Source: Escherichia phage vB_EcoM-Sa45lw. Taken from it: a stretch of DNA of 64,000 nucleotides. The notes beneath the pieces are model-generated. The model had not been told where the DNA came from, made no database searches, and saw nothing but the letters and a program-made list of their open reading frames with translations. The translations under genes were made by a program, and so were the position numbers. The stretch is taken from sequence record MK977694.1; one strand, given 5' to 3'. Shown here in pieces: positions 1-64,000 of this stretch; within the stretch, counting starts at the first letter, position 1, and each line of letters starts with the position of its first letter.

Positions 1-404
1 AGCCGCCATGGCATTTCAATGAACGTGTACCATATCCCAGATAATATTGCTGCAGTAAAAATATTAACAAGTATGGTTAAAAGAATCCAATCTCCTATTC
101 TGTCCATTGGATTTTTTATAAAAAAGTAAAATACGAATGATGTCACAGGAAGACTAATAATATACCACAGAATCATAATTTTATCTGTGAACCAATCAGC
201 GTTCGTTAACTTAGCGCGACCATTATGAATACACACGAATTTATCATCTGTTATAATAGATGGCTTAGCTGCTTGATATCCCATTCTAAACTCCCTAATC
301 AACAAATTTTTCATATCTTCGGAACAACCATTCCAGTCAACTCTATCAACTGAAATGCCATCATCCCCATCATCTAAATCATACCAGCGAGTTTTTAAAA
401 TCAT
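1..404 (-). CDS. hypothetical membrane protein, 3' end truncated by window edge
   Basis: ATG at 404-402 overlaps the upstream stop (ATGA); AGGAAAA RBS; open frame runs to position 1; hydrophobic segments (ILWYIISLPVTSFVFYFF, LLTILVNIFTAAILSGIWY). Not in ORF track because no stop inside window. Confidence 0.5.
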   Translation of the reverse strand, partial: MILKTRWYDLDDGDDGISVDRVDWNGCSEDMKNLLIREFRMGYQAAKPSIITDDKFVCIHNGRAKLTNADWFTDKIMILWYIISLPVTSFVFYFFIKNPMDRIGDWILLTILVNIFTAAILSGIWYTFIEMPWR

Positions 405-673
405 TTAATTTTCCTACAATCACTCACAAACTCTTCCATTGATTCTTTTTCAATATAAGACATGTAGCTATTATATTCCTTTAATTGTATTTTGTAATCC
501 TTTTTTCTTTGCCAATTTATTTTAAAATTATCATAATGAAAATATAACATTGTACCAAAGAATGAAAATAATGAAATCGCTATAGTATAATGAAGTTCAC
601 TCCAAACTTCTATTATATCTATTATACCGCTGACGTTACTACGGATGTTTAAAATAAGACAGTCAATTAACAA
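401..673 (-). CDS. hypothetical protein (start uncertain; track start is TTG)
   Basis: Track ORF of 90 aa; no convincing RBS or ATG near the 5' end; first internal Met is at residue 42. Confidence 0.3.
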   Translation of the reverse strand: MLIDCLILNIRSNVSGIIDIIEVWSELHYTIAISLFSFFGTMLYFHYDNFKINWQRKKDYKIQLKEYNSYMSYIEKESMEEFVSDCRKIK

Positions 674-755
674 TCCAAAAAGACTACCGCAAGAGCTGCA
701 GCCAACGCTACAGCAAAAATTAAAAATGACTCAGGAAGAGAATATTTGACTTTAT

Positions 756-1148
756 TTAGTTTTGGCTTTTGCATCGTGATTCCTTAACAAATTTCATAAT
801 TTCATCAAATTCATGCGCAGCAAGTTTAAGCTGATGTTCCTTTTTAATCTTTTTACACTGAGCTTTCCAATCACGTACACGTTTACGATAGTGTCTTCCT
901 TGATACCAATATCCTATCCAATTTATAGGTACTAATAAAAGCGGAACTACCAACGGAAGAATTAGTGTTGCTCCAAATATTGCACCAGATTCAATATCAG
1001 TCATAACGTCTATAACCATTCCAGCAATCACCAGAATCACAAATGATACAACTACCACAGGACCTATTAACACATCAGTAGAAATTATCTGACGCTTTAA
1101 TTCATACTTCAACGGTTTACTTGGAAGGTATAGTGATGGTTTTGACAT
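756..1148 (-). CDS. hypothetical membrane protein (about 130 aa, two predicted TM helices)
   Basis: Track ORF 756..1169 starts at TTG; first ATG at 1148-1146 (MSKPSLYL) with AAGGAA upstream; hydrophobic stretches VVVVSFVILVIAGMVIDV and ILPLVVPLLLVPINWIGYW. Confidence 0.5.
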   Translation of the reverse strand: MSKPSLYLPSKPLKYELKRQIISTDVLIGPVVVVSFVILVIAGMVIDVMTDIESGAIFGATLILPLVVPLLLVPINWIGYWYQGRHYRKRVRDWKAQCKKIKKEHQLKLAAHEFDEIMKFVKESRCKSQN

Positions 1149-1722
1149 ATTCTCTACATTCCTTAACAAATTTTTCTAATAATAAATCGCTTTCAAAATT
1201 GGGATTTTCTACGAATTTATCAAAAAGATCATCGACAATAGTTAAGATATTCTTTTTACTAAGAATACGTTTATTTTCATGCTTCGTTTCAGAATCAACT
1301 ATAAGAGTAAAGAAATATTTCTTGCCCTGAAATTTTACAGTAGTATCAATATAGAATAAATTTGACTTTTGTAAATTACGTTTAAACCATGCATCACTTA
1401 AACTATAAACGCCAAGATAATCATAATCGTCGTTTAAATAACAGACCGTCCATTCAGGAGAAACAAAATCAGTAAATTCAACGTCAAAATCGCATGTTAA
1501 TAAATGAATTGATTCAATACTGTTAATAAGTATTCCAGGACGTATTAAAGACTTTTTACCTTTATAAAATCCAGAAAGACTTTCATCAGTTTCATATGAA
1601 GAACCCCAATAATAATTACGTCCTTCTGCCATACGTTTAAGAGCATTTAATAATTGGTCTGGAACATCAACCTGTCTTTGGAACTCTTCAAACATTGAAT
1701 TGAAATCACTTTGCATTTTCAT
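1117..1722 (-). CDS. hypothetical protein (201 aa)
   Basis: ATG at 1722-1720; coding compaction with neighbours; no recognisable motif. Confidence 0.55.
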   Translation of the reverse strand: MKMQSDFNSMFEEFQRQVDVPDQLLNALKRMAEGRNYYWGSSYETDESLSGFYKGKKSLIRPGILINSIESIHLLTCDFDVEFTDFVSPEWTVCYLNDDYDYLGVYSLSDAWFKRNLQKSNLFYIDTTVKFQGKKYFFTLIVDSETKHENKRILSKKNILTIVDDLFDKFVENPNFESDLLLEKFVKECREYVKTITIPSK

Positions 1723-1763
1723 TCCTACTTACTCCAAGTAATAGGGGCCGAAGCCCCTTATCA

Positions 1764-2357
1764 TTATTTCAGAGAATTAATATATTCCTGAACATCGGCA
1801 GAGGTAGTTTCAACCCCAGAAATATTACCATTAAAGGTTTCAACTCGAGCAAGAGTATCTTCAATATCAACCTTAGTCAGTGCTGCAATTTCAACTACAT
1901 CATCAGCAGTACTAATTCCAAGGGCATTCGCGGCGCGAGTTTCACGGATATATTCCAATTTAACTGCAAGTTCTTGGCGAGCATCATCTAACTCAACTAC
2001 TTTCTTGGCGATTTCAATTCGCATTTCAGCATAACCATCAGCTTTAGTAGTCAACTGCTCAGCTGTTCGACGATATAGTAAACCAAGTTTAGCATGCATT
2101 GTTACATCTTGACCTTCCGAAAGGAGCTTGCGAATTTCACGCTCTTTTGATTCGGCCTGCTTATTCTTTTCAACAATAAGTTCACGAATACGCTTTTCTT
2201 CATTAATAGATTTAACAGAAGCAGTTTTTAGATCTTTAATTTTATCAAGCAATTTTGCTGCTGCGGCAGTATACTGCTCTTCAACAGATAGATTTTTAGC
2301 CATAGCAGAACCAAGTTTAGTGCGAATAAACTCAACAATTTTCTTCAGTGTGTTCAT
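1764..2357 (-). CDS. hypothetical coiled-coil protein (197 aa)
   Basis: ATG at 2357-2355 with AAGGAAA RBS; long heptad-like charged/alanine-rich sequence; hairpin immediately downstream (1744-1757). Confidence 0.55.
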
Positions 2358-2400
2358 AGTATTTCCTTAGGTTGATTAGAAATTAAAATCTGCAGAAGAA

Positions 2401-2919
2401 TTATATCATGCTACTTAAGAGATGTAAACTATTTTTAATTTTACAAATTCGTTCAGCTTCTTCAACAGCGGCAGTGATAATGCTTTTAGCTATAGGAGTA
2501 CTAATACTAGTAGCTTTTACACTTAACACGATTTCTTTATCTTTACCAGGCCAACCCCACGATTTTTCACCATGGGTGCCTTTAATTACAGCAGACACCT
2601 CAAGTGAGCATCCATTATCGCATGTTTTTACATTAACAACCCAAGTGTCACTTTTCTCAACCGGTTTATCCCAGTAAATATTAAGAATACGTGGAACATC
2701 AAATTTAGCAGGGCAAATCTTAACCGTAAGACCTTCGCTTTCTAGCCAATTAATAAGAGGGCGTTCATACATGCGGCGATGTGGGCTTTGAACTCGACAA
2801 GCTTTGTACCCATTGCTTGCGGCTTCACTAAGCTCTTCTAATACCTGCTTTTGCATTATTGATAAGATACCATCAAAAGATTTTTCGGAAGTTTCATTCA
2901 GTTCGGTATAAAGAGACAT
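2401..2919 (-). CDS. hypothetical protein (172 aa)
   Basis: Track ORF starts at TTG; ATG at 2919-2917 (MSLYTEL) preceded by GAGGAAAA RBS. Confidence 0.55.
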   Translation of the reverse strand: MSLYTELNETSEKSFDGILSIMQKQVLEELSEAASNGYKACRVQSPHRRMYERPLINWLESEGLTVKICPAKFDVPRILNIYWDKPVEKSDTWVVNVKTCDNGCSLEVSAVIKGTHGEKSWGWPGKDKEIVLSVKATSISTPIAKSIITAAVEEAERICKIKNSLHLLSSMI

Positions 2920-2975
2920 AACAGTTTTCCTCAAATTATAGGCTCATAATATCTCAATCATGAGCCTATATAAAC

Positions 2976-3239
2976 TTATTTCATATTATTGAAATATTCT
3001 TCTGCGATTTCGTCGTTATCATGGTAAACTTTAGAAGACAGTTTAACATAACCTTCAGCAGTGAACATGTTAATCACAACCTTTACAGTATACCACTGAC
3101 CATCTTCATTACCCATTACTGCATAGGTTTCAAACATCGGATGATCAGGACCGATAACTTTAATATCATTCACCGTACGACCGAAATCTTCTGAAACACA
3201 TTTCATAAAGAAGTTGAACAGTTCACCGTAATTATCCAT
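2976..3239 (-). CDS. hypothetical protein (87 aa)
   Basis: ATG at 3239-3237 (MDNYGELF) with GGAG RBS; early-type promoter repeat upstream at 3283-3312. Confidence 0.5.
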   Translation of the reverse strand: MDNYGELFNFFMKCVSEDFGRTVNDIKVIGPDHPMFETYAVMGNEDGQWYTVKVVINMFTAEGYVKLSSKVYHDNDEIAEEYFNNMK

Positions 3240-3282
3240 TTCATTCTCCAAGTTGTTTTCTGTATCAGTAGTTGATAGTTGT

Positions 3283-3312
3283 ATAGTACCATAGAAGAAC
3301 AGGGATGTAAAC
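3283..3312 (-). promoter_or_regulatory. sigma70-type T4-early-like promoter, repeat copy 1
   Basis: Minus strand reads GTTTAC (plus 3307-3312), 18 nt spacer, TGgTACTAT extended -10 (plus 3283-3288); A/T-rich upstream element; near-identical copies at 7223-7252 and 7554-7583. Confidence 0.5.
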
Positions 3313-3421
3313 AGTTTTGTGAAAAATTTTTAAAAAGTTTTGGGGAATTCTAGGGCAGGGAGGGGAAATCAAAGGATAGGATAATATATTATAAAGGGTA
3401 GAAACTAAATGATGTCTAGAG

Positions 3422-3437
3422 AGGCCTGGAAAGGCCT
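3422..3437 (-). other. palindromic hairpin AGGCCT-GGAA-AGGCCT
   Basis: Perfect 6 bp inverted repeat with tetraloop, downstream of the 3480..3953 gene. Confidence 0.35.
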
Positions 3438-3448
3438 AGATACCAAAA

Positions 3449-3474
3449 AGCCCCAACCTTTCGGCTAGGGCTAA
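3449..3474 (-). terminator. rho-independent terminator (minus strand)
   Basis: Minus strand: GCCCTAGCC-GAAA-GGTTGGGGC stem-loop followed by TTTTTGG, directly after the stop of 3480..3953. Confidence 0.6.
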
Positions 3475-3479
3475 GAATG

Positions 3480-3953
3480 TTATTTGATTTGTTTAGCAGA
3501 CCAAATGCGGTCTTTAATAATTTTTTGGATATCTTCAACATACTCAAGAGAGTGAGCATGTGGGTTATCTTTGAAACTATAAGCACGAGCTAGTTTTTGG
3601 CCTTCAGTTTTGATTACTAAAAGCTCTTTAAGGATAGCTTCATATTTGGAGATAATTCCTTTAACAATATTTTTCTCTTGTGCGACTTTAGGATCTGCTT
3701 TAGGAGCAGGTTTACCCGAAGCCTTTGCAAAAGCAGCGCCAGTAGCAACTAAACTTTTCCAGGCCATACTAACTGCATTTCCCGTAAATCCTTCCGCTTT
3801 CATGTCGCGTGCGAACTGGAATCGTGATTCATCAGAAGCATCTTTGTAAGAATATTTACCCGCTGCAATGGCTGCTTTTGCGACAGCTTGAATTTCGGTG
3901 CTAGATGCTTCATTTAACACCGCTTCATTTAAAAATTGAGTATATGATTTCAT
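3480..3953 (-). CDS. internal head protein-like (IPII/IPIII position), 157 aa, capsid-targeting N-terminus
   Basis: N-terminus MKSYTQFLNE|A resembles the T4 IP capsid-targeting sequence (MKTYQEFIAE|A) with an L-x-E prohead-protease site; TATAAATA late promoter upstream on minus strand; Ala/Lys-rich. Confidence 0.6.
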   Translation of the reverse strand: MKSYTQFLNEAVLNEASSTEIQAVAKAAIAAGKYSYKDASDESRFQFARDMKAEGFTGNAVSMAWKSLVATGAAFAKASGKPAPKADPKVAQEKNIVKGIISKYEAILKELLVIKTEGQKLARAYSFKDNPHAHSLEYVEDIQKIIKDRIWSAKQIK

Positions 3954-3993
3954 CTTATTTCCTGTTTTAATTCGTGGATTTAATATACTACTA

Positions 3994-4001
3994 TATTTAT
4001 A
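3994..4001 (-). promoter_or_regulatory. T4 late promoter TATAAATA (minus strand)
   Basis: Exact TATAAATA on minus strand about 40 nt upstream of the IP-like gene start. Confidence 0.55.
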
Positions 4002-4007
4002 CCAAAA

Positions 4008-4031
4008 AGCCCCAACCTTTCGGTCGGGGCT
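4008..4031 (-). terminator. rho-independent terminator (minus strand)
   Basis: Minus strand: AGCCCCGACC-GAAA-GGTTGGGGCT followed by TTTTTGG; nearly identical to the hairpin at 3449-3474. Confidence 0.6.
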
Positions 4032-4032
4032 A

Positions 4033-4340
4033 AGCCTTGCGGCAACCTTGTCGGGGTTCCACCTGCTAAGGCAAGTGTTTGTACGAAACGCCGGGATTCG
4101 AACCCGGTTATTAAGCAGTTGACGCTACTCAATATTTTTAAAAGGCCATATCTCGACCATATCCGAACGTTCCGTCAAAAACGCTACTCGGCTTACGGCA
4201 AAGATATTTCCTCGAATCGATAATTCGGTGCGCCGTTTCTGCTGTGATGTAAGAGGGCATCAATAAACGCAAAGATTATTAACGCAATTCCTTACTCAGG
4301 GAACATCAGTCCGACGACTTACCGGTAGCGACCCGGTTTC
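4033..4340 (-). ncRNA. candidate stable structured RNA region (no convincing ORF), with tRNA-like T-arm
   Basis: About 300 nt, GC-richer than flanking coding DNA, between a good-RBS gene and a terminator; contains CCGGGTTCGAATCCCGG (plus 4091-4107) and palindromes GAACGTTC and CGAAT..ATTCG; no acceptor or anticodon arm found. Confidence 0.3.
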
Positions 4341-4691
4341 TTAATATTCTTTTAAAGCATCAATCTGTTTACGGCGTTCACGCCATAAATCAATTGCTTC
4401 ATACGCGGATTCAACATTTCGAATTGGACGGCATTTATATAAAGATTTGTGATTTTGATATTGCGTAGATAACGGAATTTTATCTAAAAGGTCTTTACGT
4501 TCAAAGTATTCGTAACCATCTAAGCCAAATGAACGATTTTTGAGAAATTGCCAATGACCAAATTCGTTTTGAATATAAATATAATCCGCATGTTGATAAA
4601 GTAAATTAATTTCACGAAATGAGATATGTTTTTCATATTCATTGAAGTAAAATGTTAAATCATGAACTACTAAATAAACATTACCTTTCAT
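4341..4691 (-). CDS. hypothetical protein (116 aa)
   Basis: ATG at 4691-4689 with GAGGAAAAT RBS, immediately downstream of tRNA-Arg. Confidence 0.5.
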   Translation of the reverse strand: MKGNVYLVVHDLTFYFNEYEKHISFREINLLYQHADYIYIQNEFGHWQFLKNRSFGLDGYEYFERKDLLDKIPLSTQYQNHKSLYKCRPIRNVESAYEAIDLWRERRKQIDALKEY

Positions 4692-4709
4692 ATTTTCCTC
4701 ACTTATAAT

Positions 4710-4785
4710 TGGTCGAGGCAGTAGGGATCGAACCTACGACCTAGGACTTAGAAGGTCCTTGCTCTTCCTTCTGAGCTATGCCCCG
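4710..4785 (-). tRNA. tRNA-Arg (anticodon UCU)
   Basis: Hand-folded cloverleaf; anticodon loop CU-UCU-AA; T-loop GGTTCGATCC; CCA encoded. Confidence 0.75.
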
Positions 4786-4789
4786 TAAT

Positions 4790-4865
4790 TGGGGTGACCG
4801 ATGGGAGTCGAACCCATGACTACGAGAATCACAATCTCGAGTTCTACCAACTGAACTACGGCCAC
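4790..4865 (-). tRNA. tRNA-His (anticodon GUG)
   Basis: Anticodon loop UU-GUG-AU, C73 discriminator, T-arm ATGGG-TTCGACT-CCCAT, CCA encoded; no G at -1 in the gene. Confidence 0.65.
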
Positions 4866-4979
4866 ATTAATACCTACTCCAACAATCAAGATGTCTTCAC
4901 ACGAAATTAAGAGAAGAGTGATCAGTTCAACCCCTATAATCGCGTCAAGTAGATATTAATGTGACAGTTGTCACAAATT

Positions 4980-5054
4980 TGGCGGACGTGATAGGATTCG
5001 AACCTATAACCAATCGCTTAACAGGCGATCGCTCTGCCATTGAGCTACACATCC
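4980..5054 (-). tRNA. tRNA-Asn (anticodon GUU)
   Basis: Acceptor GGATGTG/CACGTCC, D-arm GCTC..GAGC, anticodon loop CU-GUU-AA, T-loop TTCGAAT, CCA encoded. Confidence 0.75.
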
Positions 5055-5058
5055 AAAT

Positions 5059-5145
5059 TGGTGGGGAGTGATGGAGTCGAACCACCCGAGTCGCAATGAC
5101 AATGAATTTACAGTCCACACCGCTACCTCTACGGGATAACTCCCC
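5059..5145 (-). tRNA. type II tRNA, probably tRNA-Tyr (anticodon GUA)
   Basis: 87 nt with long variable arm; acceptor GGGGAGT/ACTCCCC; loop CU-GUA-AA; GACTGTAAAT..GTCAT..CGACT resembles bacterial tRNA-Tyr; D-arm not cleanly resolved by hand. Confidence 0.5.
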
Positions 5146-5157
5146 TAATTCATAATT

Positions 5158-5232
5158 TGGTGGCCCTGGGTGGAATTGAACCACCATCTGGCGATTATGA
5201 GTCGCTTGCTTGAACCTTCCAGCTACAGGGCC
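5158..5232 (-). tRNA. tRNA with CAU anticodon (T4 tRNA-Ile type via lysidine, or Met)
   Basis: Acceptor GGCCCTG/CAGGGCC; anticodon loop CU-CAU-AA; T-loop TTCAATT; CCA encoded; identity Ile versus Met cannot be decided from sequence. Confidence 0.65.
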
Positions 5233-5233
5233 T

Positions 5234-5309
5234 TGGTGCTGATTGACGGAATCGAACCGCCGACCTTCTCATTACAAGTGAGTTGCTCTACCTACTGAGC
5301 TAAATCAGC
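5234..5309 (-). tRNA. tRNA-Thr (anticodon UGU)
   Basis: Acceptor GCTGATT/AATCAGC; anticodon loop CU-UGU-AA; T-loop TTCGATT; CCA encoded. Confidence 0.8.
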
Positions 5310-5314
5310 AAAAC

Positions 5315-5404
5315 TGGCGGAGGTGATAGGATTCGAACCTATGAATCGCCGGAGCGACTGCCGGTTTTCAAGACCGGTGCATTCAACCACTCTGCCACAC
5401 CTCC
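5315..5404 (-). tRNA. tRNA-Ser (anticodon UGA), type II
   Basis: 90 nt; GGAGGTG TG GCAGAGTGGTTGAATGC start; loop CU-UGA-AA; long variable arm; CCA encoded. Confidence 0.8.
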
Positions 5405-5406
5405 AG

Positions 5407-5480
5407 TCTCCATACAAGGATTTGAACCTTGGACCTCCTGATCCCAAATCAGGCGCTCTACCAAACTGAGCTACACGGAG
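5407..5480 (-). tRNA. tRNA-Pro (anticodon UGG), CCA not encoded
   Basis: Acceptor CTCCGTG/TATGGAG; loop UU-UGG-GA; T-loop TTCAAAT; 3' end abuts tRNA-Ser as in the T4 Pro-Ser dimeric precursor. Confidence 0.8.
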
Positions 5481-5490
5481 TAAATTAAAT

Positions 5491-5564
<74 letters not shown>

Positions 5565-5569
5565 AAATT

Positions 5570-5656
5570 TGGTGCGAGAAGTGGGACTCGAACCCACAAG
5601 GAAATCATTCCGCAGCATTTTAAGTGCTGTGCCTTTACCAATTTGACCATTCTCGC
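5570..5656 (-). tRNA. tRNA-Leu (anticodon UAA), type II
   Basis: GCGAGAATGGTCAAATTGGTAAAGGCACAGCACTTAAAATGCTG...; loop CU-UAA-AA; long variable arm; CCA encoded; matches the T4 tRNA-Leu pattern from memory. Confidence 0.85.
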
Positions 5657-5657
5657 G

Positions 5658-5730
5658 CTGGGAATAAAGGACTCGAACCTTTGCATCCTGGAATCAAAAT
5701 CCAGTGCCTTACCAACTTGGCTAATTCCCA
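5658..5730 (-). tRNA. tRNA-Gln (anticodon UUG), CCA not encoded
   Basis: Acceptor TGGGAAT/ATTCCCA; loop UU-UUG-AU; T-loop TTCGAGT; directly abuts tRNA-Leu as in the T4 Gln-Leu dimeric precursor. Confidence 0.8.
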
Positions 5731-5815
5731 ATTATTAACAAAGGCTCTCAAGCAGAACCCTTGATGATAGAGGGTATTAATCAGTGCGGTATGAGTTAAT
5801 AATAACAAATAATTC

Positions 5816-6331
5816 TTAAAGCAAATTAAACATTTTAACGGTCGGCAAAACAATTTCTTCTTCTATATAAGAGTATTTAACACTCTCAACTACACGCAAG
5901 AAATCATAGTCATAATATTCAGAAGCATGACCAAGAATATCAATAAGGCCTTCAAATATCTTATTACCATTCACAAAGAATAAGTCAAATACACGTTCTT
6001 CATCTTCTTCGGATTTATTACCAAGGTCAACTTCTATATCAAAGACCTTTTTAATGAATTCTGGATAAAGTTGTTCTGAGAACAGTCCTTCAACCAAGTA
6101 TTCATAAATAAAAAGCGATTGCTCGCTGAACAAGCCATTACCACAATAACGTTCAGCTTTAGTACTAGAATGTCTGCTTTTAAACTTCTTTAAAAGATAT
6201 TGGAACTGTAAGATTTCATGCTCTTCTACGCCAAACAGTGTTTTAGTTTTATAGTTGTCACCATCATTTTCCCAGGTAGTGACATCAATTACGTAACCCT
6301 GCGGAATTGTAGTACCTAAACAAATATTCAT
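5816..6331 (-). CDS. hypothetical protein (171 aa)
   Basis: Track ORF starts at GTG; ATG at 6331-6329 (MNICLG); acidic C-terminal half. Confidence 0.5.
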   Translation of the reverse strand: MNICLGTTIPQGYVIDVTTWENDGDNYKTKTLFGVEEHEILQFQYLLKKFKSRHSSTKAERYCGNGLFSEQSLFIYEYLVEGLFSEQLYPEFIKKVFDIEVDLGNKSEEDEERVFDLFFVNGNKIFEGLIDILGHASEYYDYDFLRVVESVKYSYIEEEIVLPTVKMFNLL

Positions 6332-6333
6332 TT

Positions 6334-6624
6334 TCACCACGCTGCATTAATATAAGTATATTTAATACATTCAAGACTTAAAGGATTCTTGAAAATATCA
6401 TATTCAAGAGGACCTTTTTCTGTTTCAATAAAGAAATCAAAATTTACTGTATTAAATTTACGGTCTTCCTTCACTAATTTAACCTGAGAAGATGAACGGT
6501 CAATGTAAACCTTTTCAACTTCAAAACATGTTAAAATGCCATAATCATCAATCAAGGCTTTAGCTGCTTCTTGATCATATTTATATCCATTTTCAATGGA
6601 CGATACTTTAGCATAAAGAATCAT
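6334..6624 (-). CDS. hypothetical protein (96 aa)
   Basis: ATG at 6624-6622; tight spacing with neighbours. Confidence 0.5.
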   Translation of the reverse strand: MILYAKVSSIENGYKYDQEAAKALIDDYGILTCFEVEKVYIDRSSSQVKLVKEDRKFNTVNFDFFIETEKGPLEYDIFKNPLSLECIKYTYINAAW

Positions 6625-6626
6625 TA

Positions 6627-7007
6627 TTACCCTTCATCAACAATAGTATGAGTGTGGGCATTTACAATTTGCCACCAATCAAAGCGATTAGAACCATACA
6701 TTGGTTTGTTCTCATTTTCTTTGATAATGTCACGGAGTTCATCTTCGGTAGCGGCTTTCGCGATTAAATCAGCATATCCACCGCGAGGATAATAATTATC
6801 ACCTGCAAAAAGTAAAAAGTTTGGTTTAATGTTATTGAACTCTTCAAGAGTAATAACTGTTCCACCAGGTTGAACAATATCTACATAACTATATCCTAAT
6901 TTTTGAGCAGCATCTACTGCTTCAAGCAAGGTATCATGAGCCCATCCAATTTGGCAATCTGGCTTTTCAGATGGATTAGCCTGATAATCTGCATATACTT
7001 TATACAT
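6627..7007 (-). CDS. hypothetical protein (126 aa)
   Basis: Track start is TTG; ATG at 7007-7005 (MYKVYADY) with GGTGAG RBS. Confidence 0.5.
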   Translation of the reverse strand: MYKVYADYQANPSEKPDCQIGWAHDTLLEAVDAAQKLGYSYVDIVQPGGTVITLEEFNNIKPNFLLFAGDNYYPRGGYADLIAKAATEDELRDIIKENENKPMYGSNRFDWWQIVNAHTHTIVDEG

Positions 7008-7008
7008 T

Positions 7009-7194
7009 TTACTCACCTTTAGAAATTTTATCCATAACGATAGCAATTAAACCAATTAAAAATGCTACTACAAGTGAAAATACATTTTCTGCTGTAGTTA
7101 ATAATCCGCATATAAATCCAACAAACATTGAAAAACTAAAAGCGGAAGCAGAAATTGCAATAGCAACATTTCGAATTAATTCACAGCGTTTCAT
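7009..7194 (-). CDS. small hydrophobic membrane protein (61 aa)
   Basis: ATG at 7194-7192 (MKRCELIRN) with GAGGAG RBS; single long hydrophobic segment; promoter repeat copy 2 immediately upstream. Confidence 0.45.
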   Translation of the reverse strand: MKRCELIRNVAIAISASAFSFSMFVGFICGLLTTAENVFSLVVAFLIGLIAIVMDKISKGE

Positions 7195-7222
7195 TTTATT
7201 CTCCTCAGTAGTTGATAGGGTA

Positions 7223-7252
7223 ATAGTATCACTACTAAAACCCCGTGTAAAC
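7223..7252 (-). promoter_or_regulatory. sigma70-type T4-early-like promoter, repeat copy 2
   Basis: Minus strand GTTTAC (plus 7247-7252), 18 nt spacer, TGaTACTAT (plus 7223-7228); shares a 25-30 nt identical block with copies 1 and 3. Confidence 0.5.
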
Positions 7253-7264
7253 AACTTTGTGAAA

Positions 7265-7522
7265 TTATTTTAAATCTTCTAATCGTTTCTTCATCTTAGA
7301 ACCATTTTTAGCGATTTCTCCTGCGTCAGAGCATAATGCTAAAAGTGCTTTAACTTTAGTTTGGTCTCCTTTAAAAGACGAAGGATCGACTGCAGCAGCA
7401 AGTTCTTTAATACGAGAGAAAAGACGCTCAGCTTCAGCTAAAGCCATTCCAAGCTTTACTTCCATACCATGAGAAGATTCAGTGATAATAGTTTCTGTAG
7501 CAAACTCTTTATAAGTTTTCAT
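7265..7522 (-). CDS. internal head protein-like (ipI position, adjacent to 57B), 85 aa, capsid-targeting N-terminus
   Basis: N-terminus MKTYKEFATE resembles the T4 IP capsid-targeting sequence; lies where T4 has ipI but the mature part does not resemble what I recall of T4 IPI; AGGAAAA RBS. Confidence 0.6.
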   Translation of the reverse strand: MKTYKEFATETIITESSHGMEVKLGMALAEAERLFSRIKELAAAVDPSSFKGDQTKVKALLALCSDAGEIAKNGSKMKKRLEDLK

Positions 7523-7543
7523 TTTATTTTTCCTAATTAATTT

Positions 7544-7583
7544 TGATGAGGTAATAGTATCACTACCTCATCAGTGTGTAAAC
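7544..7583 (-). promoter_or_regulatory. terminator hairpin overlapping promoter repeat copy 3
   Basis: Inverted repeat TGATGAGGTA..TACCTCATCA (7544-7573) followed on minus strand by AAAATTAATT; -10 TGaTACTAT lies in the hairpin loop, GTTTAC at plus 7578-7583. Confidence 0.5.
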
Positions 7584-7595
7584 AACTTTGTGAAA

Positions 7596-8292
<697 letters not shown>

Positions 8293-8293
<1 letters not shown>

Positions 8294-9018
8294 TATAGTA
8301 CCTTTAGTGTATTTTTAATTTTAGAAAAAAGTTCTTCAAGAGAACCATCGTTTGTAATTACTAAATCACCATCACGAATTGGCAATCCAGCTTCTGTAAT
8401 ATGTGTATCATTGGATTTTTGACCAGGACGAACTACATGAATTACTGTAGCACCCATCGCCCTAGCCGCATCCATTTCATGATCTTGACGAGTATCAGGA
8501 ACGATATAATAATCATAACCTGAGTTAAATTTATCAAGATAATCTAAAGCAAATAATTTTACCCAGTACATGCGGTCGAAGTTATTAACAATCAAATCCG
8601 TACCTAGGGCTTGCATCAGACGACGGACTGACCATTGATCTTCAATATTATTTATAACGTCAATAATCTTGTTAAATGCTACGGAATTAACTGATTCTTC
8701 TCCTTCGTCATCAAAAACAAACACACCTTTAATTGGGCTTTTACCATTAAGATAGCAAAATGCTTGTTCCATAATCGCGATTACTTCTGATTTAGTCAGA
8801 TTTAAATTAGTCTCACGATCATAGTCAATTCCTTCAAACTCTTTACGAGTTAAGCAAGGATAGTCAGTGTTTGCTGCAAATACTCCCCATGCATAAGCCA
8901 ATGCATCCTTAATAGGACCAGCAAGTTGGTATTTAACTGCAGAATAATTGCTCATGATAAAATCAGCAGTAGTATCTTTTCCACTACGCTTTACACCGCT
9001 TAAAAAGATTAGTTTCAT
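8293..9018 (-). CDS. 1: deoxynucleoside monophosphate kinase (gp1), 241 aa
   Basis: ATG at 9018-9016 (MKLIFLSGVKRSGKDT, P-loop) with GAGGAG RBS; 241 aa as in T4 gp1; the track ORF extends 13 codons further upstream. Confidence 0.85.
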
Positions 9019-9067
9019 GTGTTTCTCCTCAAATTTAATTAAGATTATAACACACAAAACTGAAGCA

Positions 9068-9598
9068 TTAAACTTCTGCTATAATTTTTCCATCTTTTTC
9101 TACTTGAAAATAGGTGTAAGGAATCGTTGCAGTACATACTAAAGCCGGGTCTGAATCTTCTGTGTAGCTAAATTCTACTTCAGATAGGTCAGAAACCCAC
9201 GGCTTATAAAAATTTATTGACATCACGATTTCAGTTTTGCTATTATCTAAGATGTAAAGCGTAATGTACTCAGGACCTGTTTTTTGGGCAGTATTTTCAC
9301 CTGTAAGATAGTTGCTAGTTCCTAACATCCATTCATACATTCCTATCCACGACTTAAGTTCTTCATCAACTATAAATCTCACAATGAGTGGATCATACTC
9401 AAATGTAACACCTGGACGTTGTGCTCGGCCCAGTCCAAACGGCCCAGTCACGGTATCAGTAACAGGTATTCTAATTCCTGGAATAGGAACTGACTGAGCA
9501 TTTAAAGTAAAAGCAGATGTAGTATTACTATGTGGTATTGATACTACAAAGTTAGTTGTATTTGCTTGGTTAAAAATTTGTTGCAGAGCTTGCGACAT
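9068..9598 (-). CDS. 3: tail completion and sheath stabilizer protein gp3 (176 aa)
   Basis: ATG at 9598-9596 (MSQALQQ) with GAGGA RBS gives 176 aa as in T4 gp3; conserved 1-3-2-4 order. Confidence 0.8.
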   Translation of the reverse strand: MSQALQQIFNQANTTNFVVSIPHSNTTSAFTLNAQSVPIPGIRIPVTDTVTGPFGLGRAQRPGVTFEYDPLIVRFIVDEELKSWIGMYEWMLGTSNYLTGENTAQKTGPEYITLYILDNSKTEIVMSINFYKPWVSDLSEVEFSYTEDSDPALVCTATIPYTYFQVEKDGKIIAEV

Positions 9599-9704
9599 AT
9601 ATTCCTCATAATGCTTTATAACTGTTGGTGGTATAATGGGTCTAAGTCCCTTCCATTCAATTCCATTTAGAACAAACAACAGAAAAGAATGGAAGATAAT
9701 AGAA

Positions 9705-10529
9705 TTAGATATTTGACCAGACTTTGTTTGCAGAGAAACGTTTTCCTTTTGAAACGAACTGCTGAAGTGGCATCAGCACAACGTTCGCCCAGTCTTTCGG
9801 GGCGATTTCAACAAGGCTACCCATAATATTACCAGGTATATATGCCTTAATCATTTGGTCTGCACCCCTAAATCCTTTCACTTGACTCCAATCAATTTTT
9901 AATTTCGTTTTATTAGTAATAGTAGGTGTATTTGAATATTGCTTTAAAAGCTCTTCTAGAAATTGCTGACGAGCTTTAGGTGGAATATAGTGCAAGTTCA
10001 ATCCGTACATTAAATTATGCTTACCTAAACCAAGGTAAATTATTAAAGGAAATTTATCCCAGTAAGGAAGAGTTTCCTTGTGTTTAGCATCATAAGCAAA
10101 AGCATATATTCGTCCCGGCTGCGGGCGAACAACTTTATGTCCTTTTACTTGCTTAATAGTTTCGGCAAACCATTTTCTGGTTTTATTATTAATTGCTGCA
10201 CCTTCATTACGAATTTTATCGCGCAATGTTTGTCTGAATGAATTTATCATAAGCAGTTGTCTTTCTTGCTTATTGAGCTTATTCATTGGTTTTGATTCAA
10301 GCTTTTGAATCTTTTCAGCCGTTTTAATTCCTGAAGCATATTTTGACATTGCCGAAGTAAACGTAGAGTATTTGATTCCTCTTTCTTCAGCAAATTGCTT
10401 TCCTGTCATTCCTTTTGCTTTGGCCTTTTTATATTCAAGACCTATTTGAATCCATTTCTTTTCGTTTAATGATTGCTTAACCTTTGGAACTTGTGGAGTG
10501 CTTTCATTAATTATTTGAAAAATAGCCAT
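9705..10529 (-). CDS. 2: DNA end protector protein gp2 (274 aa)
   Basis: Length 274 aa and position match T4 gp2. Confidence 0.8.
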
Positions 10530-10981
10530 TATGCCCCCTTAAAGCCAAGAGCTCGTAATCCATCTTCTGTTAGAATTCTAAATTTTATTCCACGCTTTTC
10601 AGCTAAAGCTTGCGCTGCTTTCCATTTGTCGGTATTAACGGAATATGTATAAATTTCATTCATAAATCTTTTCTTCGCTGCAGTTGTTAGATGTGCTGGT
10701 TTAACTGGTGGTTGTGTTTCTTTTTTAGGTTTTATTTCAATAAAAAATTCTTGTCCAGAAGAATCTTTCATCCAAATATCCATGAAGTATCTACGTTTTT
10801 TCCCTTCTGCATTACAAAAATAAGGAATTACTGCTGTTTCACTACCCCATGCAATAATTTCTGGATTTTTATCTAACCATTCAAAAAAGAATTTTTCCCA
10901 ATTTGATCTATACGTAATTTTTTTAGGGTCACCTCTATACTTTGATATATTTTTAGGAACCCATTTTCCAGAATATGCCAT
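10529..10981 (-). CDS. 4: head completion protein gp4 (150 aa)
   Basis: Length 150 aa and position match T4 gp4; minus-strand TATAAATA upstream. Confidence 0.8.
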
Positions 10982-10992
10982 TGGATTCTCCT

Positions 10993-11015
10993 TATAAATA
11001 GATAATATATTTATA
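10993..11015. promoter_or_regulatory. divergent late promoters (plus TATAAATA 10993-11000 for gene 53; minus TATAAATA 11008-11015 for gene 4)
   Basis: Exact T4 late -10 consensus on both strands in the 47 bp gap between divergent genes 4 and 53. Confidence 0.6.
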
Positions 11016-11028
11016 AACAGGAGGGCCC

Positions 11029-11619
11029 ATGCTCTTTACATTTTTTGATCCGATTGAATATGCGGCCAAAACGGTGAATAAAAACGCGCCGACTATTCCT
11101 ATGACAGATATTTTTAGAAACTATAAAGACTATTTTAAACGCGCTCTTGCGGGATACCGCTTACGTACTTATTATATTAAAGGTTCACCACGCCCGGAAG
11201 AATTAGCAAATACTATATATGGAAATCCACAGTTGTATTGGGTTTTATTGATGTGTAATGATAATTATGACCCGTATTATGGATGGATTACTTCGCAAGA
11301 AGCTGCTTATCAAGCATCTATACAAAAATACAAAAATGTAGGTGGAGACCAAATAGTATATCATGTGAATGAGAACGGTGAAAAATTTTACAATTTAATA
11401 TCATACGATGATAATCCATATGTTTGGTATGACAAAGGTGATAAAGCTAGAAAATATCCTCAATATGAAGGAGCACTTGCTGCGGTCGATACGTATGAAG
11501 CTGCTGTTCTTGAAAATGAAAAACTTCGTCAAATAAAAATAATAGCAAAATCAGACATTAATTCATTTATGAACGACCTTATACGTATAATGGAGAAATC
11601 TTATGGAAATGATAAGTAA
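11029..11619 (+). CDS. 53: baseplate wedge protein gp53 (196 aa)
   Basis: 196 aa, immediately upstream of and overlapping gene 5; AGGAGG RBS. Confidence 0.85.
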   Translation: MLFTFFDPIEYAAKTVNKNAPTIPMTDIFRNYKDYFKRALAGYRLRTYYIKGSPRPEELANTIYGNPQLYWVLLMCNDNYDPYYGWITSQEAAYQASIQKYKNVGGDQIVYHVNENGEKFYNLISYDDNPYVWYDKGDKARKYPQYEGALAAVDTYEAAVLENEKLRQIKIIAKSDINSFMNDLIRIMEKSYGNDK

Positions 11620-13330
11620 TAACCTTAATTGGTTTGTTGGTGTTGTTGAAGATAGAATGGACCCATTAAAATTAGGTCGTGTTCGTGTTCGTGTTGTTGG
11701 TCTGCATCCACCTCAAAGAGCACAAGGTGATGTAATGGGTATTCCAACTGAAAAATTACCATGGATGTCAGTTATTCAACCTATAACTTCTGCAGCAATG
11801 TCTGGAATTGGAGGCTCCGTTACTGGACCGGTAGAAGGAACTAGAGTTTATGGTCATTTTTTAGACAAATGGAAAACCAACGGAATTGTTCTTGGCACGT
11901 ATGGTGGAATAGTTCGCGAAAAACCGAATAGACTTGAAGGATTTTCTGATCCAACTGGACAATATCCTAGACGTTTAGGAAATGATACTAACGTACTAAA
12001 CCAAGGCGGAGAAGTAGGATATGATTCGTCTTCTAACGTTATCCAAGATAGTAACTTAGACACCGCAATAAATCCCGATGATAGACCACTATCAGAGATT
12101 CCAACTGATGATAATCCAAATATGTCAATGGCTGAAATGCTTCGCCGTGATGAAGGATTAAGACTAAAAGTTTATTGGGATACTGAAGGATATCCGACAA
12201 TTGGTATTGGTCATCTTATCATGAAACAGCCAGTTCGTGATATGGCTCAAATTAATAAAGTTTTATCAAAACAAGTTGGTCGTGAAATTACTGGAAATCC
12301 AGGTTCTATTACAATGGAAGAAGCGGTAACTTTATTTGAGCGTGATTTGGCTGATATGCAACGTGACATTAAATCGCATTCTAAAGTAGGACCAGTCTGG
12401 CAAGCTGTCAACCGTTCTCGTCAAATGGCGTTAGAAAATATGGCATTTCAGATGGGTGTTGGCGGTGTAGCTAAATTTAACACAATGTTAACTGCTATGT
12501 TAGCCGGAGATTGGGAAAAAGCATATAAAGCAGGTCGTGATTCATTGTGGTATCAACAAACAAAAGGCCGTGCATCCCGTGTTACCATGATTATTCTTAC
12601 GGGAAATTTGGAATCATATGGTGTTGAAGTGAAAACACCAGCTAGGTCTTTATCTGCAATGGCTGCTACTGTAGCTAAATCTTCTGACCCTGCTGATCCT
12701 CCTATTCCAAATGACTCGAGAATTTTATTCAAAGAACCAGTTTCTTCATATAAAGGTGAGTATCCTTATGTGCATACGATGGAAACTGAAAGTGGACATA
12801 TCCAAGAATTTGATGATACCCCTGGGCAAGAACGATACAGATTAGTTCATCCAACTGGAACTTATGAAGAAGTATCACCGTCAGGAAGAAGAACAAGAAA
12901 AACTGTTGATAATTTGTATGATATAACAAATGCTGATGGTAATTTTTTGGTAGCCGGTGATAAAAAGACTAACGTCGGTGGATCAGAAATTTATTACAAC
13001 ATGGATAATCGTTTACATCAAATCGATGGAAGCAATACAATATTTGTACGTGGCGATGAAACTAAGACGGTTGAAGGTAATGGAACTATCCTAGTTAAAG
13101 GTAATGTTACTATTGTAGTTGAAGGTAATGCTGACATTACAGTTAAAGGAGATGCTACCACTTTAGTTGAAGGAAATCAGACTAATACAGTAAATGGAAA
13201 TCTTTCTTGGAAAGTTGCTGGGACAGTTGATTGGGACGTTGGTGGTGATTGGACAGAAAAAATGGCATCTATGAGTTCTATTTCATCTGGTCAATACACA
13301 ATTGATGGATCGAGGATTGACATTGGCTAA
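11603..13330 (+). CDS. 5: baseplate hub subunit and tail lysozyme gp5 (575 aa)
   Basis: N-terminus MEMISNNLNWFVGVVEDRMDPLKLGRVRVRVVGLH; internal T4-lysozyme-like motif LRLKVYWDTEGYPTIGIGHL; C-terminal VxGxxxxx beta-helix repeats; 575 aa as in T4. Confidence 0.95.
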   Translation: MEMISNNLNWFVGVVEDRMDPLKLGRVRVRVVGLHPPQRAQGDVMGIPTEKLPWMSVIQPITSAAMSGIGGSVTGPVEGTRVYGHFLDKWKTNGIVLGTYGGIVREKPNRLEGFSDPTGQYPRRLGNDTNVLNQGGEVGYDSSSNVIQDSNLDTAINPDDRPLSEIPTDDNPNMSMAEMLRRDEGLRLKVYWDTEGYPTIGIGHLIMKQPVRDMAQINKVLSKQVGREITGNPGSITMEEAVTLFERDLADMQRDIKSHSKVGPVWQAVNRSRQMALENMAFQMGVGGVAKFNTMLTAMLAGDWEKAYKAGRDSLWYQQTKGRASRVTMIILTGNLESYGVEVKTPARSLSAMAATVAKSSDPADPPIPNDSRILFKEPVSSYKGEYPYVHTMETESGHIQEFDDTPGQERYRLVHPTGTYEEVSPSGRRTRKTVDNLYDITNADGNFLVAGDKKTNVGGSEIYYNMDNRLHQIDGSNTIFVRGDETKTVEGNGTILVKGNVTIVVEGNADITVKGDATTLVEGNQTNTVNGNLSWKVAGTVDWDVGGDWTEKMASMSSISSGQYTIDGSRIDIG

Positions 13331-13859
13331 TATACTTCCAATGAGCGCTGATTTAGGAGAATCCATGGAAGGTTCTTCTATCGACGTCACCTTTACCGCT
13401 CAATTAGAAACAGGTGAAACGTTAGTATCTATAAATATAACTAGTTACGAAGAAACTCCTGGGGTTTTAGTAGAAGAAAATCGCTTATATGGAACATATG
13501 AATCTGTATTTGGTTTCGGAAATGACGCGTTGAAATATCGTTTAGGCGATGAATTTAAAATTGCTGCTTCATGGGAAGAACTTCCTACTGATTCTGATAC
13601 TCAGCTGTATTTGTGGAAAGCTCCTCAAAATCTCCAGAAGACATTCACTTACGAAGTAACATTAATATATGACTACCAAGAACAAAGTGAATCTGGGGGT
13701 TCTGGCAGTAATTCTAGGTCATCTTCTGATACTACTGAACCGACGGATCCTCCTGCTCCAGTAAGAAAAACTCTTGTTAAAAATTATACTAAAACTATAG
13801 TTGGAAATTGGAGTCGTTGGGCTAATAAACTGAGAGAATATGTCTATGCAAGACCATAA
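13302..13859 (+). CDS. 5.1: gp5.1-like hypothetical protein (185 aa)
   Basis: Position immediately after gene 5, overlapping both neighbours. Confidence 0.6.
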   Translation: MMDRGLTLANILPMSADLGESMEGSSIDVTFTAQLETGETLVSINITSYEETPGVLVEENRLYGTYESVFGFGNDALKYRLGDEFKIAASWEELPTDSDTQLYLWKAPQNLQKTFTYEVTLIYDYQEQSESGGSGSNSRSSSDTTEPTDPPAPVRKTLVKNYTKTIVGNWSRWANKLREYVYARP

Positions 13860-14436
13860 ATATTTTTATTTGTATTCAATAACTAATAAAACAACAGGAA
13901 AAATTTATGTAGGCGTCCACAAAACTTCAAATTTGGATGATGGGTATATGGGTTCTGGCGTTGCCATTAAAAATGCCATTAAAAAATATGGCATAGATAA
14001 TTTTTATAAGCATATTATAAAATTCTTTGAATCTGAAAAAGCTATGTATGACGCAGAGGCAGAAATAGTCACAGAGGAATTTGTTAAATCTAAGAAAACT
14101 TATAATATGAAACTAGGCGGTATCGGTGGCTTCCCAAAACATAACACAGCGGGTGCTAAAAATGGATTTTACGGTAAATCTCATTCGCGTGAAACTAGAT
14201 TGAAAATTAGCATTAAATCGTCTAGAAAAAGAGGGCCTAGAGGGCCTAGAGGTAAAACTCTAAAGATGTGTGGCGCCAATAACCCAAGGTATGGCAAAAT
14301 AGCCCCTAATGCTAAATCTGTTATTATCAACGGCGTTTTATATAAAAGTATTAAAATCGCAGCTAAAGCTCTTAATATAAATTATAGTACCTTAAAGGGG
14401 CGAGTTAAAGCGGGGTATTATAAATGTCAGGATTAA
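13840..14436 (+). CDS. GIY-YIG homing endonuclease (Seg-like), 198 aa
   Basis: N-terminal GIY-YIG motifs ([20 protein letters not shown] ... GYMGSG), NUMOD3-like [13 protein letters not shown] and a C-terminal basic DNA-binding tail; ATG with GAGAGA RBS. Confidence 0.85.
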
Positions 14437-14717
14437 GTTATGATAAGTGTGTTACTGCTGGCCATGAAGCGTGGCCTCCAACAGTTGTGAATGCTACACA
14501 AAGTAAAGTATTCACTGGAGGAATTGCTGTTCTAGTAGCAGGCGATCCAATTACAGAACATACAGAAATTAAAAAGCCATATGAAACACATGGCGGAGTG
14601 ACACAACCTAGAACTTCTAAGGTATATGTCACTGGAAAGAAAGCTGTTCAAATGGCTGATCCAATATCATGCGGTGATACTGTGGCTCAGGCATCATCTA
14701 AAGTATTCATTAAATAG
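14424..14717 (+). CDS. 5.4: PAAR-repeat spike tip protein gp5.4 (97 aa)
   Basis: 97 aa as in T4 gp5.4; position between gene 5 region and gene 6. Confidence 0.85.
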
Positions 14718-14725
14718 GATTTAAA

Positions 14726-16708
14726 ATGGCAAATACCCCTGTAAATTATCAATTAACAAGAACAGCAAATGCTATTCCCGAGATATTCGTCGGGGGTACG
14801 TTTGCTGAAATAAAACAAAACCTCATTGAATGGCTTAATGGCCAAAATGAATTTTTGGATTATGATTTTGAAGGCTCAAGATTAAACGTTCTGTGTGACC
14901 TTTTGGCTTATAATACGCTGTACATTCAGCAGTTTGGTAATGCTGCTGTGTATGAAAGCTTTATGCGTACTGCTAACTTACGAAGTTCAGTTGTTCAAGC
15001 TGCACAAGATAACGGATATTTACCTACTTCAAAATCCGCTGCGCAGACCGAAATTATGTTAACATGCACTGACGCATTGAATAGGAATTACATCACAATT
15101 CCTCGCGGAACTCGCTTTTTAGCATATGCAAAAGATACTTCTGTTAATCCATATAACTTCGTTTCTACCGAAGACGTTATTGCTATTCGTGATAAAAATA
15201 ACCAATATTTTCCACGTTTAAAATTGGCCCAGGGACGTATAGTAAGAACTGAAATCATTTATGATAAATTAACACCTATTATCATTTATGATAAAAATAT
15301 TGATAGAAACCAAGTTAAGCTGTATGTTGATGGAGCAGAATGGATTAACTGGACAAGAAAGTCAATGGTTCATGCTGGTTCTACATCAACAATTTACTAC
15401 ATGCGTGAAACTATTGATGGAAATACTGAATTTTATTTTGGTGAAGGTGAGATTTCCGTTAATGCGGCAGAAGGAGCATTGACCGCTAATTATATTGGAG
15501 GTCTTAAACCTACCCAGAACTCTACAATTGTTATTGAGTACATCAGTACTAACGGTGCAGATGCGAACGGCGCAGTCGGATTTTCGTATGCAGATACATT
15601 AACAAATATAACTGTCATCAATATTAATGAAAATCCAAACGACGACCCAGATTTTGTCGGAGCAGATGGCGGCGGTGATCCAGAAGATATTGAGCGTATT
15701 CGCGAATTAGGTACTATTAAACGCGAAACCCAGCAACGCTGCGTAACCGCAACTGATTATGATACATTTGTCTCAGAAAGATTTGGTTCTATTATTCAAG
15801 CTGTTCAGACTTTCACTGATTCTACTAAACCTGGTTATGCATTTATTGCTGCTAAACCTAAATCAGGATTGTATTTAACTACTGTGCAGCGTGAAGATAT
15901 TAAAAATTATCTCAAAGATTATAATTTAGCACCTATTACACCATCAATTATTTCTCCTAATTATCTTTTTATTAAGACTAATTTAAAAGTCACATATGCT
16001 TTAAATAAGCTGCAAGAATCTGAACAGTGGCTTGAAGGTCAAATAATTGATAAAATTGACCGCTATTATACTGAAGATGTAGAAATTTTTAACTCATCTT
16101 TCGCTAAGTCTAAGATGTTAACTTATGTAGATGATGCAGATCATTCTATCATTGGTTCATCAGCGACAATTCAAATTGTTCGTGAAGTACAAAACTTCTA
16201 TAAAACGCCTGAAGCAGGTATTAAATACAATAATCAAATAAAAGATCGTTCTATGGAATCTAATACGTTTTCATTTAATTCTGGACGAAAGGTTGTAAAT
16301 CCTGATACTGGTTTAGAAGAAGATGTATTATATGACGTTCGTATAGTATCAACAGACCGAGATTCTAAAGGAATTGGTAAAGTTATTATTGGTCCATTTG
16401 CTTCTGGCGATGTTACAGAAAATGAAAACATTCAGCCGTATACAGGCAACGATTTTAACAAATTAGCAAATTCTGATGGACGCGACAAATACTATGTTAT
16501 CGGTGAAATAAACTATCCAGCCGATACAATTTATTGGAATATCGCTAAAATTAATTTAACATCTGAAAAATTTGAAGTTCAGACTATTGAATTATATTCT
16601 GACCCAACCGATGATGTTATCTTTACTCGCGATGGTTCACTGATTGTATTTGAAAATGACTTACGTCCACAATACTTAACTATCGATTTGGAGCCTATAT
16701 CACAATGA
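14726..16708 (+). CDS. 6: baseplate wedge protein gp6 (660 aa)
   Basis: Length and order match T4 gp6. Confidence 0.9.
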   Translation: MANTPVNYQLTRTANAIPEIFVGGTFAEIKQNLIEWLNGQNEFLDYDFEGSRLNVLCDLLAYNTLYIQQFGNAAVYESFMRTANLRSSVVQAAQDNGYLPTSKSAAQTEIMLTCTDALNRNYITIPRGTRFLAYAKDTSVNPYNFVSTEDVIAIRDKNNQYFPRLKLAQGRIVRTEIIYDKLTPIIIYDKNIDRNQVKLYVDGAEWINWTRKSMVHAGSTSTIYYMRETIDGNTEFYFGEGEISVNAAEGALTANYIGGLKPTQNSTIVIEYISTNGADANGAVGFSYADTLTNITVININENPNDDPDFVGADGGGDPEDIERIRELGTIKRETQQRCVTATDYDTFVSERFGSIIQAVQTFTDSTKPGYAFIAAKPKSGLYLTTVQREDIKNYLKDYNLAPITPSIISPNYLFIKTNLKVTYALNKLQESEQWLEGQIIDKIDRYYTEDVEIFNSSFAKSKMLTYVDDADHSIIGSSATIQIVREVQNFYKTPEAGIKYNNQIKDRSMESNTFSFNSGRKVVNPDTGLEEDVLYDVRIVSTDRDSKGIGKVIIGPFASGDVTENENIQPYTGNDFNKLANSDGRDKYYVIGEINYPADTIYWNIAKINLTSEKFEVQTIELYSDPTDDVIFTRDGSLIVFENDLRPQYLTIDLEPISQ

Positions 16709-19700
16709 CAGTAAAAGCACCTTCAGTCACTAGTCTCAGAATTTCCAAGTTATCCGCAAATCAGGTGCAAGTACGCTGGGATGACGTTGGTGCTAATTTC
16801 TACTACTTTGTAGAAATCGCTGAGACAAAATCAAACTCGGGAGAAAATCTCCCGAGTAATCAATATCGTTGGATTAATTTAGGATATACAGCAAATAATA
16901 GTTTCTTTTTTGATGATGCTGATCCATTGACATCATACATTATCAGAGTAGCTACAGCTGCGCAAGATTTTGAGCAGTCTGATTGGATTTATACAGAAGA
17001 GTTTGAAACTTTTGCTACGAATGCTTACACATTTCAAAATATGATTGAAATGCAATTAGCTAATAAATTCATTCAGGAAAAGTTCACTCTTAATAATTCT
17101 AATTATGTCAATTTCAATAATGACACAATAATGGCTGCGTTAATGAATGAATCATTTCAGTTCAGCCCATCGTATGCTGATGTCTCATCAATCAGTAATT
17201 TTATTATTGGTGAAAACGAGTATCATGAAATACAAGGTTCTATTCAGCAAGTATGTAAGGATATTAACCGAGTTTATTTGATGGAATCAGAAGGGATTCT
17301 ATATCTTTTTGAGCGCTATCAACCCGTAGTTAAAGTATCAAATGATAAAGGACAAACTTGGAAAGCTGTAAAGCTCTTCAATGACCGTGTAGGATATCCT
17401 TTATCTAAGACTGTATATTACCAATCTGCAAACACAACATACGTTCTAGGATACGATAAGATTTTCTATGGCCGTAAATCGACTGATGTTAGATGGTCAG
17501 CAGATGATGTCAGATTCAGTTCACAGGATATAACATTTGCTAAATTAGGAGATCAACTTCATTTAGGATTCGATGTTGAAATCTTCGCTACTTATGCGAC
17601 TTTACCAGCGAATGTATATCGTATAGCTGAAGCCATTACTTGTACGGATGATTATATCTATGTTGTTGCCAGAGATAAAGTTAGATATATAAAAACGAGT
17701 AATGCACCTATAGATTCTGACCCGTTATCACCAACATACTCGGAAAGACTTTTTGAACCTGATACAATGACTATAACTGGAAATCCTAAAGCTGTATGCT
17801 ATAAAATGGATTCTATTGGTGATAAAGTTTTTGCTCTTATTATTGGTGAAGTTGAAACATTAAATGCTAATCCTAGAACATCAAAAATAATTGATTCCGC
17901 TGATAAAGGAATATATGTTTTAAATCAAGACACGAAAACATGGAAAAGAGTTTTCGGTAATACCGAAGAAGAAAGAAGACGTATTCAACCTGGATACGCA
18001 AACATGTCAACTGACGGTAAATTAGTTTCTCTGTCTTCGAGTAATTTTAAATTTTTAAGTGATAACGTTGTTAATGACCCTGAAACTGCAGCAAAATATC
18101 AGTTAATCGGTGCTGTTAAATATGAATTTCCTCGCGAATGGTTAGCTAATAAACATTATCATATGATGGCGTTTATAGCGGATGAAAAATCTGATTGGGA
18201 GACTTTTACTCCTCAACCGATGAAATACTACGCAGAACCGTTCTTTAATTGGTCTAAAAAATCTAACACTCGTTGTTGGATAAACAACTCTGATAAAGCT
18301 GTAGTAGTTTATGCTGATTTAAAATACACTAAAGTTATAGAAAATATTCCGGAAACATCACCAGATAGATTAGTTCATGAATACTGGGATGATGGCGATT
18401 GCACTATAGTAATGCCAAATGTTAAATTCACCGGATTTAAAAAATATGCATCTGGGATGCTTTTCTACAAATCTTCTGGCGAAATAATTTCTTATTATGA
18501 TTTTAACTATCGTGTGAGAGATACAGTAGAAATTATTTGGAAGCCAACTGAAGTATTTTTAAAAGCATTTTTACAAAACCAAGAGCGCGAAACTCCTTGG
18601 TCACCAGAAGAAGAACGTGGATTAGCTGACCCTGATTTAAGACCATTGATTGGCACAATGATGCCTGATTCTTATTTGTTACAAGATTCTAATTTTGAGG
18701 CATTTTGTGAAGCATATATTCAATATCTTTCTGACGGATATGGAACTCAGTATAACAATTTACGAAATTTAATTCGTAACCAATATCCGCGAGAAGAGCA
18801 TGCGTGGGAATATTTATGGTCAGAAATATATAAAAGAAACATTTATTTAAATGCTGACAAACGCGATGCTGTTGCAAGATTTTTTGAATCACGTAGCTAT
18901 GATTTTTATTCTACTAAAGGAATTGAAGCATCATATAAATTTCTTTTTAAAGTTCTTTATAATGAAGAAGTTGAAATTGAAATTGAATCGGGAGCAGGTA
19001 CTGAATATGATGTAATCATTCAATCTGATTCTCTTACAGAAGATTTAGTAGGACAAACGATTTATACAGCTACAGGAAGATGTAATGTTACTTATATAGA
19101 AAGAAGCTATTCTAATGGTAAATTGCAATGGACCGTGACTATACATAATCTTTTGGGGCGGTTAATAGCAGGACAAGAAGTTAAAGCAGAAAGACTTCCA
19201 GGTTTTGAAGGCGAAATTATTCGTGGGGTTAAAGGAAAGGATTTGCTTCAAAATAATATAGACTATATTAATAGAAGTCGATCATATTATGTAATGAAAA
19301 TTAAATCCAAATTACCTTCTTCCCGCTGGAAATCTGACGTTATTCGTTTTGTTCATCCAGTAGGATTTGGATTTATAGCAATTACCCTTTTAACAATGTT
19401 TATTAATGTTGGTTTAACTCTTAAACATACAGAGACTATAATTAATAAATACAAAAACTATAAATGGGATTCTGGATTGCCTACTGAATATGCTGATAGA
19501 GTAGCCAAATTGACTCCAACCGGTGAAATTGAGCATGATTCGGTAACAGGCGAAGCAATTTATGAGCCTGGCCCAATGGCTGGTGTAGAATATCCTCTTC
19601 CTGATGACTATAATGCTGAAAATAACAATTCAATATTTCAAGGTCAATTGCCGTCTGAACGACGTAAATTAATGAGTCCTTTATTTGATGCATCTGGAAC

Positions 19701-19803
19701 AACATTTGCGCAATTTAGAGATTTAGTTAATAAACGTCTAAAAGACAATATAGGAAATCCAAGAGACCCTGAAAATCCAACACAGGTTAAAATAGATGAA
19801 TGA
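16705..19803 (+). CDS. 7: baseplate wedge initiator gp7 (1032 aa)
   Basis: Length 1032 aa and order match T4 gp7; ATGA overlap with gene 6. Confidence 0.9.
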   Translation: MTVKAPSVTSLRISKLSANQVQVRWDDVGANFYYFVEIAETKSNSGENLPSNQYRWINLGYTANNSFFFDDADPLTSYIIRVATAAQDFEQSDWIYTEEFETFATNAYTFQNMIEMQLANKFIQEKFTLNNSNYVNFNNDTIMAALMNESFQFSPSYADVSSISNFIIGENEYHEIQGSIQQVCKDINRVYLMESEGILYLFERYQPVVKVSNDKGQTWKAVKLFNDRVGYPLSKTVYYQSANTTYVLGYDKIFYGRKSTDVRWSADDVRFSSQDITFAKLGDQLHLGFDVEIFATYATLPANVYRIAEAITCTDDYIYVVARDKVRYIKTSNAPIDSDPLSPTYSERLFEPDTMTITGNPKAVCYKMDSIGDKVFALIIGEVETLNANPRTSKIIDSADKGIYVLNQDTKTWKRVFGNTEEERRRIQPGYANMSTDGKLVSLSSSNFKFLSDNVVNDPETAAKYQLIGAVKYEFPREWLANKHYHMMAFIADEKSDWETFTPQPMKYYAEPFFNWSKKSNTRCWINNSDKAVVVYADLKYTKVIENIPETSPDRLVHEYWDDGDCTIVMPNVKFTGFKKYASGMLFYKSSGEIISYYDFNYRVRDTVEIIWKPTEVFLKAFLQNQERETPWSPEEERGLADPDLRPLIGTMMPDSYLLQDSNFEAFCEAYIQYLSDGYGTQYNNLRNLIRNQYPREEHAWEYLWSEIYKRNIYLNADKRDAVARFFESRSYDFYSTKGIEASYKFLFKVLYNEEVEIEIESGAGTEYDVIIQSDSLTEDLVGQTIYTATGRCNVTYIERSYSNGKLQWTVTIHNLLGRLIAGQEVKAERLPGFEGEIIRGVKGKDLLQNNIDYINRSRSYYVMKIKSKLPSSRWKSDVIRFVHPVGFGFIAITLLTMFINVGLTLKHTETIINKYKNYKWDSGLPTEYADRVAKLTPTGEIEHDSVTGEAIYEPGPMAGVEYPLPDDYNAENNNSIFQGQLPSERRKLMSPLFDASGTTFAQFRDLVNKRLKDNIGNPRDPENPTQVKIDE

Positions 19804-20800
19804 TTCAAGTGTTATCTATCGTGCGATAGTTACTTCAAAATTTAGAACAGAAAAAATGTTGAATTTTTATAATTCAATTGGAAGTGGTCCGGATAAAAAC
19901 ACTATCTTTATCACATTTGGAAGATCAGAACCGTGGTCATCAAATGAAAATGAGGTGGGCTTTGCCCCACCTTATCCTACCGATTCTGTATTAGGTGTAA
20001 CTGACATGTGGACTCATATGATGGGAACAGTAAAAGTTCTTCCATCTATGCTTGATGCAGTTATTCCTCGTCGAGATTGGGGAGATACTAGATATCCGGA
20101 TCCATACACATTTAGAATTAATGATATTGTAGTGTGCAACTCAGCTCCTTACAACGCTACTGAATCAGGCGCGGGATGGTTAGTGTATCGCTGTTTAGAT
20201 GTTCCTGATACTGGAATGTGTTCAATCGCATCTTTAACTGATAAGGATGAATGCCTCAAATTAGGTGGAAAATGGACTCCTTCTGCTAGGTCAATGACTC
20301 CGCCTGAAGGCCGAGGAGATGCTGAAGGAACAATTGAACCCGGCGATGGATATGTATGGGAATATCTTTTTGAGATTCCGCCTGATGTATCTATAAATAG
20401 ATGCACGAATGAGTATATTGTAGTTCCTTGGCCTGAGGAATTAAAAGAAGACCCGACTAGATGGGGGTATGAAGATAATCTCACTTGGCAGCAAGATGAT
20501 TTTGGGTTAATTTATCGTGTTAAAGCTAATACAATTCGTTTTAAAGCATATTTAGATTCAGTTTATTTTCCTGAAGCTGCATTGCCGGGAAATAAAGGAT
20601 TTAGACAAATATCGATAATTACAAATCCTCTTGAAGCTAAAGTTCATCCAAATGATCCAAACGTTAAAGCTGAAAAGGATTATTATGATCCTGAAGATTT
20701 AATGAGGCATTCGGGTGAAATGATTTATATGGAAAATAGGCCACCTATTATTATGGCAATGGATCAGACAGAAGAAATCAATATTCTGTTTACATTTTAA
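19796..20800 (+). CDS. 8: baseplate wedge protein gp8 (334 aa)
   Basis: Length and order match T4 gp8; followed by hairpin terminator. Confidence 0.9.
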   Translation: MNDSSVIYRAIVTSKFRTEKMLNFYNSIGSGPDKNTIFITFGRSEPWSSNENEVGFAPPYPTDSVLGVTDMWTHMMGTVKVLPSMLDAVIPRRDWGDTRYPDPYTFRINDIVVCNSAPYNATESGAGWLVYRCLDVPDTGMCSIASLTDKDECLKLGGKWTPSARSMTPPEGRGDAEGTIEPGDGYVWEYLFEIPPDVSINRCTNEYIVVPWPEELKEDPTRWGYEDNLTWQQDDFGLIYRVKANTIRFKAYLDSVYFPEAALPGNKGFRQISIITNPLEAKVHPNDPNVKAEKDYYDPEDLMRHSGEMIYMENRPPIIMAMDQTEEINILFTF

Positions 20801-20805
20801 ATTAA

Positions 20806-20832
20806 GGGAGCCCATGGGCTCCCTTTTTCTTT
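20806..20832 (+). terminator. rho-independent terminator after gene 8
   Basis: GGGAGCCCATGGGCTCCC perfect hairpin followed by TTTTTCTTT. Confidence 0.7.
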
Positions 20833-20839
20833 ATAAATA
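20832..20839 (+). promoter_or_regulatory. T4 late promoter TATAAATA (gene 9)
   Basis: Exact TATAAATA 25 nt upstream of the gene 9 ATG. Confidence 0.6.
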
Positions 20840-20863
20840 CTATAAACTCATAAGGAAACCGCT

Positions 20864-21730
20864 ATGTTCATTCAAGAACCAAAGAAATTGATTGATACCG
20901 GCGAAATTGGTAACGCTTCTACTGGTGATATCTTATTCGACGGTGGTAATAAAATTAATAGTGATTTTAACGCAATTTATAACGCGTTTGGCGATCAACG
21001 TAAAATGGCAGTAGCAAATGGCACTGGAGCTGATGGTCAAATTATCCATGCTACTGGATATTATCAAAAACACTCTATCGCGGAGTACGCAACTCCAGTA
21101 AAAGTTGGCACTAGACATGATATTGATACTTCTACCGTAGGTGTTAAAGTTATCATTGAAAGAGGCGAACTTGGCGACTGCGTTGAATTTATTAACTCGA
21201 ATGGATCAATATCAGTTACTAATCCTTTAACGATTCAAGCTATTGATTCAATTAAAGGCGTTTCAGGTAATTTAGTAGTAACTAGTCCATATAGTAAAGT
21301 TACTTTACGTTGTATTTCATCTGATAATTCTACGTCGGTTTGGAATTATTCTATTGAAAGTATGTTTGGGCAAAAGGAATCACCAGCTGAAGGTACATGG
21401 AATATTTCTACATCTGGATCAGTTGACATTCCACTATTTCATCGCACTGAATACAATATGGCTAAATTGCTAGTTACATGCCAATCGATAGATGGAAGAA
21501 AAATTAAAACAGCAGAAATAAATATTCTTGTGGATACTGTTAATTCAGAGGTCATTTCTTCTGAATATGCTGTCATGCGAGTTGGGAATGAAACCGAAGA
21601 AGACGAAATCGCTAATATTGCATTTAGTGTTAAAGAAAATTATGTAACGGCGACTATAAGTTCTTCAACTGTCGGTATGAGAGCAGCAGTTAAAGTTATC
21701 GCTACGCAGAAAATCGGGGTGGCTCAATAA
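20864..21730 (+). CDS. 9: baseplate wedge tail fiber connector gp9 (288 aa)
   Basis: Length and order match T4 gp9. Confidence 0.9.
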   Translation: MFIQEPKKLIDTGEIGNASTGDILFDGGNKINSDFNAIYNAFGDQRKMAVANGTGADGQIIHATGYYQKHSIAEYATPVKVGTRHDIDTSTVGVKVIIERGELGDCVEFINSNGSISVTNPLTIQAIDSIKGVSGNLVVTSPYSKVTLRCISSDNSTSVWNYSIESMFGQKESPAEGTWNISTSGSVDIPLFHRTEYNMAKLLVTCQSIDGRKIKTAEINILVDTVNSEVISSEYAVMRVGNETEEDEIANIAFSVKENYVTATISSSTVGMRAAVKVIATQKIGVAQ

Positions 21731-23535
21731 TGAAACAAAATATTAATATCGGTAATGTTGTAGATGATGGTACCGGTGACTACCTGCGTAAAGGTGGTAT
21801 AAAAATAAATGAAAACTTTGATGAGCTTTATTATGAACTCGGTGATGGTAATGTTCCATATTCAGCCGGTGCTTGGAAAACTTATAATGCTTCATCTGGG
21901 CAAACATTAAAAGCTGAATGGGGAAAATCATACGCTATTAATACTTCGTCTGGAAGAGTAACACTGCAACTTCCTAAAGGAACTGTTAATGATTATAATA
22001 AAGTAATTAGAGCTAGGGATGTATTTGCAACATGGAATGTTAATCCAGTTACTTTAGTAGCCGCTTCTGGTGATACTATCAAAGGATCATCGTCATCGGT
22101 TGAAATTAACGTTCAATTTAGTGATTTAGAGCTAGTTTATTGCGCTCCGGGCCGTTGGGAATATGTCAAAAATAAACAAATTGACAAAATTATTAGTTCA
22201 GACATTAGCAATGTAGCTCGTAAAGAATTTTTAGTCGAAGTTCAAGGACAAACAGACTTTTTAGATATTTTCCGTGGAACTAGTTATAATGTTAATAACA
22301 TCAGAGTAAAACACCGCGGTAATGAATTGTATTACGGCGATGTTTTTAGCGAAAATAGCGACTTTGGTTCTCCTGGAGAAAATGAAGGCGAATTAGTTCC
22401 TCTTGATGGATTTAATATTCGATTAAGACAGCCTTGTAATATTGGTGACACTGTTCAAATTGAAACATTTATGGATGGTGTATCACAATGGAGAAGTTCA
22501 TATACAAGACGCCAAATAAAAGTACTGGATTCAAAACTAACATCAAAGACTTCTTTAGAAGGAAGTATTTACGTTACTGATTTATCGACGATGAAATCAA
22601 TTCCATTTTCCGCATTTGGATTAATTCCAGGAGAACCTATTAATCCTAATTCTCTTGAAGTTCGTTTTAATGGAATTTTACAACAACAAGCTGGAACAGC
22701 TGGATATCCTCTGTTTTTGTGTGAAGGCGCTAGTTCAGATACGCAAGAAGGATGTATATCTCTTGGTGGTGAATGGAAAGAATCAAACACAGATTATTCT
22801 ATAGAATATGAAGATGGAAAACCTACCAGTCTTTTATTTGATAGAAAATTTGAATCAGGCGATATAATCGTTATAACGTGGTTCAATAATGATTTAGGAA
22901 CTCTTTTAGAAAAAGATGACATCATTGAATTGACTGATGACCGTTATGTTAGCAAAGGATCATCTACCGAAGTTACTGGTGATGTAGCCTTAACAGATTT
23001 TGATAAAATCGGTTGGCCAAATGTTGAAAAAGTTGATTCTTATACTAGAACGTATAATTCAATATCATCTATTTTCGATAGCATTTATCCTGTAGGTTCA
23101 ATTTATGAAAATGCTATAAATCCAAATAATCCGGTGACTTATATGGGATTTGGTTCATGGAAATTATTTGGTAAAGGACAAGTTTTAGTAGGATGGAATG
23201 ATGATGTTACGGATCCAAACTTTGCTTTAAACAATAATGATTTAGATTCTAGCGGAAATCCTTCACATACTGCCGGTGGAACAGTTGGAACAACATCAGT
23301 AACGCTTGAAAACGCAAATCTTCCTGCAACTAAAACCGACGAAAGAGTTTTAATTGAAGACGAAAATGGATCGGTTATTATTGGAGGTTGCCAATATGAC
23401 CCAGATGAAACTGGTCCTATATATACAAAATATCGTGAAGACTACGCAACAACAAACTCTTCACATACTCCTCCTGCTAATATTAGTAATATTCAACCGT
23501 CTATTACTGTATACCGTTGGATAAGGATTGCATAA
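21730..23535 (+). CDS. 10: baseplate wedge subunit and tail pin gp10 (601 aa)
   Basis: Length and order match T4 gp10. Confidence 0.9.
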
Positions 23536-24194
23536 TGAGTTTACTTAATAATAAAGCGGGAGTTATTTCCCGCTTAGCAGATTTTCTTGGTTTTAGAACT
23601 AAGAAAAATGATATTTCGGTTATGAATAATCAGCCAGTAGGTGCTGTAACAATTTCACAAATAGCAAAAGGTTTTTATGACCCAAATGTAGAATCTGCTA
23701 TTAATGATGTTAGAAATATGGCAGAGCAACAGGTTGGAGCTGTATTAGTTAATATAAGCGGCGTATCTCCTACTGGAGTGCAACAAACAGACTACTGGTC
23801 ATTTGAAGGAACTGTCAATGATACTTCAGCCAAACCAGGTGACACAGTTATTGTTAACATGTTTGGTATTCCAGTTAAAGCTACTAATGGAATGACTTCA
23901 ATCGAATTTACCAGTGCCGTTAGAACAGCTCTACAGGAAATGGTTGCAAAATTTATTGCAATTGATTCATTTGAAGACCATCCTACCATAGGAAATAAAA
24001 TACAAGTTAAGTATTTAGATAACCAAGAACATATCTTAGAACAATACTCTGATAAAGGAATTACTTTCAAACAAGAAATAATTTCTCCTTCTAAACCCGG
24101 ATACGGAACTTGGCAATTATTAGGTGCGCAAACTGTTACGCTAGATAGTCACACACAACCTACGGTATTTTATTATTTTGAGAGAATAGCATGA
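23535..24194 (+). CDS. 11: baseplate wedge subunit and tail pin gp11 (219 aa)
   Basis: ATG at 23535 ([20 protein letters not shown], as in T4 gp11); TAATG overlap with gene 10; track ORF starts upstream at TTG. Confidence 0.9.
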
Positions 24195-25741
24195 GTAACA
24201 ATACATATCAGCACGTATCAAATGAATCAAAATATGTTAAATTCGATCCTACTGGATCGAATTTTCCTGACACTGTCACGACAGTGCAGTCTGCACTATC
24301 AAAAATAAGTAATATCGGCGTAAATGGTATTCCTGATGCAACTATGGAAGTTAAAGGAATAGCAATGATTGCGTCAGAGCAAGAGGTTTTAGATGGAACT
24401 AATAATTCTAAAATCGTTACACCAGCTACATTAGCAACAAGATTATTGTATCCAAATGCTACTGAAACTAAGTATGGTTTAACGCGCTATTCAACAAATG
24501 AAGAAACATTAGAAGGCTCAGATAATAATTCATCAATAACGCCGCAAAAACTGAAATACCATACTGACGATGTGTTCCAAAATAGATATTCGTCTGAGTC
24601 ATCAAACGGGGTTATTAAAATATCATCTACACCTGCAGCTTTAGCTGGAGTTGATGATACTACGGCAATGACTCCACTGAAAACACAAAAACTTGCAATA
24701 AAATTAATTTCACAAATAGCTCCTTCCGAAGATACTGCATCAGAATCTGTGAGAGGTGTAGTTCAATTATCTACTGTTGCGCAAACACGTCAAGGAACTC
24801 TCCGCGAAGGATATGCAATTTCTCCGTATACATTTATGAATTCTGTTGCAACACAAGAATATAAGGGCGTTATACGTTTAGGAACACAATCGGAAATTAA
24901 CAGTAATTTAGGAGATGTTGCAGTAACAGGTGAAACACTAAATGGTCGAGGAGCTACCGGTTCTATGCGTGGGGTAGTAAAATTAACGACGCAAGCCGGT
25001 ATTGCCCCTGAAGGTGATAGCTCTGGAGCATTAGCATGGAACGCAGATGTAATTAATACTCGTGGTGGACAAACTATTAATGGTTCTTTAAATTTAGACC
25101 ATCTTACAGCAAACGGAATTTGGTCGCGCGGCGGAATGTGGAAAAATGGCGATCAACCTGTTGCCACTGAAAGATATGCGTCCGAAAGAGTTCCAGTTGG
25201 AACTATTATGATGTTTGCGGGTGATTCAGCACCTCCGGGTTGGATTATGTGCCACGGTGGAACAGTGTCAGGAGATCAATATCCTGATTATAGAAACACA
25301 GTTGGAACAAGATTTGGTGGTGATTGGAATAACCCTGGCATTCCTGATATGAGAGGTCTTTTTGTTAGAGGAGCTGGCACGGGCGGTCATATTTTAAATC
25401 AACGTGGACAAGATGGTTATGGGAAGGATAGACTTGGTGTAGGATGTGACGGAATGCATGTTGGTGGCGTTCAAGCACAACAAATGTCATACCATAAACA
25501 CGCTGGTGGTTGGGGGGAATATAACAGAAGTGAAGGTCCATTTGGCGCGTCCGTTTATCAAGGATATCTTGGAACTAGAAAATATTCCGACTGGGATAAT
25601 GCTTCATACTTCACTAATGATGGATTTGAATTGGGTGGACCGAGAGATGCCCTTGGTACACTTAATCGTGAAGGATTAATTGGTTATGAAACTAGACCAT
25701 GGAATATATCATTAAACTATATTATTAAAATTCATTACTAA
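24191..25741 (+). CDS. 12: short tail fiber protein gp12 (516 aa)
   Basis: Order and size match T4 gp12. Confidence 0.9.
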
Positions 25742-25750
25742 GGATTACAA

Positions 25751-27208
25751 ATGATTGAATTAAAAGAGTTACCTTTTGTTGATAGCGTTCCTGGCGAAGG
25801 CCAGGAGCGTATTTCATGGATTAAAAATGGTGAAGAAATATTAGGAGCTAGTACTAAGTATGGAAACGATGGATCAATGAATAGACCAACTGTTTCCGTG
25901 TTTAAAAATGTTGAGGTTCTTGACGAAAATATAGGAATTCTTAAAACAGCATTAGAAACATCCCAGGAAGATATTAAAACCATTCAGGGTATCTTAGATG
26001 TATCTGATGATATAGAAGCTTTATCGCAAATAAGTATCAATAAAAAGGATATCACTGATCTTAAAACGCTTACGAGTGAACATACCGAAATATTAAATGG
26101 AACTAATAATACTGTCGATAGCATTCTTGCTGACATTGGTCCATTTAATTCGCAAGCAAATTCAGTTTATAGAACGATTAGAAATGATTTGTTATGGATT
26201 AAAAGGGAATTAGGACAATATGCTGGGCAAGACATTAACGGTCTTCCTGTTGTAGGAAATAGCAGCACGGGTATGAAGCACCGTATCATTAATAATACAG
26301 ATGCTATAACTTCCCAAGGAATACGTCTAAGTGATTTGGAAGAAAAATTTATTGAATCTGATGTAGGTTCACTGACAATTGAAGTCGGAAATCTTAGACA
26401 AGAACTTGGACAAAGACCATCTTCATTTAGTGAAAGCATATATTCACGTGTGCATAATTTAGATCAATCACAGATTAATCTTAGTTCCGAAATTAAATCT
26501 ATCAAAACTTCTATTGGATATCCAGGAAATACTTCAATAATCACAGATGTTAACACTAATACACGAGAAATTTCAGCTTTAAATGATGAACTAAATAAAA
26601 GCGGAGGTATTAAACAACGATTGACTGTCATTGAAACATCAATTGGCTCAGATGATATTCCTTCTAGTATTAAAGGTCAAATTAAAGATAATACCACATC
26701 AATTGAGTTTTTAAATGGAATTGTTGGTGAAAACACTTCATCTGGACTACGAGCAAATGTTTCATGGCTAAACCAAATCGTTGGAACTGATTCTAGTGGA
26801 GGTCAACCTTCTCCTCCGGGGTCTCTTTTAAATAGAGTTTCAACAGTTGAAACCTCTGTCAATAGACTTAACAATGATGTTCAAAACTTACAGGTTGAAA
26901 TTGGTAATAACAATTCCGGAATTAAAGGGCAAGTTGTAACACTAAATAAATTAGTAAATGGAACAAATCCGAATGGTTCAACTGTCGAAGAACGCGGATT
27001 GACTAATTCAATAAAAGCTAATGAGACTAACATTTCTTCAATTAATCAAGAGATTCGTAGTATTAAAGGTAATGTGTCCTCATTGCAGAGGGATGTCCAG
27101 ACTTTACAAGAAGCTGGTTATATTCCTGAAGCTCCAAAAGATGGTCAAGCTTACGTTCGTAAAGACGGCGAATGGGTATTGCTTTCTACCTTTTTATCAC
27201 CAGCATAA
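25751..27208 (+). CDS. wac: fibritin (whisker antigen control, wac), 485 aa
   Basis: Long segmented coiled-coil middle region with small C-terminal foldon-like end ([27 protein letters not shown]); position between 12 and 13. Confidence 0.9.
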
Positions 27209-27239
27209 CATGGGGCCGCAAGGCCCTAAAGGATTTTAA

Positions 27240-28941
<1,702 letters not shown>

Positions 28942-28982
28942 TAAATATTATAAACTAATTAAAGCCCAGATTAGGAGAAATC

Positions 28983-32123
<3,141 letters not shown>

Positions 32124-32151
32124 TATTAAAGCATATTAAAGAGGATTAAAA

Positions 32152-34131
32152 ATGACTTTATTATCTCCGGGCATTGAGCTCAAAGAAACTACGGTTCAAA
32201 GCACCGTGGTTAATAACTCTACTGGTACAGCAGCTTTGGCCGGTAAATTCCAGTGGGGTCCTGCTTTTCAGATTAAACAGGTTACAAATGAAGTAGATTT
32301 AGTTAATACTTTTGGTCAACCAACCGCTGAAACTGCTGACTATTTTATGTCTGCGATGAATTTCTTGCAGTACGGAAATGACTTACGAGTAGTTCGTGCT
32401 GTTGATAGAGATACCGCTAAAAACTCATCGCCAATTGCTGGTAATATTGAATACACAATTTCTACCCCAGGTAGTAACTATGCAGTTGGAGATAAAATCA
32501 CGGTCAAATATGTTTCAGATGATATTGAAACTGAAGGTAAAATTACCGAAGTAGACGCAGATGGAAAAATTAAGAAAATTAATATTCCTACTGCAAAAAT
32601 TATTGCTAAAGCTAAAGAAGTTGGCGAATACCCAACATTAGGTTCTAACTGGACTGCAGAAATTTCTTCATCTTCTTCCGGTTTAGCTGCAGTAATAACT
32701 CTTGGAAAAATTATTACTGATTCCGGTATTTTATTAGCTGAAATCGAGAGCGCTGAAACTGCTATGACAGCAGTTAATTTTCAGGAAAATCTTGAAAAAT
32801 ATGGAATTCCAGGAGTAGTAGCTCTCTATCCAGGCGAATTAGGCGATAAAATTGAAATTGAAATCGTATCTAAAGCTGACTATGCGAAAGGCGCTTCTGC
32901 ATTACTGCCAATTTATCCAGGTGGTGGTACTCGTGCATCTACTGCCAAGGCAGTATTTGGATATGGGCCGCAGACTGACTCACAGTACGCTATTATAGTT
33001 CGTCGAAATGATGCTATTGTTCAAAGCGTTGTTCTTTCAACTAAGCGTGGTGAAAAAGATATTTACGATAGTAACATCTATATCGATGACTTTTTCGCAA
33101 AAGGCGGCTCAGAATATATTTTTGCAACTGCACAAAACTGGCCAGAAGGCTTCTCTGGAATTTTAACTCTGTCTGGTGGATTATCATCAAATGCTGAAGT
33201 AACAGCAGGAGATTTGATGGAAGCTTGGGACTTCTTTGCTGACCGTGAATCTGTTGACGTTCAACTGTTTATTGCGGGTTCTTGTGCCGGTGAATCTCTA
33301 GAAACAGCATCTACTGTCCAAAAACACGTCGTTTCAATTGGGGATGCTCGCCAAGATTGCTTAGTATTGTGCTCACCACCGCGTGAAACTGTAGTTGGAA
33401 TTCCTGTAACCCGTGCTGTTGACAACTTAGTCAATTGGAGAACTGCCGCAGGTTCATATACTGATAATAACTTTAATATTAGTTCAACCTACGCAGCAAT
33501 TGATGGTAACTACAAATATCAGTATGACAAATATAATGATGTGAATCGTTGGGTTCCATTAGCAGCTGATATTGCTGGTTTATGCGCAAGAACTGATAAC
33601 GTATCTCAGACTTGGATGTCACCAGCTGGTTATAATCGTGGCCAGATTCTTAACGTTATTAAACTTGCTATTGAAACTCGCCAGGCACAACGTGACCGCT
33701 TATATCAAGAAGCTATCAACCCAGTAACTGGTACAGGTGGTGATGGTTACGTATTGTATGGTGATAAAACAGCTACTTCTGTTCCTTCTCCATTTGATCG
33801 TATTAACGTTCGTCGTCTGTTTAATATGTTGAAAACGAATATCGGACGTAGTTCAAAATATCGTTTGTTCGAATTAAACAACGCGTTTACTCGTTCTTCA
33901 TTCCGTACAGAAACTGCTCAGTACTTGCAAGGAATTAAAGCTCTTGGCGGAATTTATGAATATCGTGTAGTTTGCGATACAACAAATAACACTCCGTCAG
34001 TAATTGATAGAAATGAGTTTGTTGCAACATTCTACATCCAACCGGCTAGAAGCATTAACTACATTACTTTAAACTTCGTAGCAACTGCTACTGGTGCAGA
34101 CTTCGATGAGTTAACTGGTCTTGCAGGTTAA
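32152..34131 (+). CDS. 18: tail sheath protein gp18 (659 aa)
   Basis: Length 659 aa and order match T4 gp18. Confidence 0.95.
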   Translation: MTLLSPGIELKETTVQSTVVNNSTGTAALAGKFQWGPAFQIKQVTNEVDLVNTFGQPTAETADYFMSAMNFLQYGNDLRVVRAVDRDTAKNSSPIAGNIEYTISTPGSNYAVGDKITVKYVSDDIETEGKITEVDADGKIKKINIPTAKIIAKAKEVGEYPTLGSNWTAEISSSSSGLAAVITLGKIITDSGILLAEIESAETAMTAVNFQENLEKYGIPGVVALYPGELGDKIEIEIVSKADYAKGASALLPIYPGGGTRASTAKAVFGYGPQTDSQYAIIVRRNDAIVQSVVLSTKRGEKDIYDSNIYIDDFFAKGGSEYIFATAQNWPEGFSGILTLSGGLSSNAEVTAGDLMEAWDFFADRESVDVQLFIAGSCAGESLETASTVQKHVVSIGDARQDCLVLCSPPRETVVGIPVTRAVDNLVNWRTAAGSYTDNNFNISSTYAAIDGNYKYQYDKYNDVNRWVPLAADIAGLCARTDNVSQTWMSPAGYNRGQILNVIKLAIETRQAQRDRLYQEAINPVTGTGGDGYVLYGDKTATSVPSPFDRINVRRLFNMLKTNIGRSSKYRLFELNNAFTRSSFRTETAQYLQGIKALGGIYEYRVVCDTTNNTPSVIDRNEFVATFYIQPARSINYITLNFVATATGADFDELTGLAG

Positions 34132-34147
34132 TACGGTGCATTCTAAA

Positions 34148-34233
34148 GGCCTGTTTCGGCAGGCCATATAAATACACTATATCCTTAATTCTTTAATTCT
34201 ATATGCCCTAGGTTAAACATAGGGATATAAATA
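34148..34233 (+). promoter_or_regulatory. gene 18-19 intergenic control region: hairpin (34148-34165) plus two late promoters (34167-34174, 34226-34233)
   Basis: GGCCTG-TTTCGG-CAGGCC hairpin followed by two exact TATAAATA boxes upstream of gene 19. Confidence 0.55.
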
Positions 34234-34247
34234 CTACAGAGGCTAAT

Positions 34248-34739
34248 ATGTTTGTAGATGATGTAACACGAGCGTTTGAATCTGGTGATTTTGCGCGACC
34301 TAACTTATTCCAAGTAGAAATTTCTTATCTTGGACAAAATTTTACGTTCCAATGTAAAGCCACTGCTTTACCAGCTGGTATTGTAGAAAAAATTCCAGTC
34401 GGATTTATGAACCGTAAAATTAACGTGGCAGGCGATCGTACATTCGATGACTGGACTGTTACAGTAATGAACGATGAGGCACATGATGCTCGCCAGAAGT
34501 TCGTTGATTGGCAAAGCATTGCTGCTGGTCAAGGAAACGAAATTACTGGTGGAAAACCTGCAGAGTATAAAAAGAGCGCTATCGTTCGTCAATATGCTCG
34601 TGACGCTAAAACAGTAACAAAAGAAATTGAAATTAAAGGTCTATGGCCTACTAACGTGGGTGAACTTCAATTAGATTGGGATTCAAACAATGAAATTCAA
34701 ACCTTTGAAGTAACTCTTGCTCTCGATTATTGGGAATAA
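34248..34739 (+). CDS. 19: tail tube protein gp19 (163 aa)
   Basis: Length 163 aa and order match T4 gp19. Confidence 0.95.
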   Translation: MFVDDVTRAFESGDFARPNLFQVEISYLGQNFTFQCKATALPAGIVEKIPVGFMNRKINVAGDRTFDDWTVTVMNDEAHDARQKFVDWQSIAAGQGNEITGGKPAEYKKSAIVRQYARDAKTVTKEIEIKGLWPTNVGELQLDWDSNNEIQTFEVTLALDYWE

Positions 34740-34746
34740 AATGAAT

Positions 34747-36396
<1,650 letters not shown>

Positions 36397-36397
<1 letters not shown>

Positions 36398-36627
36398 TGG
36401 AAGGTTTAATTGAAGCTATTAAATCAAACGACCTCGTAGCCGCTCGTAAATTATTTGCTGAAGCCATGGCTGCAAGAACGACTGATTTAATCAAAGAAGA
36501 AAAAATCACTATCGCTCGTAATTTCTTAATCGAGGGTGAAGAACCTGATGACGAGGATGACGACGAAGATAGCGATGATGATAAAGACGACAAAAAAGAC
36601 AAAGACTCTGACGAGGATGATGAATAA
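36397..36627 (+). CDS. 67: prohead core protein gp67 (76 aa, acidic C-terminus)
   Basis: Small protein with poly-Asp/Glu tail between portal and gp68; TAATG overlap. Confidence 0.8.
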
Positions 36628-37052
36628 TGATTCTAATCCCTGAAACTCATGAATTAGTTCTCGAGAATGTCGAAGCACTTATTCCTGAAGCACAGGGTCG
36701 CTTTGACGAGTTGTCTTCTGCTTTAAATAAAGACGATATAAATAAAATTATCGAGAATATGCTTGATGATGAAACTGATTTAGCGGTTGCATTAGCTTCT
36801 ATTAATGAAAATATGCCGTTAAATGAATTTATCGTTAAACATGTTTCTGCCCGTGGTGAAATTACTCGCACTAAAGATCGCAAAACCCGCGAACGTAATG
36901 CATTTCAAACTACCGGGTTGTCTAAAGCAAAACGTAGACAAATTGCTCGTAAAGCTACCAAAACGAAGATTGCCAATCCAGCAGGTCAATCTCGTGCTCA
37001 GCGTAAGCGTAAAAAAGCTCTTAAACGCCGTAAAGCATTAGGATTAAGCTAA
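36627..37052 (+). CDS. 68: prohead core protein gp68 (141 aa)
   Basis: 141 aa, T4 order. Confidence 0.85.
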
Positions 37053-37690
37053 TGAATGAACCCCAATTGCTAATTGAAACTTGGGGTCAACCTGGCGAAA
37101 TTATTGATGGTGTGCCAATGCTTGAATCCCATGATGGGAAAGACTTAGGTTTAAAACCTGGTTTATACATCGAAGGAATATTCATGCAAGCAGAAGTCGT
37201 CAATAGAAATAAACGTCTTTATCCAAAACGTATATTAGAAAAAGCGGTAAAAGACTATATTAATGAGCAAGTTTTAACTAAACAAGCTCTCGGAGAATTA
37301 AATCATCCTCCACGCGCTAATGTTGACCCGATGCAAGCCGCTATCATTATAGAAGATATGTGGTGGAAAGGAAATGACGTATACGGACGAGCTCGTGTTA
37401 TTGAAGGTGACCATGGTCCTGGAGATAAATTAGCAGCTAATATTCGTGCCGGATGGATTCCAGGAGTTTCTTCTCGTGGATTAGGTTCATTGACTGACAC
37501 AAATAAAGGTTATCGTATCGTAAACGAAGGATTCAAATTAACTGTAGGTGTTGATGCAGTATGGGGTCCAAGTGCTCCAGATGCATGGGTAACTCCTAAG
37601 GAAATTACCGAATCACAGACGGCGGAAGCCGATACAAGTGCCGATGACGCCTATATGGCTCTCGCAGAGGCCATGAAAAAAGCGTTATAA
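37052..37690 (+). CDS. 21: prohead core protease gp21 (212 aa)
   Basis: 212 aa, T4 order between 68 and 22. Confidence 0.9.
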   Translation: MNEPQLLIETWGQPGEIIDGVPMLESHDGKDLGLKPGLYIEGIFMQAEVVNRNKRLYPKRILEKAVKDYINEQVLTKQALGELNHPPRANVDPMQAAIIIEDMWWKGNDVYGRARVIEGDHGPGDKLAANIRAGWIPGVSSRGLGSLTDTNKGYRIVNEGFKLTVGVDAVWGPSAPDAWVTPKEITESQTAEADTSADDAYMALAEAMKKAL

Positions 37691-37693
37691 ATA
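37686..37693 (+). promoter_or_regulatory. T4 late promoter TATAAATA (gene 22)
   Basis: Exact TATAAATA 28 nt upstream of the gene 22 ATG. Confidence 0.55.
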
Positions 37694-37720
37694 TTATTAT
37701 CTAAACAACAGGACTACAAA

Positions 37721-38530
37721 ATGCTTAAAGAACAACTGATTGCCGAAGCGCAGAAAATTGATGCTTCCGTTGCTCTTGATAGTATTTTCGAATCAGTTAA
37801 TATTTCTCCGGAAGCAAAAGAAACTTTCGGCACTGTATTCGAAGCTACCGTCAAGCAGCACGCCGTTAAATTAGCTGAATCTCATATCGCTAAAATTGCT
37901 GAAAAAGCAGAAGAAGAAGTAGAAAAAAATAAAGAAGAAGCAGAAGAAAAAGCTGAGAAGAAAATCGCTGAGCAAGCTTCTAAATTCCTTGACCATCTTG
38001 CAAAAGAATGGCTCACTGAAAATAAATTAGCAGTAGATAAAGGTATCAAAGCCGAACTGTTTGAATCCATGCTTGGTGGATTGAAAGAGCTCTTCGTTGA
38101 ACACAACGTTGTTGTTCCAGAAGAATCAGTTGATGTTGTAGCTGAAATGGAAGAAGAACTGCAAGAACATAAAGAAGAATCAGCTCGTCTGTTCGAAGAA
38201 CTCAATAAGCGTGACGCATATATCAATTATGTGCAGCGTGAAGTGGCATTGAGCGAAAGTACTAAAGATCTGACTGAGTCTCAAAAAGAAAAAGTCTCTG
38301 CTCTGGTCGAAGGTATTGATTATTCAGATGCATTCTCAAGCAAATTGAGTGCCATCGTAGAAATGGTGAAGAAATCTAATAAAGATGAAAGCACTATTAC
38401 TGAGAGTATAAATACTCCTGATACTGAAGCAGCCGGACTGAATTTCGTCACTGAAGCTGTAGAAGATAAATCTGCACAAGGTGCAGAAGATATTGTAAGT
38501 GTATATGCGAAAGTCGCATCTCGTTTCTAA
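37721..38530 (+). CDS. 22: prohead core scaffold protein gp22 (269 aa)
   Basis: 269 aa, highly acidic coiled-coil, T4 order. Confidence 0.9.
   Translation: MLKEQLIAEAQKIDASVALDSIFESVNISPEAKETFGTVFEATVKQHAVKLAESHIAKIAEKAEEEVEKNKEEAEEKAEKKIAEQASKFLDHLAKEWLTENKLAVDKGIKAELFESMLGGLKELFVEHNVVVPEESVDVVAEMEEELQEHKEESARLFEELNKRDAYINYVQREVALSESTKDLTESQKEKVSALVEGIDYSDAFSSKLSAIVEMVKKSNKDESTITESINTPDTEAAGLNFVTEAVEDKSAQGAEDIVSVYAKVASRF
38407..38414 (+). promoter_or_regulatory. candidate late promoter TATAAATACTCC inside the 3' end of gene 22 (possible P23)
   Basis: Exact TATAAATA; nearest late box upstream of gene 23, though 135 nt from its ATG. Confidence 0.35.
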
Positions 38531-38548
38531 TTTTAAAGGTTAACACAA

Positions 38549-40114
38549 ATGACTATCAAAACTAAAGCTGAACTTTTGAACAAATGGAAGCCATTACTGG
38601 AAGGTGAAGGTTTACCGGAAATTGCTAATAGCAAACAAGCGATTATCGCTAAAATCTTTGAAAACCAGGAAAAAGATTTCCAGACAGCTCCGGAATATAA
38701 AGACGAAAAAATTGCTCAGGCATTCGGTTCTTTCTTAACAGAAGCTGAAATCGGTGGTGACCACGGTTACAATGCTACCAACATCGCTGCAGGTCAGACT
38801 TCTGGCGCAGTAACTCAGATTGGCCCAGCTGTTATGGGTATGGTACGTCGTGCTATTCCTAACCTGATTGCTTTCGATATTTGTGGTGTTCAGCCAATGA
38901 ACAGCCCGACTGGCCAGGTATTCGCGCTGCGCGCAGTATATGGTAAAGATCCAATCGCTTCCGGCGCTAAAGAAGCATTCCACCCAATGTATGGTCCAGA
39001 TGCAATGTTCTCTGGTCAGGGTGCTGCTAAGAAATTCGCTGCTTTGAAAGCAAGTGATACTCTTGAAGTCGGAACTATTTACACTCACTTCTTCCAGGAC
39101 ACTGGTACTGTGTATCTGCAAGCTACAGCAGCTAAACAAATTGATTCAGGCGCATCTGACGCAGACAAATTAGATGCTGAAATTAAGAAACAAATGGAAG
39201 CTGGTGTACTGGTAGAAATCGCTGAAGGTATGGCTACTTCTATCGCTGAACTTCAAGAAGGTTTTAACGGTTCTACCGATAACCCGTGGAATGAAATGGG
39301 CTTCCGTATCGATAAACAAGTTATCGAAGCTAAATCTCGTCAGCTGAAAGCTGCTTACTCTATTGAATTAGCACAAGACCTCCGCGCTGTTCATGGTATG
39401 GATGCTGATGCTGAACTGTCTGGTATTCTGGCTACCGAAATTATGCTGGAAATCAACCGTGAAGTTGTTGATTGGATTAACTACTCAGCACAGGTTGGTA
39501 AATCTGGTATGACCCTGACTCCGGGTTCTAAAGCTGGTGTATTTGACTTCCAGGACCCAATCGATATTCGTGGTGCTCGCTGGGCTGGTGAATCCTTTAA
39601 AGCTCTGTTGTTCCAGATTGACAAAGAAGCAGTTGAAATTGCTCGTCAGACCGGTCGTGGTGAAGGTAACTTCATTATCGCTTCCCGTAACGTAGTTAAC
39701 GTTCTGGCTTCAGTTGATACCGGCATTTCTTATGCTGCACAGGGTCTGGCAACTGGCTTTAACACTGATACTACCAAGTCAGTATTTGCTGGTGTTCTGG
39801 GTGGTAAATACCGTGTATATATCGACCAGTATGCTAAACAGGATTATTTCACTGTAGGTTATAAAGGTCCGAACGAAATGGATGCTGGTATTTACTACGC
39901 TCCATATGTAGCTCTGACTCCACTGCGTGGTTCTGATCCGAAGAACTTCCAACCGGTAATGGGGTTCAAAACTCGTTACGGTATCGGTATCAACCCATTT
40001 GCAGAATCCGCTGCTCAGGCTCCGGCTTCTCGCATTCAGAGTGGTATGCCTTCTATCCTGAACAGCCTTGGTAAGAACGCTTACTTCCGCCGTGTATATG
40101 TTAAAGGTATCTAA
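38549..40114 (+). CDS. 23: major capsid protein gp23 (521 aa)
   Basis: Sequence MTIKTKAELLNKWKPLLEGEGLPEIANSKQAIIAKIFENQEKDF... matches T4 gp23 from memory; 521 aa. Confidence 0.97.
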   Translation: MTIKTKAELLNKWKPLLEGEGLPEIANSKQAIIAKIFENQEKDFQTAPEYKDEKIAQAFGSFLTEAEIGGDHGYNATNIAAGQTSGAVTQIGPAVMGMVRRAIPNLIAFDICGVQPMNSPTGQVFALRAVYGKDPIASGAKEAFHPMYGPDAMFSGQGAAKKFAALKASDTLEVGTIYTHFFQDTGTVYLQATAAKQIDSGASDADKLDAEIKKQMEAGVLVEIAEGMATSIAELQEGFNGSTDNPWNEMGFRIDKQVIEAKSRQLKAAYSIELAQDLRAVHGMDADAELSGILATEIMLEINREVVDWINYSAQVGKSGMTLTPGSKAGVFDFQDPIDIRGARWAGESFKALLFQIDKEAVEIARQTGRGEGNFIIASRNVVNVLASVDTGISYAAQGLATGFNTDTTKSVFAGVLGGKYRVYIDQYAKQDYFTVGYKGPNEMDAGIYYAPYVALTPLRGSDPKNFQPVMGFKTRYGIGINPFAESAAQAPASRIQSGMPSILNSLGKNAYFRRVYVKGI

Positions 40115-40128
40115 TCTTTGACGATTTA

Positions 40129-40158
40129 AGGGACCTTCGGGTCCCTTTAGTTGTTTTT
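40129..40158 (+). terminator. rho-independent terminator after gene 23
   Basis: AGGGACCTTCGGGTCCCT hairpin followed by TTAGTTGTTTTTAT. Confidence 0.75.
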
Positions 40159-40162
40159 ATGG

Positions 40163-40170
40163 TATAAATA
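40163..40170 (+). promoter_or_regulatory. T4 late promoter TATAAATA (gene 24)
   Basis: Exact TATAAATA 28 nt upstream of the gene 24 ATG. Confidence 0.6.
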
Positions 40171-40197
40171 AATCATATAAACTGAAAGGAAAGCGCA

Positions 40198-41481
40198 ATG
40201 GCTAAAATCAACGAACTTCTGCGCGAATCAACCACAACGAATAGCAACTCAATCGGTCGCCCAAATCTCGTTGCTTTGACTCGCGCTACCACTAAATTAA
40301 TATATTCTGACATTGTAGCAACGCAAAGAACTAATCAACCTGTTGCTGCTTTTTATGGTATCAAATACCTTAACCCAGACAATGAATTTACATTTAAAAC
40401 TGGTGCTACTTACGCTGGCGAAGCTGGATATGTAGACCGAGAAAAAATCACAGAATTAACAGAAGAGTCTAAATTAACTCTCAATAAAGGCGATTTATTC
40501 AAATATAATAATATCGTTTATAAAGTATTAGAAGATACACCATTTGCTGATATTGAAGAAAGCGACTTAGAGTTAGCTCTTCAGATTGCAATTGTTCTTT
40601 TAAAGGTTCGTCTATTTTCTGACGCAGCGTCAACAAGCAAATTTGAAAGCTCTGATAGTGAAATTGCGGATGCTAGATTCCAGATTAATAAATGGCAAAC
40701 CACAGTTAAATCTCGCAAACTTAAAACTGGTATCACAGTTGAATTAGCACAAGATTTAGAAGCAAACGGATTCGATGCTCCTAATTTCTTAGAAGATTTG
40801 CTTGCAACCGAAATGGCAGATGAAATCAATAAAGATATTCTGCAGTCTTTGATTACAGTATCAAAACGTTATAAAGTTACAGGAATTACTGATACTGGAT
40901 TCATTGATTTGAGTTATGCATCTGCACCTGAAGCTGGTCGTTCATTATACCGAATGGTATGTGAAATGGTTTCGCATATCCAAAAAGAATCAACTTATAC
41001 AGCAACGTTCTGTGTTGCTTCTGCTCGTGCCGCTGCGATTCTTGCTGCATCAGGTTGGTTAAAACATAAACCAGAAGATGACAAGTATCTTTCACAAAAT
41101 GCCTACGGGTTCTTAGCTAATGGTTTACCGCTTTATTGCGATACTAACAGCCCATTAGATTATGTAATCGTTGGCGTAGTAGAAAATATCGGTGAAAAAG
41201 AAATTGTTGGATCAATTTTCTATGCTCCGTATACAGAAGGTCTAGACTTAGATGACCCTGAACATGTAGGTGCATTTAAAGTTGTTGTTGATCCAGAAAG
41301 CTTGCAACCGTCTATCGGTTTATTAGTTAGATATGCTTTATCTGCAAATCCTTATACTGTAGCAAAAGATGAAAAAGAAGCAAGAGTAATTGATGGTGGA
41401 GACATGGATAAAATGGCGGGTCGTTCAGATTTGTCTGTTTTATTAGGTGTTAAATTACCAAAAATTATTATCGATGAATAA
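40198..41481 (+). CDS. 24: capsid vertex protein gp24 (427 aa)
   Basis: 427 aa, gp23 paralog position, T4 order. Confidence 0.95.
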   Translation: MAKINELLRESTTTNSNSIGRPNLVALTRATTKLIYSDIVATQRTNQPVAAFYGIKYLNPDNEFTFKTGATYAGEAGYVDREKITELTEESKLTLNKGDLFKYNNIVYKVLEDTPFADIEESDLELALQIAIVLLKVRLFSDAASTSKFESSDSEIADARFQINKWQTTVKSRKLKTGITVELAQDLEANGFDAPNFLEDLLATEMADEINKDILQSLITVSKRYKVTGITDTGFIDLSYASAPEAGRSLYRMVCEMVSHIQKESTYTATFCVASARAAAILAASGWLKHKPEDDKYLSQNAYGFLANGLPLYCDTNSPLDYVIVGVVENIGEKEIVGSIFYAPYTEGLDLDDPEHVGAFKVVVDPESLQPSIGLLVRYALSANPYTVAKDEKEARVIDGGDMDKMAGRSDLSVLLGVKLPKIIIDE

Positions 41482-41484
41482 AAC

Positions 41485-41510
41485 AAAGGGACCGAAAGGT
41501 CCCTTTTTAT
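41485..41510. terminator. bidirectional rho-independent terminator between gene 24 (+) and rnlB (-)
   Basis: AAAGGGACCGAAAGGTCCCTTT hairpin flanked by A-run and T-run. Confidence 0.7.
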
Positions 41511-42515
41511 TTAGCTCACCAACTCAATCCAAGCTGGACGAAGTACATCTTGCACCATTTTAACTAATTCCTTTTTAATCAAAGAAGGATTATCCGCTTG
41601 AGTTAGAGTAATACCTTCACGAGAAGTTTCTTCCAAAATATCTTGGACAGTTAGCCCCATCACCTTTCCAAAATCTTTAGGACCAATTTCGCCAATTTTA
41701 GAAATAACGTTATTTACTCGGTTCAGTGTAACGTAACAAGCTAAAATTCCCACTAATTTGTTATCAGCTTCTGATAGTTCAACTTTAGCTTTAATAGGCT
41801 TATCAGACTTTTTCTTTTCACTAAATTTGGAATTCTTGCATTTAATTGCTACACGATTTCCATTACGAAGCCAAGAAGGATAACAAGGTTTCAATACATA
41901 TCCTTCAGCGGTAAATACTTCGCCTTTTGCTTCGGCATTCCAAACGCATTTATTTGCATCAACTAATCCAGCATGGTCTACTGTAAAATTATAATCTTGG
42001 ACGACAGAATCTAAATCATTTGGCAATTTAATAAGCTCTTCAAATTTACCGCGACCTAAAAGTGGAGCCATTTTAAATTTAAATGTATTGCAGAATGATT
42101 CCATCATATAATCATCGACATAAGTCACGTCACCACTTTCTGTAGTGACAATAATGTCAAATACATAGAAATCTTTATCACCATAATCAACATTCTTCTG
42201 AATGCCAGGTCCAGCGAATTCGCCAAAAACTTGATAAGTCACAACAGCTGAAGTTTCCATAATATCTTGTACTGCTTTAATGGAATCAGCGTAATTCTTT
42301 AGAATAATTTCATACCCAAAGAAATCTTCAGCAGGAAGAATCGGTCCAGTACGTTTAGCGCAAGTTACTTTATCACGCTCAATAATCAAAGAAAAGTTTG
42401 TTCCATGAATTTTTTCACGAGCTACCCATTCGCCGCCAGTCAATCCCAAGCTATAAAGTTTTTCAATAAATTTAGAGTTGTAATGATTTTCAAGACTGCT
42501 ATACTTTTTAAACAT
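41511..42515 (-). CDS. rnlB: RNA ligase 2 (RnlB), 334 aa
   Basis: 334 aa with N-terminus [20 protein letters not shown] and nucleotidyltransferase lysine motif ([10 protein letters not shown]); T4 position after gene 24. Confidence 0.9.
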
Positions 42516-42524
42516 AATTAATCC

Positions 42525-42803
42525 TCAAAATGTAATTTCTAACCAATCACCATCACGCTGATCACTATTGACTTTAAAATTAAATCCTTCTTTTCTCAGC
42601 CAATCACCAATTTCTTCAGTAATCAGTTTATCGCGAGCAGTACAATAATAACTAAAATATGTTTTACCTTGTTCAGCTGCTTTATTAGCAAGTTCTGAAA
42701 AATCTTTAATAAAACACTCTAGCTTAAACTGTTTACTTTTTAATGCTTTTTCACGTAATTGATTAGCAAAAGATTCATTTTCATAAAGATCATACTGTTC
42801 CAT
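42525..42803 (-). CDS. hypothetical protein (92 aa)
   Basis: Small ORF between rnlB and hoc; overlaps the upstream ORF. Confidence 0.5.
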   Translation of the reverse strand: MEQYDLYENESFANQLREKALKSKQFKLECFIKDFSELANKAAEQGKTYFSYYCTARDKLITEEIGDWLRKEGFNFKVNSDQRDGDWLEITF

Positions 42804-43005
42804 TTTTCACCTTTTTATTAATGTGTCTTTTTCTATAGACAACTTTTTCTCGAGTCTCAAATTTATTCTTTGCAGTCATAGCTCGAGCCCATAATACAGC
42901 CACTTCTTTCGCCTGTAAGTTTAATTCACGAGCAATTTCAATGAATGACTTTCCAGACTCATGAAGCGTAAACACCACAACTTCAGTTCTCATAATCAAT
43001 CTCAT
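42790..43005 (-). CDS. small putative helix-turn-helix protein (71 aa)
   Basis: ATG at 43005-43003; segment SGKSFIEIARELNLQAKEVAVLWARA resembles an HTH of the sigma region 4 / LuxR type; basic C-terminus. Confidence 0.45.
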   Translation of the reverse strand: MRLIMRTEVVVFTLHESGKSFIEIARELNLQAKEVAVLWARAMTAKNKFETREKVVYRKRHINKKVKNGTV

Positions 43006-43071
43006 GTTATCGAGTTGGTGCCATTATATACATCATTTTCTGATTGTGTTTTGTGTGCTTTCAAAATGAAG

Positions 43072-43092
43072 AAAGGGGCCGAAGCCCCTTTC
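43072..43092 (-). terminator. rho-independent terminator after hoc (minus strand)
   Basis: Minus strand: GGGGCTTCGGCCCC (UUCG tetraloop) followed by TTTCTTCATTTTG. Confidence 0.65.
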
Positions 43093-43094
43093 GA

Positions 43095-44225
43095 TTATGG
43101 ATAAGTATAGATGATACCAGTTTCTAAAGCAGTTTTATGAATGATGTATCCATTGCGTGATTCTTGAACATCAACTTCTGGATAGTCTTTCATCATCTTC
43201 TGAAGAGTGTAACGATGCAGGTAGTATTTACTGTCTGGATCTTCAGTTTTCCAATCTTTACCTTCTTCGGTCATTTTTTGGATTTCATCCATAACCCACC
43301 AACCGCACCAGATATAAGCTGAAGTACGATGTGGAAGAGGATGAACATAAGGCAATTCACCTTCTGGTTCCGGAGCAACTTTATCAGTTACCTGAACTTG
43401 GCCTGTTGCTTTAACTGTTTTACTATCATAGTCGGTTGCTGTAACGACAGCAGTAACTTCAATAGTTTGACTTCCAATAGATGAGGTGTCAACGGTGTAT
43501 ACGTTAGTTGACCCTTCTACAGGAGAAGAATCTTTCTTCCATGAATAAGTAATTTGCGCTGCTTCAGGTGCGCCAGTGACATTAGCGGTAAATGTAGCTG
43601 AAGCATCTTGCTGAACGTTAATAGAAGGAGGAGTCAATGTAACCTGCGGATTCATTGTCTTCTTATTAACTGTCAATGATACTTCATTAGAAGTAACTTC
43701 CTTTTCATTGTAATTTTCTGCTGTTACTTGGGCTACGCATTTAATTCTTTTTACTCCACTTGTAGTTGGAGTATAGCTAAATGTAGAGTTAGTTTCTCCA
43801 CCAACTTGAGAATCATCTACATACCATTTATATGTAGCAGACGCTCCATCAGGTTGAGAAGCTAAGGCAGCAGTAAATTGAACTGGGGTTCCAATTACTC
43901 CTGCTGGAGGACTATTAGGAGTTACTGCCAATGTAGTTGTCTGAGTTTTATTTTTAACCGTTATAGTAGTTGATGCTTGAGCTGTTTCAGGACTACTATC
44001 TGCAACTTGGTTTGTTGCAACAACTTTAATAGTCTTTTGACCAGCAGGACCTTTTAATACATAATCAAAAGTTGCTTCAGACCCATCTTGTGGAGCATTA
44101 TCTACACTCCAAGCATAAGTAATAGTTCCACCTCCAGTTTCACCACTGGGTGCAGCAGTAAACTGCTTGGTTTCATCAATAACCCCTGTCGGTGTTTTAG
44201 GAGTTATATCAACTGTAAAAGCCAT
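43095..44225 (-). CDS. hoc: highly immunogenic outer capsid protein Hoc (376 aa)
   Basis: 376 aa; N-terminal repeated Ig-like Thr/Ser-rich domains and conserved C-terminal capsid-binding part; T4 order. Confidence 0.9.
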   Translation of the reverse strand: MAFTVDITPKTPTGVIDETKQFTAAPSGETGGGTITYAWSVDNAPQDGSEATFDYVLKGPAGQKTIKVVATNQVADSSPETAQASTTITVKNKTQTTTLAVTPNSPPAGVIGTPVQFTAALASQPDGASATYKWYVDDSQVGGETNSTFSYTPTTSGVKRIKCVAQVTAENYNEKEVTSNEVSLTVNKKTMNPQVTLTPPSINVQQDASATFTANVTGAPEAAQITYSWKKDSSPVEGSTNVYTVDTSSIGSQTIEVTAVVTATDYDSKTVKATGQVQVTDKVAPEPEGELPYVHPLPHRTSAYIWCGWWVMDEIQKMTEEGKDWKTEDPDSKYYLHRYTLQKMMKDYPEVDVQESRNGYIIHKTALETGIIYTYP

Positions 44226-44234
44226 AAGTTATCC

Positions 44235-44915
44235 TTATTTTAATGTTACGAAAGAAGAATTGCGTGTTTCACGAATTAAAACTGATCCGTCGCGATTAAT
44301 GTAATAAATTAAGCTAAACAAAGTTTGGTGTGCTGACGCGTGCTCAAAACTAGTTGGATGAGATTTCCAATCAGGAGTTTCAGCGATCCATTGATAAATC
44401 CACCAAGGAACCGTACAGAATCCTGGATTTTTCCCCAATAATTGAAGATTCGGGCTAAAGTTTTCCGGAAGAGTAAATACAGACGGCTTTTCATATTCAA
44501 TAATCTCAGCTACAGCTTGTTCGAATTTTTCTTCAACAAAAGGAGTATCTTCAATCAAAACATCAGTATTTTCAGGAATTTTATCCGTTTCTACCACTTC
44601 AATTTTAATATCAGATTTAACTGGAGAATCAATCAGAAGTGCTGCTTCTGGATTAACTTCTTCATCGTCATATTTTAATCCCTCTGCAGCATCAGCAGCA
44701 TCAATTAAGTCTTTAATAGATAACCCATCAGTCTCTGGCATAGGTTCACTAGCGAGCTTCTGGAGGGCTTCTTCAATATCAGCAACGATATTATCAAAAG
44801 ATTTATTCTTTTTGACCTTTATACCAAACTGTTCAGCATATTCAGCTAATTTAGCTTTAGCTTCTTTATTATCATCAAGAGCCTTCAGCTCTGCAATATA
44901 ATCTTTATCTATCAT
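44235..44915 (-). CDS. inh: inhibitor of prohead protease Inh (226 aa)
   Basis: 226 aa, position between hoc and uvsW as in T4. Confidence 0.85.
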   Translation of the reverse strand: MIDKDYIAELKALDDNKEAKAKLAEYAEQFGIKVKKNKSFDNIVADIEEALQKLASEPMPETDGLSIKDLIDAADAAEGLKYDDEEVNPEAALLIDSPVKSDIKIEVVETDKIPENTDVLIEDTPFVEEKFEQAVAEIIEYEKPSVFTLPENFSPNLQLLGKNPGFCTVPWWIYQWIAETPDWKSHPTSFEHASAHQTLFSLIYYINRDGSVLIRETRNSSFVTLK

Positions 44916-44928
44916 AATATTTCCTCAG

Positions 44929-44936
44929 TATAAATA
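44929..44936 (+). promoter_or_regulatory. T4 late promoter TATAAATA (uvsW)
   Basis: Exact TATAAATA 30 nt upstream of the uvsW ATG. Confidence 0.55.
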
Positions 44937-44965
44937 TAGATATATTTATTACATGGTATTTAGAC

Positions 44966-46477
44966 ATGACTGACATTAAAGTACATTTTTATGATTTTAG
45001 TCACGTGAGAATTGATTGTGAAGAAAGTACATTTCATGAACTCCGTGATTTCTTTAGCTTTGAAGCTGATGGGTATCGTTTTAATCCGAAATACAAATAT
45101 GGCCACTGGGATGGACGAATCCGTCTTTTAGATTATAATCGTCTTCTTCCATTCGGCTTAGTCGGGCAAATTAAAAAGTTCTGTGATAACTTTGGCTATA
45201 AAGCCTGGATTGACCCACAAATTAACGAAAAAGAAGAATTATCAAGAAAAGATTTTGATGAATGGCTTTCTAAATTAGAAATCTATTCAGGAAATAAAAG
45301 AATTGAACCACACTGGTATCAAAAAGATGCAGTGTTCGAAGGATTAGTTAATCGTCGTAGAATTCTTAATCTTCCAACATCCGCTGGTAAATCGTTAATT
45401 CAAGCTTTACTCGCTCGGTATTATTTGGAAAATTACGAAGGTAAAATTCTTATCATTGTTCCAACAACTGCTCTAACAACTCAGATGGCTGATGACTTCG
45501 TTGACTATCGTTTATTCAGTCATGCAATGATAAAGAAAATTGGTGGCGGAGCATCAAAAGATGATAAATATAAAAATGACGCACCAGTCGTTGTTGGTAC
45601 ATGGCAAACTGTAGTTAAACAACCGAAAGAATGGTTCTCACAGTTTGGAATGATGATGAATGATGAATGCCATCTTGCTACAGGAAAAAGTATTTCATCT
45701 ATCATATCAGGTTTAAATAACTGTATGTTTAAATTTGGTCTATCAGGTTCATTACGTGATGGCAAAGCCAATATCATGCAGTATGTTGGAATGTTCGGTG
45801 AAATATTTAAGCCAGTAACGACTTCTAAATTAATGGAAGATGGACAAGTAACTGAGCTAAAAATTAATAGTATTTTTCTTCGCTATCCCGATGAGTTCAC
45901 TACTAAATTAAAGGGAAAAACTTATCAAGAAGAAATAAAAATTATTACTGGGCTTAGTAAAAGAAATAAATGGATCGCTAAATTAGCTATTAAGCTTGCG
46001 CAAAAAGATGAAAACGCTTTTGTCATGTTTAAACATGTATCACATGGTAAAGCTATTTTCGATTTAATTAAAAATGAATACGATAAAGTTTATTACGTAT
46101 CAGGGGAAGTTGATACCGAAACCCGCAATATAATGAAAACCTTAGCTGAAAATGGTAAAGGAATAATTATAGTAGCTAGTTATGGTGTATTTTCTACTGG
46201 TATTTCAGTTAAAAATCTGCACCACGTTGTTTTAGCACACGGTGTTAAATCAAAAATCATTGTATTACAAACAATCGGTCGTGTATTACGTAAGCATGGT
46301 TCTAAGACAATAGCAACAGTCTGGGACCTCATAGATGATTGTGGTGTTAAGCCAAAATCTGCTAATACGAAAAAGAAATATGTTCATTTGAACTATCTTT
46401 TAAAACACGGCATTGATCGTATTCAGCGCTACGCAGATGAAAAATTTAATTACGTAATGAAAACAGTTAATTTATAA
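44966..46477 (+). CDS. uvsW: UvsW RNA-DNA and DNA-DNA helicase (503 aa)
   Basis: SF2 helicase motifs (PTSAGKS Walker A, DECH box); T4 position and length. Confidence 0.9.
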   Translation: MTDIKVHFYDFSHVRIDCEESTFHELRDFFSFEADGYRFNPKYKYGHWDGRIRLLDYNRLLPFGLVGQIKKFCDNFGYKAWIDPQINEKEELSRKDFDEWLSKLEIYSGNKRIEPHWYQKDAVFEGLVNRRRILNLPTSAGKSLIQALLARYYLENYEGKILIIVPTTALTTQMADDFVDYRLFSHAMIKKIGGGASKDDKYKNDAPVVVGTWQTVVKQPKEWFSQFGMMMNDECHLATGKSISSIISGLNNCMFKFGLSGSLRDGKANIMQYVGMFGEIFKPVTTSKLMEDGQVTELKINSIFLRYPDEFTTKLKGKTYQEEIKIITGLSKRNKWIAKLAIKLAQKDENAFVMFKHVSHGKAIFDLIKNEYDKVYYVSGEVDTETRNIMKTLAENGKGIIIVASYGVFSTGISVKNLHHVVLAHGVKSKIIVLQTIGRVLRKHGSKTIATVWDLIDDCGVKPKSANTKKKYVHLNYLLKHGIDRIQRYADEKFNYVMKTVNL

Positions 46478-46502
46478 GGGCTTCGGCCCTTTGGAGAAAA
46501 AG

Positions 46503-46736
46503 ATGTTACTAGAATTTAAACAATTTCTTTATGAAGCTTCTATTGATGAATTTATGGGTAAAATTGCCTCTTGCCAAACGATAGAAGGTTTAGAAGAACT
46601 TGAAGCTTATTATAAGAAAAGAGTTAAAGAAACTGAATTAAAAGATACTGATGACATCTCAGTCAGAGATGCTTTGGCAGGAAAAAGAGCTGAATTAGAA
46701 GATTCAGACGATGATGAAGTAGAAGAAAGCTTTTAA
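46503..46736 (+). CDS. uvsW.1: UvsW.1-like small acidic protein (77 aa)
   Basis: ATG at 46503 with GGAGAAAAAG RBS (track ORF starts at TTG 46491); separate ORF after uvsW. Confidence 0.7.
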   Translation: MLLEFKQFLYEASIDEFMGKIASCQTIEGLEELEAYYKKRVKETELKDTDDISVRDALAGKRAELEDSDDDEVEESF

Positions 46737-46745
46737 ATTAAAAAA

Positions 46746-46768
46746 GGCCCAACCAAAAAGGAAGGGCC
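46746..46768 (-). terminator. rho-independent terminator (minus strand) after the uvsY cluster
   Basis: Minus strand: GGCCC-loop-GGGCC followed by TTTTTTAATTT. Confidence 0.55.
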
Positions 46769-46791
46769 AAAACTATAGACTAAAGGTCACA

Positions 46792-46959
46792 CTATAGCAA
46801 AAGTTGTGTTTCATTTAATTGTTCTTCCGAACTTTCTGAAACTGGTAGTTCTTTAATGTAATTATAGCAAGGCCCAGGATGTACAGGACCTTTGTCTGTT
46901 TCAACAACCAATGCAGAATCGATTGGAGTTTTACAGACAACACAAATCTTATCTGACAT
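46792..46959 (-). CDS. uvsY.-2: UvsY.-2-like small Cys-containing protein (55 aa)
   Basis: Not in ORF track (under 60 aa); ATG at 46959-46957 with GAGGAGACAATC RBS; translation MSDKICVVCKTPIDSALVVETDKGPVHPGPCYNY... (CxxC plus distal Cys); minus-strand TATAAATA upstream. Confidence 0.5.
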   Translation of the reverse strand: MSDKICVVCKTPIDSALVVETDKGPVHPGPCYNYIKELPVSESSEEQLNETQLLL

Positions 46960-46984
46960 GATTGTCTCCTCTGAATTATATATC

Positions 46985-46992
46985 TATTTATA
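46985..46992 (-). promoter_or_regulatory. T4 late promoter TATAAATA (minus strand, uvsY.-2)
   Basis: Exact TATAAATA on minus strand about 25 nt upstream of the small ORF ATG. Confidence 0.5.
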
Positions 46993-47082
46993 ACCCCATC
47001 TTAAAGCGCATTTCTTGTACACGCTTTAAACATGCTTCCATTTCTGCTAAAAGTCTAAATACTTCTTTATAATTTGTCATAT

Positions 47083-47310
47083 TTACCCCATATCTCTCAT
47101 ATGCATATCAATGCCCATATCTTTAGAATAAAAATATTCATCAAGATATCCGGCAAATTTTCCTTTAATATAAAGGACATCTTCACCACACGGGTGGTCG
47201 GCCAGGATACGAATATCCTGACGCTTAAGATTATGCTTTTTCATTAAGAATTGAATCTCAGTTTCAAATTCTTCTTCATAATTAAAAGCATCATCAATGT
47301 TATATCTCAT
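47083..47310 (-). CDS. uvsY.-1: UvsY.-1-like protein (75 aa)
   Basis: Small ORF immediately downstream of uvsY with ATGA overlap. Confidence 0.65.
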   Translation of the reverse strand: MRYNIDDAFNYEEEFETEIQFLMKKHNLKRQDIRILADHPCGEDVLYIKGKFAGYLDEYFYSKDMGIDMHMRDMG

Positions 47311-47723
47311 TATTTTCCAGCCTCAAATGCCCGCATGTCTTGAATATGCTTAATAGCAAATCCACGTGATTTAATAGCATCAAGAGCTCCGCTACAGAAA
47401 TCCAATAAAATTCCCCAATATTGTAATGAAGTATCAACCTTTAAAACATCCTTATCAGCTGATAGAACTGTTTTCATTTCTGATTTCTCGTAACGATCCA
47501 TACTAAATTCATCACCATCTCCTCGTCCCGAGTAGTAGTCTAATTTAGCTTTAAGAGCAACTTTTTTCTGTGCTTCAATTCTAAGCATTTCCTTTTTAAT
47601 ACTTGAATGCTTATTAAGCCATTTACTATATAACATCACATTATTAGCTGCTTCATACTGTAATTTAGTCGAATCTATAAACACATCTTTCTTCAATTCT
47701 TCTTGAAGATCTTCTAATCTCAT
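47310..47723 (-). CDS. uvsY: recombination mediator protein UvsY (137 aa)
   Basis: 137 aa as in T4 UvsY; N-terminus MRLEDLQEELKKDVFIDSTKLQYEAANNVMLYSKWL. Confidence 0.9.
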   Translation of the reverse strand: MRLEDLQEELKKDVFIDSTKLQYEAANNVMLYSKWLNKHSSIKKEMLRIEAQKKVALKAKLDYYSGRGDGDEFSMDRYEKSEMKTVLSADKDVLKVDTSLQYWGILLDFCSGALDAIKSRGFAIKHIQDMRAFEAGK

Positions 47724-47759
47724 ATTGTTCTCTATTCAATTGTTATTGGATGGACTTAG

Positions 47760-47790
47760 ATTCATTATACCACGTTTATACGTGAAGCAT
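47760..47790 (-). promoter_or_regulatory. candidate MotA-dependent middle promoter for uvsY
   Basis: Minus strand: AATGCTTCA (MotA-box-like TGCTT) followed 13 nt later by TATAAT, about 35 nt upstream of the uvsY ATG. Confidence 0.45.
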
Positions 47791-48188
47791 TATACTCTAT
47801 TACTGGAAGCCAGTTGTAGTTTTATCTGCTCAATATCATCAGGGTTATCGATGACTGAAAAGCGTATTTCTACTATCAAAGTATAATCATCATAAACCGG
47901 TATTACATTAACTGCTAATTTATCAATACGTGGCTCATAGTTTCTTACTGCGCTTTCGATATTACGCTCAACCGTGTCAGCAGTAAGAGGAGTCATATTC
48001 TCAAAAAGTTGGTCAGATAAATCGCATCCAAATTCAGGGTCAAACGGTCTTGAACCTTTTCTTGTTGTAATAATTCCTAAAAGACTATTTTTAATTGACC
48101 TTAATCCAAGTGATCTTGAAACGTCTTTGTTCCAATCCATTTTCATCTCTGGGTCAATATCAGAATAAAGCTTATTAATATTTGCCAT
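47790..48188 (-). CDS. 25: baseplate wedge protein gp25 (132 aa)
   Basis: 132 aa, T4 order. Confidence 0.9.
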   Translation of the reverse strand: MANINKLYSDIDPEMKMDWNKDVSRSLGLRSIKNSLLGIITTRKGSRPFDPEFGCDLSDQLFENMTPLTADTVERNIESAVRNYEPRIDKLAVNVIPVYDDYTLIVEIRFSVIDNPDDIEQIKLQLASSNRV

Positions 48189-48814
48189 TACAATAGCTCA
48201 AAGAATTCTTTGAGTCCTCTTATTACATGAGCGTGGGTTTTTCCACACTCTGGACATTTAATTGGAACAGCCAAATAAACAGTAGGCTTTAAAAGCATAT
48301 CTTTTATAGCTACAATATCTGACTCTGTGATGATAGAATATAAATCTTCCAATTCTTTTTCATTTAAGTCTTCAACTGGAATGCTTTCACCGTTAGCATG
48401 AATCGTTTCTATACATGATACTATCATGTGGGCTATATTTTTATCATCAAAAATTTTAGGGTAATGGAATTTAATTTTAATGTCACCCAGTGTATACCAG
48501 AGGTCTTCTGGTGCATCTATTTGTGTATGTAATAGATTTATATGGGTTGGTATTTCAGTTCCACAGGTGCACTTCCAGGAGTTTTCGTGATTAACTTCTC
48601 CAAGAGAATGCGCCCATAAATGAATCAGTAATAGTTCTGATTCTTGGCGGTTTAAATCTTTTGCATTTGTGCAGTCTTTGATTAGCTTTTTAACAATTAC
48701 TTCTACGGAACCATTATTTTTGGCAGTAATAAGTTCTAGATATTCTTTAAGAGTAAATGCACGACAGTTGATTATTTTAGAACCAACTCTCACGTCAAAT
48801 TTGTATTCATACAT
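48188..48814 (-). CDS. 26: baseplate hub protein gp26 (208 aa)
   Basis: 208 aa, divergent from gene 51 as in T4. Confidence 0.85.
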
Positions 48815-48835
48815 ATTTAGCTCCTTTATTTATCA

Positions 48836-48847
48836 TATTTATAAATA
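48836..48847. promoter_or_regulatory. overlapping divergent late promoters (minus TATAAATA 48836-48843 for 26/25; plus TATAAATA 48840-48847 for 51)
   Basis: Sequence TATTTATAAATA contains the late consensus on both strands within the 50 bp divergent intergenic region. Confidence 0.6.
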
Positions 48848-48864
48848 GAATAAAAGGAGCATCT

Positions 48865-49614
48865 ATGGCAAACATTATTCGTTGTAAATTACCTGATGGT
48901 GTTCATCGTTTTAAACCATTTACGGTAGAAGATTATCGAGATTTTTTGTTAGTTCGAAACGATATAGAACATCGGTCATCACAAGAACAAAAAGAAGTAA
49001 TTGCTGATTTAATTGCTGATTATTTTGGAGACTATCCAAAGACTTGGCAACCATTTATATTTTTGCAGGTATTTGTAGGTTCAATAGGTAAAACTAAAGT
49101 ACCAGTCACATTCATATGTCCAAAATGTAAAAAAGAAAAGACAGTTCCATTTGAAATATATCAAAAAGAATTAAAGGAACCTATTTTTGATGTAGCTAAT
49201 GTTAAAATTAAATTAAATTTTCCTTCTGAGTTTTATGAAAATAAAGCAAAGATGATTACTGAAAATATTCATTCTGTTCAAGTAGATGAAATGTGGTATG
49301 ATTGGAAGGAAATTAGTGAATCAAGTCAAATAGAACTTGTTGACGCCATCGAGATAGAAACATTAGAAAAAATTCTCGATGCAATGAATCCTATTAATTT
49401 AACATTGCACATGTCGTGTTGTGATAAGTACATTAAAAAATACACTGATATAGTAGATGTGTTTAAGCTATTAGTTAATCCAGATGAGATATTTACTTTT
49501 TATCAAATTAATCACACGCTTGTAAAAAGTAATTATAGCTTAAATTCAATAATGAAAATGATTCCTGCCGAGCGCGGATTCGTATTAAAACTGATTGAGA
49601 AGGATAAACAATAA
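48865..49614 (+). CDS. 51: baseplate hub assembly catalyst gp51 (249 aa)
   Basis: 249 aa, T4 order. Confidence 0.85.
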
Positions 49615-50786
49615 TGAGTATGTTGCAACGCCCCGGATATCCAAATCTCAGCGTTAAATTATTTGAGAGTTATGACGCTTGGAGTAATAATAGATTTGTT
49701 GAATTAGCTGCTACTATTACCACATTAACTATGCGTGACTCTCTTTATGGTCGAAATGAAGGAATGCTACAATTTTATGATTCTAAAAACATTCATACAA
49801 AAATGGATGGAAATGAAATAATTCAGATTTCTGTAGCTAATGCAAACGATATTAATAATGTTAAAACACGAATTTATGGATGCAAGCATTTTTCCGTGTC
49901 AGTAGATTCAAAAGGCGATAACATCATTGCTATTGAATTGGGAACTATTCATTCTATAGAAAATCTTAAATTTGGTAGACCATTTTTCCCTGATGCCGGG
50001 GAATCTATAAAGGAAATGCTTGGTGTCATTTATCAAGACCGCACATTATTAACTCCAGCAATAAATGCTATAAATGCTTATGTTCCTGATATTCCATGGA
50101 CTAGCACATTTGAAAACTATTTGTCATATGTAAGAGAAGTTGCTCTAGCGGTAGGAAGCGATAAGTTCGTATTTGTATGGCAAGACATCATGGGAGTTAA
50201 CATGATGGACTATGATATGATGATAAATCAAGAACCATATCCAATGATTGTAGGTGAGCCAACTTTAATAGGTCAATTCGTCCAAGAATTGAAATATCCA
50301 TTAGCATATGATTTTGTTTGGTTGACTAAATCAAACCCGCATAAACGTGATCCAATGAAAAATGCTACTATCTATGCTCATTCATTTTTAGATTCTTCAT
50401 TACCAATGATTACTACAGGAAAGGGTGAAAACTCTATTGTAGTGTCAAGGTCAGGTGCTTATTCTGAAATGACTTATAGAAATGGATACGAAGAAGCTAT
50501 TCGTCTTCAGACTATGGCGCAGTATGATGGTTACGCTAAATGTTCTACTGTCGGTAATTTTAACTTGACTCCTGGCGTTAAAATTATTTTTAATGATAGT
50601 AAAAACCAATTTAAAACAGAATTTTACGTTGATGAAGTTATTCACGAATTATCAAATAATAATTCCGTAACTCATCTTTATATGTTCACTAATGCAACGA
50701 AACTGGAAACAATCGACCCAGTTAAGGTTAAAAATGAATTTAAAACTGATACTACCACTGAAGAAAGTAGTTCTTCCGATAAGTAA
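49614..50786 (+). CDS. 27: baseplate hub protein gp27 (390 aa)
   Basis: Length and order match T4 gp27. Confidence 0.9.
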
Positions 50787-51267
50787 TAAAGAAGTTTCTA
50801 TTCCTAAGATGGGTCTTAAACATTATAACATTTTAAAAGATGTTAAAGGTCCTGATGAAAATTTAAAGCTTCTTATTGATTCTATTTGTCCGAATTTATC
50901 ACCAGCAGAAGTTGATTTCGTTTCTATTCATCTATTGGAATTTAATGGAAAGATTAAATCTCGTAAAGAAATAGATGGTTATACTTATGATATTAACGAC
51001 GTTTATGTATGCCAAAGATTGGAATTTCAATACCAAGGAAATACATTTTATTTTAGACCTCCTGGAAAATTTGAACAATTTTTAACTGTAAGCGATATGT
51101 TATCCAAATGCTTGCTTAAGGTCAATGATGAAGTTAAAGAAATTAATTTTCTTGAGATGCCAGCATTTGTTTTAAAATGGGCAAATGATATTTCTACAAC
51201 TTTAGCAATTCCTGGCCCTAATGGTCCAATAACCGGAATTGGCAATATTATTGGATTATTTGAATGA
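50734..51267 (+). CDS. 28: baseplate hub distal subunit gp28 (177 aa)
   Basis: ATG at 50734 (MNLKLILPL) gives 177 aa as in T4 gp28; overlaps the 3' end of gene 27 in another frame. Confidence 0.8.
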
Positions 51268-53036
51268 AAAAGCCACAAGAAATGCAAACGATGCGTAGAA
51301 AAGTTATTTCAGATAATAAACCAACACAGGACGCGGCTAAATCCGCTTCTAATACTTTATCTGGTCTTAATGACATTTCTACAAAATTAGATGATGCTCA
51401 AGCTGCTTCTGAATTAATAGCTCAGACTGTTGAAGAAAAATCAAATGAAATAGTTGGAGCAATTGATAACGTTGAAAGCGCAGTAAGTGATACTACTGCC
51501 GGTTCTGAGTTAATTGCTGAAACTGTTGAAATTGGAAACAATATTAATAAAGAAATCGGTGAATCGCTCGGAAGCAAATTAGATAAATTAACAAGTTTAC
51601 TGGAACAAAAAATTCAGACAGCTGGAATTCAGCAAACTGGAACGAGTTTAGCAGTAGTCGAAAATGCTATTCCTGTTAAAGTCGTCGAGGATGATACAGC
51701 TGAATCTGTGGGTCCTTTATTACCGGCTCCTGAAGCAGTTAATAATGATCCTGATGCTGATTTTTTCCCTACTCCTCAGCCAATTGAACCAAAACAAGAG
51801 TCTCCAGAAGAGAAGCAAAAAAGAGACGCATTTAACTTAAAAATATCTAATGCATTAGATAAATTAACAAAGACAGTTGATTTCGGATTTAAGAAATCTA
51901 TTTCAATTACTGATAAAATATCTAGTATGCTATTTAAGTATACCGTCAGTGCTGCTATTGAAGCTGCTAAAATGGTTGCATTGATAATGGCTGTTGTTAT
52001 TGGAATAGACCTGCTGATGGTTCATTTTAAATACTGGTCAGATAAATTTTCAAAAGCCTGGGATTTATTTAGCACTGATTTTACTAAATTCTCTAGCGAA
52101 ACCGGAACATGGGGTCCTTTATTACAGAGCATCTTTGATTCTATTGATAAAATTAAACAACTTTGGGAAGCTGGAGATTGGGGCGGATTGACAGTAGCTA
52201 TTGTTGAAGGGCTTGGAAAGGTTCTTTATAATTTAGGAGAACTTATTCAATTAGGTATGGCTAAATTATCTGCGGCAATTCTTCGAGTTATTCCTGGTAT
52301 GAAAGATACCGCTGATGAAGTAGAAGGAAGAGCGCTGGAAAATTTCCAAAATACTACAAATGCTTCTCTTAGCAAAGAAGATCAAGAAAAAGTTGCAAAT
52401 TATCAATATAAAAGAATGAATGACGATCTTGGTCCAATAGCAAAAGGATTAGACAAAATTGCGAACTGGAAAACTCGTGCTTCTAACTGGATTCGTGGTG
52501 TTGATAATAAAGAAGCACTAACGACTGATGAAGAGAGAGCAGAGGAAGAAGAAAAATTAAAGCAACTTTCTCCGGAAGAAGCTAAAATTGCTTTAATGAA
52601 AGCTAATGAAGCTCGTGCTGCTATGAATCGTTTTGAGCAATATGCCGATTCAGCTGATATGAGTAAAGACTCAACAGTTAAATCAGTTGAATCTGCCTAT
52701 GAAGACCTTAAAAAACGGATGGATGACCCGGATTTAAATAATTCACCGGCAGTTAAAAAAGAACTTGCTGCTAGATTTTCTAAAATTGATGCTACTTATC
52801 AGGAGCTCAAGAAAAATCAGCCTAATGCCAAACCTGAAACTTCTGCTAAATCACCAGAAGCAAAACAGGTCCAGGTGATTGAAAAGAACAAAGCACAACA
52901 AGCTCCTGTTCAACAAGCATCTCCTTCAATCAATAATACTAATAATGTTATTAAGAAAAATACTGTCGTTCATAATATGACACCTGTCACAAGCACAACT
53001 GCTCCTGGTGTATTTGGTGCGACGGGAGTTAATTAA
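51264..53036 (+). CDS. 29: baseplate hub / tail length determinator gp29 (590 aa)
   Basis: 590 aa, T4 order, ATGA overlap with gene 28. Confidence 0.9.
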   Translation: MKKPQEMQTMRRKVISDNKPTQDAAKSASNTLSGLNDISTKLDDAQAASELIAQTVEEKSNEIVGAIDNVESAVSDTTAGSELIAETVEIGNNINKEIGESLGSKLDKLTSLLEQKIQTAGIQQTGTSLAVVENAIPVKVVEDDTAESVGPLLPAPEAVNNDPDADFFPTPQPIEPKQESPEEKQKRDAFNLKISNALDKLTKTVDFGFKKSISITDKISSMLFKYTVSAAIEAAKMVALIMAVVIGIDLLMVHFKYWSDKFSKAWDLFSTDFTKFSSETGTWGPLLQSIFDSIDKIKQLWEAGDWGGLTVAIVEGLGKVLYNLGELIQLGMAKLSAAILRVIPGMKDTADEVEGRALENFQNTTNASLSKEDQEKVANYQYKRMNDDLGPIAKGLDKIANWKTRASNWIRGVDNKEALTTDEERAEEEEKLKQLSPEEAKIALMKANEARAAMNRFEQYADSADMSKDSTVKSVESAYEDLKKRMDDPDLNNSPAVKKELAARFSKIDATYQELKKNQPNAKPETSAKSPEAKQVQVIEKNKAQQAPVQQASPSINNTNNVIKKNTVVHNMTPVTSTTAPGVFGATGVN

Positions 53037-53044
53037 GGAATAAT

Positions 53045-54139
53045 ATGGCAATTGTTAAAGAAATAACTGCTGATTTAATTAAAAAGTCCGGTGAAACAAT
53101 TTCAGCCGGACAGAGTACTAAATCAGAAGTAGGAACTAAAACATACACAGCCCAGTTTCCAACTGGGCGTGCTAGTGGTAATGACACTACAGGGGACTTC
53201 CAGGTAACAGATCTATATAAGAATGGATTATTATTTACTGCATACAATATGTCATCTAGGGATTCTGGAAGTCTTAGAACGATGAGATCTAACTACTCTT
53301 CTTCATCTTCGAGTATTTTACGTACAGCCAGAAACACTATTAGTAGTACAGTATCAAAACTATCAAATGGATTAATATCAGATAATAATTCAGGAACAAT
53401 AAGTAAAGTTCCTGTTGCAAATATTCTTTTACCGAGATCTAAATCCGATGTTGATACATCATCACATAGATTTAACGATGTTCAAGATAGTCTTATTACA
53501 AAAGGTGGAGGTACTGCTACTGGCGTGTTAAGCAATATGGCTTCAACTGCAGTATTTGGAGCACTGGAAAGTATAACACAAGGTATAATGGCTGATAATA
53601 ATGAACAGATTTATACGACAGCCAGAAGTATGTATGGTGGTGCTGAGAATAGAACTAAAGTGTTCACTTGGGATTTGACTCCGCGTTCCACAGAAGATTT
53701 AATGGCTATTATTAATATCTATCAATATTTTAACTATTTTTCTTATGGTGAAACGGGTAAATCTCAATATGCTGCTGAAATAAAAGGATATCTAGATGAG
53801 TGGTATCGCTCTACTTTTATTGAGCCATTAACTCCAGAAGATGCAGTTAAAAATAAGACGTTATTTGAGAAAATGACATCGAGTTTAACTAACGTTCTTG
53901 TAGTTTCAAACCCGACAATTTGGATGGTTAAAAACTTTGGCGCAACTTCTAAATTTGACGGCAAAACAGAAGTGTTTGGACCGTGTCAAATTCAAAGTAT
54001 TAGATTTGATAAAACTCCGAATGGTAATTTTAACGGATTAGCTATTGCTCCTAACCTTCCAAGTTCTTTTACACTCGAGATTACTATGAGAGAGATTATT
54101 ACGTTAAACCGTGCTTCTTTATATACGGGGACTTTCTAA
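53045..54139 (+). CDS. 48: baseplate tail tube cap gp48 (364 aa)
   Basis: 364 aa, T4 order. Confidence 0.9.
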   Translation: MAIVKEITADLIKKSGETISAGQSTKSEVGTKTYTAQFPTGRASGNDTTGDFQVTDLYKNGLLFTAYNMSSRDSGSLRTMRSNYSSSSSSILRTARNTISSTVSKLSNGLISDNNSGTISKVPVANILLPRSKSDVDTSSHRFNDVQDSLITKGGGTATGVLSNMASTAVFGALESITQGIMADNNEQIYTTARSMYGGAENRTKVFTWDLTPRSTEDLMAIINIYQYFNYFSYGETGKSQYAAEIKGYLDEWYRSTFIEPLTPEDAVKNKTLFEKMTSSLTNVLVVSNPTIWMVKNFGATSKFDGKTEVFGPCQIQSIRFDKTPNGNFNGLAIAPNLPSSFTLEITMREIITLNRASLYTGTF

Positions 54140-55104
54140 TGTATTCTTTAGAGGAATTTAATAATCAAGCAATAAACGCAGACTTCCAACGTAATAATAT
54201 GTTCAGCTGTGTTTTTGCTACAACTCCATCAACTAAAAGCTCATCGTTAATAAGCTCAATTAGTAACTTTGCTTATAATAACTTGGGTCTAAATTCAGAT
54301 TGGTTGGGATTAACTCAAGGTGATATTAATCAGGGAATTACCACGCTAATTACCGCTGGCACACAAAAACTGATAAGAAAATCAGGGGTTAGTAAATATC
54401 TTATTGGTGCCATGAGTCAACGTACAGTTCAAAGTTTATTAGGCTCATTTACAGTTGGTACATATTTAATTGACTTCTTTAACATGGCATATAACTCATC
54501 TGGATTGATGATATATTCTGTAAAAATGCCAGAAAATAGATTATCCTATGAAACTGACTGGAACTATAATTCTCCTAATATTCGTATAACTGGAAGAGAA
54601 TTAGACCCTTTGGTTATTTCATTTAGAATGGATTCAGAAGCTTGTAACTATCGTGCAATGCAAGACTGGGTTAACGCCGTTCAAGACCCAGTAACTGGAT
54701 TGCGTGCTTTACCGCAAGATGTCGAGGCAGATATTCAGGTCAATCTTCATTCTCGCAATGGATTACCACATACTGCGGTGATGTTCACTGGCTGTATTCC
54801 AATATCTGTGAGTGCTCCTGAGTTATCATATGATGGAGATAACCAAATAACTACATTTGATGTTACTTTCGCTTATAGAGTCATGCAGGCTGGAGCAGTT
54901 GATAGACAAGCTGCCCTTGAATGGCTTGAATCTGCTACTATAAATGGTATTCAAAGCGTTCTCGGAAATAGTGGAGGTGTTACTGGACTATCTAATTCGC
55001 TTTCACGACTTAGTAGATTAGGGGGAACTGCAGGAAGCATTTCAAATATTAATACTATGACAGGAATTGTCAACTCGCAAAGTAAAATATTAGGAGCAAT
55101 ATAA
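54139..55104 (+). CDS. 54: baseplate tail tube initiator gp54 (321 aa)
   Basis: 321 aa, T4 order. Confidence 0.9.
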   Translation: MYSLEEFNNQAINADFQRNNMFSCVFATTPSTKSSSLISSISNFAYNNLGLNSDWLGLTQGDINQGITTLITAGTQKLIRKSGVSKYLIGAMSQRTVQSLLGSFTVGTYLIDFFNMAYNSSGLMIYSVKMPENRLSYETDWNYNSPNIRITGRELDPLVISFRMDSEACNYRAMQDWVNAVQDPVTGLRALPQDVEADIQVNLHSRNGLPHTAVMFTGCIPISVSAPELSYDGDNQITTFDVTFAYRVMQAGAVDRQAALEWLESATINGIQSVLGNSGGVTGLSNSLSRLSRLGGTAGSISNINTMTGIVNSQSKILGAI

Positions 55105-55106
55105 CA

Positions 55107-55140
55107 ATGGGGACCGAAAGGTCCCCATGTTTTTATTTAC
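55107..55140. terminator. rho-independent terminator after gene 54 (possibly bidirectional)
   Basis: ATGGGGACCGAAAGGTCCCCAT hairpin followed by GTTTTTATTT; also sits downstream of the convergent 55133..55423 gene. Confidence 0.7.
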
Positions 55141-55423
55141 GGAATGAAATAAAAGCAGCAACTGAAGCAACAGAGGTTTCTTCAATATAAACCTCAATTT
55201 TTACCGGAGCTTCTGACTCAAATTTACCTGTTACTACACCCTGAAAAATACTTTCAGTCTGTTCTGGCTTTGAAAAATTTTCAGAAGGAAAAATTCCAAA
55301 CTTTTTATCGGTTCCGAAAATTTTAATAAATTCATCGTAAACTGCTTCATTAAAAGCATTATCAGCAGGAATAACGCCTTCAACTACAAGTTCTTGACCT
55401 AAAAAGCGCAAAGAAGATTTCAT
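55133..55423 (-). CDS. hypothetical protein (96 aa), downstream of the Alt paralogs
   Basis: ATG at 55423-55421 with GAGGAACA RBS. Confidence 0.55.
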   Translation of the reverse strand: MKSSLRFLGQELVVEGVIPADNAFNEAVYDEFIKIFGTDKKFGIFPSENFSKPEQTESIFQGVVTGKFESEAPVKIEVYIEETSVASVAAFISFRK

Positions 55424-55483
55424 TTTGTGTTCCTCATGTTATGTCAGTAAGACTACTATAACACAACACGAGGGACTTGTAAA

Positions 55484-57541
55484 CTACATTTTGAACTTTT
55501 TAGACATTCCGTTAATGTTAACCAAAGAAGCTAAGATTTGAGAAACTTCGTTTTCCTCTTCTTTTGATTCTTCTACAAGGAATTGATTAAATCCAGCCAT
55601 TGGACGAACTTCACCAGTTTCCATTAGATGGTCGCCATCATATACTGATTCTTCTAATTGTTCAGAAGGAGGAACGATTGTACCTTCGATTAGATACTTG
55701 TTATAAGCAGTTTCTTTCATAAAGTAAGTACTTACTTTATTAATCTTCAGTAAAATTCCACGTGGTAGAATAACTTCAGCTTCTGATGGAAATCCTGATA
55801 AATGACCCGGAACGATAACTTTAACTCGTTCAGCTCCTTTAATTACCATACCCACGCTAGTTTCAGCATCTTCATTAGCATATGTAGAATGACTACCCAT
55901 ATGCATCAAATCTTCTGCATCAACGGAACCTTCTCCTTCACCAGAAAATACTGCTCCGGAATCATCTAAGGCCATATAATTTTTACCATACTCACCAAAG
56001 ATATTTGGTTTAAGTGATGTAGATACGAAGTTCTTGAAATAGAACATTTTATTTTCAATGTTATGACGCAAAGTTTTAAAAGTAACTTCTTGTCCACGGT
56101 AAAGTGTAGTTCCTGGAGGAAGAACTGAACCTTTAGCAAACGCAGAATCCATAGTCTCGATGTGCTTAATAGCGCGCTCCATGTATTCTTCACGTGTAGA
56201 ATCAGGTTTACCTAAAAGGAATGAGTTCATTTCAACATACGAATCTGCACAATAATCTTCAATTACATCAGATTCAGCCTGAGTCAATCCTTTTGGAGTT
56301 ACTTCAGTGCTTGCATATTCATACGCCTGAGCAGCGGATTCATCAATTAATTTATAAATGCCATTCATGACAAATTGAATAATAGCTGTCTTTTCATCTG
56401 GCGTAGCTTTAGAACCTTTAACTAAATCATTGACAATTTTCTTAATAACATCAAAGCTATTAGAAATATTAATGTCAGCAAGATCGCTTAAAATTTTATC
56501 AGTTTTATAATCAAAGAATTCTTTATTCTTTAAATATTCTTGAGAACCTTGATATGTTATATCGCTCTGCAGCTTGATAGATGGATCACGTAAACGTGCA
56601 TGGGCTAATGCAATATGATTTCGGAAGCTTTCTAGTTCATAATCACTAGATTTAAAACGAGAAGCACTCCTCATACCACCGATAGCTCCTTTGCCGAAGT
56701 TTGAACCAATCTGAATAACGCCAGAGTTCATTGGTCCTTCTGCTTTATATACCGGAACTTTAGATTCAAACTCTTGATATTTCTTAGCAGCAAAGCTATC
56801 ACCCTGAAGTGAAGCATCAACAGTAGAATATTGAGCTTGTGCTGCTAATCGACGACTAATTTTAGTTTTCTGAATAACAGCTTGATCCGTACGCTTATCA
56901 TTTTCTAAAGCAATAGAAGCAGCAACTGCGACAGCTTTAGGAACAGCATTACCTGTTTTAACGTCTACATAAACATCACCGACTTTCGATTCAACTTTTG
57001 TGAATAACTCAGTTGAAATAGGAGGTACACCTGGAATGTCTTCTAAATTGGCATTTTTACGGTAAACCATAATATATGCATATTTCTTATCATAGTCCCA
57101 GATTTCCTTTAAAAGAACATATCGACCTGCTCCTTTAGTACGTACTAAACGGTCAGCAATAACTTGCATTTGACGAGCAGCGCCATTTGTTTTACTTTTT
57201 AGTACGCGGAATAGGCATGCATCAATTTTATACTGTTTCATTGTTTGAAGAGCAGTATCAAAAACCGCATTAATGACACCAATTGGATTTCCACCCAAGT
57301 TTTTAAGCTTAACTAACGATAATTTCTCATTAACACCTATCATTACGATATGCATCATTTTGTCGCCTGGCTTAACGTTTTTATTCGTATCACCGCCAGA
57401 GGTGTATGTACAAAATCGAAATCCAGGAAGAACGCTTTCTTCACCGGCTTGAATAGCAAAAATTTGAGGTATTTTATGCTTAGGATTTAAGTTAACAACC
57501 GGCGCCGAAGCGCCGTCAAATAATTCTGTAATAAGTTCCAT
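55484..57541 (-). CDS. Alt-family ADP-ribosyltransferase paralog A (685 aa)
   Basis: N-terminus MELITELFD...NLNPK.KIPQIF shared with the adjacent paralog; C-terminal ART motifs present (LYRGQ, FVSTS, EAEVILPRG); AAGGATAAATC RBS 3 nt after the upstream stop. Confidence 0.8.
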   Translation of the reverse strand: MELITELFDGASAPVVNLNPKHKIPQIFAIQAGEESVLPGFRFCTYTSGGDTNKNVKPGDKMMHIVMIGVNEKLSLVKLKNLGGNPIGVINAVFDTALQTMKQYKIDACLFRVLKSKTNGAARQMQVIADRLVRTKGAGRYVLLKEIWDYDKKYAYIMVYRKNANLEDIPGVPPISTELFTKVESKVGDVYVDVKTGNAVPKAVAVAASIALENDKRTDQAVIQKTKISRRLAAQAQYSTVDASLQGDSFAAKKYQEFESKVPVYKAEGPMNSGVIQIGSNFGKGAIGGMRSASRFKSSDYELESFRNHIALAHARLRDPSIKLQSDITYQGSQEYLKNKEFFDYKTDKILSDLADINISNSFDVIKKIVNDLVKGSKATPDEKTAIIQFVMNGIYKLIDESAAQAYEYASTEVTPKGLTQAESDVIEDYCADSYVEMNSFLLGKPDSTREEYMERAIKHIETMDSAFAKGSVLPPGTTLYRGQEVTFKTLRHNIENKMFYFKNFVSTSLKPNIFGEYGKNYMALDDSGAVFSGEGEGSVDAEDLMHMGSHSTYANEDAETSVGMVIKGAERVKVIVPGHLSGFPSEAEVILPRGILLKINKVSTYFMKETAYNKYLIEGTIVPPSEQLEESVYDGDHLMETGEVRPMAGFNQFLVEESKEEENEVSQILASLVNINGMSKKFKM

Positions 57542-57544
57542 GAT

Positions 57545-59638
57545 TTATCCTTGAACGAACTTGTAAGGCATGTTTGTAATATCTATGCAAGACGCAATAA
57601 TTCCAAGAGATGATTCTACTTTCTGTTTAATATTTGATGAAACAAATGATGCAAAGTCAACTCTGTCTTCTATTTCAATATCACCTGTCATTGCAACCAA
57701 TTCACCAGTTTCCATTAAATGGTCTCCATCATAGATTACCGATTCGGTGAGCTCTTCCGTGGTCATAACTTCAGCTTGAATGAGTTTTGTATTATTAGAT
57801 GTTGTTCCGTCATTATTAGAAGCATCAGTTATTTTATTAACCTTGACCATCAATCCGCGTGGTAGAATAACTTCAGCTTCTGTTGCTATTCCGAGACTTC
57901 CTGGATATACAACATTAACTTTATGAGCTCCATCAATTGCCCATCCTATTTGAACTTTAACATATTCAGGATTTTCTTTATACGCTCTTATTTCGTTTGG
58001 ATTAATAGTTATTCCTTCTTCATTTTTATCAACTGTTAATTCGTTACGAGCTTCTGGTTCTAAAAGACCAATACCAGCATGTGTGATTCCAAAACGTCCA
58101 AAAATGATAGGAGTTAAAGAAGTAGATACAAAATTTCTGAAGTAGAACACTTTATTTTTAACTAACGCTTCATATATAGGAGCAGTCATACTTTGAGCAC
58201 GATAAACTGTAATGCCTTCTGGTATACGGTCACCATTTTCAAAAGCTGAATCTAAGTTATTTATAGCAGATTCAATTTCTTTTTCACTCATTACATCGTA
58301 TCGTTCTGGATTGTAACGACCTAAAAGAAGATTATTGATGTCAGTATATCCTGAACCGCAATATTCTCTAATGCCACGCTTTTGTGATGGAGTATATTTA
58401 GAACCATCGCGGGCAATAGTAATATCAATCATTGGACCAGCACCAATTCCAGAAAAACTGTAAATCATTCGTTTGAGGAATTTAGTTTTTGCTGCGTTCC
58501 AGGAATTTTTAGTTATTTCTTCCCAGACTTCATCTGGTTGTCCTTTACGATTTTTATTATGATTAGCAAGCCATTTATCTTTATAATCTTCAAAGAATTG
58601 ATTTACAGCTGCTGCGTATTTCTCTAAACATTTTATTGAAGTAGTTGGTTCATTTTTAATTGCATTAAAAATTACTTCTTTAATTTTTTCTGAAACTTCA
58701 CCGACTTGACTCATTGGAAAGAATTTATAATCATAGTGAAGTTCATCTGCCGTTCCTTCAGCAATAATTTTTGCTGCCTTTGTTTTAGAAGCTAATGAAT
58801 TAATTCCAATTTTCATTTCTTCTGCTTCGGGAATTAAAGGTGCAGTAGCTGGTTTATTAAAATTAGCTGCTGTAGATTCATACTTCTGGAATAATTCACT
58901 TTCAAATCTAGAAGATTCCAATGACTGACTTTGTGCAATTGCTCTACGGGAAATTTTAACTTTAACGATTACGGCTTGGTCAGAACGTTTATCATTTTCT
59001 TGTGCAATAGATGCAGCAATTGCCTCATTTTTGGTTACTTGAGCTCCAGTATCTTTATTGATATAAACATCACCGACCTTCGATTCAACTTTAGTAAAAA
59101 GCTCGGTGCTAATTTCTGGAACTCCTGGAATGTCTTCTAGTGATACATTTTTACGATGTATAAGAATATATGCATACTTTTTATCGTAATCCCAGAGTTC
59201 CTTAAGAAGGACGTATCTGCCACCTGAACGACTGCGGATGAGTCTATCAGCAATAAGTTGAATTTGTCGAGCTTGACCGGCGGTTTTAGACTTAAGAATA
59301 CGAAGCATGCAGGCATCAATTTTATATTGACGCATTGTTTGCATTGCAACAGTAAAAACTGAATTGATATAATTAATCGGGCTTGGACCAAGACCTTTTA
59401 ATTTAGCAATTGAACCTTTAGCAGTTAATGTAAAAGGAACAATGTGCATCATTTTATCGCCCATCTTTAAATCACGATTAGTATCACCTCCAGATGTATA
59501 GGTACATAAACGAAAGCCTGGTTGTTCAATTGCATCATCAACATGAACTGAAAAAATTTGTGGTATTTTCTTCTTTGGATTTAAGTTTGTAATCGGAAGA
59601 GTAGTATCTTCGTCAAATAATTCTGTAATAAGTTCCAT
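57545..59638 (-). CDS. alt: Alt-family ADP-ribosyltransferase paralog B (697 aa), likely the alt ortholog
   Basis: N-terminus MELITELFDEDTTLPITNL; ART motifs VYRAQ, FVSTS, EAEVILPRG; own late promoter upstream, consistent with a packaged head protein. Confidence 0.8.
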   Translation of the reverse strand: MELITELFDEDTTLPITNLNPKKKIPQIFSVHVDDAIEQPGFRLCTYTSGGDTNRDLKMGDKMMHIVPFTLTAKGSIAKLKGLGPSPINYINSVFTVAMQTMRQYKIDACMLRILKSKTAGQARQIQLIADRLIRSRSGGRYVLLKELWDYDKKYAYILIHRKNVSLEDIPGVPEISTELFTKVESKVGDVYINKDTGAQVTKNEAIAASIAQENDKRSDQAVIVKVKISRRAIAQSQSLESSRFESELFQKYESTAANFNKPATAPLIPEAEEMKIGINSLASKTKAAKIIAEGTADELHYDYKFFPMSQVGEVSEKIKEVIFNAIKNEPTTSIKCLEKYAAAVNQFFEDYKDKWLANHNKNRKGQPDEVWEEITKNSWNAAKTKFLKRMIYSFSGIGAGPMIDITIARDGSKYTPSQKRGIREYCGSGYTDINNLLLGRYNPERYDVMSEKEIESAINNLDSAFENGDRIPEGITVYRAQSMTAPIYEALVKNKVFYFRNFVSTSLTPIIFGRFGITHAGIGLLEPEARNELTVDKNEEGITINPNEIRAYKENPEYVKVQIGWAIDGAHKVNVVYPGSLGIATEAEVILPRGLMVKVNKITDASNNDGTTSNNTKLIQAEVMTTEELTESVIYDGDHLMETGELVAMTGDIEIEDRVDFASFVSSNIKQKVESSLGIIASCIDITNMPYKFVQG

Positions 59639-59661
59639 GTTATCCTCTCTAGTGTTTATTC

Positions 59662-59669
59662 TATTTATA
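59662..59669 (-). promoter_or_regulatory. T4 late promoter TATAAATA (minus strand) upstream of Alt paralog B
   Basis: Exact TATAAATA on minus strand about 24 nt upstream of the ATG at 59638. Confidence 0.55.
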
Positions 59670-59674
59670 AAATT

Positions 59675-59692
59675 AAAGGCCCGAAGGCCTTT
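59675..59692 (-). terminator. hairpin AAAGGCC-CGAA-GGCCTTT between the 61 aa ORF and alt
   Basis: Perfect stem flanked by A/T-rich sequence; candidate terminator or processing hairpin. Confidence 0.45.
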
Positions 59693-59694
59693 AA

Positions 59695-59880
59695 TTAATA
59701 GAGAGCTAAAAGAGTACGATATACTTCAAACTTTGGACCTTTTTCATATGGATCAAATCTTTCCGTGAATTCATCATATGCTAGTTTATCTGGGAATTCA
59801 AGAATAACCTGCGATACCGCAGTGGAAACATCTCCACCTTCTTTTTGAGCCACGACAATTGTTTCTAAGTAAGCTTTCAT
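59695..59880 (-). CDS. hypothetical small protein (61 aa)
   Basis: Small ORF between DNA ligase and alt, overlapping the ligase stop. Confidence 0.5.
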   Translation of the reverse strand: MKAYLETIVVAQKEGGDVSTAVSQVILEFPDKLAYDEFTERFDPYEKGPKFEVYRTLLALY

Positions 59881-61340
59881 AAACCAGTTACCTCATGAAA
59901 ATCGCCAAATACATCTTCGAACGTATTAGCTTTAGTTTTATCTTCACGTAAACGAATTGCAATTGGAAGAAATAGCTTAACGTAATCAGTACGTCCATCT
60001 AATTTTACCCAGCCGTTGCATTCGCACTCTAGAATTTTTCCAATATAATAATTTTGGTTTTCCATAATGCGAGTACGATCAAGTTCATGCGATTTTATAC
60101 CGGCTTTATCTTTTAAGCCTGAACCAGCATTTACTTTAATTTTTCCACACTCTGATTCAAGAATGAAACCACCTGCTTTAGTAGGGTCTTTACGGTGAGG
60201 ATAAATTCCTACAATTTTTAAATCAACATCAATTACTTCTTTAAATTTATAAAGATTTTTTGAACGAGCATTTTCCCATAATCCATCGATATTTTTGAGA
60301 ATAATACCTTCAAGACCTTGGTCAATATACTTTTTATAAATTACCTTAGCTTCATCTAGGTTATTTACTATCTGGTTTTCAATTAAAATTACTTTATCAT
60401 AGCCTGATGTCATTTGTTCTAGTTTAGAAAAACGTACATCATATTTTAAACGAAATGCTGGAAGACCATATATTTCTACTAATGGAACATAGTCCCAGAC
60501 CTGAAACTTCATGCATTGTGCTTCTTTTTCAGAAATGGTTCCCTTTAAAGATTTATTAGCGATTCCATTAGAAGTAGTACGTGATTCAGCTACTTCGGCG
60601 AATTCTTTAGCTTTACTAATTTCAGGATAAGCATCAAAAAGAAAATCTAGGCCTTCTGGTTCCTTTTCAACTTGCTCATGGTATACCAATTCGCCATCAA
60701 TTAACACACCTTCTGGATGAATCTGGCGAGCTTCTGCAGTCATTTTGATTAACTCTTCCTTGAGAAGATCTAATCCTAGATATTCATTACCAGCTCGTGA
60801 TAAAAGACGAACATCATCTAATTCATCACCTCTGACTTCAGCAAAGCACCGAGCTCCATCAGCTTTTAACTGGGCAAAAGCTGGAAATTTGATATTCTTA
60901 TTAATGCCTTTTTCATCATAAGAACTTGCCAGCATTTGAGGTTGTTCAGGAATTAAACCTGGCCAAACTTTGTTTGCAATAGATACTGATGCACCACATT
61001 CAAGGTCTCGCATCATCACCCGACGCAAAACTTCAACATCATCTTTTTTACCGTCAGCAATATATCCAGTTAATTCCTCAATTGCCGCATTTCCGGTCAA
61101 TTTCCGAGTAGCTAACGTGAATTCAATGAAGTCAAGCATATCGGTAAGAGTCAACATTCCAAAACTCTGGGTAGTAATACCCGGTTTAGGCCATTTCTTG
61201 ATATAATACTGTAACCCACGAGAATAAGTCAGACGATATACTCGTTTAAGCAATTCATTATCTTTATTCTTTTCAAGAATTGCTTGCTTCTGCTTAGTTG
61301 AACCAATAGATGCTATTTCGTTCAGAATTTTAAGAATCAT
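59877..61340 (-). CDS. 30: ATP-dependent DNA ligase gp30 (487 aa)
   Basis: MILKILNEIASIGSTKQKQAILEKNKDNELLKRVYRL...; adenylation motif KADGAR; 487 aa as in T4 DNA ligase. Confidence 0.97.
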   Translation of the reverse strand: MILKILNEIASIGSTKQKQAILEKNKDNELLKRVYRLTYSRGLQYYIKKWPKPGITTQSFGMLTLTDMLDFIEFTLATRKLTGNAAIEELTGYIADGKKDDVEVLRRVMMRDLECGASVSIANKVWPGLIPEQPQMLASSYDEKGINKNIKFPAFAQLKADGARCFAEVRGDELDDVRLLSRAGNEYLGLDLLKEELIKMTAEARQIHPEGVLIDGELVYHEQVEKEPEGLDFLFDAYPEISKAKEFAEVAESRTTSNGIANKSLKGTISEKEAQCMKFQVWDYVPLVEIYGLPAFRLKYDVRFSKLEQMTSGYDKVILIENQIVNNLDEAKVIYKKYIDQGLEGIILKNIDGLWENARSKNLYKFKEVIDVDLKIVGIYPHRKDPTKAGGFILESECGKIKVNAGSGLKDKAGIKSHELDRTRIMENQNYYIGKILECECNGWVKLDGRTDYVKLFLPIAIRLREDKTKANTFEDVFGDFHEVTGL

Positions 61341-61606
61341 TGTTCATCCTTTAGAGTTTGGTTTACAGCTCTATTATAAATCAATTCATCATTAAGCTCA
61401 GTCAAAGACCTGTGATACGTGGTTCTAACTTTATTTCCTTGCATCCAGTGCTTGACGTAAATGAAACCTTGCTCTACACATTTTTTAAAAATTCGTTCGT
61501 CTTTTTGAGCTCGGAATTCTGGATTGCATCTAAAAAATTGATTTACGTGACCGTAATCACGTGTAGTATTACCTTCATTTTCATAAATAGTGTGAACAAC
61601 AAACAT
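61337..61606 (-). CDS. hypothetical protein (89 aa; gene 30.1 position)
   Basis: Small ORF immediately upstream of the ligase with overlapping stop/start. Confidence 0.55.
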   Translation of the reverse strand: MFVVHTIYENEGNTTRDYGHVNQFFRCNPEFRAQKDERIFKKCVEQGFIYVKHWMQGNKVRTTYHRSLTELNDELIYNRAVNQTLKDEQ

Positions 61607-62442
61607 TAGAATGCTCCTTGGAAAATATTATCACCGCTAGTAGGTCTATTATACAAATACTCTATGCCACCAGGTTTAATATAGTTCCATGTCTGAAACG
61701 GATGCGTCTGATATGGATGATATAGATTATAAGGATTAAATCCAGGAGTTCTCCAGGTAGTGTTCCAAGGAAAAGAATCGTTTTTAATCATCTTTTCAAT
61801 TACATCTTTTATAGCTTTTTCACTATCAAAACTTTCTTTATTTTCCTTCGATGGAAAAAGCTTATTCTCTACATCATTCCATGTATAAACTCGCTGTGCA
61901 GTTTTTGGAATACTGTCACGCTCCCCTCGAGCCATCCAATAAACAGGAACATTTAATATTTCACTCGCGTGATCGCAGTGGTGAGCGAGATCGTCAATAT
62001 AACAAATTACGTTATATTTCTCTTTTGCCTTTTTGAACAACTCTTCTTTTGAAGAATCATGACCACACATCAATACTTCTGAGAAGGCACCAGGAAAAAG
62101 AGCATTCAAATTAAATTGACGATTCAGCAGAGCGTCAATAGAATCACCCAATGCTGTAACAGCTACAAAATTATAATCTTCTTTTAATTTGTTAATTACA
62201 CATAGAGCATCTTTATATGGAGACAAATAACGAATAAAATCTGAACGATTATACTTTTCGATTAATTTAACACCAAGTTCTTCATCGCAATTAAAGAGCT
62301 TACCAGGAGAAATAAATTTTTCGTCCTGAATCATTTTTAAAATATGTTCTAATGGAAGATTATATTTTTGGGCAAAATAAGGAAGACCTGATTGCCAGCT
62401 TAAACATACACCATCAATATCAGTCAAAATAGTAGGCTTCAT
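61606..62442 (-). CDS. HAD-superfamily-like hydrolase (278 aa; gene 30.2 position)
   Basis: N-terminal HAD motif I LTDIDGV and later YIDD acidic motif. Confidence 0.55.
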   Translation of the reverse strand: MKPTILTDIDGVCLSWQSGLPYFAQKYNLPLEHILKMIQDEKFISPGKLFNCDEELGVKLIEKYNRSDFIRYLSPYKDALCVINKLKEDYNFVAVTALGDSIDALLNRQFNLNALFPGAFSEVLMCGHDSSKEELFKKAKEKYNVICYIDDLAHHCDHASEILNVPVYWMARGERDSIPKTAQRVYTWNDVENKLFPSKENKESFDSEKAIKDVIEKMIKNDSFPWNTTWRTPGFNPYNLYHPYQTHPFQTWNYIKPGGIEYLYNRPTSGDNIFQGAF

Positions 62443-62903
62443 AGAGAGTCTCTTAATAGGTTTAACACATCAATAAATTCAGCTTCGGTTAGTATTGTAT
62501 CATCTTTTGTTAGACCACTAGCCATGCTGTGCTTCAAAACTTTTCCTTTCGAGGCTTGTAATGCATCACGAAAGCCCTTGTTTTGGATCGCTGCTTCAAA
62601 ATATGCATTTGTGTATAATTCTTTCCACGCCGGGGAGTATCTTGAAAACGGAACTCCAAGCCAGAAGAGGGTCCCACGGTCCTGAGCTCTAGCATAAGAC
62701 CTTCCAGCTTGTTGGGCGGCAAGCCCGGATAACCCAAATATACGACGTTGTTGTTCAACATTTTTCACCTTGCATCCTTGGAGGAATCCTTCAAGACCTC
62801 CAAATTGAATACCATCCATAACGAAAGGCCATTGGGCGAAATTACTTAATGCACATGATGGCCACCTAAAATTGCTTCTAATCTCTAACTCAGACATTTT
62901 CAA
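62439..62903 (-). CDS. NADAR / YbiA-like (DUF1768) domain protein (154 aa)
   Basis: Motif CALSNFAQWPF closely resembles the YbiA/NADAR signature (FSNFAAWPI in E. coli YbiA). Confidence 0.6.
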   Translation of the reverse strand: MKMSELEIRSNFRWPSCALSNFAQWPFVMDGIQFGGLEGFLQGCKVKNVEQQRRIFGLSGLAAQQAGRSYARAQDRGTLFWLGVPFSRYSPAWKELYTNAYFEAAIQNKGFRDALQASKGKVLKHSMASGLTKDDTILTEAEFIDVLNLLRDSL

Positions 62904-63096
62904 TGCTTATAATTTCAACATCAGCCCAATGACCATAGCAAGGAAGACGAAATTCAACTGGCCAGTTAGGGTCCTTTTCTAATATAATAGACTCAACTCG
63001 TGGTTCTTCATGTTCATCAGTATATGGATTTTTATCTGTTACTTTATATGTGACCTTAATGTACTGAATTCCAAAAATCTTATTAATTATATTCAT
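62890..63096 (-). CDS. hypothetical protein (68 aa)
   Basis: Small overlapping ORF in the operon upstream of the ligase. Confidence 0.45.
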   Translation of the reverse strand: MNIINKIFGIQYIKVTYKVTDKNPYTDEHEEPRVESIILEKDPNWPVEFRLPCYGHWADVEIISIENV

Positions 63097-63290
63097 ACTA
63101 ATTCCTTTAATCCGTAAATAGGAGATAATTCATCACCCATGCGAAGGTCTTCATTTCCATCTACCCAAGAAACAATATAAGCCTCTTTTATTTGAATACC
63201 ACTCCATTTAAATGGAGGTAGAACCTTAGAAATTAATCCAGGTATACCAACTCCCTTTAATTCAACAGTTTGACCTAAAAAGAATTTCAT
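63093..63290 (-). CDS. hypothetical protein (65 aa)
   Basis: Small ORF with ATGA-type overlaps to neighbours. Confidence 0.45.
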   Translation of the reverse strand: MKFFLGQTVELKGVGIPGLISKVLPPFKWSGIQIKEAYIVSWVDGNEDLRMGDELSPIYGLKELV

Positions 63291-63577
63291 TAGAACCTCA
63301 TCTGAAAGCCGTGTGATTTAACATTACCGCCGCCAATATCAGAAATATTAATTTCACGCGCAATTGAAGGGTCAATGTCAATTTCACGATTAAGTTTAGC
63401 TATAGCTAAAGTATCACGCCCATTTACTGTACGGAATTCTAAAGGACAAACCACATCAACATAATTTTTAATCGATTCACTGGTAGGTTGCAAATGAGCA
63501 GGAAGGTCTTTAGGCGCCTTAGAGAAAACAACTTCACAGAAATTTTTGCGGGTATCAAAATAAGTAGTCATAAACAT
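63290..63577 (-). CDS. hypothetical protein (95 aa)
   Basis: ATG at 63577-63575 (MFMTTYFD) with GAGGAAAAT RBS; the track ORF extends upstream across the hairpin at 63594-63609. Confidence 0.5.
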   Translation of the reverse strand: MFMTTYFDTRKNFCEVVFSKAPKDLPAHLQPTSESIKNYVDVVCPLEFRTVNGRDTLAIAKLNREIDIDPSIAREINISDIGGGNVKSHGFQMRF

Positions 63578-63593
63578 AGTATTTTCCTCAGTA

Positions 63594-63609
63594 AGGGGCC
63601 GAAGCCCCT
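63594..63609. other. GGGGCCGAAGCCCC hairpin (third copy of this motif)
   Basis: Identical core to hairpins at 1744-1757 and 43074-43091; T-run on the plus side. Confidence 0.4.
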
Positions 63610-63617
63610 GTTTTATT

Positions 63618-63983
63618 TTAAATATCAAATTCGTTAAGAACTACATCAAAGATTGCTTCAAGATGCTCAGGTTTAGCTCTGTTACTCAAAATATGACGAA
63701 TCCAAGTTTTAACCAGAAGCTTACGATTAGCGCCATTCCAGCAAGGATGGGTCCCTAAATCGCGTTGACGAAAATCATCATCCAGAGCGATTTTGAAGTT
63801 TGAACCTTCCATTGTGATTGAAACCGTGATGCCATTTTCAAATCGCATATAAACGTAGTTAGGAGTCATATACTGTTCAATTTCGCATACTGATCCATTT
63901 TGATGTTTCCAAAGGCAAATAGTATCAATAGAACCTGCAATACCATTAGAAACATATTTACGTTCAAAGTTGATGTAGTTCAT
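63618..63983 (-). CDS. hypothetical protein (121 aa)
   Basis: ATG at 63983-63981 with GGAGAATAAAA RBS at the window edge. Confidence 0.5.
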   Translation of the reverse strand: MNYINFERKYVSNGIAGSIDTICLWKHQNGSVCEIEQYMTPNYVYMRFENGITVSITMEGSNFKIALDDDFRQRDLGTHPCWNGANRKLLVKTWIRHILSNRAKPEHLEAIFDVVLNEFDI

Positions 63984-64000
63984 TTTTATTCTCCGAGATG

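Follow-up and report, generated by a model that had tools for sequence, protein, structure and literature searches.

Predicted folds of the T4-type stable RNA genes rnaD and rnaC at the end of the tRNA operon of Escherichia phage vB_EcoM-Sa45lw

What is encoded by a GC-rich block of about 300 nt that has no convincing open reading frame and carries a perfect tRNA T arm but no full cloverleaf? The block, at positions 4033-4340, is part of a 64,000-nt stretch of Escherichia phage vB_EcoM-Sa45lw DNA (MK977694.1), here called the window. A first-pass annotation, made from the letters alone, proposed a stable RNA that might be a counterpart of the two stable RNAs of T4, a tRNA remnant, or something new. 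The counterpart proves correct: the block is collinear with T4 rnaD, rnaC and the terminator, with ~97% identity. It is not something new, since these are known T4 genes.

Most of the initial description holds. No open reading frame touching 4033-4340 is credible, the longest being 50, 44 and 34 aa. The block has 43-50% G+C compared with 25-39% in neighboring coding DNA; in 150-nt windows the values are 0.43-0.50 over 4000-4374, 0.25-0.34 in the upstream open reading frame (4375-4749) and 0.33-0.39 in 3850-4074. The flanks are also as described, with an open reading frame at 4341-4691 (minus strand) on one side and an intrinsic terminator at 4031-4008 (minus strand) on the other. The suggested covariance-model search was carried out with Rfam, together with ARAGORN for tRNA and tmRNA. 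It gives no tRNA or tmRNA call in the block, and neither ARAGORN nor the Rfam tRNA model finds a cloverleaf with D arm and anticodon arm in 4033-4344. The top-scoring Rfam family overall is tRNA-Sec, below threshold (16.6 bits, the gathering score being 47).

Two points needed correction. The T arm CCGGG-TTCGAAT-CCCGG is present and perfect, but the plus strand at 4091-4107 reads CCGGGATTCGAACCCGG; therefore the arm is on the minus strand (4107-4091), the same as the 11 tRNA genes. The palindromes are present as well, but the one at 4321-4337, taken as terminator-like on the plus strand, belongs to the minus strand, where it forms the first hairpin of rnaD.

Identity of the block and its operon

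T4 has been known since the 1970s to make two stable RNAs, termed species 1 and species 2. The block very probably represents the orthologs of T4 rnaD and rnaC, the last two genes of the tRNA operon. The features of the locus are as follows.

5799-5827, minus strand: middle-promoter-like site upstream of tRNA-Gln, read by eye as a MotA-box-like AATTTGCTTTA, 12 nt, and TATTAT
4710-5730, minus strand: array of 11 tRNA genes that precede rnaD and rnaC in one transcription unit (ARAGORN, Rfam tRNA model)
4341-4691, minus strand: 116-aa open reading frame (phrog_3355, unknown function; RB69ORF150c-like) between tRNA-Arg and rnaD, listed for context only
4227-4344, minus strand: rnaD (species 2 RNA) ortholog, 118 nt, aligned base for base with T4 rnaD with one 1-nt deletion
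4221-4226, minus strand: spacer GAAUUA from rnaD to rnaC, A/U-rich; the T4 annotation has a 6-nt gap too
4082-4220, minus strand: rnaC (species 1 RNA) ortholog, 139 nt, with 137/139 bases as in T4 rnaC
4032-4081, minus strand: conserved 3′ trailer; its three small hairpins are CACUUGC/GCAGGUG, AACC/GGUU and GCC-GCAA-GGC
4003-4031, minus strand: intrinsic terminator that closes the tRNA operon, a stem-loop (4031-4008) with a U run after it

The ~97% identity extends without real gaps over T4 rnaD, rnaC, trailer and terminator (T4 references: rnaC, NC_000866 70908-71046; rnaD, NC_000866 71053-71171), and the transcript ends given here for both RNAs are transferred from the T4 annotation. Homology of rnaC to T4 is full length, and covariance model R1 scores 162 bits on the sole copy in the window. 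The gene is on the tRNA strand, downstream of the 11 tRNA genes, and the terminator follows 50 nt further. rnaD is homologous, collinear and directly upstream of rnaC, with a 6-nt spacer like that of T4. The window is from a Tequatrovirus, and the region is 100% identical to that of the slur02/slur04/teqhal phages. The same sequence is annotated as rnaC or rnaD in the GenBank records of RB3, RB10, RB59, Aplg8 and ATK47. The identity of the block and the fold described below are near certain.

The T4 tRNA operon is said to be driven by a middle promoter, and its primary transcript, ~1.75 kb long, spans the tRNA cluster and stops past the species I gene (PMC2330249). The site at 5799-5827 appears to fit this promoter, and the terminator at 4003-4031, which has a 10-bp stem with 7 G-C pairs and a GAAA loop, corresponds to the T4 terminator past the species I gene (PMC2330249). 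The fold of trailer plus terminator has an energy of -37.1 kcal/mol (z = -3.99). By homology with what the literature describes for T4, transcription of the operon would start upstream of tRNA-Gln and proceed along the minus strand across the tRNAs, the 116-aa open reading frame, rnaD and rnaC as far as the terminator at 4031-4003, and host tRNA-processing nucleases would excise rnaD and rnaC as stable species of ~120 and ~140 nt. RNAC of T4 has been seen by Northern blot, and RNAC and the rnaD RNA are classed as late RNAs of unknown function (PMC9697503, PMC3014915). From the near identity with T4, a stable ~140-nt rnaC RNA and a ~120-nt rnaD RNA are expected here. The GAAUUA spacer may be a processing site; a CCA-AAUUA-UCGG junction is likewise found after the upstream tRNA in phages without rnaD. 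The 116-aa open reading frame is missing from T4, and its TAA stop (4343-4341) overlaps the first bases of rnaD.

Predicted folds of rnaC and rnaD

The comparative analysis of secondary structure that had been suggested drew on rnaC from about nine named genera, 26 distinct sequences in all. The predicted rnaC fold, as shown by covariation, is a tRNA-like four-way junction without an anticodon arm, plus a kissing-loop pair. Its parts, in the order of the RNA, are listed here.

4213-4219, minus strand: acceptor-like stem, 5′ strand CGAUUCG, paired with 4084-4090
4143-4212, minus strand: long irregular arm, nt 9-78, with an AGG/CCU closure and an unpaired GG beside the junction
4173-4178, minus strand: UUGACG motif in the apical loop of the long arm; kissing partner A, complementary to 4119-4124
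4109-4134, minus strand: 10-bp hairpin 1 nt 5′ of the T arm, with compensatory changes at 9/10 pairs
4119-4124, minus strand: loop CGUCAA of the 10-bp hairpin, kissing partner B, complementary to the UUGACG loop
4091-4107, minus strand: T arm CCGGG-UUCGAAU-CCCGG, whose middle pair covaries (GC 11 / UA 14)
4084-4090, minus strand: acceptor-like stem, 3′ strand CGUUUCG; the next bases are U-ACA in the window and U-CCA in Klebsiella phages

Over the 26 sequences 95.8% of cells are paired, compared with 37-43% when the partners are slid. Compensatory change is found at 30/54 pairs, and none of 500 shuffles matches the observed value on any measure, a control that overstates the significance because alignment A7 had been adjusted to fit the model and its sequences share ancestry. 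The minus-strand RNA 4082-4220 has a minimum free energy of -50.2 kcal/mol (z = -4.55 vs shuffles), while the plus strand gives z = -0.30. A like architecture comes from independent minimum free energy folding of the ~70%-identical Moonvirus, Gelderlandvirus and Kanagawavirus sequences.

The 5′ and 3′ ends form a tRNA-type acceptor stem stacked on the T arm, with helices 1 and 8 paired in 100% of the 26 sequences and carrying one covarying pair each. All five Watson-Crick pairs of the acceptor-like stem are present in 26/26, its two U.U mismatches are invariant, and pair 3 covaries without exception (AU 10 / GC 16). In the long arm, compensatory changes occur at 13/20 pairs of helix 2 and 4/6 of helix 3. 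The kissing helix is paired in 26/26. UUGACG/CGUCAA becomes UUGGCG/CGCCAA in Klebsiella phages, a covarying pair (AU 24 / GC 2) that represents one lineage and two distinct sequences. The junction-side GG probably makes a tRNA elbow contact with the T loop: the candidate contact is G.U in 22 and C-G in 4, and its change accompanies a T-loop change, the covariation being probably a single evolutionary event in Winklervirus plus the CIP9 group. At the 3′ end, U-ACA is encoded in the window and in most genera, and a true U-CCA in the Klebsiella-phage homologs. With the ends annotated in T4, U1 is one base beyond the 7-bp acceptor stem and the 3′ end is ..CGUA, not CCA.

Three other pairings were considered and rejected. 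The acceptor pairing of the Rfam tRNA-Sec type, ACGGAACG (nt 46-53) with the 3′ strand, has one pair open in 7/17 sequences and was rejected for this reason, while the 5′-terminal CGAUUCG covaries perfectly. For pairing of the 5′ motif GAUUCGA with the T loop UCGAAUC, the T loop changes alone in Winklervirus, the CIP9 group and VR25. As to an anticodon arm, the CAU stem that ARAGORN gives for homolog id4496 is unpaired on inspection, and the window has none.

The rnaD RNA displays two hairpins.

4321-4337, minus strand: P1, ACCGG-GUCGCUA-CCGGU, a 5-bp stem with a 7-nt loop, predicted in every homolog
4246-4297, minus strand: central hairpin, hypervariable in sequence and conserved in pairing

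The outermost pair of P1 covaries (AU 9, GC 5, GU 2). The central hairpin occurs in four sequence types that are unalignable with one another, each of which folds into a long hairpin at the same place, and the alignable types show compensatory changes. These comparisons show rnaD as invariant 5′ and 3′ segments flanking a predicted hairpin whose sequence drifts and whose pairing is maintained. The two segments are predicted to pair together, in long-range helices that never vary and so get neither support nor contradiction from covariation. The minimum free energy z-score of rnaD is only -1.64. A CCA end is present in T4 rnaD (..GCGCACCA), yet most homologs have ACCG or ACAG; therefore the T4 CCA is coincidental.

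In phage BW-1, every line evolved on ECOR34 convergently acquired one SNP (PMC12685909). It is A76 to G in the rnaD RNA and restores, within the central hairpin, a C-G pair found in every related rnaD; the predicted energy goes from -25.9 to -31.0 kcal/mol.

Distribution, rival explanations and possible function

Sequence related to rnaD is found in 734 phage records. Over about 680 Tequatrovirus-type records rnaC is 97-100% identical, while the neighboring rnaD hairpin drifts to 77-90%. The two genes occur independently: Dhakavirus has rnaD only, with the trailer kept straight after rnaD and rnaC missing, and Karamvirus, Winklervirus, Kanagawavirus and others have rnaC only. Beyond Tequatrovirus and close relatives, rnaC is an array member between tRNA genes, flanked by them on either side in Karamvirus, Winklervirus, Gelderlandvirus and Ursula. 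RB69 and VR25 retain it at loci that show two tRNA genes only (tRNA locus tags 001, 002). Three pattern scans of IMG/VR for distant homologs return T4-like contigs only, plus three chance matches (L015-L017), and a metagenome scan gives ten T4-like contigs. In 185,579 bacterial and archaeal genomes there is one chance match only, in a Devosia coding region.

Three open reading frames bear on whether the block is coding, the PHROG families being assigned to the 50-aa and 44-aa frames in the order given.

3980-4132, minus strand: 50 aa, TTG start; phrog_28391, E 4.5e-35
4138-4272, minus strand: 44 aa, TTG start; phrog_24262, E 3.4e-34
touching 4033-4340, plus strand: 34 aa, third-longest here

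It is extremely unlikely that the block encodes the 50-aa and 44-aa proteins, although both match PHROG families and many records annotate a hypothetical protein at the locus. Both frames start with TTG, and no ribosome-binding site is seen. The 50-aa frame crosses the T arm, trailer and terminator hairpin; F26 and F13076 have TTA in place of its start codon, and a 1-nt loop deletion puts in-frame stops into it in L019 and VR25. It is impossible in Dhakavirus, where rnaC is absent, and in genera with a tRNA gene after rnaC. The 44-aa frame has lost its start and frame in most homologs. A protein-coding frame conserved in homologs, named at the outset as evidence against a stable RNA, is not what these sequences display: starts are lost and frames are broken by frameshifts and stops. 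Substitutions compensate base pairs and follow no codon pattern, and repeated automatic annotation of one conserved DNA accounts for the PHROG families. Membership of rnaC in a known tRNA-mimic family has next to no probability. rnaC does share with tmRNA (possibly permuted) and with bacterial Y RNA (YrlA) the plan of a tRNA top half plus a non-tRNA body, but ARAGORN makes no tmRNA call in the window, Rfam gives no family down to E = 0.3, chance matches aside, and for YrlA there is no match at E <=10 in Rfam 15, which may lack a YrlA model. G3.U70 (acceptor pair 3 is A-U or G-C), a tag open reading frame and a tmRNA-type pseudoknot set are all absent from rnaC, its ends build the acceptor stem, unlike those of YrlA, and the scan of bacterial and archaeal genomes gave only the Devosia match.

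The tRNA remnant of the first-pass annotation is partly right as to shape, an acceptor stem, a T arm and probably an elbow being kept in rnaC. It is nevertheless very unlikely that rnaC is a tRNA pseudogene in decay and that the entire block is no more than functionless filler where the tRNA operon ends. An acceptor stem and T arm without anticodon arm do resemble a broken tRNA, ARAGORN calls the id4496 homolog a 95-nt tRNA-Met, and rnaC/rnaD have no known phenotype (PMC3014915). However, rnaC is not decaying, because it is 97-100% conserved in Tequatrovirus next to an rnaD hairpin that drifts, and its helices are kept by compensatory changes in other genera. Its conserved parts are the non-tRNA ones (long arm, both loops, U.U pairs), it persists where two tRNA genes alone remain, and the id4496 anticodon stem is the unpaired one mentioned above. 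Somewhat less improbable, but still unlikely, is that the block is merely the cis-acting 3′ end of the operon, a structured buffer against 3′ exonucleases and a processing guide, with the stable RNAs as by-products. The block is at the operon 3′ end, trailer and terminator are highly structured, and the trailer is retained even without rnaC. Against this, rnaC is internal to the array in the four phage groups with tRNA genes on both sides; a protective hairpin needs no invariant loops, covarying loop-loop pair or tRNA-like elbow; the T4 RNAs accumulate as discrete species (PMC9697503); and the BW-1 SNP shows selection on rnaD itself.

The T4 tRNA region, rnaC and rnaD included, is dispensable in laboratory hosts, and we know of no rnaC/rnaD phenotype found in 50 years of work. 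The literature searched, with the primary papers of the 1970s-80s outside its scope, gave no rnaC/rnaD function, tRNA-like or kissing-loop model, or processing data.

By covariation, rnaC is a tRNA-shaped RNA. Its acceptor-like stem (7 positions, two invariant U.U) stacks on a canonical T arm, and the 70-nt arm and 10-bp hairpin replace the D and anticodon arms, with the UUGACG and CGUCAA loops pairing mutually. This pair may keep the top half (acceptor, T arm, elbow) rigid, or may multimerize it. Its top half is that of a tRNA, and a decoding end is missing. The likeliest role for rnaC would be in pathways that handle tRNA, such as cleavage by RNase P or RNase E, trimming of the 3′ end, CCA addition and T-loop modification. 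There it would act as a mimic or decoy for a factor that reads acceptor, T arm and elbow, and not in decoding; rnaD would most probably affect fitness in particular hosts. The BW-1 SNP, which repairs the rnaD hairpin during adaptation to ECOR34, hints at such a host-specific role. A decoy rnaC together with a host-specific rnaD is conceivable, if on balance improbable. In a more far-reaching form of the proposal, likewise improbable, rnaC would be a dedicated tRNA mimic. T4-like phages of Enterobacterales would retain it to tie up or misdirect some host factor that recognizes the acceptor end or the elbow of tRNAs, for instance a tRNA-targeting defense toxin or a processing or repair enzyme, and rnaD would be a separate, fast-evolving RNA that sets host-specific infection efficiency.

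The finding itself is an ordinary one, a T4-like phage with T4 rnaC and rnaD, and its value is practical. In deposited genomes the locus is mostly blank or under spurious hypothetical proteins, and once under tRNA-Met; two PHROG families are apparently built from spurious open reading frames over rnaC/rnaD, and Rfam has a model for neither RNA. The rnaC fold with its loop-loop pair and the rnaD reading of the BW-1 SNP are absent from the literature searched. Together, a fold backed by covariation, the modular way in which the two genes are distributed and the interpretation of the SNP in structural terms make a question of function that is ~50 years old testable.

Comparison with known systems

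As in tRNA (RF00005; especially class II with a long variable arm), the acceptor stem spans 7 positions and runs directly into a T stem of 5 bp. The T loop is UUCGAAU, closed by a pair of the G53-C61 type, the helices meet in a four-way junction, and a GG/T-loop elbow is probable. rnaC also resides in tRNA arrays, and some homologs encode a U-CCA end. It differs in that an anticodon arm and a normal-sized D arm are missing, in its length of 139 nt, in the loop-loop pair and in the two U.U mismatches of the acceptor stem, and it is missed by ARAGORN and the tRNA covariance model.

The tRNA-like domain of tmRNA and the YrlA module are similar in placing a tRNA top half on the non-decoding body of a stable RNA. 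rnaC differs in lacking a tag frame and G3.U70 and, unlike YrlA, in ending in the acceptor stem. In phi29 pRNA and some other RNAs, as in rnaC, two complementary hairpin loops of one RNA covary; those of pRNA pair between molecules to form a ring on the packaging motor. To our knowledge, packaging in T4 needs no RNA.

The closest system is T4 itself. T4 rnaD is collinear with the gene here, ~97% identical, and has the same type of central hairpin. It begins 2 nt past tRNA-Arg, whereas here the 116-aa open reading frame is between the two, its stop overlapping the rnaD 5′ end; one base is deleted here, and the 3′ end is ACCG compared with ACCA in T4. T4 rnaC is on the same strand, with the same neighbor rnaD and the same trailer and terminator downstream. 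Two substitutions set it apart from the gene here, one in the long arm (C vs U) and one in the hairpin stem (G vs A); at the latter the pairing persists as U.G, and nothing substantive differs.

The rnaD-rnaC locus

By its sequence, the block at 4033-4340 consists of the known T4 genes rnaD (species 2 RNA) and rnaC (species 1 RNA), rediscovered here and not a new feature. The minus strand of 3990-4345 aligns collinearly with the T4 stretch at ~97% identity with one 1-nt gap, trailer and terminator included, and this bears out a counterpart of T4's two stable RNAs, which the first-pass annotation had offered as one possibility. The order in the T4 reference is tRNA-Arg, then misc_RNA rnaD (71053-71171), then rnaC (70908-71046). 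Escherichia phages slur02, slur04 and teqhal match the region at 100% identity, and wV7 matches it at 99.7%. Of the 760 phage records with related sequence nearly all are from T4-like phages, and the same sequence carries an rnaC or rnaD label in records of RB3, RB10, Aplg8, ATK47 and RB59.

Features at the locus (those marked T4 are mapped from T4)
4341-4691, minus strand: 116-aa open reading frame between the tRNA array and the block
4344-4227, minus strand: rnaD (T4)
4226-4221, minus strand: spacer GAAUUA between rnaD and rnaC (T4)
4220-4082, minus strand: rnaC (T4)
4081-4032, minus strand: trailer (T4)
4031-4003, minus strand: terminator region (T4)
4031-4008, minus strand: intrinsic terminator with a 10-bp stem, GAAA loop and U run

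The block is indeed bounded by a gene and a terminator, and is GC-richer than the flanking coding DNA (0.43-0.50 vs 0.25-0.39), as had been read from the sequence. The lack of a convincing open reading frame also holds: the longest one touching the block is 50 aa, and starts and frames are not kept in related phages. This 50-aa frame and another of 44 aa match phrog_28391 and phrog_24262; both were rejected as genes because neither keeps its start or its frame among homologues, and one of the two crosses the terminator. The two families most likely stem from automatic annotation of a conserved RNA locus. In public records the annotation at this locus cannot be relied on: "hypothetical proteins" are marked over rnaC and rnaD (window 3980-4272) in many genomes, and in phage id4496 the rnaC homologue (L003 1546-1640) is labelled a 95-nt tRNA-Met.

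The perfect T arm noted in the first-pass annotation is present, its strand being minus and not plus: plus-strand positions 4091-4107 read CCGGGATTCGAACCCGG, thus the arm CCGGG-UUCGAAU-CCCGG lies on the minus strand. Absence of a full cloverleaf agrees with ARAGORN and the Rfam covariance models, which gave no tRNA, tmRNA or other RNA family in the block; the best sub-threshold Rfam match is tRNA-Sec (16.6 bits, gathering score 47).

Eleven tRNA genes lie upstream on the same strand (4710-5730, minus). A candidate MotA-box-like site, read by eye at 5827-5799, matches the middle promoter of the T4 cluster. In T4 that promoter, upstream of the tRNA genes, drives a ~1.75-kb primary transcript that spans all of them and ends past the species I gene; the tRNAs and the species I and II RNAs derive from this precursor (PMC2330249). 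T4 RNAC has been seen by Northern blot; together with RNAD it is counted among the late RNAs "of yet unknown functions" (PMC9697503), in agreement with a 2010 review (PMC3014915). Co-transcription with the tRNAs, an end at 4031-4003, excision and stable accumulation have been shown for T4 and would apply here by near identity.

The window has additional tRNAs Met, Tyr, Asn and His, is without segB, and has an open reading frame preceding rnaD. This is the T2L/RB3/RB69 type of gene order, not the T4 type (PMC2330249). The 116-aa frame (phrog_3355, RB69ORF150c-like, no Pfam match) is situated between tRNA-Arg and rnaD, whereas in T4 nothing intervenes and rnaD begins 2 nt past tRNA-Arg. Its TAA stop overlaps the rnaD 5'-end position, thus the 5' end must arise otherwise here than in T4. 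The terminator is present in two copies, at 3440-3475 and 3999-4034, as a direct repeat of 36 nt with 92% identity and a spacing of 559 nt, flanking a 157-aa open reading frame (3480-3953; phrog_2280, a family without assigned function). T4 has one terminator and no reading frame here, so from sequence comparison this looks like a cassette insertion accompanied by terminator duplication. The T4 late-promoter core TATAAATA occurs 23 times in the window against 10 expected, one copy (4001-3994, minus strand) being directly past the terminator and upstream of the 157-aa frame.

Predicted fold of rnaC

The rnaC RNA is predicted to fold as a four-way junction, with an energy of -50.2 kcal/mol (z = -4.55; opposite strand, z = -0.30).

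Elements of the rnaC fold (nt from the RNA 5' end, position 4220 downward)
nt 2-8 (CGAUUCG) with nt 131-137 (CGUUUCG): acceptor-like stem, 5 Watson-Crick pairs and 2 invariant U.U mismatches
nt 9-78: irregular 70-nt arm closed by AGG/CCU
nt 87-112: 10-bp hairpin with loop CGUCAA
nt 114-130: T arm, contiguous with the acceptor 3' strand

A covariance model was built and 26 distinct sequences, representing about nine named genera, were aligned. Standard pairs occupy 95.8% of cells vs 37-43% with partners slid by 1-3 columns, and compensatory change is seen at 30 of 54 pairs, values reached by 0 of 500 shuffles, in an alignment of related sequences fitted to the model. The comparison backs the fold. 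Covarying pairs include acceptor pair 3 (AU 10, GC 16), the middle T-stem pair (GC 11, UA 14), 9 of 10 pairs in the hairpin and 13 of 20 in the long arm. Minimum free energy folding alone gives the same architecture for Moonvirus, Gelderlandvirus, Kanagawavirus and Ursula sequences, which are ~70% identical. An alternative acceptor derived from the tRNA-Sec match was rejected, as one pair is unpaired in 7 of 17 sequences.

In the long arm the apical loop reads UUGACG (4178-4173) and is exactly complementary to CGUCAA (4124-4119), the loop of the hairpin. Neither loop varies save in Klebsiella phages (UUGGCG/CGCCAA), so that all six positions pair in 26/26 sequences and the changed position is AU in 24 and GC in 2. 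This covariation, from one lineage, supports a predicted loop-loop pair, intra- or intermolecular. An unpaired GG (nt 74-75) preceding CCU could contact T-loop positions 55-56 as G18-G19 do in tRNA. Winklervirus and the CIP9 group have the T loop UGCAU.. and, in place of the GG, CG; one candidate elbow pair is G.U in 22 and C-G in 4, with G-C kept in 26/26, probably a single evolutionary event. Past the acceptor stem most genera have U-ACA-A in the DNA and Klebsiella phages have U-CCA-A, thus this position behaves like N73-CCA.

The UUGACG motif is also present in a 114-nt spacer between tRNA-Asn and tRNA-His (4866-4979, minus strand; -32.7 kcal/mol, z = -4.36), which has no Rfam family. It is ~87% conserved immediately upstream of tRNA-His in Karamvirus loci, and compensatory changes are seen in its closing helix of 13 bp (UUAAUAUCUACU/AGUAGGUAUUAA vs UCAAUAUUUACU/AGUAAAUAUUGA). 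The tRNA operon may have in this spacer a third structured RNA.

rnaD structure and distribution of both RNAs

Three elements of rnaD are found in all homologues. One is the 5' hairpin, ACCGG-GUCGCUA-CCGGU (outer pair AU 9, GC 5, GU 2); the second is an invariant GUCGUCG, which has the invariant 3' end CGGCGCAC as predicted partner; the third is the central hairpin, with at least four sequence versions that cannot be aligned with each other but always fold. The folding z-score is only -1.64, and the invariant helices give no covariation information.

In a 2025 evolution experiment the T4-like phage BW-1 was adapted to E. coli ECOR34; the one SNP common to all lines was placed in rnaD, its predicted fold reported without drastic change (PMC12685909). 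The SNP (L052, OR125554.1; T to C at 164264, plus strand) is A76 to G in rnaD. Ancestral BW-1 reads CACAG-UUUUA-CUAUG, and CUGUG is present in 5/5 related rnaD sequences compared. Thus the SNP restores the C-G pair of the central hairpin and the family fold, the predicted energy going from -25.9 to -31.0 kcal/mol, and the ancestral stock carried a hairpin-breaking allele. This is indirect evidence of selection on rnaD structure in one host at least.

Sequence similar to rnaC is found in 743 records, with 97-100% identity throughout Tequatrovirus, Mosigvirus and Gaprivervirus; rnaD-like sequence is found in 734, mostly at only 77-90%. The two RNAs occur independently of each other. In three Dhakavirus loci (L023, L026, L027) rnaD is joined straight to the trailer (..GCGCACCGAA followed by CACUUGCC.., vs window 4223-4080), and the covariance model finds no rnaC. 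With this clean absence rnaC behaves as a separate cassette, much as one tRNA gene does within an array. rnaC is found without rnaD in Karamvirus, Winklervirus, Kanagawavirus, Moonvirus, Gelderlandvirus, Klebsiella phages and Citrobacter phage Ursula, and in most of these it adjoins tRNA genes or sits between them. RB69 and VR25 keep both RNAs with just two tRNA genes at their loci. A Karamvirus-like contig has a weak second rnaC-model match (L010 1073-1188, minus strand; 21.7 bits, E ~0.006) that may be a class II tRNA. The element showed up only in T4-like phage DNA when IMG/VR, metagenomes and 185,579 bacterial and archaeal genomes were scanned.

Three results were not found in the searchable literature and raise the value slightly above rediscovery of known genes: the fold supported by covariation, the occurrence of each RNA without the other, and the reading of the BW-1 SNP in terms of structure. 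Primary papers of the 1970s and 1980s, which lie beyond that literature, may already depict species 1 RNA as tRNA-like.

Comparison of rnaC with tRNA

The A/U-rich junction CCR-AAUUA-UCG, which follows either rnaD or the CCA end of a tRNA, resembles the sites at which nucleases enter 3' of tRNAs. Judged from its sequence, rnaC should, through its acceptor/T-arm module, be a substrate of tRNA end-processing and T-loop modification enzymes. The tRNA-like top half and the masked loops suggest, speculatively and with rather low likelihood, that rnaC is a mimic or decoy for a factor reading the acceptor end or the elbow; equally speculative is a part of rnaD in tuning host-specific fitness. The acceptor, T-arm, elbow and 3'-end features together give rnaC the top half of a tRNA, whereas the decoding half of a tRNA is absent.

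Follow-up and report, generated by a model that had tools for sequence, protein, structure and literature searches.

Introduction

Proteins of the T4 gpAlt-like family are expected to be present at about 40 copies per virion and to be injected along with the phage DNA. Almost all that is known of their biology comes from T4, a minority genotype that lacks a second gene: it has a single alt gene and two small remnant open reading frames, and no tandem pair. T4 Alt, an NAD+:arginine mono-ADP-ribosyltransferase, modifies Arg265 of RNA polymerase alpha, its main target, as well as other host proteins (PMC2988021); within the family, this activity is established for the T4 protein alone. It is processed by gp21 at two sites, ITE-6 and LTE-619 (PMC5694885), and the mature mass that we calculate from these mapped sites equals the published 68.2 kDa. 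An inactive mutant has been published as 'Alt E577A' (PMC11404850); translating alt from NC_000866 places the glutamates of the ExE motif at E574 and E576, and E577A cannot be mapped onto them. The Alt set has been placed outside the genuine polyvalent proteins (PMC5512222).

Duplications of alt were noted in 44RR and RB49 (PMC1524935), and two paralogues with proposed diverged targets already feature in a 2026 paper (PMC13600099). Here we analyse a tandem pair in Escherichia phage vB_EcoM-Sa45lw (MK977694.1), in a window of 64,000 nucleotides, which is the whole stretch of DNA analysed. The two genes, A and B, are tandem paralogues of the Alt family with intact catalytic triads and diverged centres, and alignment, profile comparison and structure prediction agree on this point.

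Gene arrangement and expression signals

The locus at 55484-59638 is the alt / alt.-2 pair of Tequatrovirus (T-even phages). A sequence-only reading of the window had described two neighbouring minus-strand Alt-family genes of 685 and 697 amino acids, and the open reading frames match this description. The locus contains the following features.

55484-57541, minus strand: paralogue A, open reading frame of 685 amino acids, full-length alt.-2
57545-59638, minus strand: paralogue B, open reading frame of 697 amino acids, alt (697-residue allele of the T2/T6/RB14/RB32 type)
57548-57552, minus strand: AAGGA, Shine-Dalgarno sequence of A, within the last codons of B
59662-59669, minus strand: match to the late promoter TATAAATA (T4-type consensus), 23 nt upstream of the B ATG
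59675-59692, minus strand: terminator-like stem-loop AAAGGCC-TTCG-GGCCTTT, then AATTTT, downstream of alt.1 and directly ahead of the alt late promoter

The gene order in the window is 29-48-54, alt.-3, A, B, alt.1, 30, and the same order is seen in T4, RB14, T6 and T2. Both A and B thus occupy the position of the Alt family, between gene 54 / alt.-3 and alt.1 / gene 30 and downstream of the late-promoter match. The proposal that B has its own late promoter is borne out as far as the TATAAATA match and its distance from the ATG are concerned. There are 23 such matches in the window, compared to 10.1 ± 3.2 expected; a lone match in an AT-rich genome is weak and only suggestive evidence of a promoter, and its location ahead of alt is in line with a head protein being made late. 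A further TATAAATA match is internal, at 58258-58265. The stem-loop has a folding energy of -14.4 kcal/mol (z = -3.6), and none of 200 shuffled sequences was equally stable. In Escherichia phage fDHCT2 the same hairpin precedes an array of three alt genes, and a conserved terminator upstream of alt has been described (PMC1524935).

The B stop codon (TAA, 57545-57547) is separated by 3 nt from the A start codon (ATG, 57541), as the sequence-only reading had stated, and all three alt paralogues of fDHCT2 are spaced by 3 nt as well. The short gap suggests that A and B may be co-transcribed, with translation either independent or coupled.

Domain organisation, catalytic residues and processing sites

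A and B share a common layout consisting of a 6-residue N-propeptide, an α/β N-domain of ~230 residues, a helical centre, an ADP-ribosyltransferase (ART) domain of the R-S-E type and an acidic C-terminal tail. The parts of the two proteins are listed below.

B residues 1-6, minus strand: N-propeptide, ending at the ITE-6 protease site
B residues 1-236, 58931-59638, minus strand: N-domain
B residues about 237-412, minus strand: helical centre
B residues 378-627, 57758-58507, minus strand: Pfam ART domain
B R480, 58199-58201, minus strand: catalytic residue
B STS 505-507, 58118-58126, minus strand: catalytic motif
B ExE 587-589 (E587-A-E589), 57872-57880, minus strand: catalytic motif
B residues 633-697, minus strand: C-propeptide, after LTE-632
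A residues 1-6, minus strand: N-propeptide, ending at ITE-6
A residues 1-235, 56837-57541, minus strand: N-domain
A residues 236-415, 56297-56836, minus strand: helical centre, with no detected relationship to the B centre
A residues 416-620, 55682-56296, minus strand: Pfam ART domain
A R482, 56096-56098, minus strand: catalytic residue
A STS 507-509, 56015-56023, minus strand: catalytic motif
A ExE 587-589 (E587-A-E589), 55775-55783, minus strand: catalytic motif
A residues 632-685, minus strand: predicted C-propeptide, after LEE-631

Both proteins match Pfam PF03496 (ADPrib_exo_Tox; E = 7.5e-20 for A and 9.6e-38 for B) and, from end to end, PHROG 802 ('Alt-like RNA polymerase ADP-ribosyltransferase'; 2.1e-256 and 1.2e-272, respectively); no NCBIfam model matches either. 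The R / S-T-S / E-x-E triad had been claimed for both genes, and proper alignment places the three motifs in the right order and in family-invariant columns. These columns are invariant across 38-40 members of the Alt family and at least 90% conserved across 58 diverse representatives; the R and ExE of B align to those of CdtA. The structure model of A has a C3/Vis-like ART fold. A sequence search of the PDB at E<=0.01 gave no match for A, B matched CdtA / iota weakly, and the PDB copy searched contained no Alt structure. A duplicated inactive ART fold (pseudo-ART) as N-terminal domain, as in iota Ia, CDTa and VIP2, was not found.

Motif comparison located candidate gp21 sites at both ends of A and B. 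The N-terminal site is MELITE followed by LF in both proteins. At the C-terminal end, B has LTE-632 followed by SVIYDGDHLMETGE, and at the aligned position A has LEE-631 followed by SVYDGDHLMETGE. The A motif is LEE rather than LTE, which agrees with the L/I-x-E rule and makes it a putative cleavage site. The acidic tail of both proteins begins at this second site, after which comes a conserved YDGDHLMETGE.

Relationship between the two paralogues

A and B are 41% identical over their full length, well above chance (BLASTP, E=5e-164), but this average conceals large regional differences: identity is 68% in the N-terminal ~235 residues, 10% in the centre and 35% in the ART domain. The corresponding hhalign probabilities are 100% for the N region, 6.7% for the centre, 100% for the ART domain and 99.5% for the tail, and N-domains of the A and B types align at a probability of 100% (E = 2e-113). 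The common Alt N-terminus and the dissimilar central regions described by the sequence-only reading are thus both confirmed. Homology between the two centres is undetectable by hhalign. Because both are nevertheless helical in the structure models, extreme divergence and outright replacement appear indistinguishable as origins of the difference. A different loop precedes the ExE motif in A than in B. A recent gene conversion event involving the two genes is ruled out: their N-domain DNA shows an identity of only 53-79%, and no exact match is longer than the 28 nt found at the start codon.

Distribution, conservation and loss

DNA specific to A is found in 401 phage records, counted as those with at least 80% of it, at 93.6-100% identity; T2 and T6 are among them. 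The gene is intact, at 685 amino acids, in 8/8 genomes compared, with dN/dS of 0.013-0.064 and dS of up to 0.25. Judged by its intact frame and this strong purifying selection, A is a working gene.

Public records annotate A as alt.-2 in RB14, RB32, RB51 and T6, and B as alt in RB14, RB32, T6 and T2. At one extreme the records describe A as 'hypothetical protein; apparent insertion in alt.-2; similar to alt', at the other as 'Alt-like RNA polymerase ADP-ribosyltransferase'. The sequence-only reading had named two grounds on which it would be refuted, loss of catalytic residues in one paralogue or identity of both to a standard, already characterised arrangement of T-even genomes. The former does not apply, as both triads are intact; the latter applies in part, since the arrangement is the standard, annotated one of T2, T6, RB14, RB32, RB51 and hundreds more. 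The tandem pair is already known, and as a sequence finding it adds nothing beyond public annotation and one recent paper.

In T4, the first ~118 codons of A survive with near-identical DNA as alt.-1 and alt.-2 (NP_049810 and NP_049809; PHROGs 23015 and 15247). Unlike in A, a 1-nt deletion splits the frame, and a deletion of ~1.7 kb between two copies of CTAAAAAGT, a 9-bp direct repeat at the deletion junction, truncates it. According to the T4 record, alt.-1/alt.-2 duplicate no more than 'the first part of gene alt'; because A is full-length here, we take them to be the remnant of a whole paralogue. The T4-type deletion occurs in many natural isolates, and A was lost independently in phage 'sutha'. 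A has been lost, by frameshift plus deletion, in T4 and an estimated one fifth of its relatives, a figure that is simply the difference between 501 and 401 records, and is dispensable in some settings. The T4 remnant itself is non-discriminating as a query at the 80% coverage cut-off, since intact A is matched over 87% of its length, too.

Proposed role of the second paralogue

The best explanation of the locus, and one that we hold with considerable confidence, is that it encodes Alt and an old full-length paralogue, A, and that both proteins are packaged, injected and active in ADP-ribosylation, A probably with different targets. Following the biology of T4 Alt, from which we infer the steps of expression, packaging, injection and activity, both genes would be transcribed late into one message that starts at the TATAAATA promoter preceding B, and A would be translated via its own Shine-Dalgarno sequence. 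A and B would enter the prohead core, where gp21 would trim both ends to yield proteins of about 69 kDa (A) and 70 kDa (B). After injection with the DNA, both would mono-ADP-ribosylate arginine residues in host proteins, with NAD+ as the substrate, ahead of any phage gene expression. B would act as Alt, mainly on Arg265 of RNA polymerase alpha and also on other proteins, and A on a set of host proteins that differs from, or partly overlaps, that of B. Such a difference in targets is most likely given the unrelated centre of A, its only 35% identical ART domain and the different loop before ExE, and distinct targets for A and B are plausible from their sequences. Divergent sequence is no proof of divergent targets, however, because T4 Alt and ModA are dissimilar and yet both modify Arg265 of the alpha subunit (PMC2988021).

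This overlap in specificity is one argument for A being redundant, that is, a packaged and active enzyme with the same targets as Alt (chiefly Arg265 of RNA polymerase alpha) that serves only for dosage or as a back-up. A and B agree in N-domain, catalytic triad and processing sites, and the repeated natural loss of A from viable phages, by the T4-type deletion and in 'sutha', shows that the gene is non-essential, which is compatible with redundancy. A dN/dS of ~0.04 across about 400 genomes would not be expected of a redundant copy, however, and the A-type centre and ART domain have been kept across genera: they are 45% and 59% identical in alt_1 of fDHCT2, compared to 10% and 35% in B. Together with the lack of detectable homology between the A and B centres, this makes redundancy an unlikely explanation. 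The same conservation bears on the idea that A is a decaying duplicate, a functionless pseudogene in waiting. The frameshifted and deleted T4 copy would be in keeping with decay, but the 685-residue frame is open in all eight genomes at the low dN/dS and substantial dS given above, full-length A-specific DNA is present in the 401 records, and the catalytic and processing motifs are intact. The intact frames and dN/dS values refute this reading, to which we assign practically no probability.

A might also be a late ART that works in the producing cell, or mainly a structural core protein of the head, and not be injected at all. Our literature search returned genomic mentions of A alone (PMC1524935; PMC13600099), with no experiments, virion proteomics or enzymology, and Alt has been described as important to the core irrespective of its catalytic activity (PMC11404850). 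Against this, A retains MELITE, the Alt N-domain, in which it shares 68% of residues with B, as well as the L-x-E and YDGDHLMETGE elements of Alt maturation (PMC5694885), and a structural role would not require the catalytic residues of A, which are invariant. We therefore regard a non-injected A as very improbable.

Returning to A as an injected enzyme, we tentatively propose a broader view, which may well prove wrong: the alt locus would consist of one to three 'slots', each combining a genome-specific packaging module with a type-specific, sometimes horizontally exchanged centre-plus-ART unit, and A would target a host component other than RNA polymerase, for example in defence, toxin-antitoxin systems or translation. 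T4 would then under-represent the arsenal of the genus. In T2, T6 and ~4/5 of the sequenced relatives, A is maintained by strong purifying selection; should it be injected and act on targets of its own, it would be a second enzyme in the T-even takeover during the first seconds of infection.

Comparison with known systems

B is the positional orthologue of T4 Alt (gpAlt, NP_049811), with which it shares the promoter context, both processing sites (ITE-6 and LTE) and the R-S-E triad. Overall identity to T4 Alt is 72% for B and 43% for A. The N-domain and C-terminal tail of B are 99% and 96% identical to those of T4 Alt, whereas the 697-residue allele of B differs from the 682-residue allele of T4 in the centre (33% identity) and ART domain (66%). 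A shares the whole architecture of T4 Alt, but identity drops to 15% for the centre and 36% for the ART domain. There is no meaningful difference between A and alt.-2 of RB14, RB32, RB51 and T6 or its unnamed equivalents in T2, Shfl2 and KRT47; the same 685 amino acids, position and spacing recur in ~400 Tequatrovirus records.

The locus of Escherichia phage fDHCT2 has three alt copies (alt_1, alt_2 and alt_3), of which alt_1 is of the A type and alt_3 of the B type; unlike the window, it thus contains a third copy and a third effector type. Like A, alt_1 adjoins alt.-3, and A has its closest relative in this protein, with 45% of residues identical in the centre and 59% in the ART domain; the A type predates the genus. 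When the proteins of the window and fDHCT2 are compared, the N-domains cluster by genome and the ART modules by type: B and alt_3 are 95% identical in the ART domain, but only 45% in the N-domain.

The Alt N-domain is confined to 69 clusters among 1.84 billion representatives, nearly all of 600-712 amino acids. PF03496 was found in 56 of the 58 Alt N-domain proteins scanned and other Pfam families in none (0/58), which rules out the N-domain as a general delivery module for varied effectors; variation is limited to ART subtypes and the centre. The catalytic fold and the R / STS / ExE motifs of A and B are shared with the R-S-E toxins of PF03496 (C3, Vis, Certhrax and iota-CDTa-VIP2). In the Alt proteins these are joined to a helical centre and an N-domain specific to Alt, where the binary toxins have a pseudo-ART adaptor domain instead, and Alt is delivered by the phage head, whereas the R-S-E toxins are delivered by a toxin translocon.

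Locus organisation

The plus strand of the window carries genes 29, 48 and 54 in T-even order. Gene 54 is followed, on the minus strand, by alt.-3, two long ORFs (A and B), alt.1, gene 30 (DNA ligase) and 30.1.

55484-57541, minus strand: A, ORF of 685 aa
57545-59638, minus strand: B, ORF of 697 aa
59662-59669, minus strand: TATAAATA, candidate late promoter of B, between a hairpin and GAGG

The order into B is hairpin (ΔG -14.4 kcal/mol, z -3.6 by RNA folding), TATAAATA (the T4-type late promoter consensus), GAGG Shine-Dalgarno sequence and ATG. The TAA of B lies 3 nt from the ATG of A, which has a separate AAGGA. The sequence-only reading had given B a late promoter and placed the start of A 3 nt past the stop of B; both points were confirmed. 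The window contains 23 exact matches to TATAAATA (~10 expected). A second one within B (58258-58265, minus strand), ~720 nt upstream of the A start, may serve A as an internal late promoter or may be a chance match.

A sigma-70-like site (55455-55483, minus strand; TTTACA, 17-nt spacer, TATAGT, with TG) begins directly past the A stop codon, ahead of alt.-3, and suggests that alt.-3 may have an additional early-type promoter of its own. A hairpin with a perfect 9-bp stem (55107-55128; ATGGGGACC-GAAA-GGTCCCCAT) separates the converging gene 54 (plus) and alt.-3 (minus); with a terminator-like score on either strand, it probably terminates transcription in both directions. The product of alt.-3 (55133-55423, minus strand) matches DUF5498 (3e-62) and that of alt.1 (59695-59880, minus strand) matches Pfam PF24647, 'Phage blade protein' (6.8e-28). 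These two genes flank the alt array in all genomes examined.

Catalytic residues and domain structure

A and B are 41% identical across their full length (BLASTP E 5e-164). Both match Pfam PF03496, the ADP-ribosyltransferase exoenzyme family (A, 7.5e-20; B, 9.6e-38), and PHROG 802, 'Alt-like RNA polymerase ADP-ribosyltransferase', matches both end to end. ORFs, BLASTP, PF03496 and PHROG 802 thus agree on adjacent minus-strand Alt-family paralogs of 685 and 697 aa, as first described. The R / S-T-S / E-x-E motifs are indeed kept in both: R482, S507-T-S509 and E587-A-E589 in A; R480, S505-T-S507 and E587-A-E589 in B. Alignments of 40 and 38 family members show no variation in these columns, which are also at least 90% conserved among 58 representatives with mutual identity of no more than ~50%. 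In HMMER alignments, 'TVYRAQ' and 'EAEVIL' of B fall on the catalytic Arg and ExE of C. difficile CdtA, and a model of B (pLDDT 78.2) shows the same succession of secondary-structure elements.

The proteins comprise an N-domain, a helical centre, an ADP-ribosyltransferase (ART) domain and a C-terminal tail. In profile comparisons of A and B, the N-domains (100% probability), ART domains (100%) and tails (99.5%) match, but the centres do not (6.7%). The centres are only 10% identical and the ART domains only 35%, in keeping with the earlier remark that the central regions differ. We compared the pair with the array alt_1/alt_2/alt_3 of Escherichia phage fDHCT2. N-domains group by genome (A/B 68%, alt_1/alt_2 88%, between genomes 41-45%). 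Centres and ART domains cluster by type across the genomes (A and alt_1, 45% and 59%; B and alt_3, 66% and 95%). There was no sign of recent gene conversion between A and B.

In fDHCT2 (L009 683-6943), the three tandem paralogues of the array, 707, 681 and 694 aa long, are separated by 3 nt, as are A and B. In each of alt_2 and alt_1, one motif escaped the strict patterns used, which may reflect a variant spelling or a real loss. Between alt_3 and B, ART-domain identity reaches 95% but N-domain identity only 45%, which suggests that the effector module was recently exchanged horizontally between phage lineages. The Alt homologue of Acinetobacter phages ZZ1 and Henu6, found among BFVD matches to a model of A, is encoded by two ORFs and annotated 'split RNA polymerase ADP-ribosylase', another sign that N-terminal and effector parts are separable. 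The Alt N-domain is confined to this family (69 clusters among 1.84 billion representatives); 56 of 58 scanned proteins carried an ART domain, and none carried another Pfam family. An analogy with polymorphic toxins is therefore valid only within ART subtypes.

Identity of A and B

We identify B as alt: its identity to T4 Alt is 72% over the whole protein, with 99% in the first 235 residues, 33% in the centre, 66% in the ART domain and 96% in the C-terminal tail. The alt gene is dimorphic, with a 697-aa allele (T2, T6, RB14, RB32 and the window) and a 682/684-aa allele (T4, W143). Compared over window 57545-59638, T4 (L001, NC_000866) 6455-8503 and L008 5562-7616, the types differ chiefly in centre (33%) and ART domain (66%), with N-domains at 99% and tails at 96%. 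The dN/dS of B is 0.04-0.09 within one allele type and about 0.36-0.42 between types. A co-occurs with either type.

A corresponds to alt.-2 in the annotations of RB14, RB32, RB51 and T6; in many RefSeq records, both genes bear the name 'Alt-like RNA polymerase ADP-ribosyltransferase'. A-specific DNA (55484-56850) is present at full length, with 93.6-100% identity, in 401 phage records.

Alignment to the T4 ORFs revealed a different arrangement there: a single alt and then two short ORFs that are remnants of A, alt.-1 (61 aa) and alt.-2 (67 aa). According to the T4 record, they arose by an old duplication of 'the first part of gene alt'. They align to A, not B (L001 6066-6451 and window 55484-57541), and the DNA is nearly identical to the first ~350 nt of A, except for a frame-splitting 1-nt deletion. 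The junction passes from CTAAAAAGT near A codon 117 to a second CTAAAAAGT 7 codons before the A stop; this 9-bp direct repeat holds the junction of a ~1.7-kb deletion, which with the changed frame accounts for the odd ending of T4 alt.-2, ...KSSKCSLQVPRVVL. T4 therefore carries the wreck of a whole paralogue, which its record, naming the first part alone, understates.

Packaging and function

Each T4 head contains about 40 copies of Alt, a core protein that is injected alongside the DNA (PMC9026906; PMC2988021). By mass spectrometry, the prohead protease gp21 cuts T4 Alt after ITE-6 and LTE-619, the C-terminal cut removing 63 residues to give 68.2 kDa (PMC5694885). The mass we computed from the translation of residues 7-619 is the same. 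Both sites recur unchanged in B (ITE-6, LTE-632). In A, ITE-6 is also present, and LEE-631 occupies the aligned C-terminal position, directly ahead of conserved SVYDGDHLMETGE. The predicted mature proteins are 69.1 kDa, pI 6.9 (A) and 70.1 kDa, pI 8.05 (B), and both C-propeptides are acidic. At the level of sequence, these features support packaging and processing of A in the manner of Alt.

On the favoured reading, A and B would be two injected arginine-specific mono-ADP-ribosyltransferases, made late from a single promoter, with B acting like Alt. A, whose centre and substrate-facing region are different, probably modifies other, or partly overlapping, host proteins. In C3-like enzymes, the loop before ExE contributes to substrate choice; the residues here are GFPSEAE in A, GIATEAE in B and APSNEME in T4.

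The main rival explanation, that A is redundant with B, draws on repeated natural loss of A. Full-length A is absent from roughly 100 of 501 records, and many natural isolates carry the T4-type deletion allele, which at least 40 records match at 100% coverage. Against redundancy stands the strong, old constraint on the type-specific parts of A. Pairwise dN/dS across eight genomes is 0.013-0.064 (dS up to 0.25), and the 685-aa frame is open with motifs intact in 8/8; these values exclude a decaying gene. Phage 'sutha' (L010 5001-7204) has one full-length alt and then a 38-codon ORF corresponding to the 3' end of A; this is an independent loss, by a deletion unlike that of T4.

Comparison with known arrangements

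Literature searches found no experimental study of the packaging, activity or targets of A. The sequence-only reading had allowed that the pair might be standard in T-even genomes, which holds in part: the tandem is annotated in T2, T6 and RB14, but T4 differs. The 685 and 697 aa arrangement is exactly matched in the classical phages T2 and T6, and is standard in reference genomes and already annotated. Duplications of alt were reported in 2006 (PMC1524935), and a 2026 paper on Tequatrovirus 6phi13 describes two Alt-like paralogues that share 43.29% of their residues and, as its authors propose, have diverged in their targets (PMC13600099). The explanation of T4 alt.-1/alt.-2 by loss of most of a full paralogue between direct repeats, and the domain-wise pattern of module conservation, go slightly beyond the annotations examined.

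Follow-up and report, generated by a model that had tools for sequence, protein, structure and literature searches.

The window analysed here is a stretch of 64,000 nucleotides from Escherichia phage vB_EcoM-Sa45lw (sequence record MK977694.1). The phage is T4-like and belongs to the genus Tequatrovirus: a 2-kb query centred on the gene of interest matches 680 phage records, the best of which is Escherichia phage vB_EcoM_ASO78A with 99.1% identity. The locus is a string of minus-strand genes that follow one another as in T4, alt – alt.1 – 30 (DNA ligase) – 30.1 – 30.2 – 30.3 – 30.4 – 30.5 – 30.6 – 30.7. Gene 30.3, now called adfN, sits between 30.4 and 30.2, upstream of the DNA ligase, which is the position of its T4 counterpart. 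The features of the locus are collected in Table 1.

Table 1. Features of the adfN locus and of its product in the window.
Feature	Coordinates	Strand	Remarks
adfN / gene 30.3, coding sequence	62439..62897	-	152 aa from the ATG at 62897
Overlap of adfN ATG with the end of 30.4, 8 nt (ATGTCTGA)	62890..62897	-	layout as in T4
Codons S18-N19-F20, core of the NADAR N-terminal motif (A16-L-S-N-F20 ... F25)	62838..62846	-	aligns to YbiA FSNFAAWP
Codon E36 (GAA), catalytic glutamate	62790..62792	-	aligns to the Glu of YbiA SEHYFQAQK
Codon K43 (AAG), catalytic/ADP-ribose-contacting lysine	62769..62771	-	aligns to the YbiA Lys
75-aa ORF in the +1 frame inside adfN	62534..62761	-	corresponds to T4 gene 30.3', layout identical
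Codon H123 (CAC), last beta-strand	62529..62531	-	end of model strand E120-122
Codon M125 (ATG), sole amino-acid change from T4 (Ile)	62523..62525	-	protein alignment
C-terminal alpha-helix, residues 138-151, intact	62445..62486	-	high confidence in the model built with alignment A1
Overlap of adfN stop with 30.2 start (ATGA)	62439..62442	-	same overlap in T4
Gene 30.2	61606..62442	-	278 aa, 97% identical to T4 gp30.2, weakly HAD-like
Two full-length Alt-type ADP-ribosyltransferases in tandem	55484..57541 and 57545..59638	-	both match PF03496

The minus-strand ORF 62439..62903 and the string ALSNFAQWPF in its translation, both described in a first-pass annotation of the window, are present. 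This ORF would encode 154 residues if the TTG at 62903 were counted as the start. We rejected this codon in favour of the ATG located two codons (6 nt) downstream: the T4 annotation begins 30.3 there, and the published numbering of residues E36 and K43 fits only the 152-aa form. The start was therefore moved by 6 nt to 62897, and the coding sequence is most likely the one given in Table 1. No clear or canonical Shine-Dalgarno sequence was found upstream of adfN for either the TTG or the ATG. With the ATG overlapping the 3' end of 30.4 in this setting, adfN is likely to be translated by coupling to that gene. A scan of positions 61000-64000 for promoters and terminators gave counts not above those obtained in shuffled sequence.

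The ORF nested inside adfN is described in the T4 record as 'internal translation in a different reading frame'. An ATG-started ORF in the 30.3' frame was not found in four of seven distant homologues (Acj61, KVP40, RSP15 and the metagenomic contig L004). As a conserved gene, 30.3' is thus unsupported beyond close relatives.

Identity with T4 gp30.3

The adfN protein matches the Pfam family PF08010 (Phage_30_3, 'Bacteriophage protein GP30.3') over profile positions 1-138 of 138, with an E-value of 2.3e-70 and a score of 235 bits (cut-off 36); no NCBIfam model was found for it. Aligned with T4 gp30.3 (NP_049816), it is identical at 151 of 152 positions (99.3%), of equal length and free of frameshifts. 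At the DNA level, five differences in 459 nt separate the two alleles, four of them synonymous. The remaining one produces the substitution I125M, two residues after H123. We collected 104 homologues, of which 85 full-length sequences were aligned (alignment A1). Position 125 is occupied by Ile in 39 of these 85 family members and by Met in 38; since the two residues are about equally common at this site, I125M can be regarded as a family-typical neutral variant. Proteins 100% identical to the present one occur in phages teqskov and vB_EcoM_Lutter. Homologues of gp30.3 were found in 1510 phage records from many host genera, nearly all of them annotated as 'hypothetical protein'.

The profile match, the position of the gene, its intact length, the C-terminal helix, E36 and K43 all agree with the gp30.3/AdfN family. 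The product also shares with T4 AdfN the start and stop overlaps and H123, the two proteins differing only by I125M. On sequence grounds, we identify the gene as the orthologue, in this Tequatrovirus phage, of the already known T4 gene 30.3 (adfN, anti-DarT factor NADAR).

NADAR fold and active site

The first-pass annotation considered the protein to be NADAR/YbiA-like and proposed a search with the NADAR/DUF1768 profile, the lack of a hit counting against the idea. A direct scan against the Pfam NADAR family PF08719 indeed gave no match for this sequence at E<=0.1. This absence would be misleading as a refutation, because Pfam keeps the gp30.3 proteins in the separate family PF08010, and membership of the NADAR superfamily holds through the family profile. 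The profile built from alignment A1 matches E. coli YbiA (PDB 2b3w) with an E-value of 0.0065 across the region of the SNFA…E..F.Q..K motif, where LSNFAQWPFVMDG…EGFLQGCK in the family is aligned with FSNFAAWPIKVDG…EHYFQAQK in YbiA. Furthermore, PF08719 is matched directly by 12 of the 85 family members (best E=1.5e-7). The homology to NADAR is therefore transitive and holds only at the level of profiles. When the single protein was compared with PDB sequences by phmmer, nothing meaningful was obtained, the top match being an N-type ATP pyrophosphatase (E=0.61).

Structure prediction by AlphaFold2 gave an unusable model from the single sequence (pLDDT 38) and a confident one when alignment A1 was supplied (pLDDT 93.6, pTM 0.89). 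The predicted model displays the YbiA fold, an alpha-helical core flanked by two small beta-sheets. A Foldseek search of the PDB with this model retrieved YbiA, the NADAR of Phytophthora nicotianae (8bau) and the DarG1-type NADAR of Geobacter lovleyi (8bat), and no other structure above a probability of 0.06. Given the profile matches, the confidence of the model and the retrieval of NADARs alone, the predicted fold is unambiguously that of NADAR. Together with the conserved motif, these results bear out the original assignment, and the structural and active-site comparison that the first-pass annotation had proposed reveals E36, K43, H123 and the C-terminal helix intact within a YbiA fold.

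Eighteen residues are invariant in 85/85 sequences of alignment A1: P13, A16, L17, S18, N19, F20, F25, E36, G37, F38, Q40, Q50, A61, G65, H123, T134, L136 and T137. K43 is kept in 83 of the 85. Both E36 and K43 have been mutated in T4 AdfN (PMC11825919): E36A is impaired in vivo and abolishes the removal of ADP-ribose from DNA in vitro, and K43A also impairs the protein. [quoted passage not shown] The adfN product carries His (H123) at this place, as expected of the phage subfamily. The C-terminus is also of functional importance: loss of the last 15 residues, as in the natural frameshift allele of phage RB69, reduces activity and renders RB69 sensitive to DarTG1 (PMC11825919). The active site and the C-terminus of the present allele are intact.

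Broken 30.3 alleles occur in public T4-like phage genomes and metagenomes (P0004, P0007, P0010, P0013, P0016 and P0017). The reading frame is shifted after about residue 82 in P0013 and after about residue 127 in P0010, whereas in P0016 (phage NR1) the N-terminus of the 30.3' frame is fused to the 30.3 frame. Some other relatives are N-terminally truncated gene calls from which the SNF motif is missing. These broken alleles resemble the RB69 loss-of-function allele, and may either mark DarTG1-sensitive phages or reflect errors in sequencing or gene calling.

The protein differs from the DarG1 antitoxins in several respects. DarG1 (BC4488 subfamily) is paired with DarT1, whereas adfN is an orphan with no DarT gene adjacent. 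The G. lovleyi NADAR has 219 residues against 152 here, and the 132 residues that can be aligned leave out the N-terminal extension of DarG1, which adfN does not have. Finally, the catalytic Asp found in the last strand of the DarG1 type is replaced by His. Other orphan NADARs are known in phages: AdfN(Bas32) and AdfN(Bas60), from T5-like and Vequintavirinae phages, are likewise guanine-specific and directed against DarTG1. However, they belong to other NADAR clades, were independently acquired and neutralise DarT1 without a phage context, unlike the T4 type (PMC11825919).

Published and predicted removal of guanine-linked ADP-ribose

The gp30.3 proteins of phages were placed in the NADAR superfamily by De Souza and Aravind, as that work is cited in PMC11125620 and PMC11543638. 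NADARs were later found to hydrolyse guanine-linked ADP-ribose and to serve as DarT1 antitoxins (Schuller et al. 2023, PMC11543638), and the T4 NADAR was shown to remove G-ADPr, and not T-ADPr, in vitro (Cihlova et al. 2024, PMC11125620). By mapping, Johannesman et al. (Nat Commun 2025, PMC11825919) identified gene 30.3 as the determinant by which T-even phages resist DarTG1, and renamed it adfN. In their work, resistance was demonstrated for the T4 and T2 alleles, deletion of adfN made T4 sensitive to DarTG1, and AdfN supplied ectopically from a plasmid was sufficient by itself to rescue RB69. The purified T4 protein stripped ADP-ribose from DarT1-modified DNA and the E36A mutant did not; no interaction between AdfN and DarT1 was detected by two-hybrid assay, and T4 AdfN had no effect on DarTG2. 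In agreement with the genetic data, the HIDEN-SEQ preprint (10.1101/2025.11.20.689424) reports that T4 mutants with a transposon in 30.3/adfN disappear when the host carries DarTG1. The hydrolysis of G-ADPr was found again in a 2026 paper in which the T4 NADAR is the phage representative of the superfamily (PMC12945103).

We are all but certain that the adfN product is a minimal, 152-residue, single-domain ADP-ribosylglycohydrolase of the NADAR fold that erases guanine-ADP-ribose from phage DNA and so counters DarTG1. In the proposed mechanism, the DarT1 toxin of a DarTG1 host would ADP-ribosylate guanines in the phage DNA and block replication. AdfN would hydrolyse the guanine-N2-ADP-ribose bond by means of E36, K43 and the subfamily-specific H123, and replication would proceed on the cleaned DNA. 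The protein would thus act enzymatically on modified DNA rather than through binding of the toxin and, being specific for guanine, would leave the thymidine adducts of DarT2 uncountered. From the 99.3% identity with T4 AdfN, we infer that this allele behaves like the T4 protein and confers resistance to DarTG1 during infection. The guanine ADP-ribose hydrolase activity suggested by the first-pass annotation thus corresponds to what has been published for a 99.3%-identical protein (PMC11825919, PMC11125620, PMC12945103). Its further proposal of a counter-defence against DarTG-type systems stands for DarTG1, on the deletion and rescue experiments with T4 AdfN, and fails for DarTG2 (PMC11825919).

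T4 AdfN is fully active only in T-even infections, and phages outside this group are only weakly rescued. In uninfected cells it fails to protect E. coli from DarT1 and cannot stand in for the DarG1 antitoxin (PMC11825919, PMC11125620). This inactivity outside of T-even infection points to a T-even-specific requirement of the in vivo mechanism. It also implies that one of the assays initially put forward, growth rescue of cells expressing DarT1, would have read negative.

A broader version of this activity has to be weighed, in which AdfN is a general eraser of guanine-ADP-ribose from both DNA and RNA, protecting against several ADP-ribosyltransferase toxins, DarTG1 being merely the first example. 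All four NADAR families, the T4 enzyme included, are reported to remove G-ADPr from DNA and RNA in vitro (PMC12945103). The authors of PMC11825919 point out that it makes no difference to an eraser working by catalysis which toxin made the modification, and that T-even phages combine several anti-DarT factors. The spread of the gene over 1510 phage records and many host genera is perhaps wider than DarTG1 alone would explain. However, DarTG1 is the sole target demonstrated in vivo, and the summary table of PMC12945103 lists the removal of cytidine-ADPr only for NADAR and YbiA NADAR, not for the T4 enzyme. We consider this broader role possible, though on the unlikely side; it would extend the explanation preferred here, the erasure of DarT1 marks from phage DNA, rather than compete with it.

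Neighbouring genes and alternative readings

The surroundings of the gene had been described in the first-pass annotation as a DNA ligase, a HAD-like hydrolase and two ADP-ribosyltransferases. The ligase, gp30.2 and two Alt-type transferases with PF03496 are confirmed, and the HAD-like label is weakly supported. The Alt-type proteins are the only ADP-ribosyltransferases nearby, 3-7 kb from adfN. This region distinguishes the phage from T4, with a mosaic Alt and an extra full-length Alt paralogue. The Alt orthologue has 697 aa and is 71% identical to T4 Alt overall; its first ~245 and last ~100 residues are nearly identical to T4, whereas the centre, which includes the ADP-ribosyltransferase domain, is far more diverged. 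The paralogue, of 685 aa, is 41% identical to T4 Alt (PF03496, E=7.5e-20), and T4 retains at this position only the remnants alt.-1 and alt.-2.

For gp30.2, no match was found in Pfam or in NCBIfam. Hints of a HAD-like nature come from an N-terminal DIDGV motif and from a match to a PHROG of polynucleotide kinases (E=0.004); the comparison with PDB sequences gave an insignificant match to a 5'(3')-deoxyribonucleotidase (E=1). Homologues were found in 1439 phage records, a few of which are annotated in GenBank as HAD-like hydrolase or 5'(3')-deoxyribonucleotidase. In T4-like phages of other genera, conservation is limited to residues 1 to ~200. The last ~75 residues, in which P, W, Y and N are abundant, can be aligned only among Tequatrovirus-like phages and their close relatives. 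A constant association of gp30.2 with gp30.3 is ruled out by the metagenomic contigs L002, L004 and L007 and by phages KVP40 and RSP15.

A gene for a NUDIX/MutT-family hydrolase is located at a distance of 2.6-3 kb from the gp30.3 homologue in two jumbo-phage-like metagenomic contigs, one of them from a 308-kb contig, and in Acinetobacter phage Acj61 (L004 and L005, both 8115..8879, minus strand; L009, 790..1158, plus strand). NUDIX enzymes are capable of breaking down free ADP-ribose; chance may account for the proximity. In a phage-like metagenomic contig, the gene for a small GGDEF-domain protein of 165 aa (PF00990) precedes the gp30.3 homologue by ~1.7 kb (L002, 2819..3316, plus strand; L003, 1646..2143, plus strand).

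The factor that AdfN would require in T-even infections may be encoded in the same string of overlapping genes. The first candidate would be the weakly HAD-like gp30.2, which is translationally coupled to adfN by the ATGA overlap, is adjacent to it from T4 to Acj61 and has a similar number of records (1439 vs 1510); 30.3 and 30.2 would then form a two-component unit for the de-ADP-ribosylation and clean-up of DNA. We rate this proposal as decidedly unlikely.

An even wider association, already suggested by the first-pass annotation as an ADP-ribosylation-centred module, would unite adfN with the Alt transferases, the ligase and gp30.2, for example for reversing or editing the phage's own ADP-ribosyltransferase marks. 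In favour of this idea, genes 30.4-30.3-30.2-30.1-30 overlap on the same strand, with two Alt paralogues after them, and the order 30.3–30.2–(30.1)–30–alt is kept in a metagenomic T4-like contig (L006, 58% AdfN identity) and in Acinetobacter phage Acj61 (43% AdfN identity). However, the 30.3 gene of Vibrio phage KVP40 adjoins a-gt.4 and genes 47/46, and the homologue in Ralstonia phage RSP15 lies among tRNA genes. The arrangement is also missing from the contigs L002, L004 and L007, where no ADP-ribosyltransferase is found beside the gp30.3 homologue, and in L002 and L004 the genes downstream have no similarity to gp30.2. Moreover, Alt is a virion-packaged protein ADP-ribosyltransferase that acts on the host RNA polymerase (T4 record), a chemistry unlike that of guanine-base adducts, and AdfN expressed from a plasmid needs no partner from this set to rescue RB69 (PMC11825919). 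A functional module is therefore highly improbable. As the gene order dissolves in KVP40, RSP15 and three contigs, and as AdfN alone is sufficient, we take the arrangement to be synteny of the T4 early region particular to this lineage, rather than an obligate functional unit.

Two further readings of the protein itself have next to no likelihood. In one, adfN would be an auxiliary metabolic gene encoding a YbiA-type housekeeping N-glycosidase that detoxifies intermediates of the riboflavin pathway. YbiA-type enzymes are housekeeping proteins tied to riboflavin intermediates and swarming (PMC11825919, PMC11125620). In favour of this reading, E. coli YbiA ranks with the closest hits of both the fold and the profile searches, and the JGI automatic annotation names some homologues 'YbiA (DUF1768 family)'. 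However, YbiA and the P. nicotianae NADAR, both of the PF08719 type, are only 15-21% identical to the adfN protein, the last-strand Glu that defines the YbiA subfamily is here His123, invariant in the whole alignment, the T4 protein clusters closest to DarG1-type NADARs and not to YbiA (PMC11825919), and a defence phenotype has been demonstrated for the T4 gene. In the other, AdfN would block DarT1 by stoichiometric, antitoxin-like binding, as does AdfA(R164H) of RB69, another T-even factor (PMC11825919); for the T4 protein, such binding has been refuted by the negative two-hybrid assay, by the loss of most function in E36A and K43A and by the removal of the mark by the purified enzyme in vitro (PMC11825919).

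The function discussed here, the erasure of guanine-ADP-ribose from phage DNA, was published between 2023 and 2025 for a near-identical T4 protein and is no new discovery. The gene is nevertheless easily missed in automated annotation, because nearly all the records call its product a 'hypothetical protein' and Pfam separates PF08010 from NADAR. By analogy with the RB69 precedent, the presence of an intact or a broken adfN allele should predict whether a T4-like phage can plate on DarTG1 hosts.
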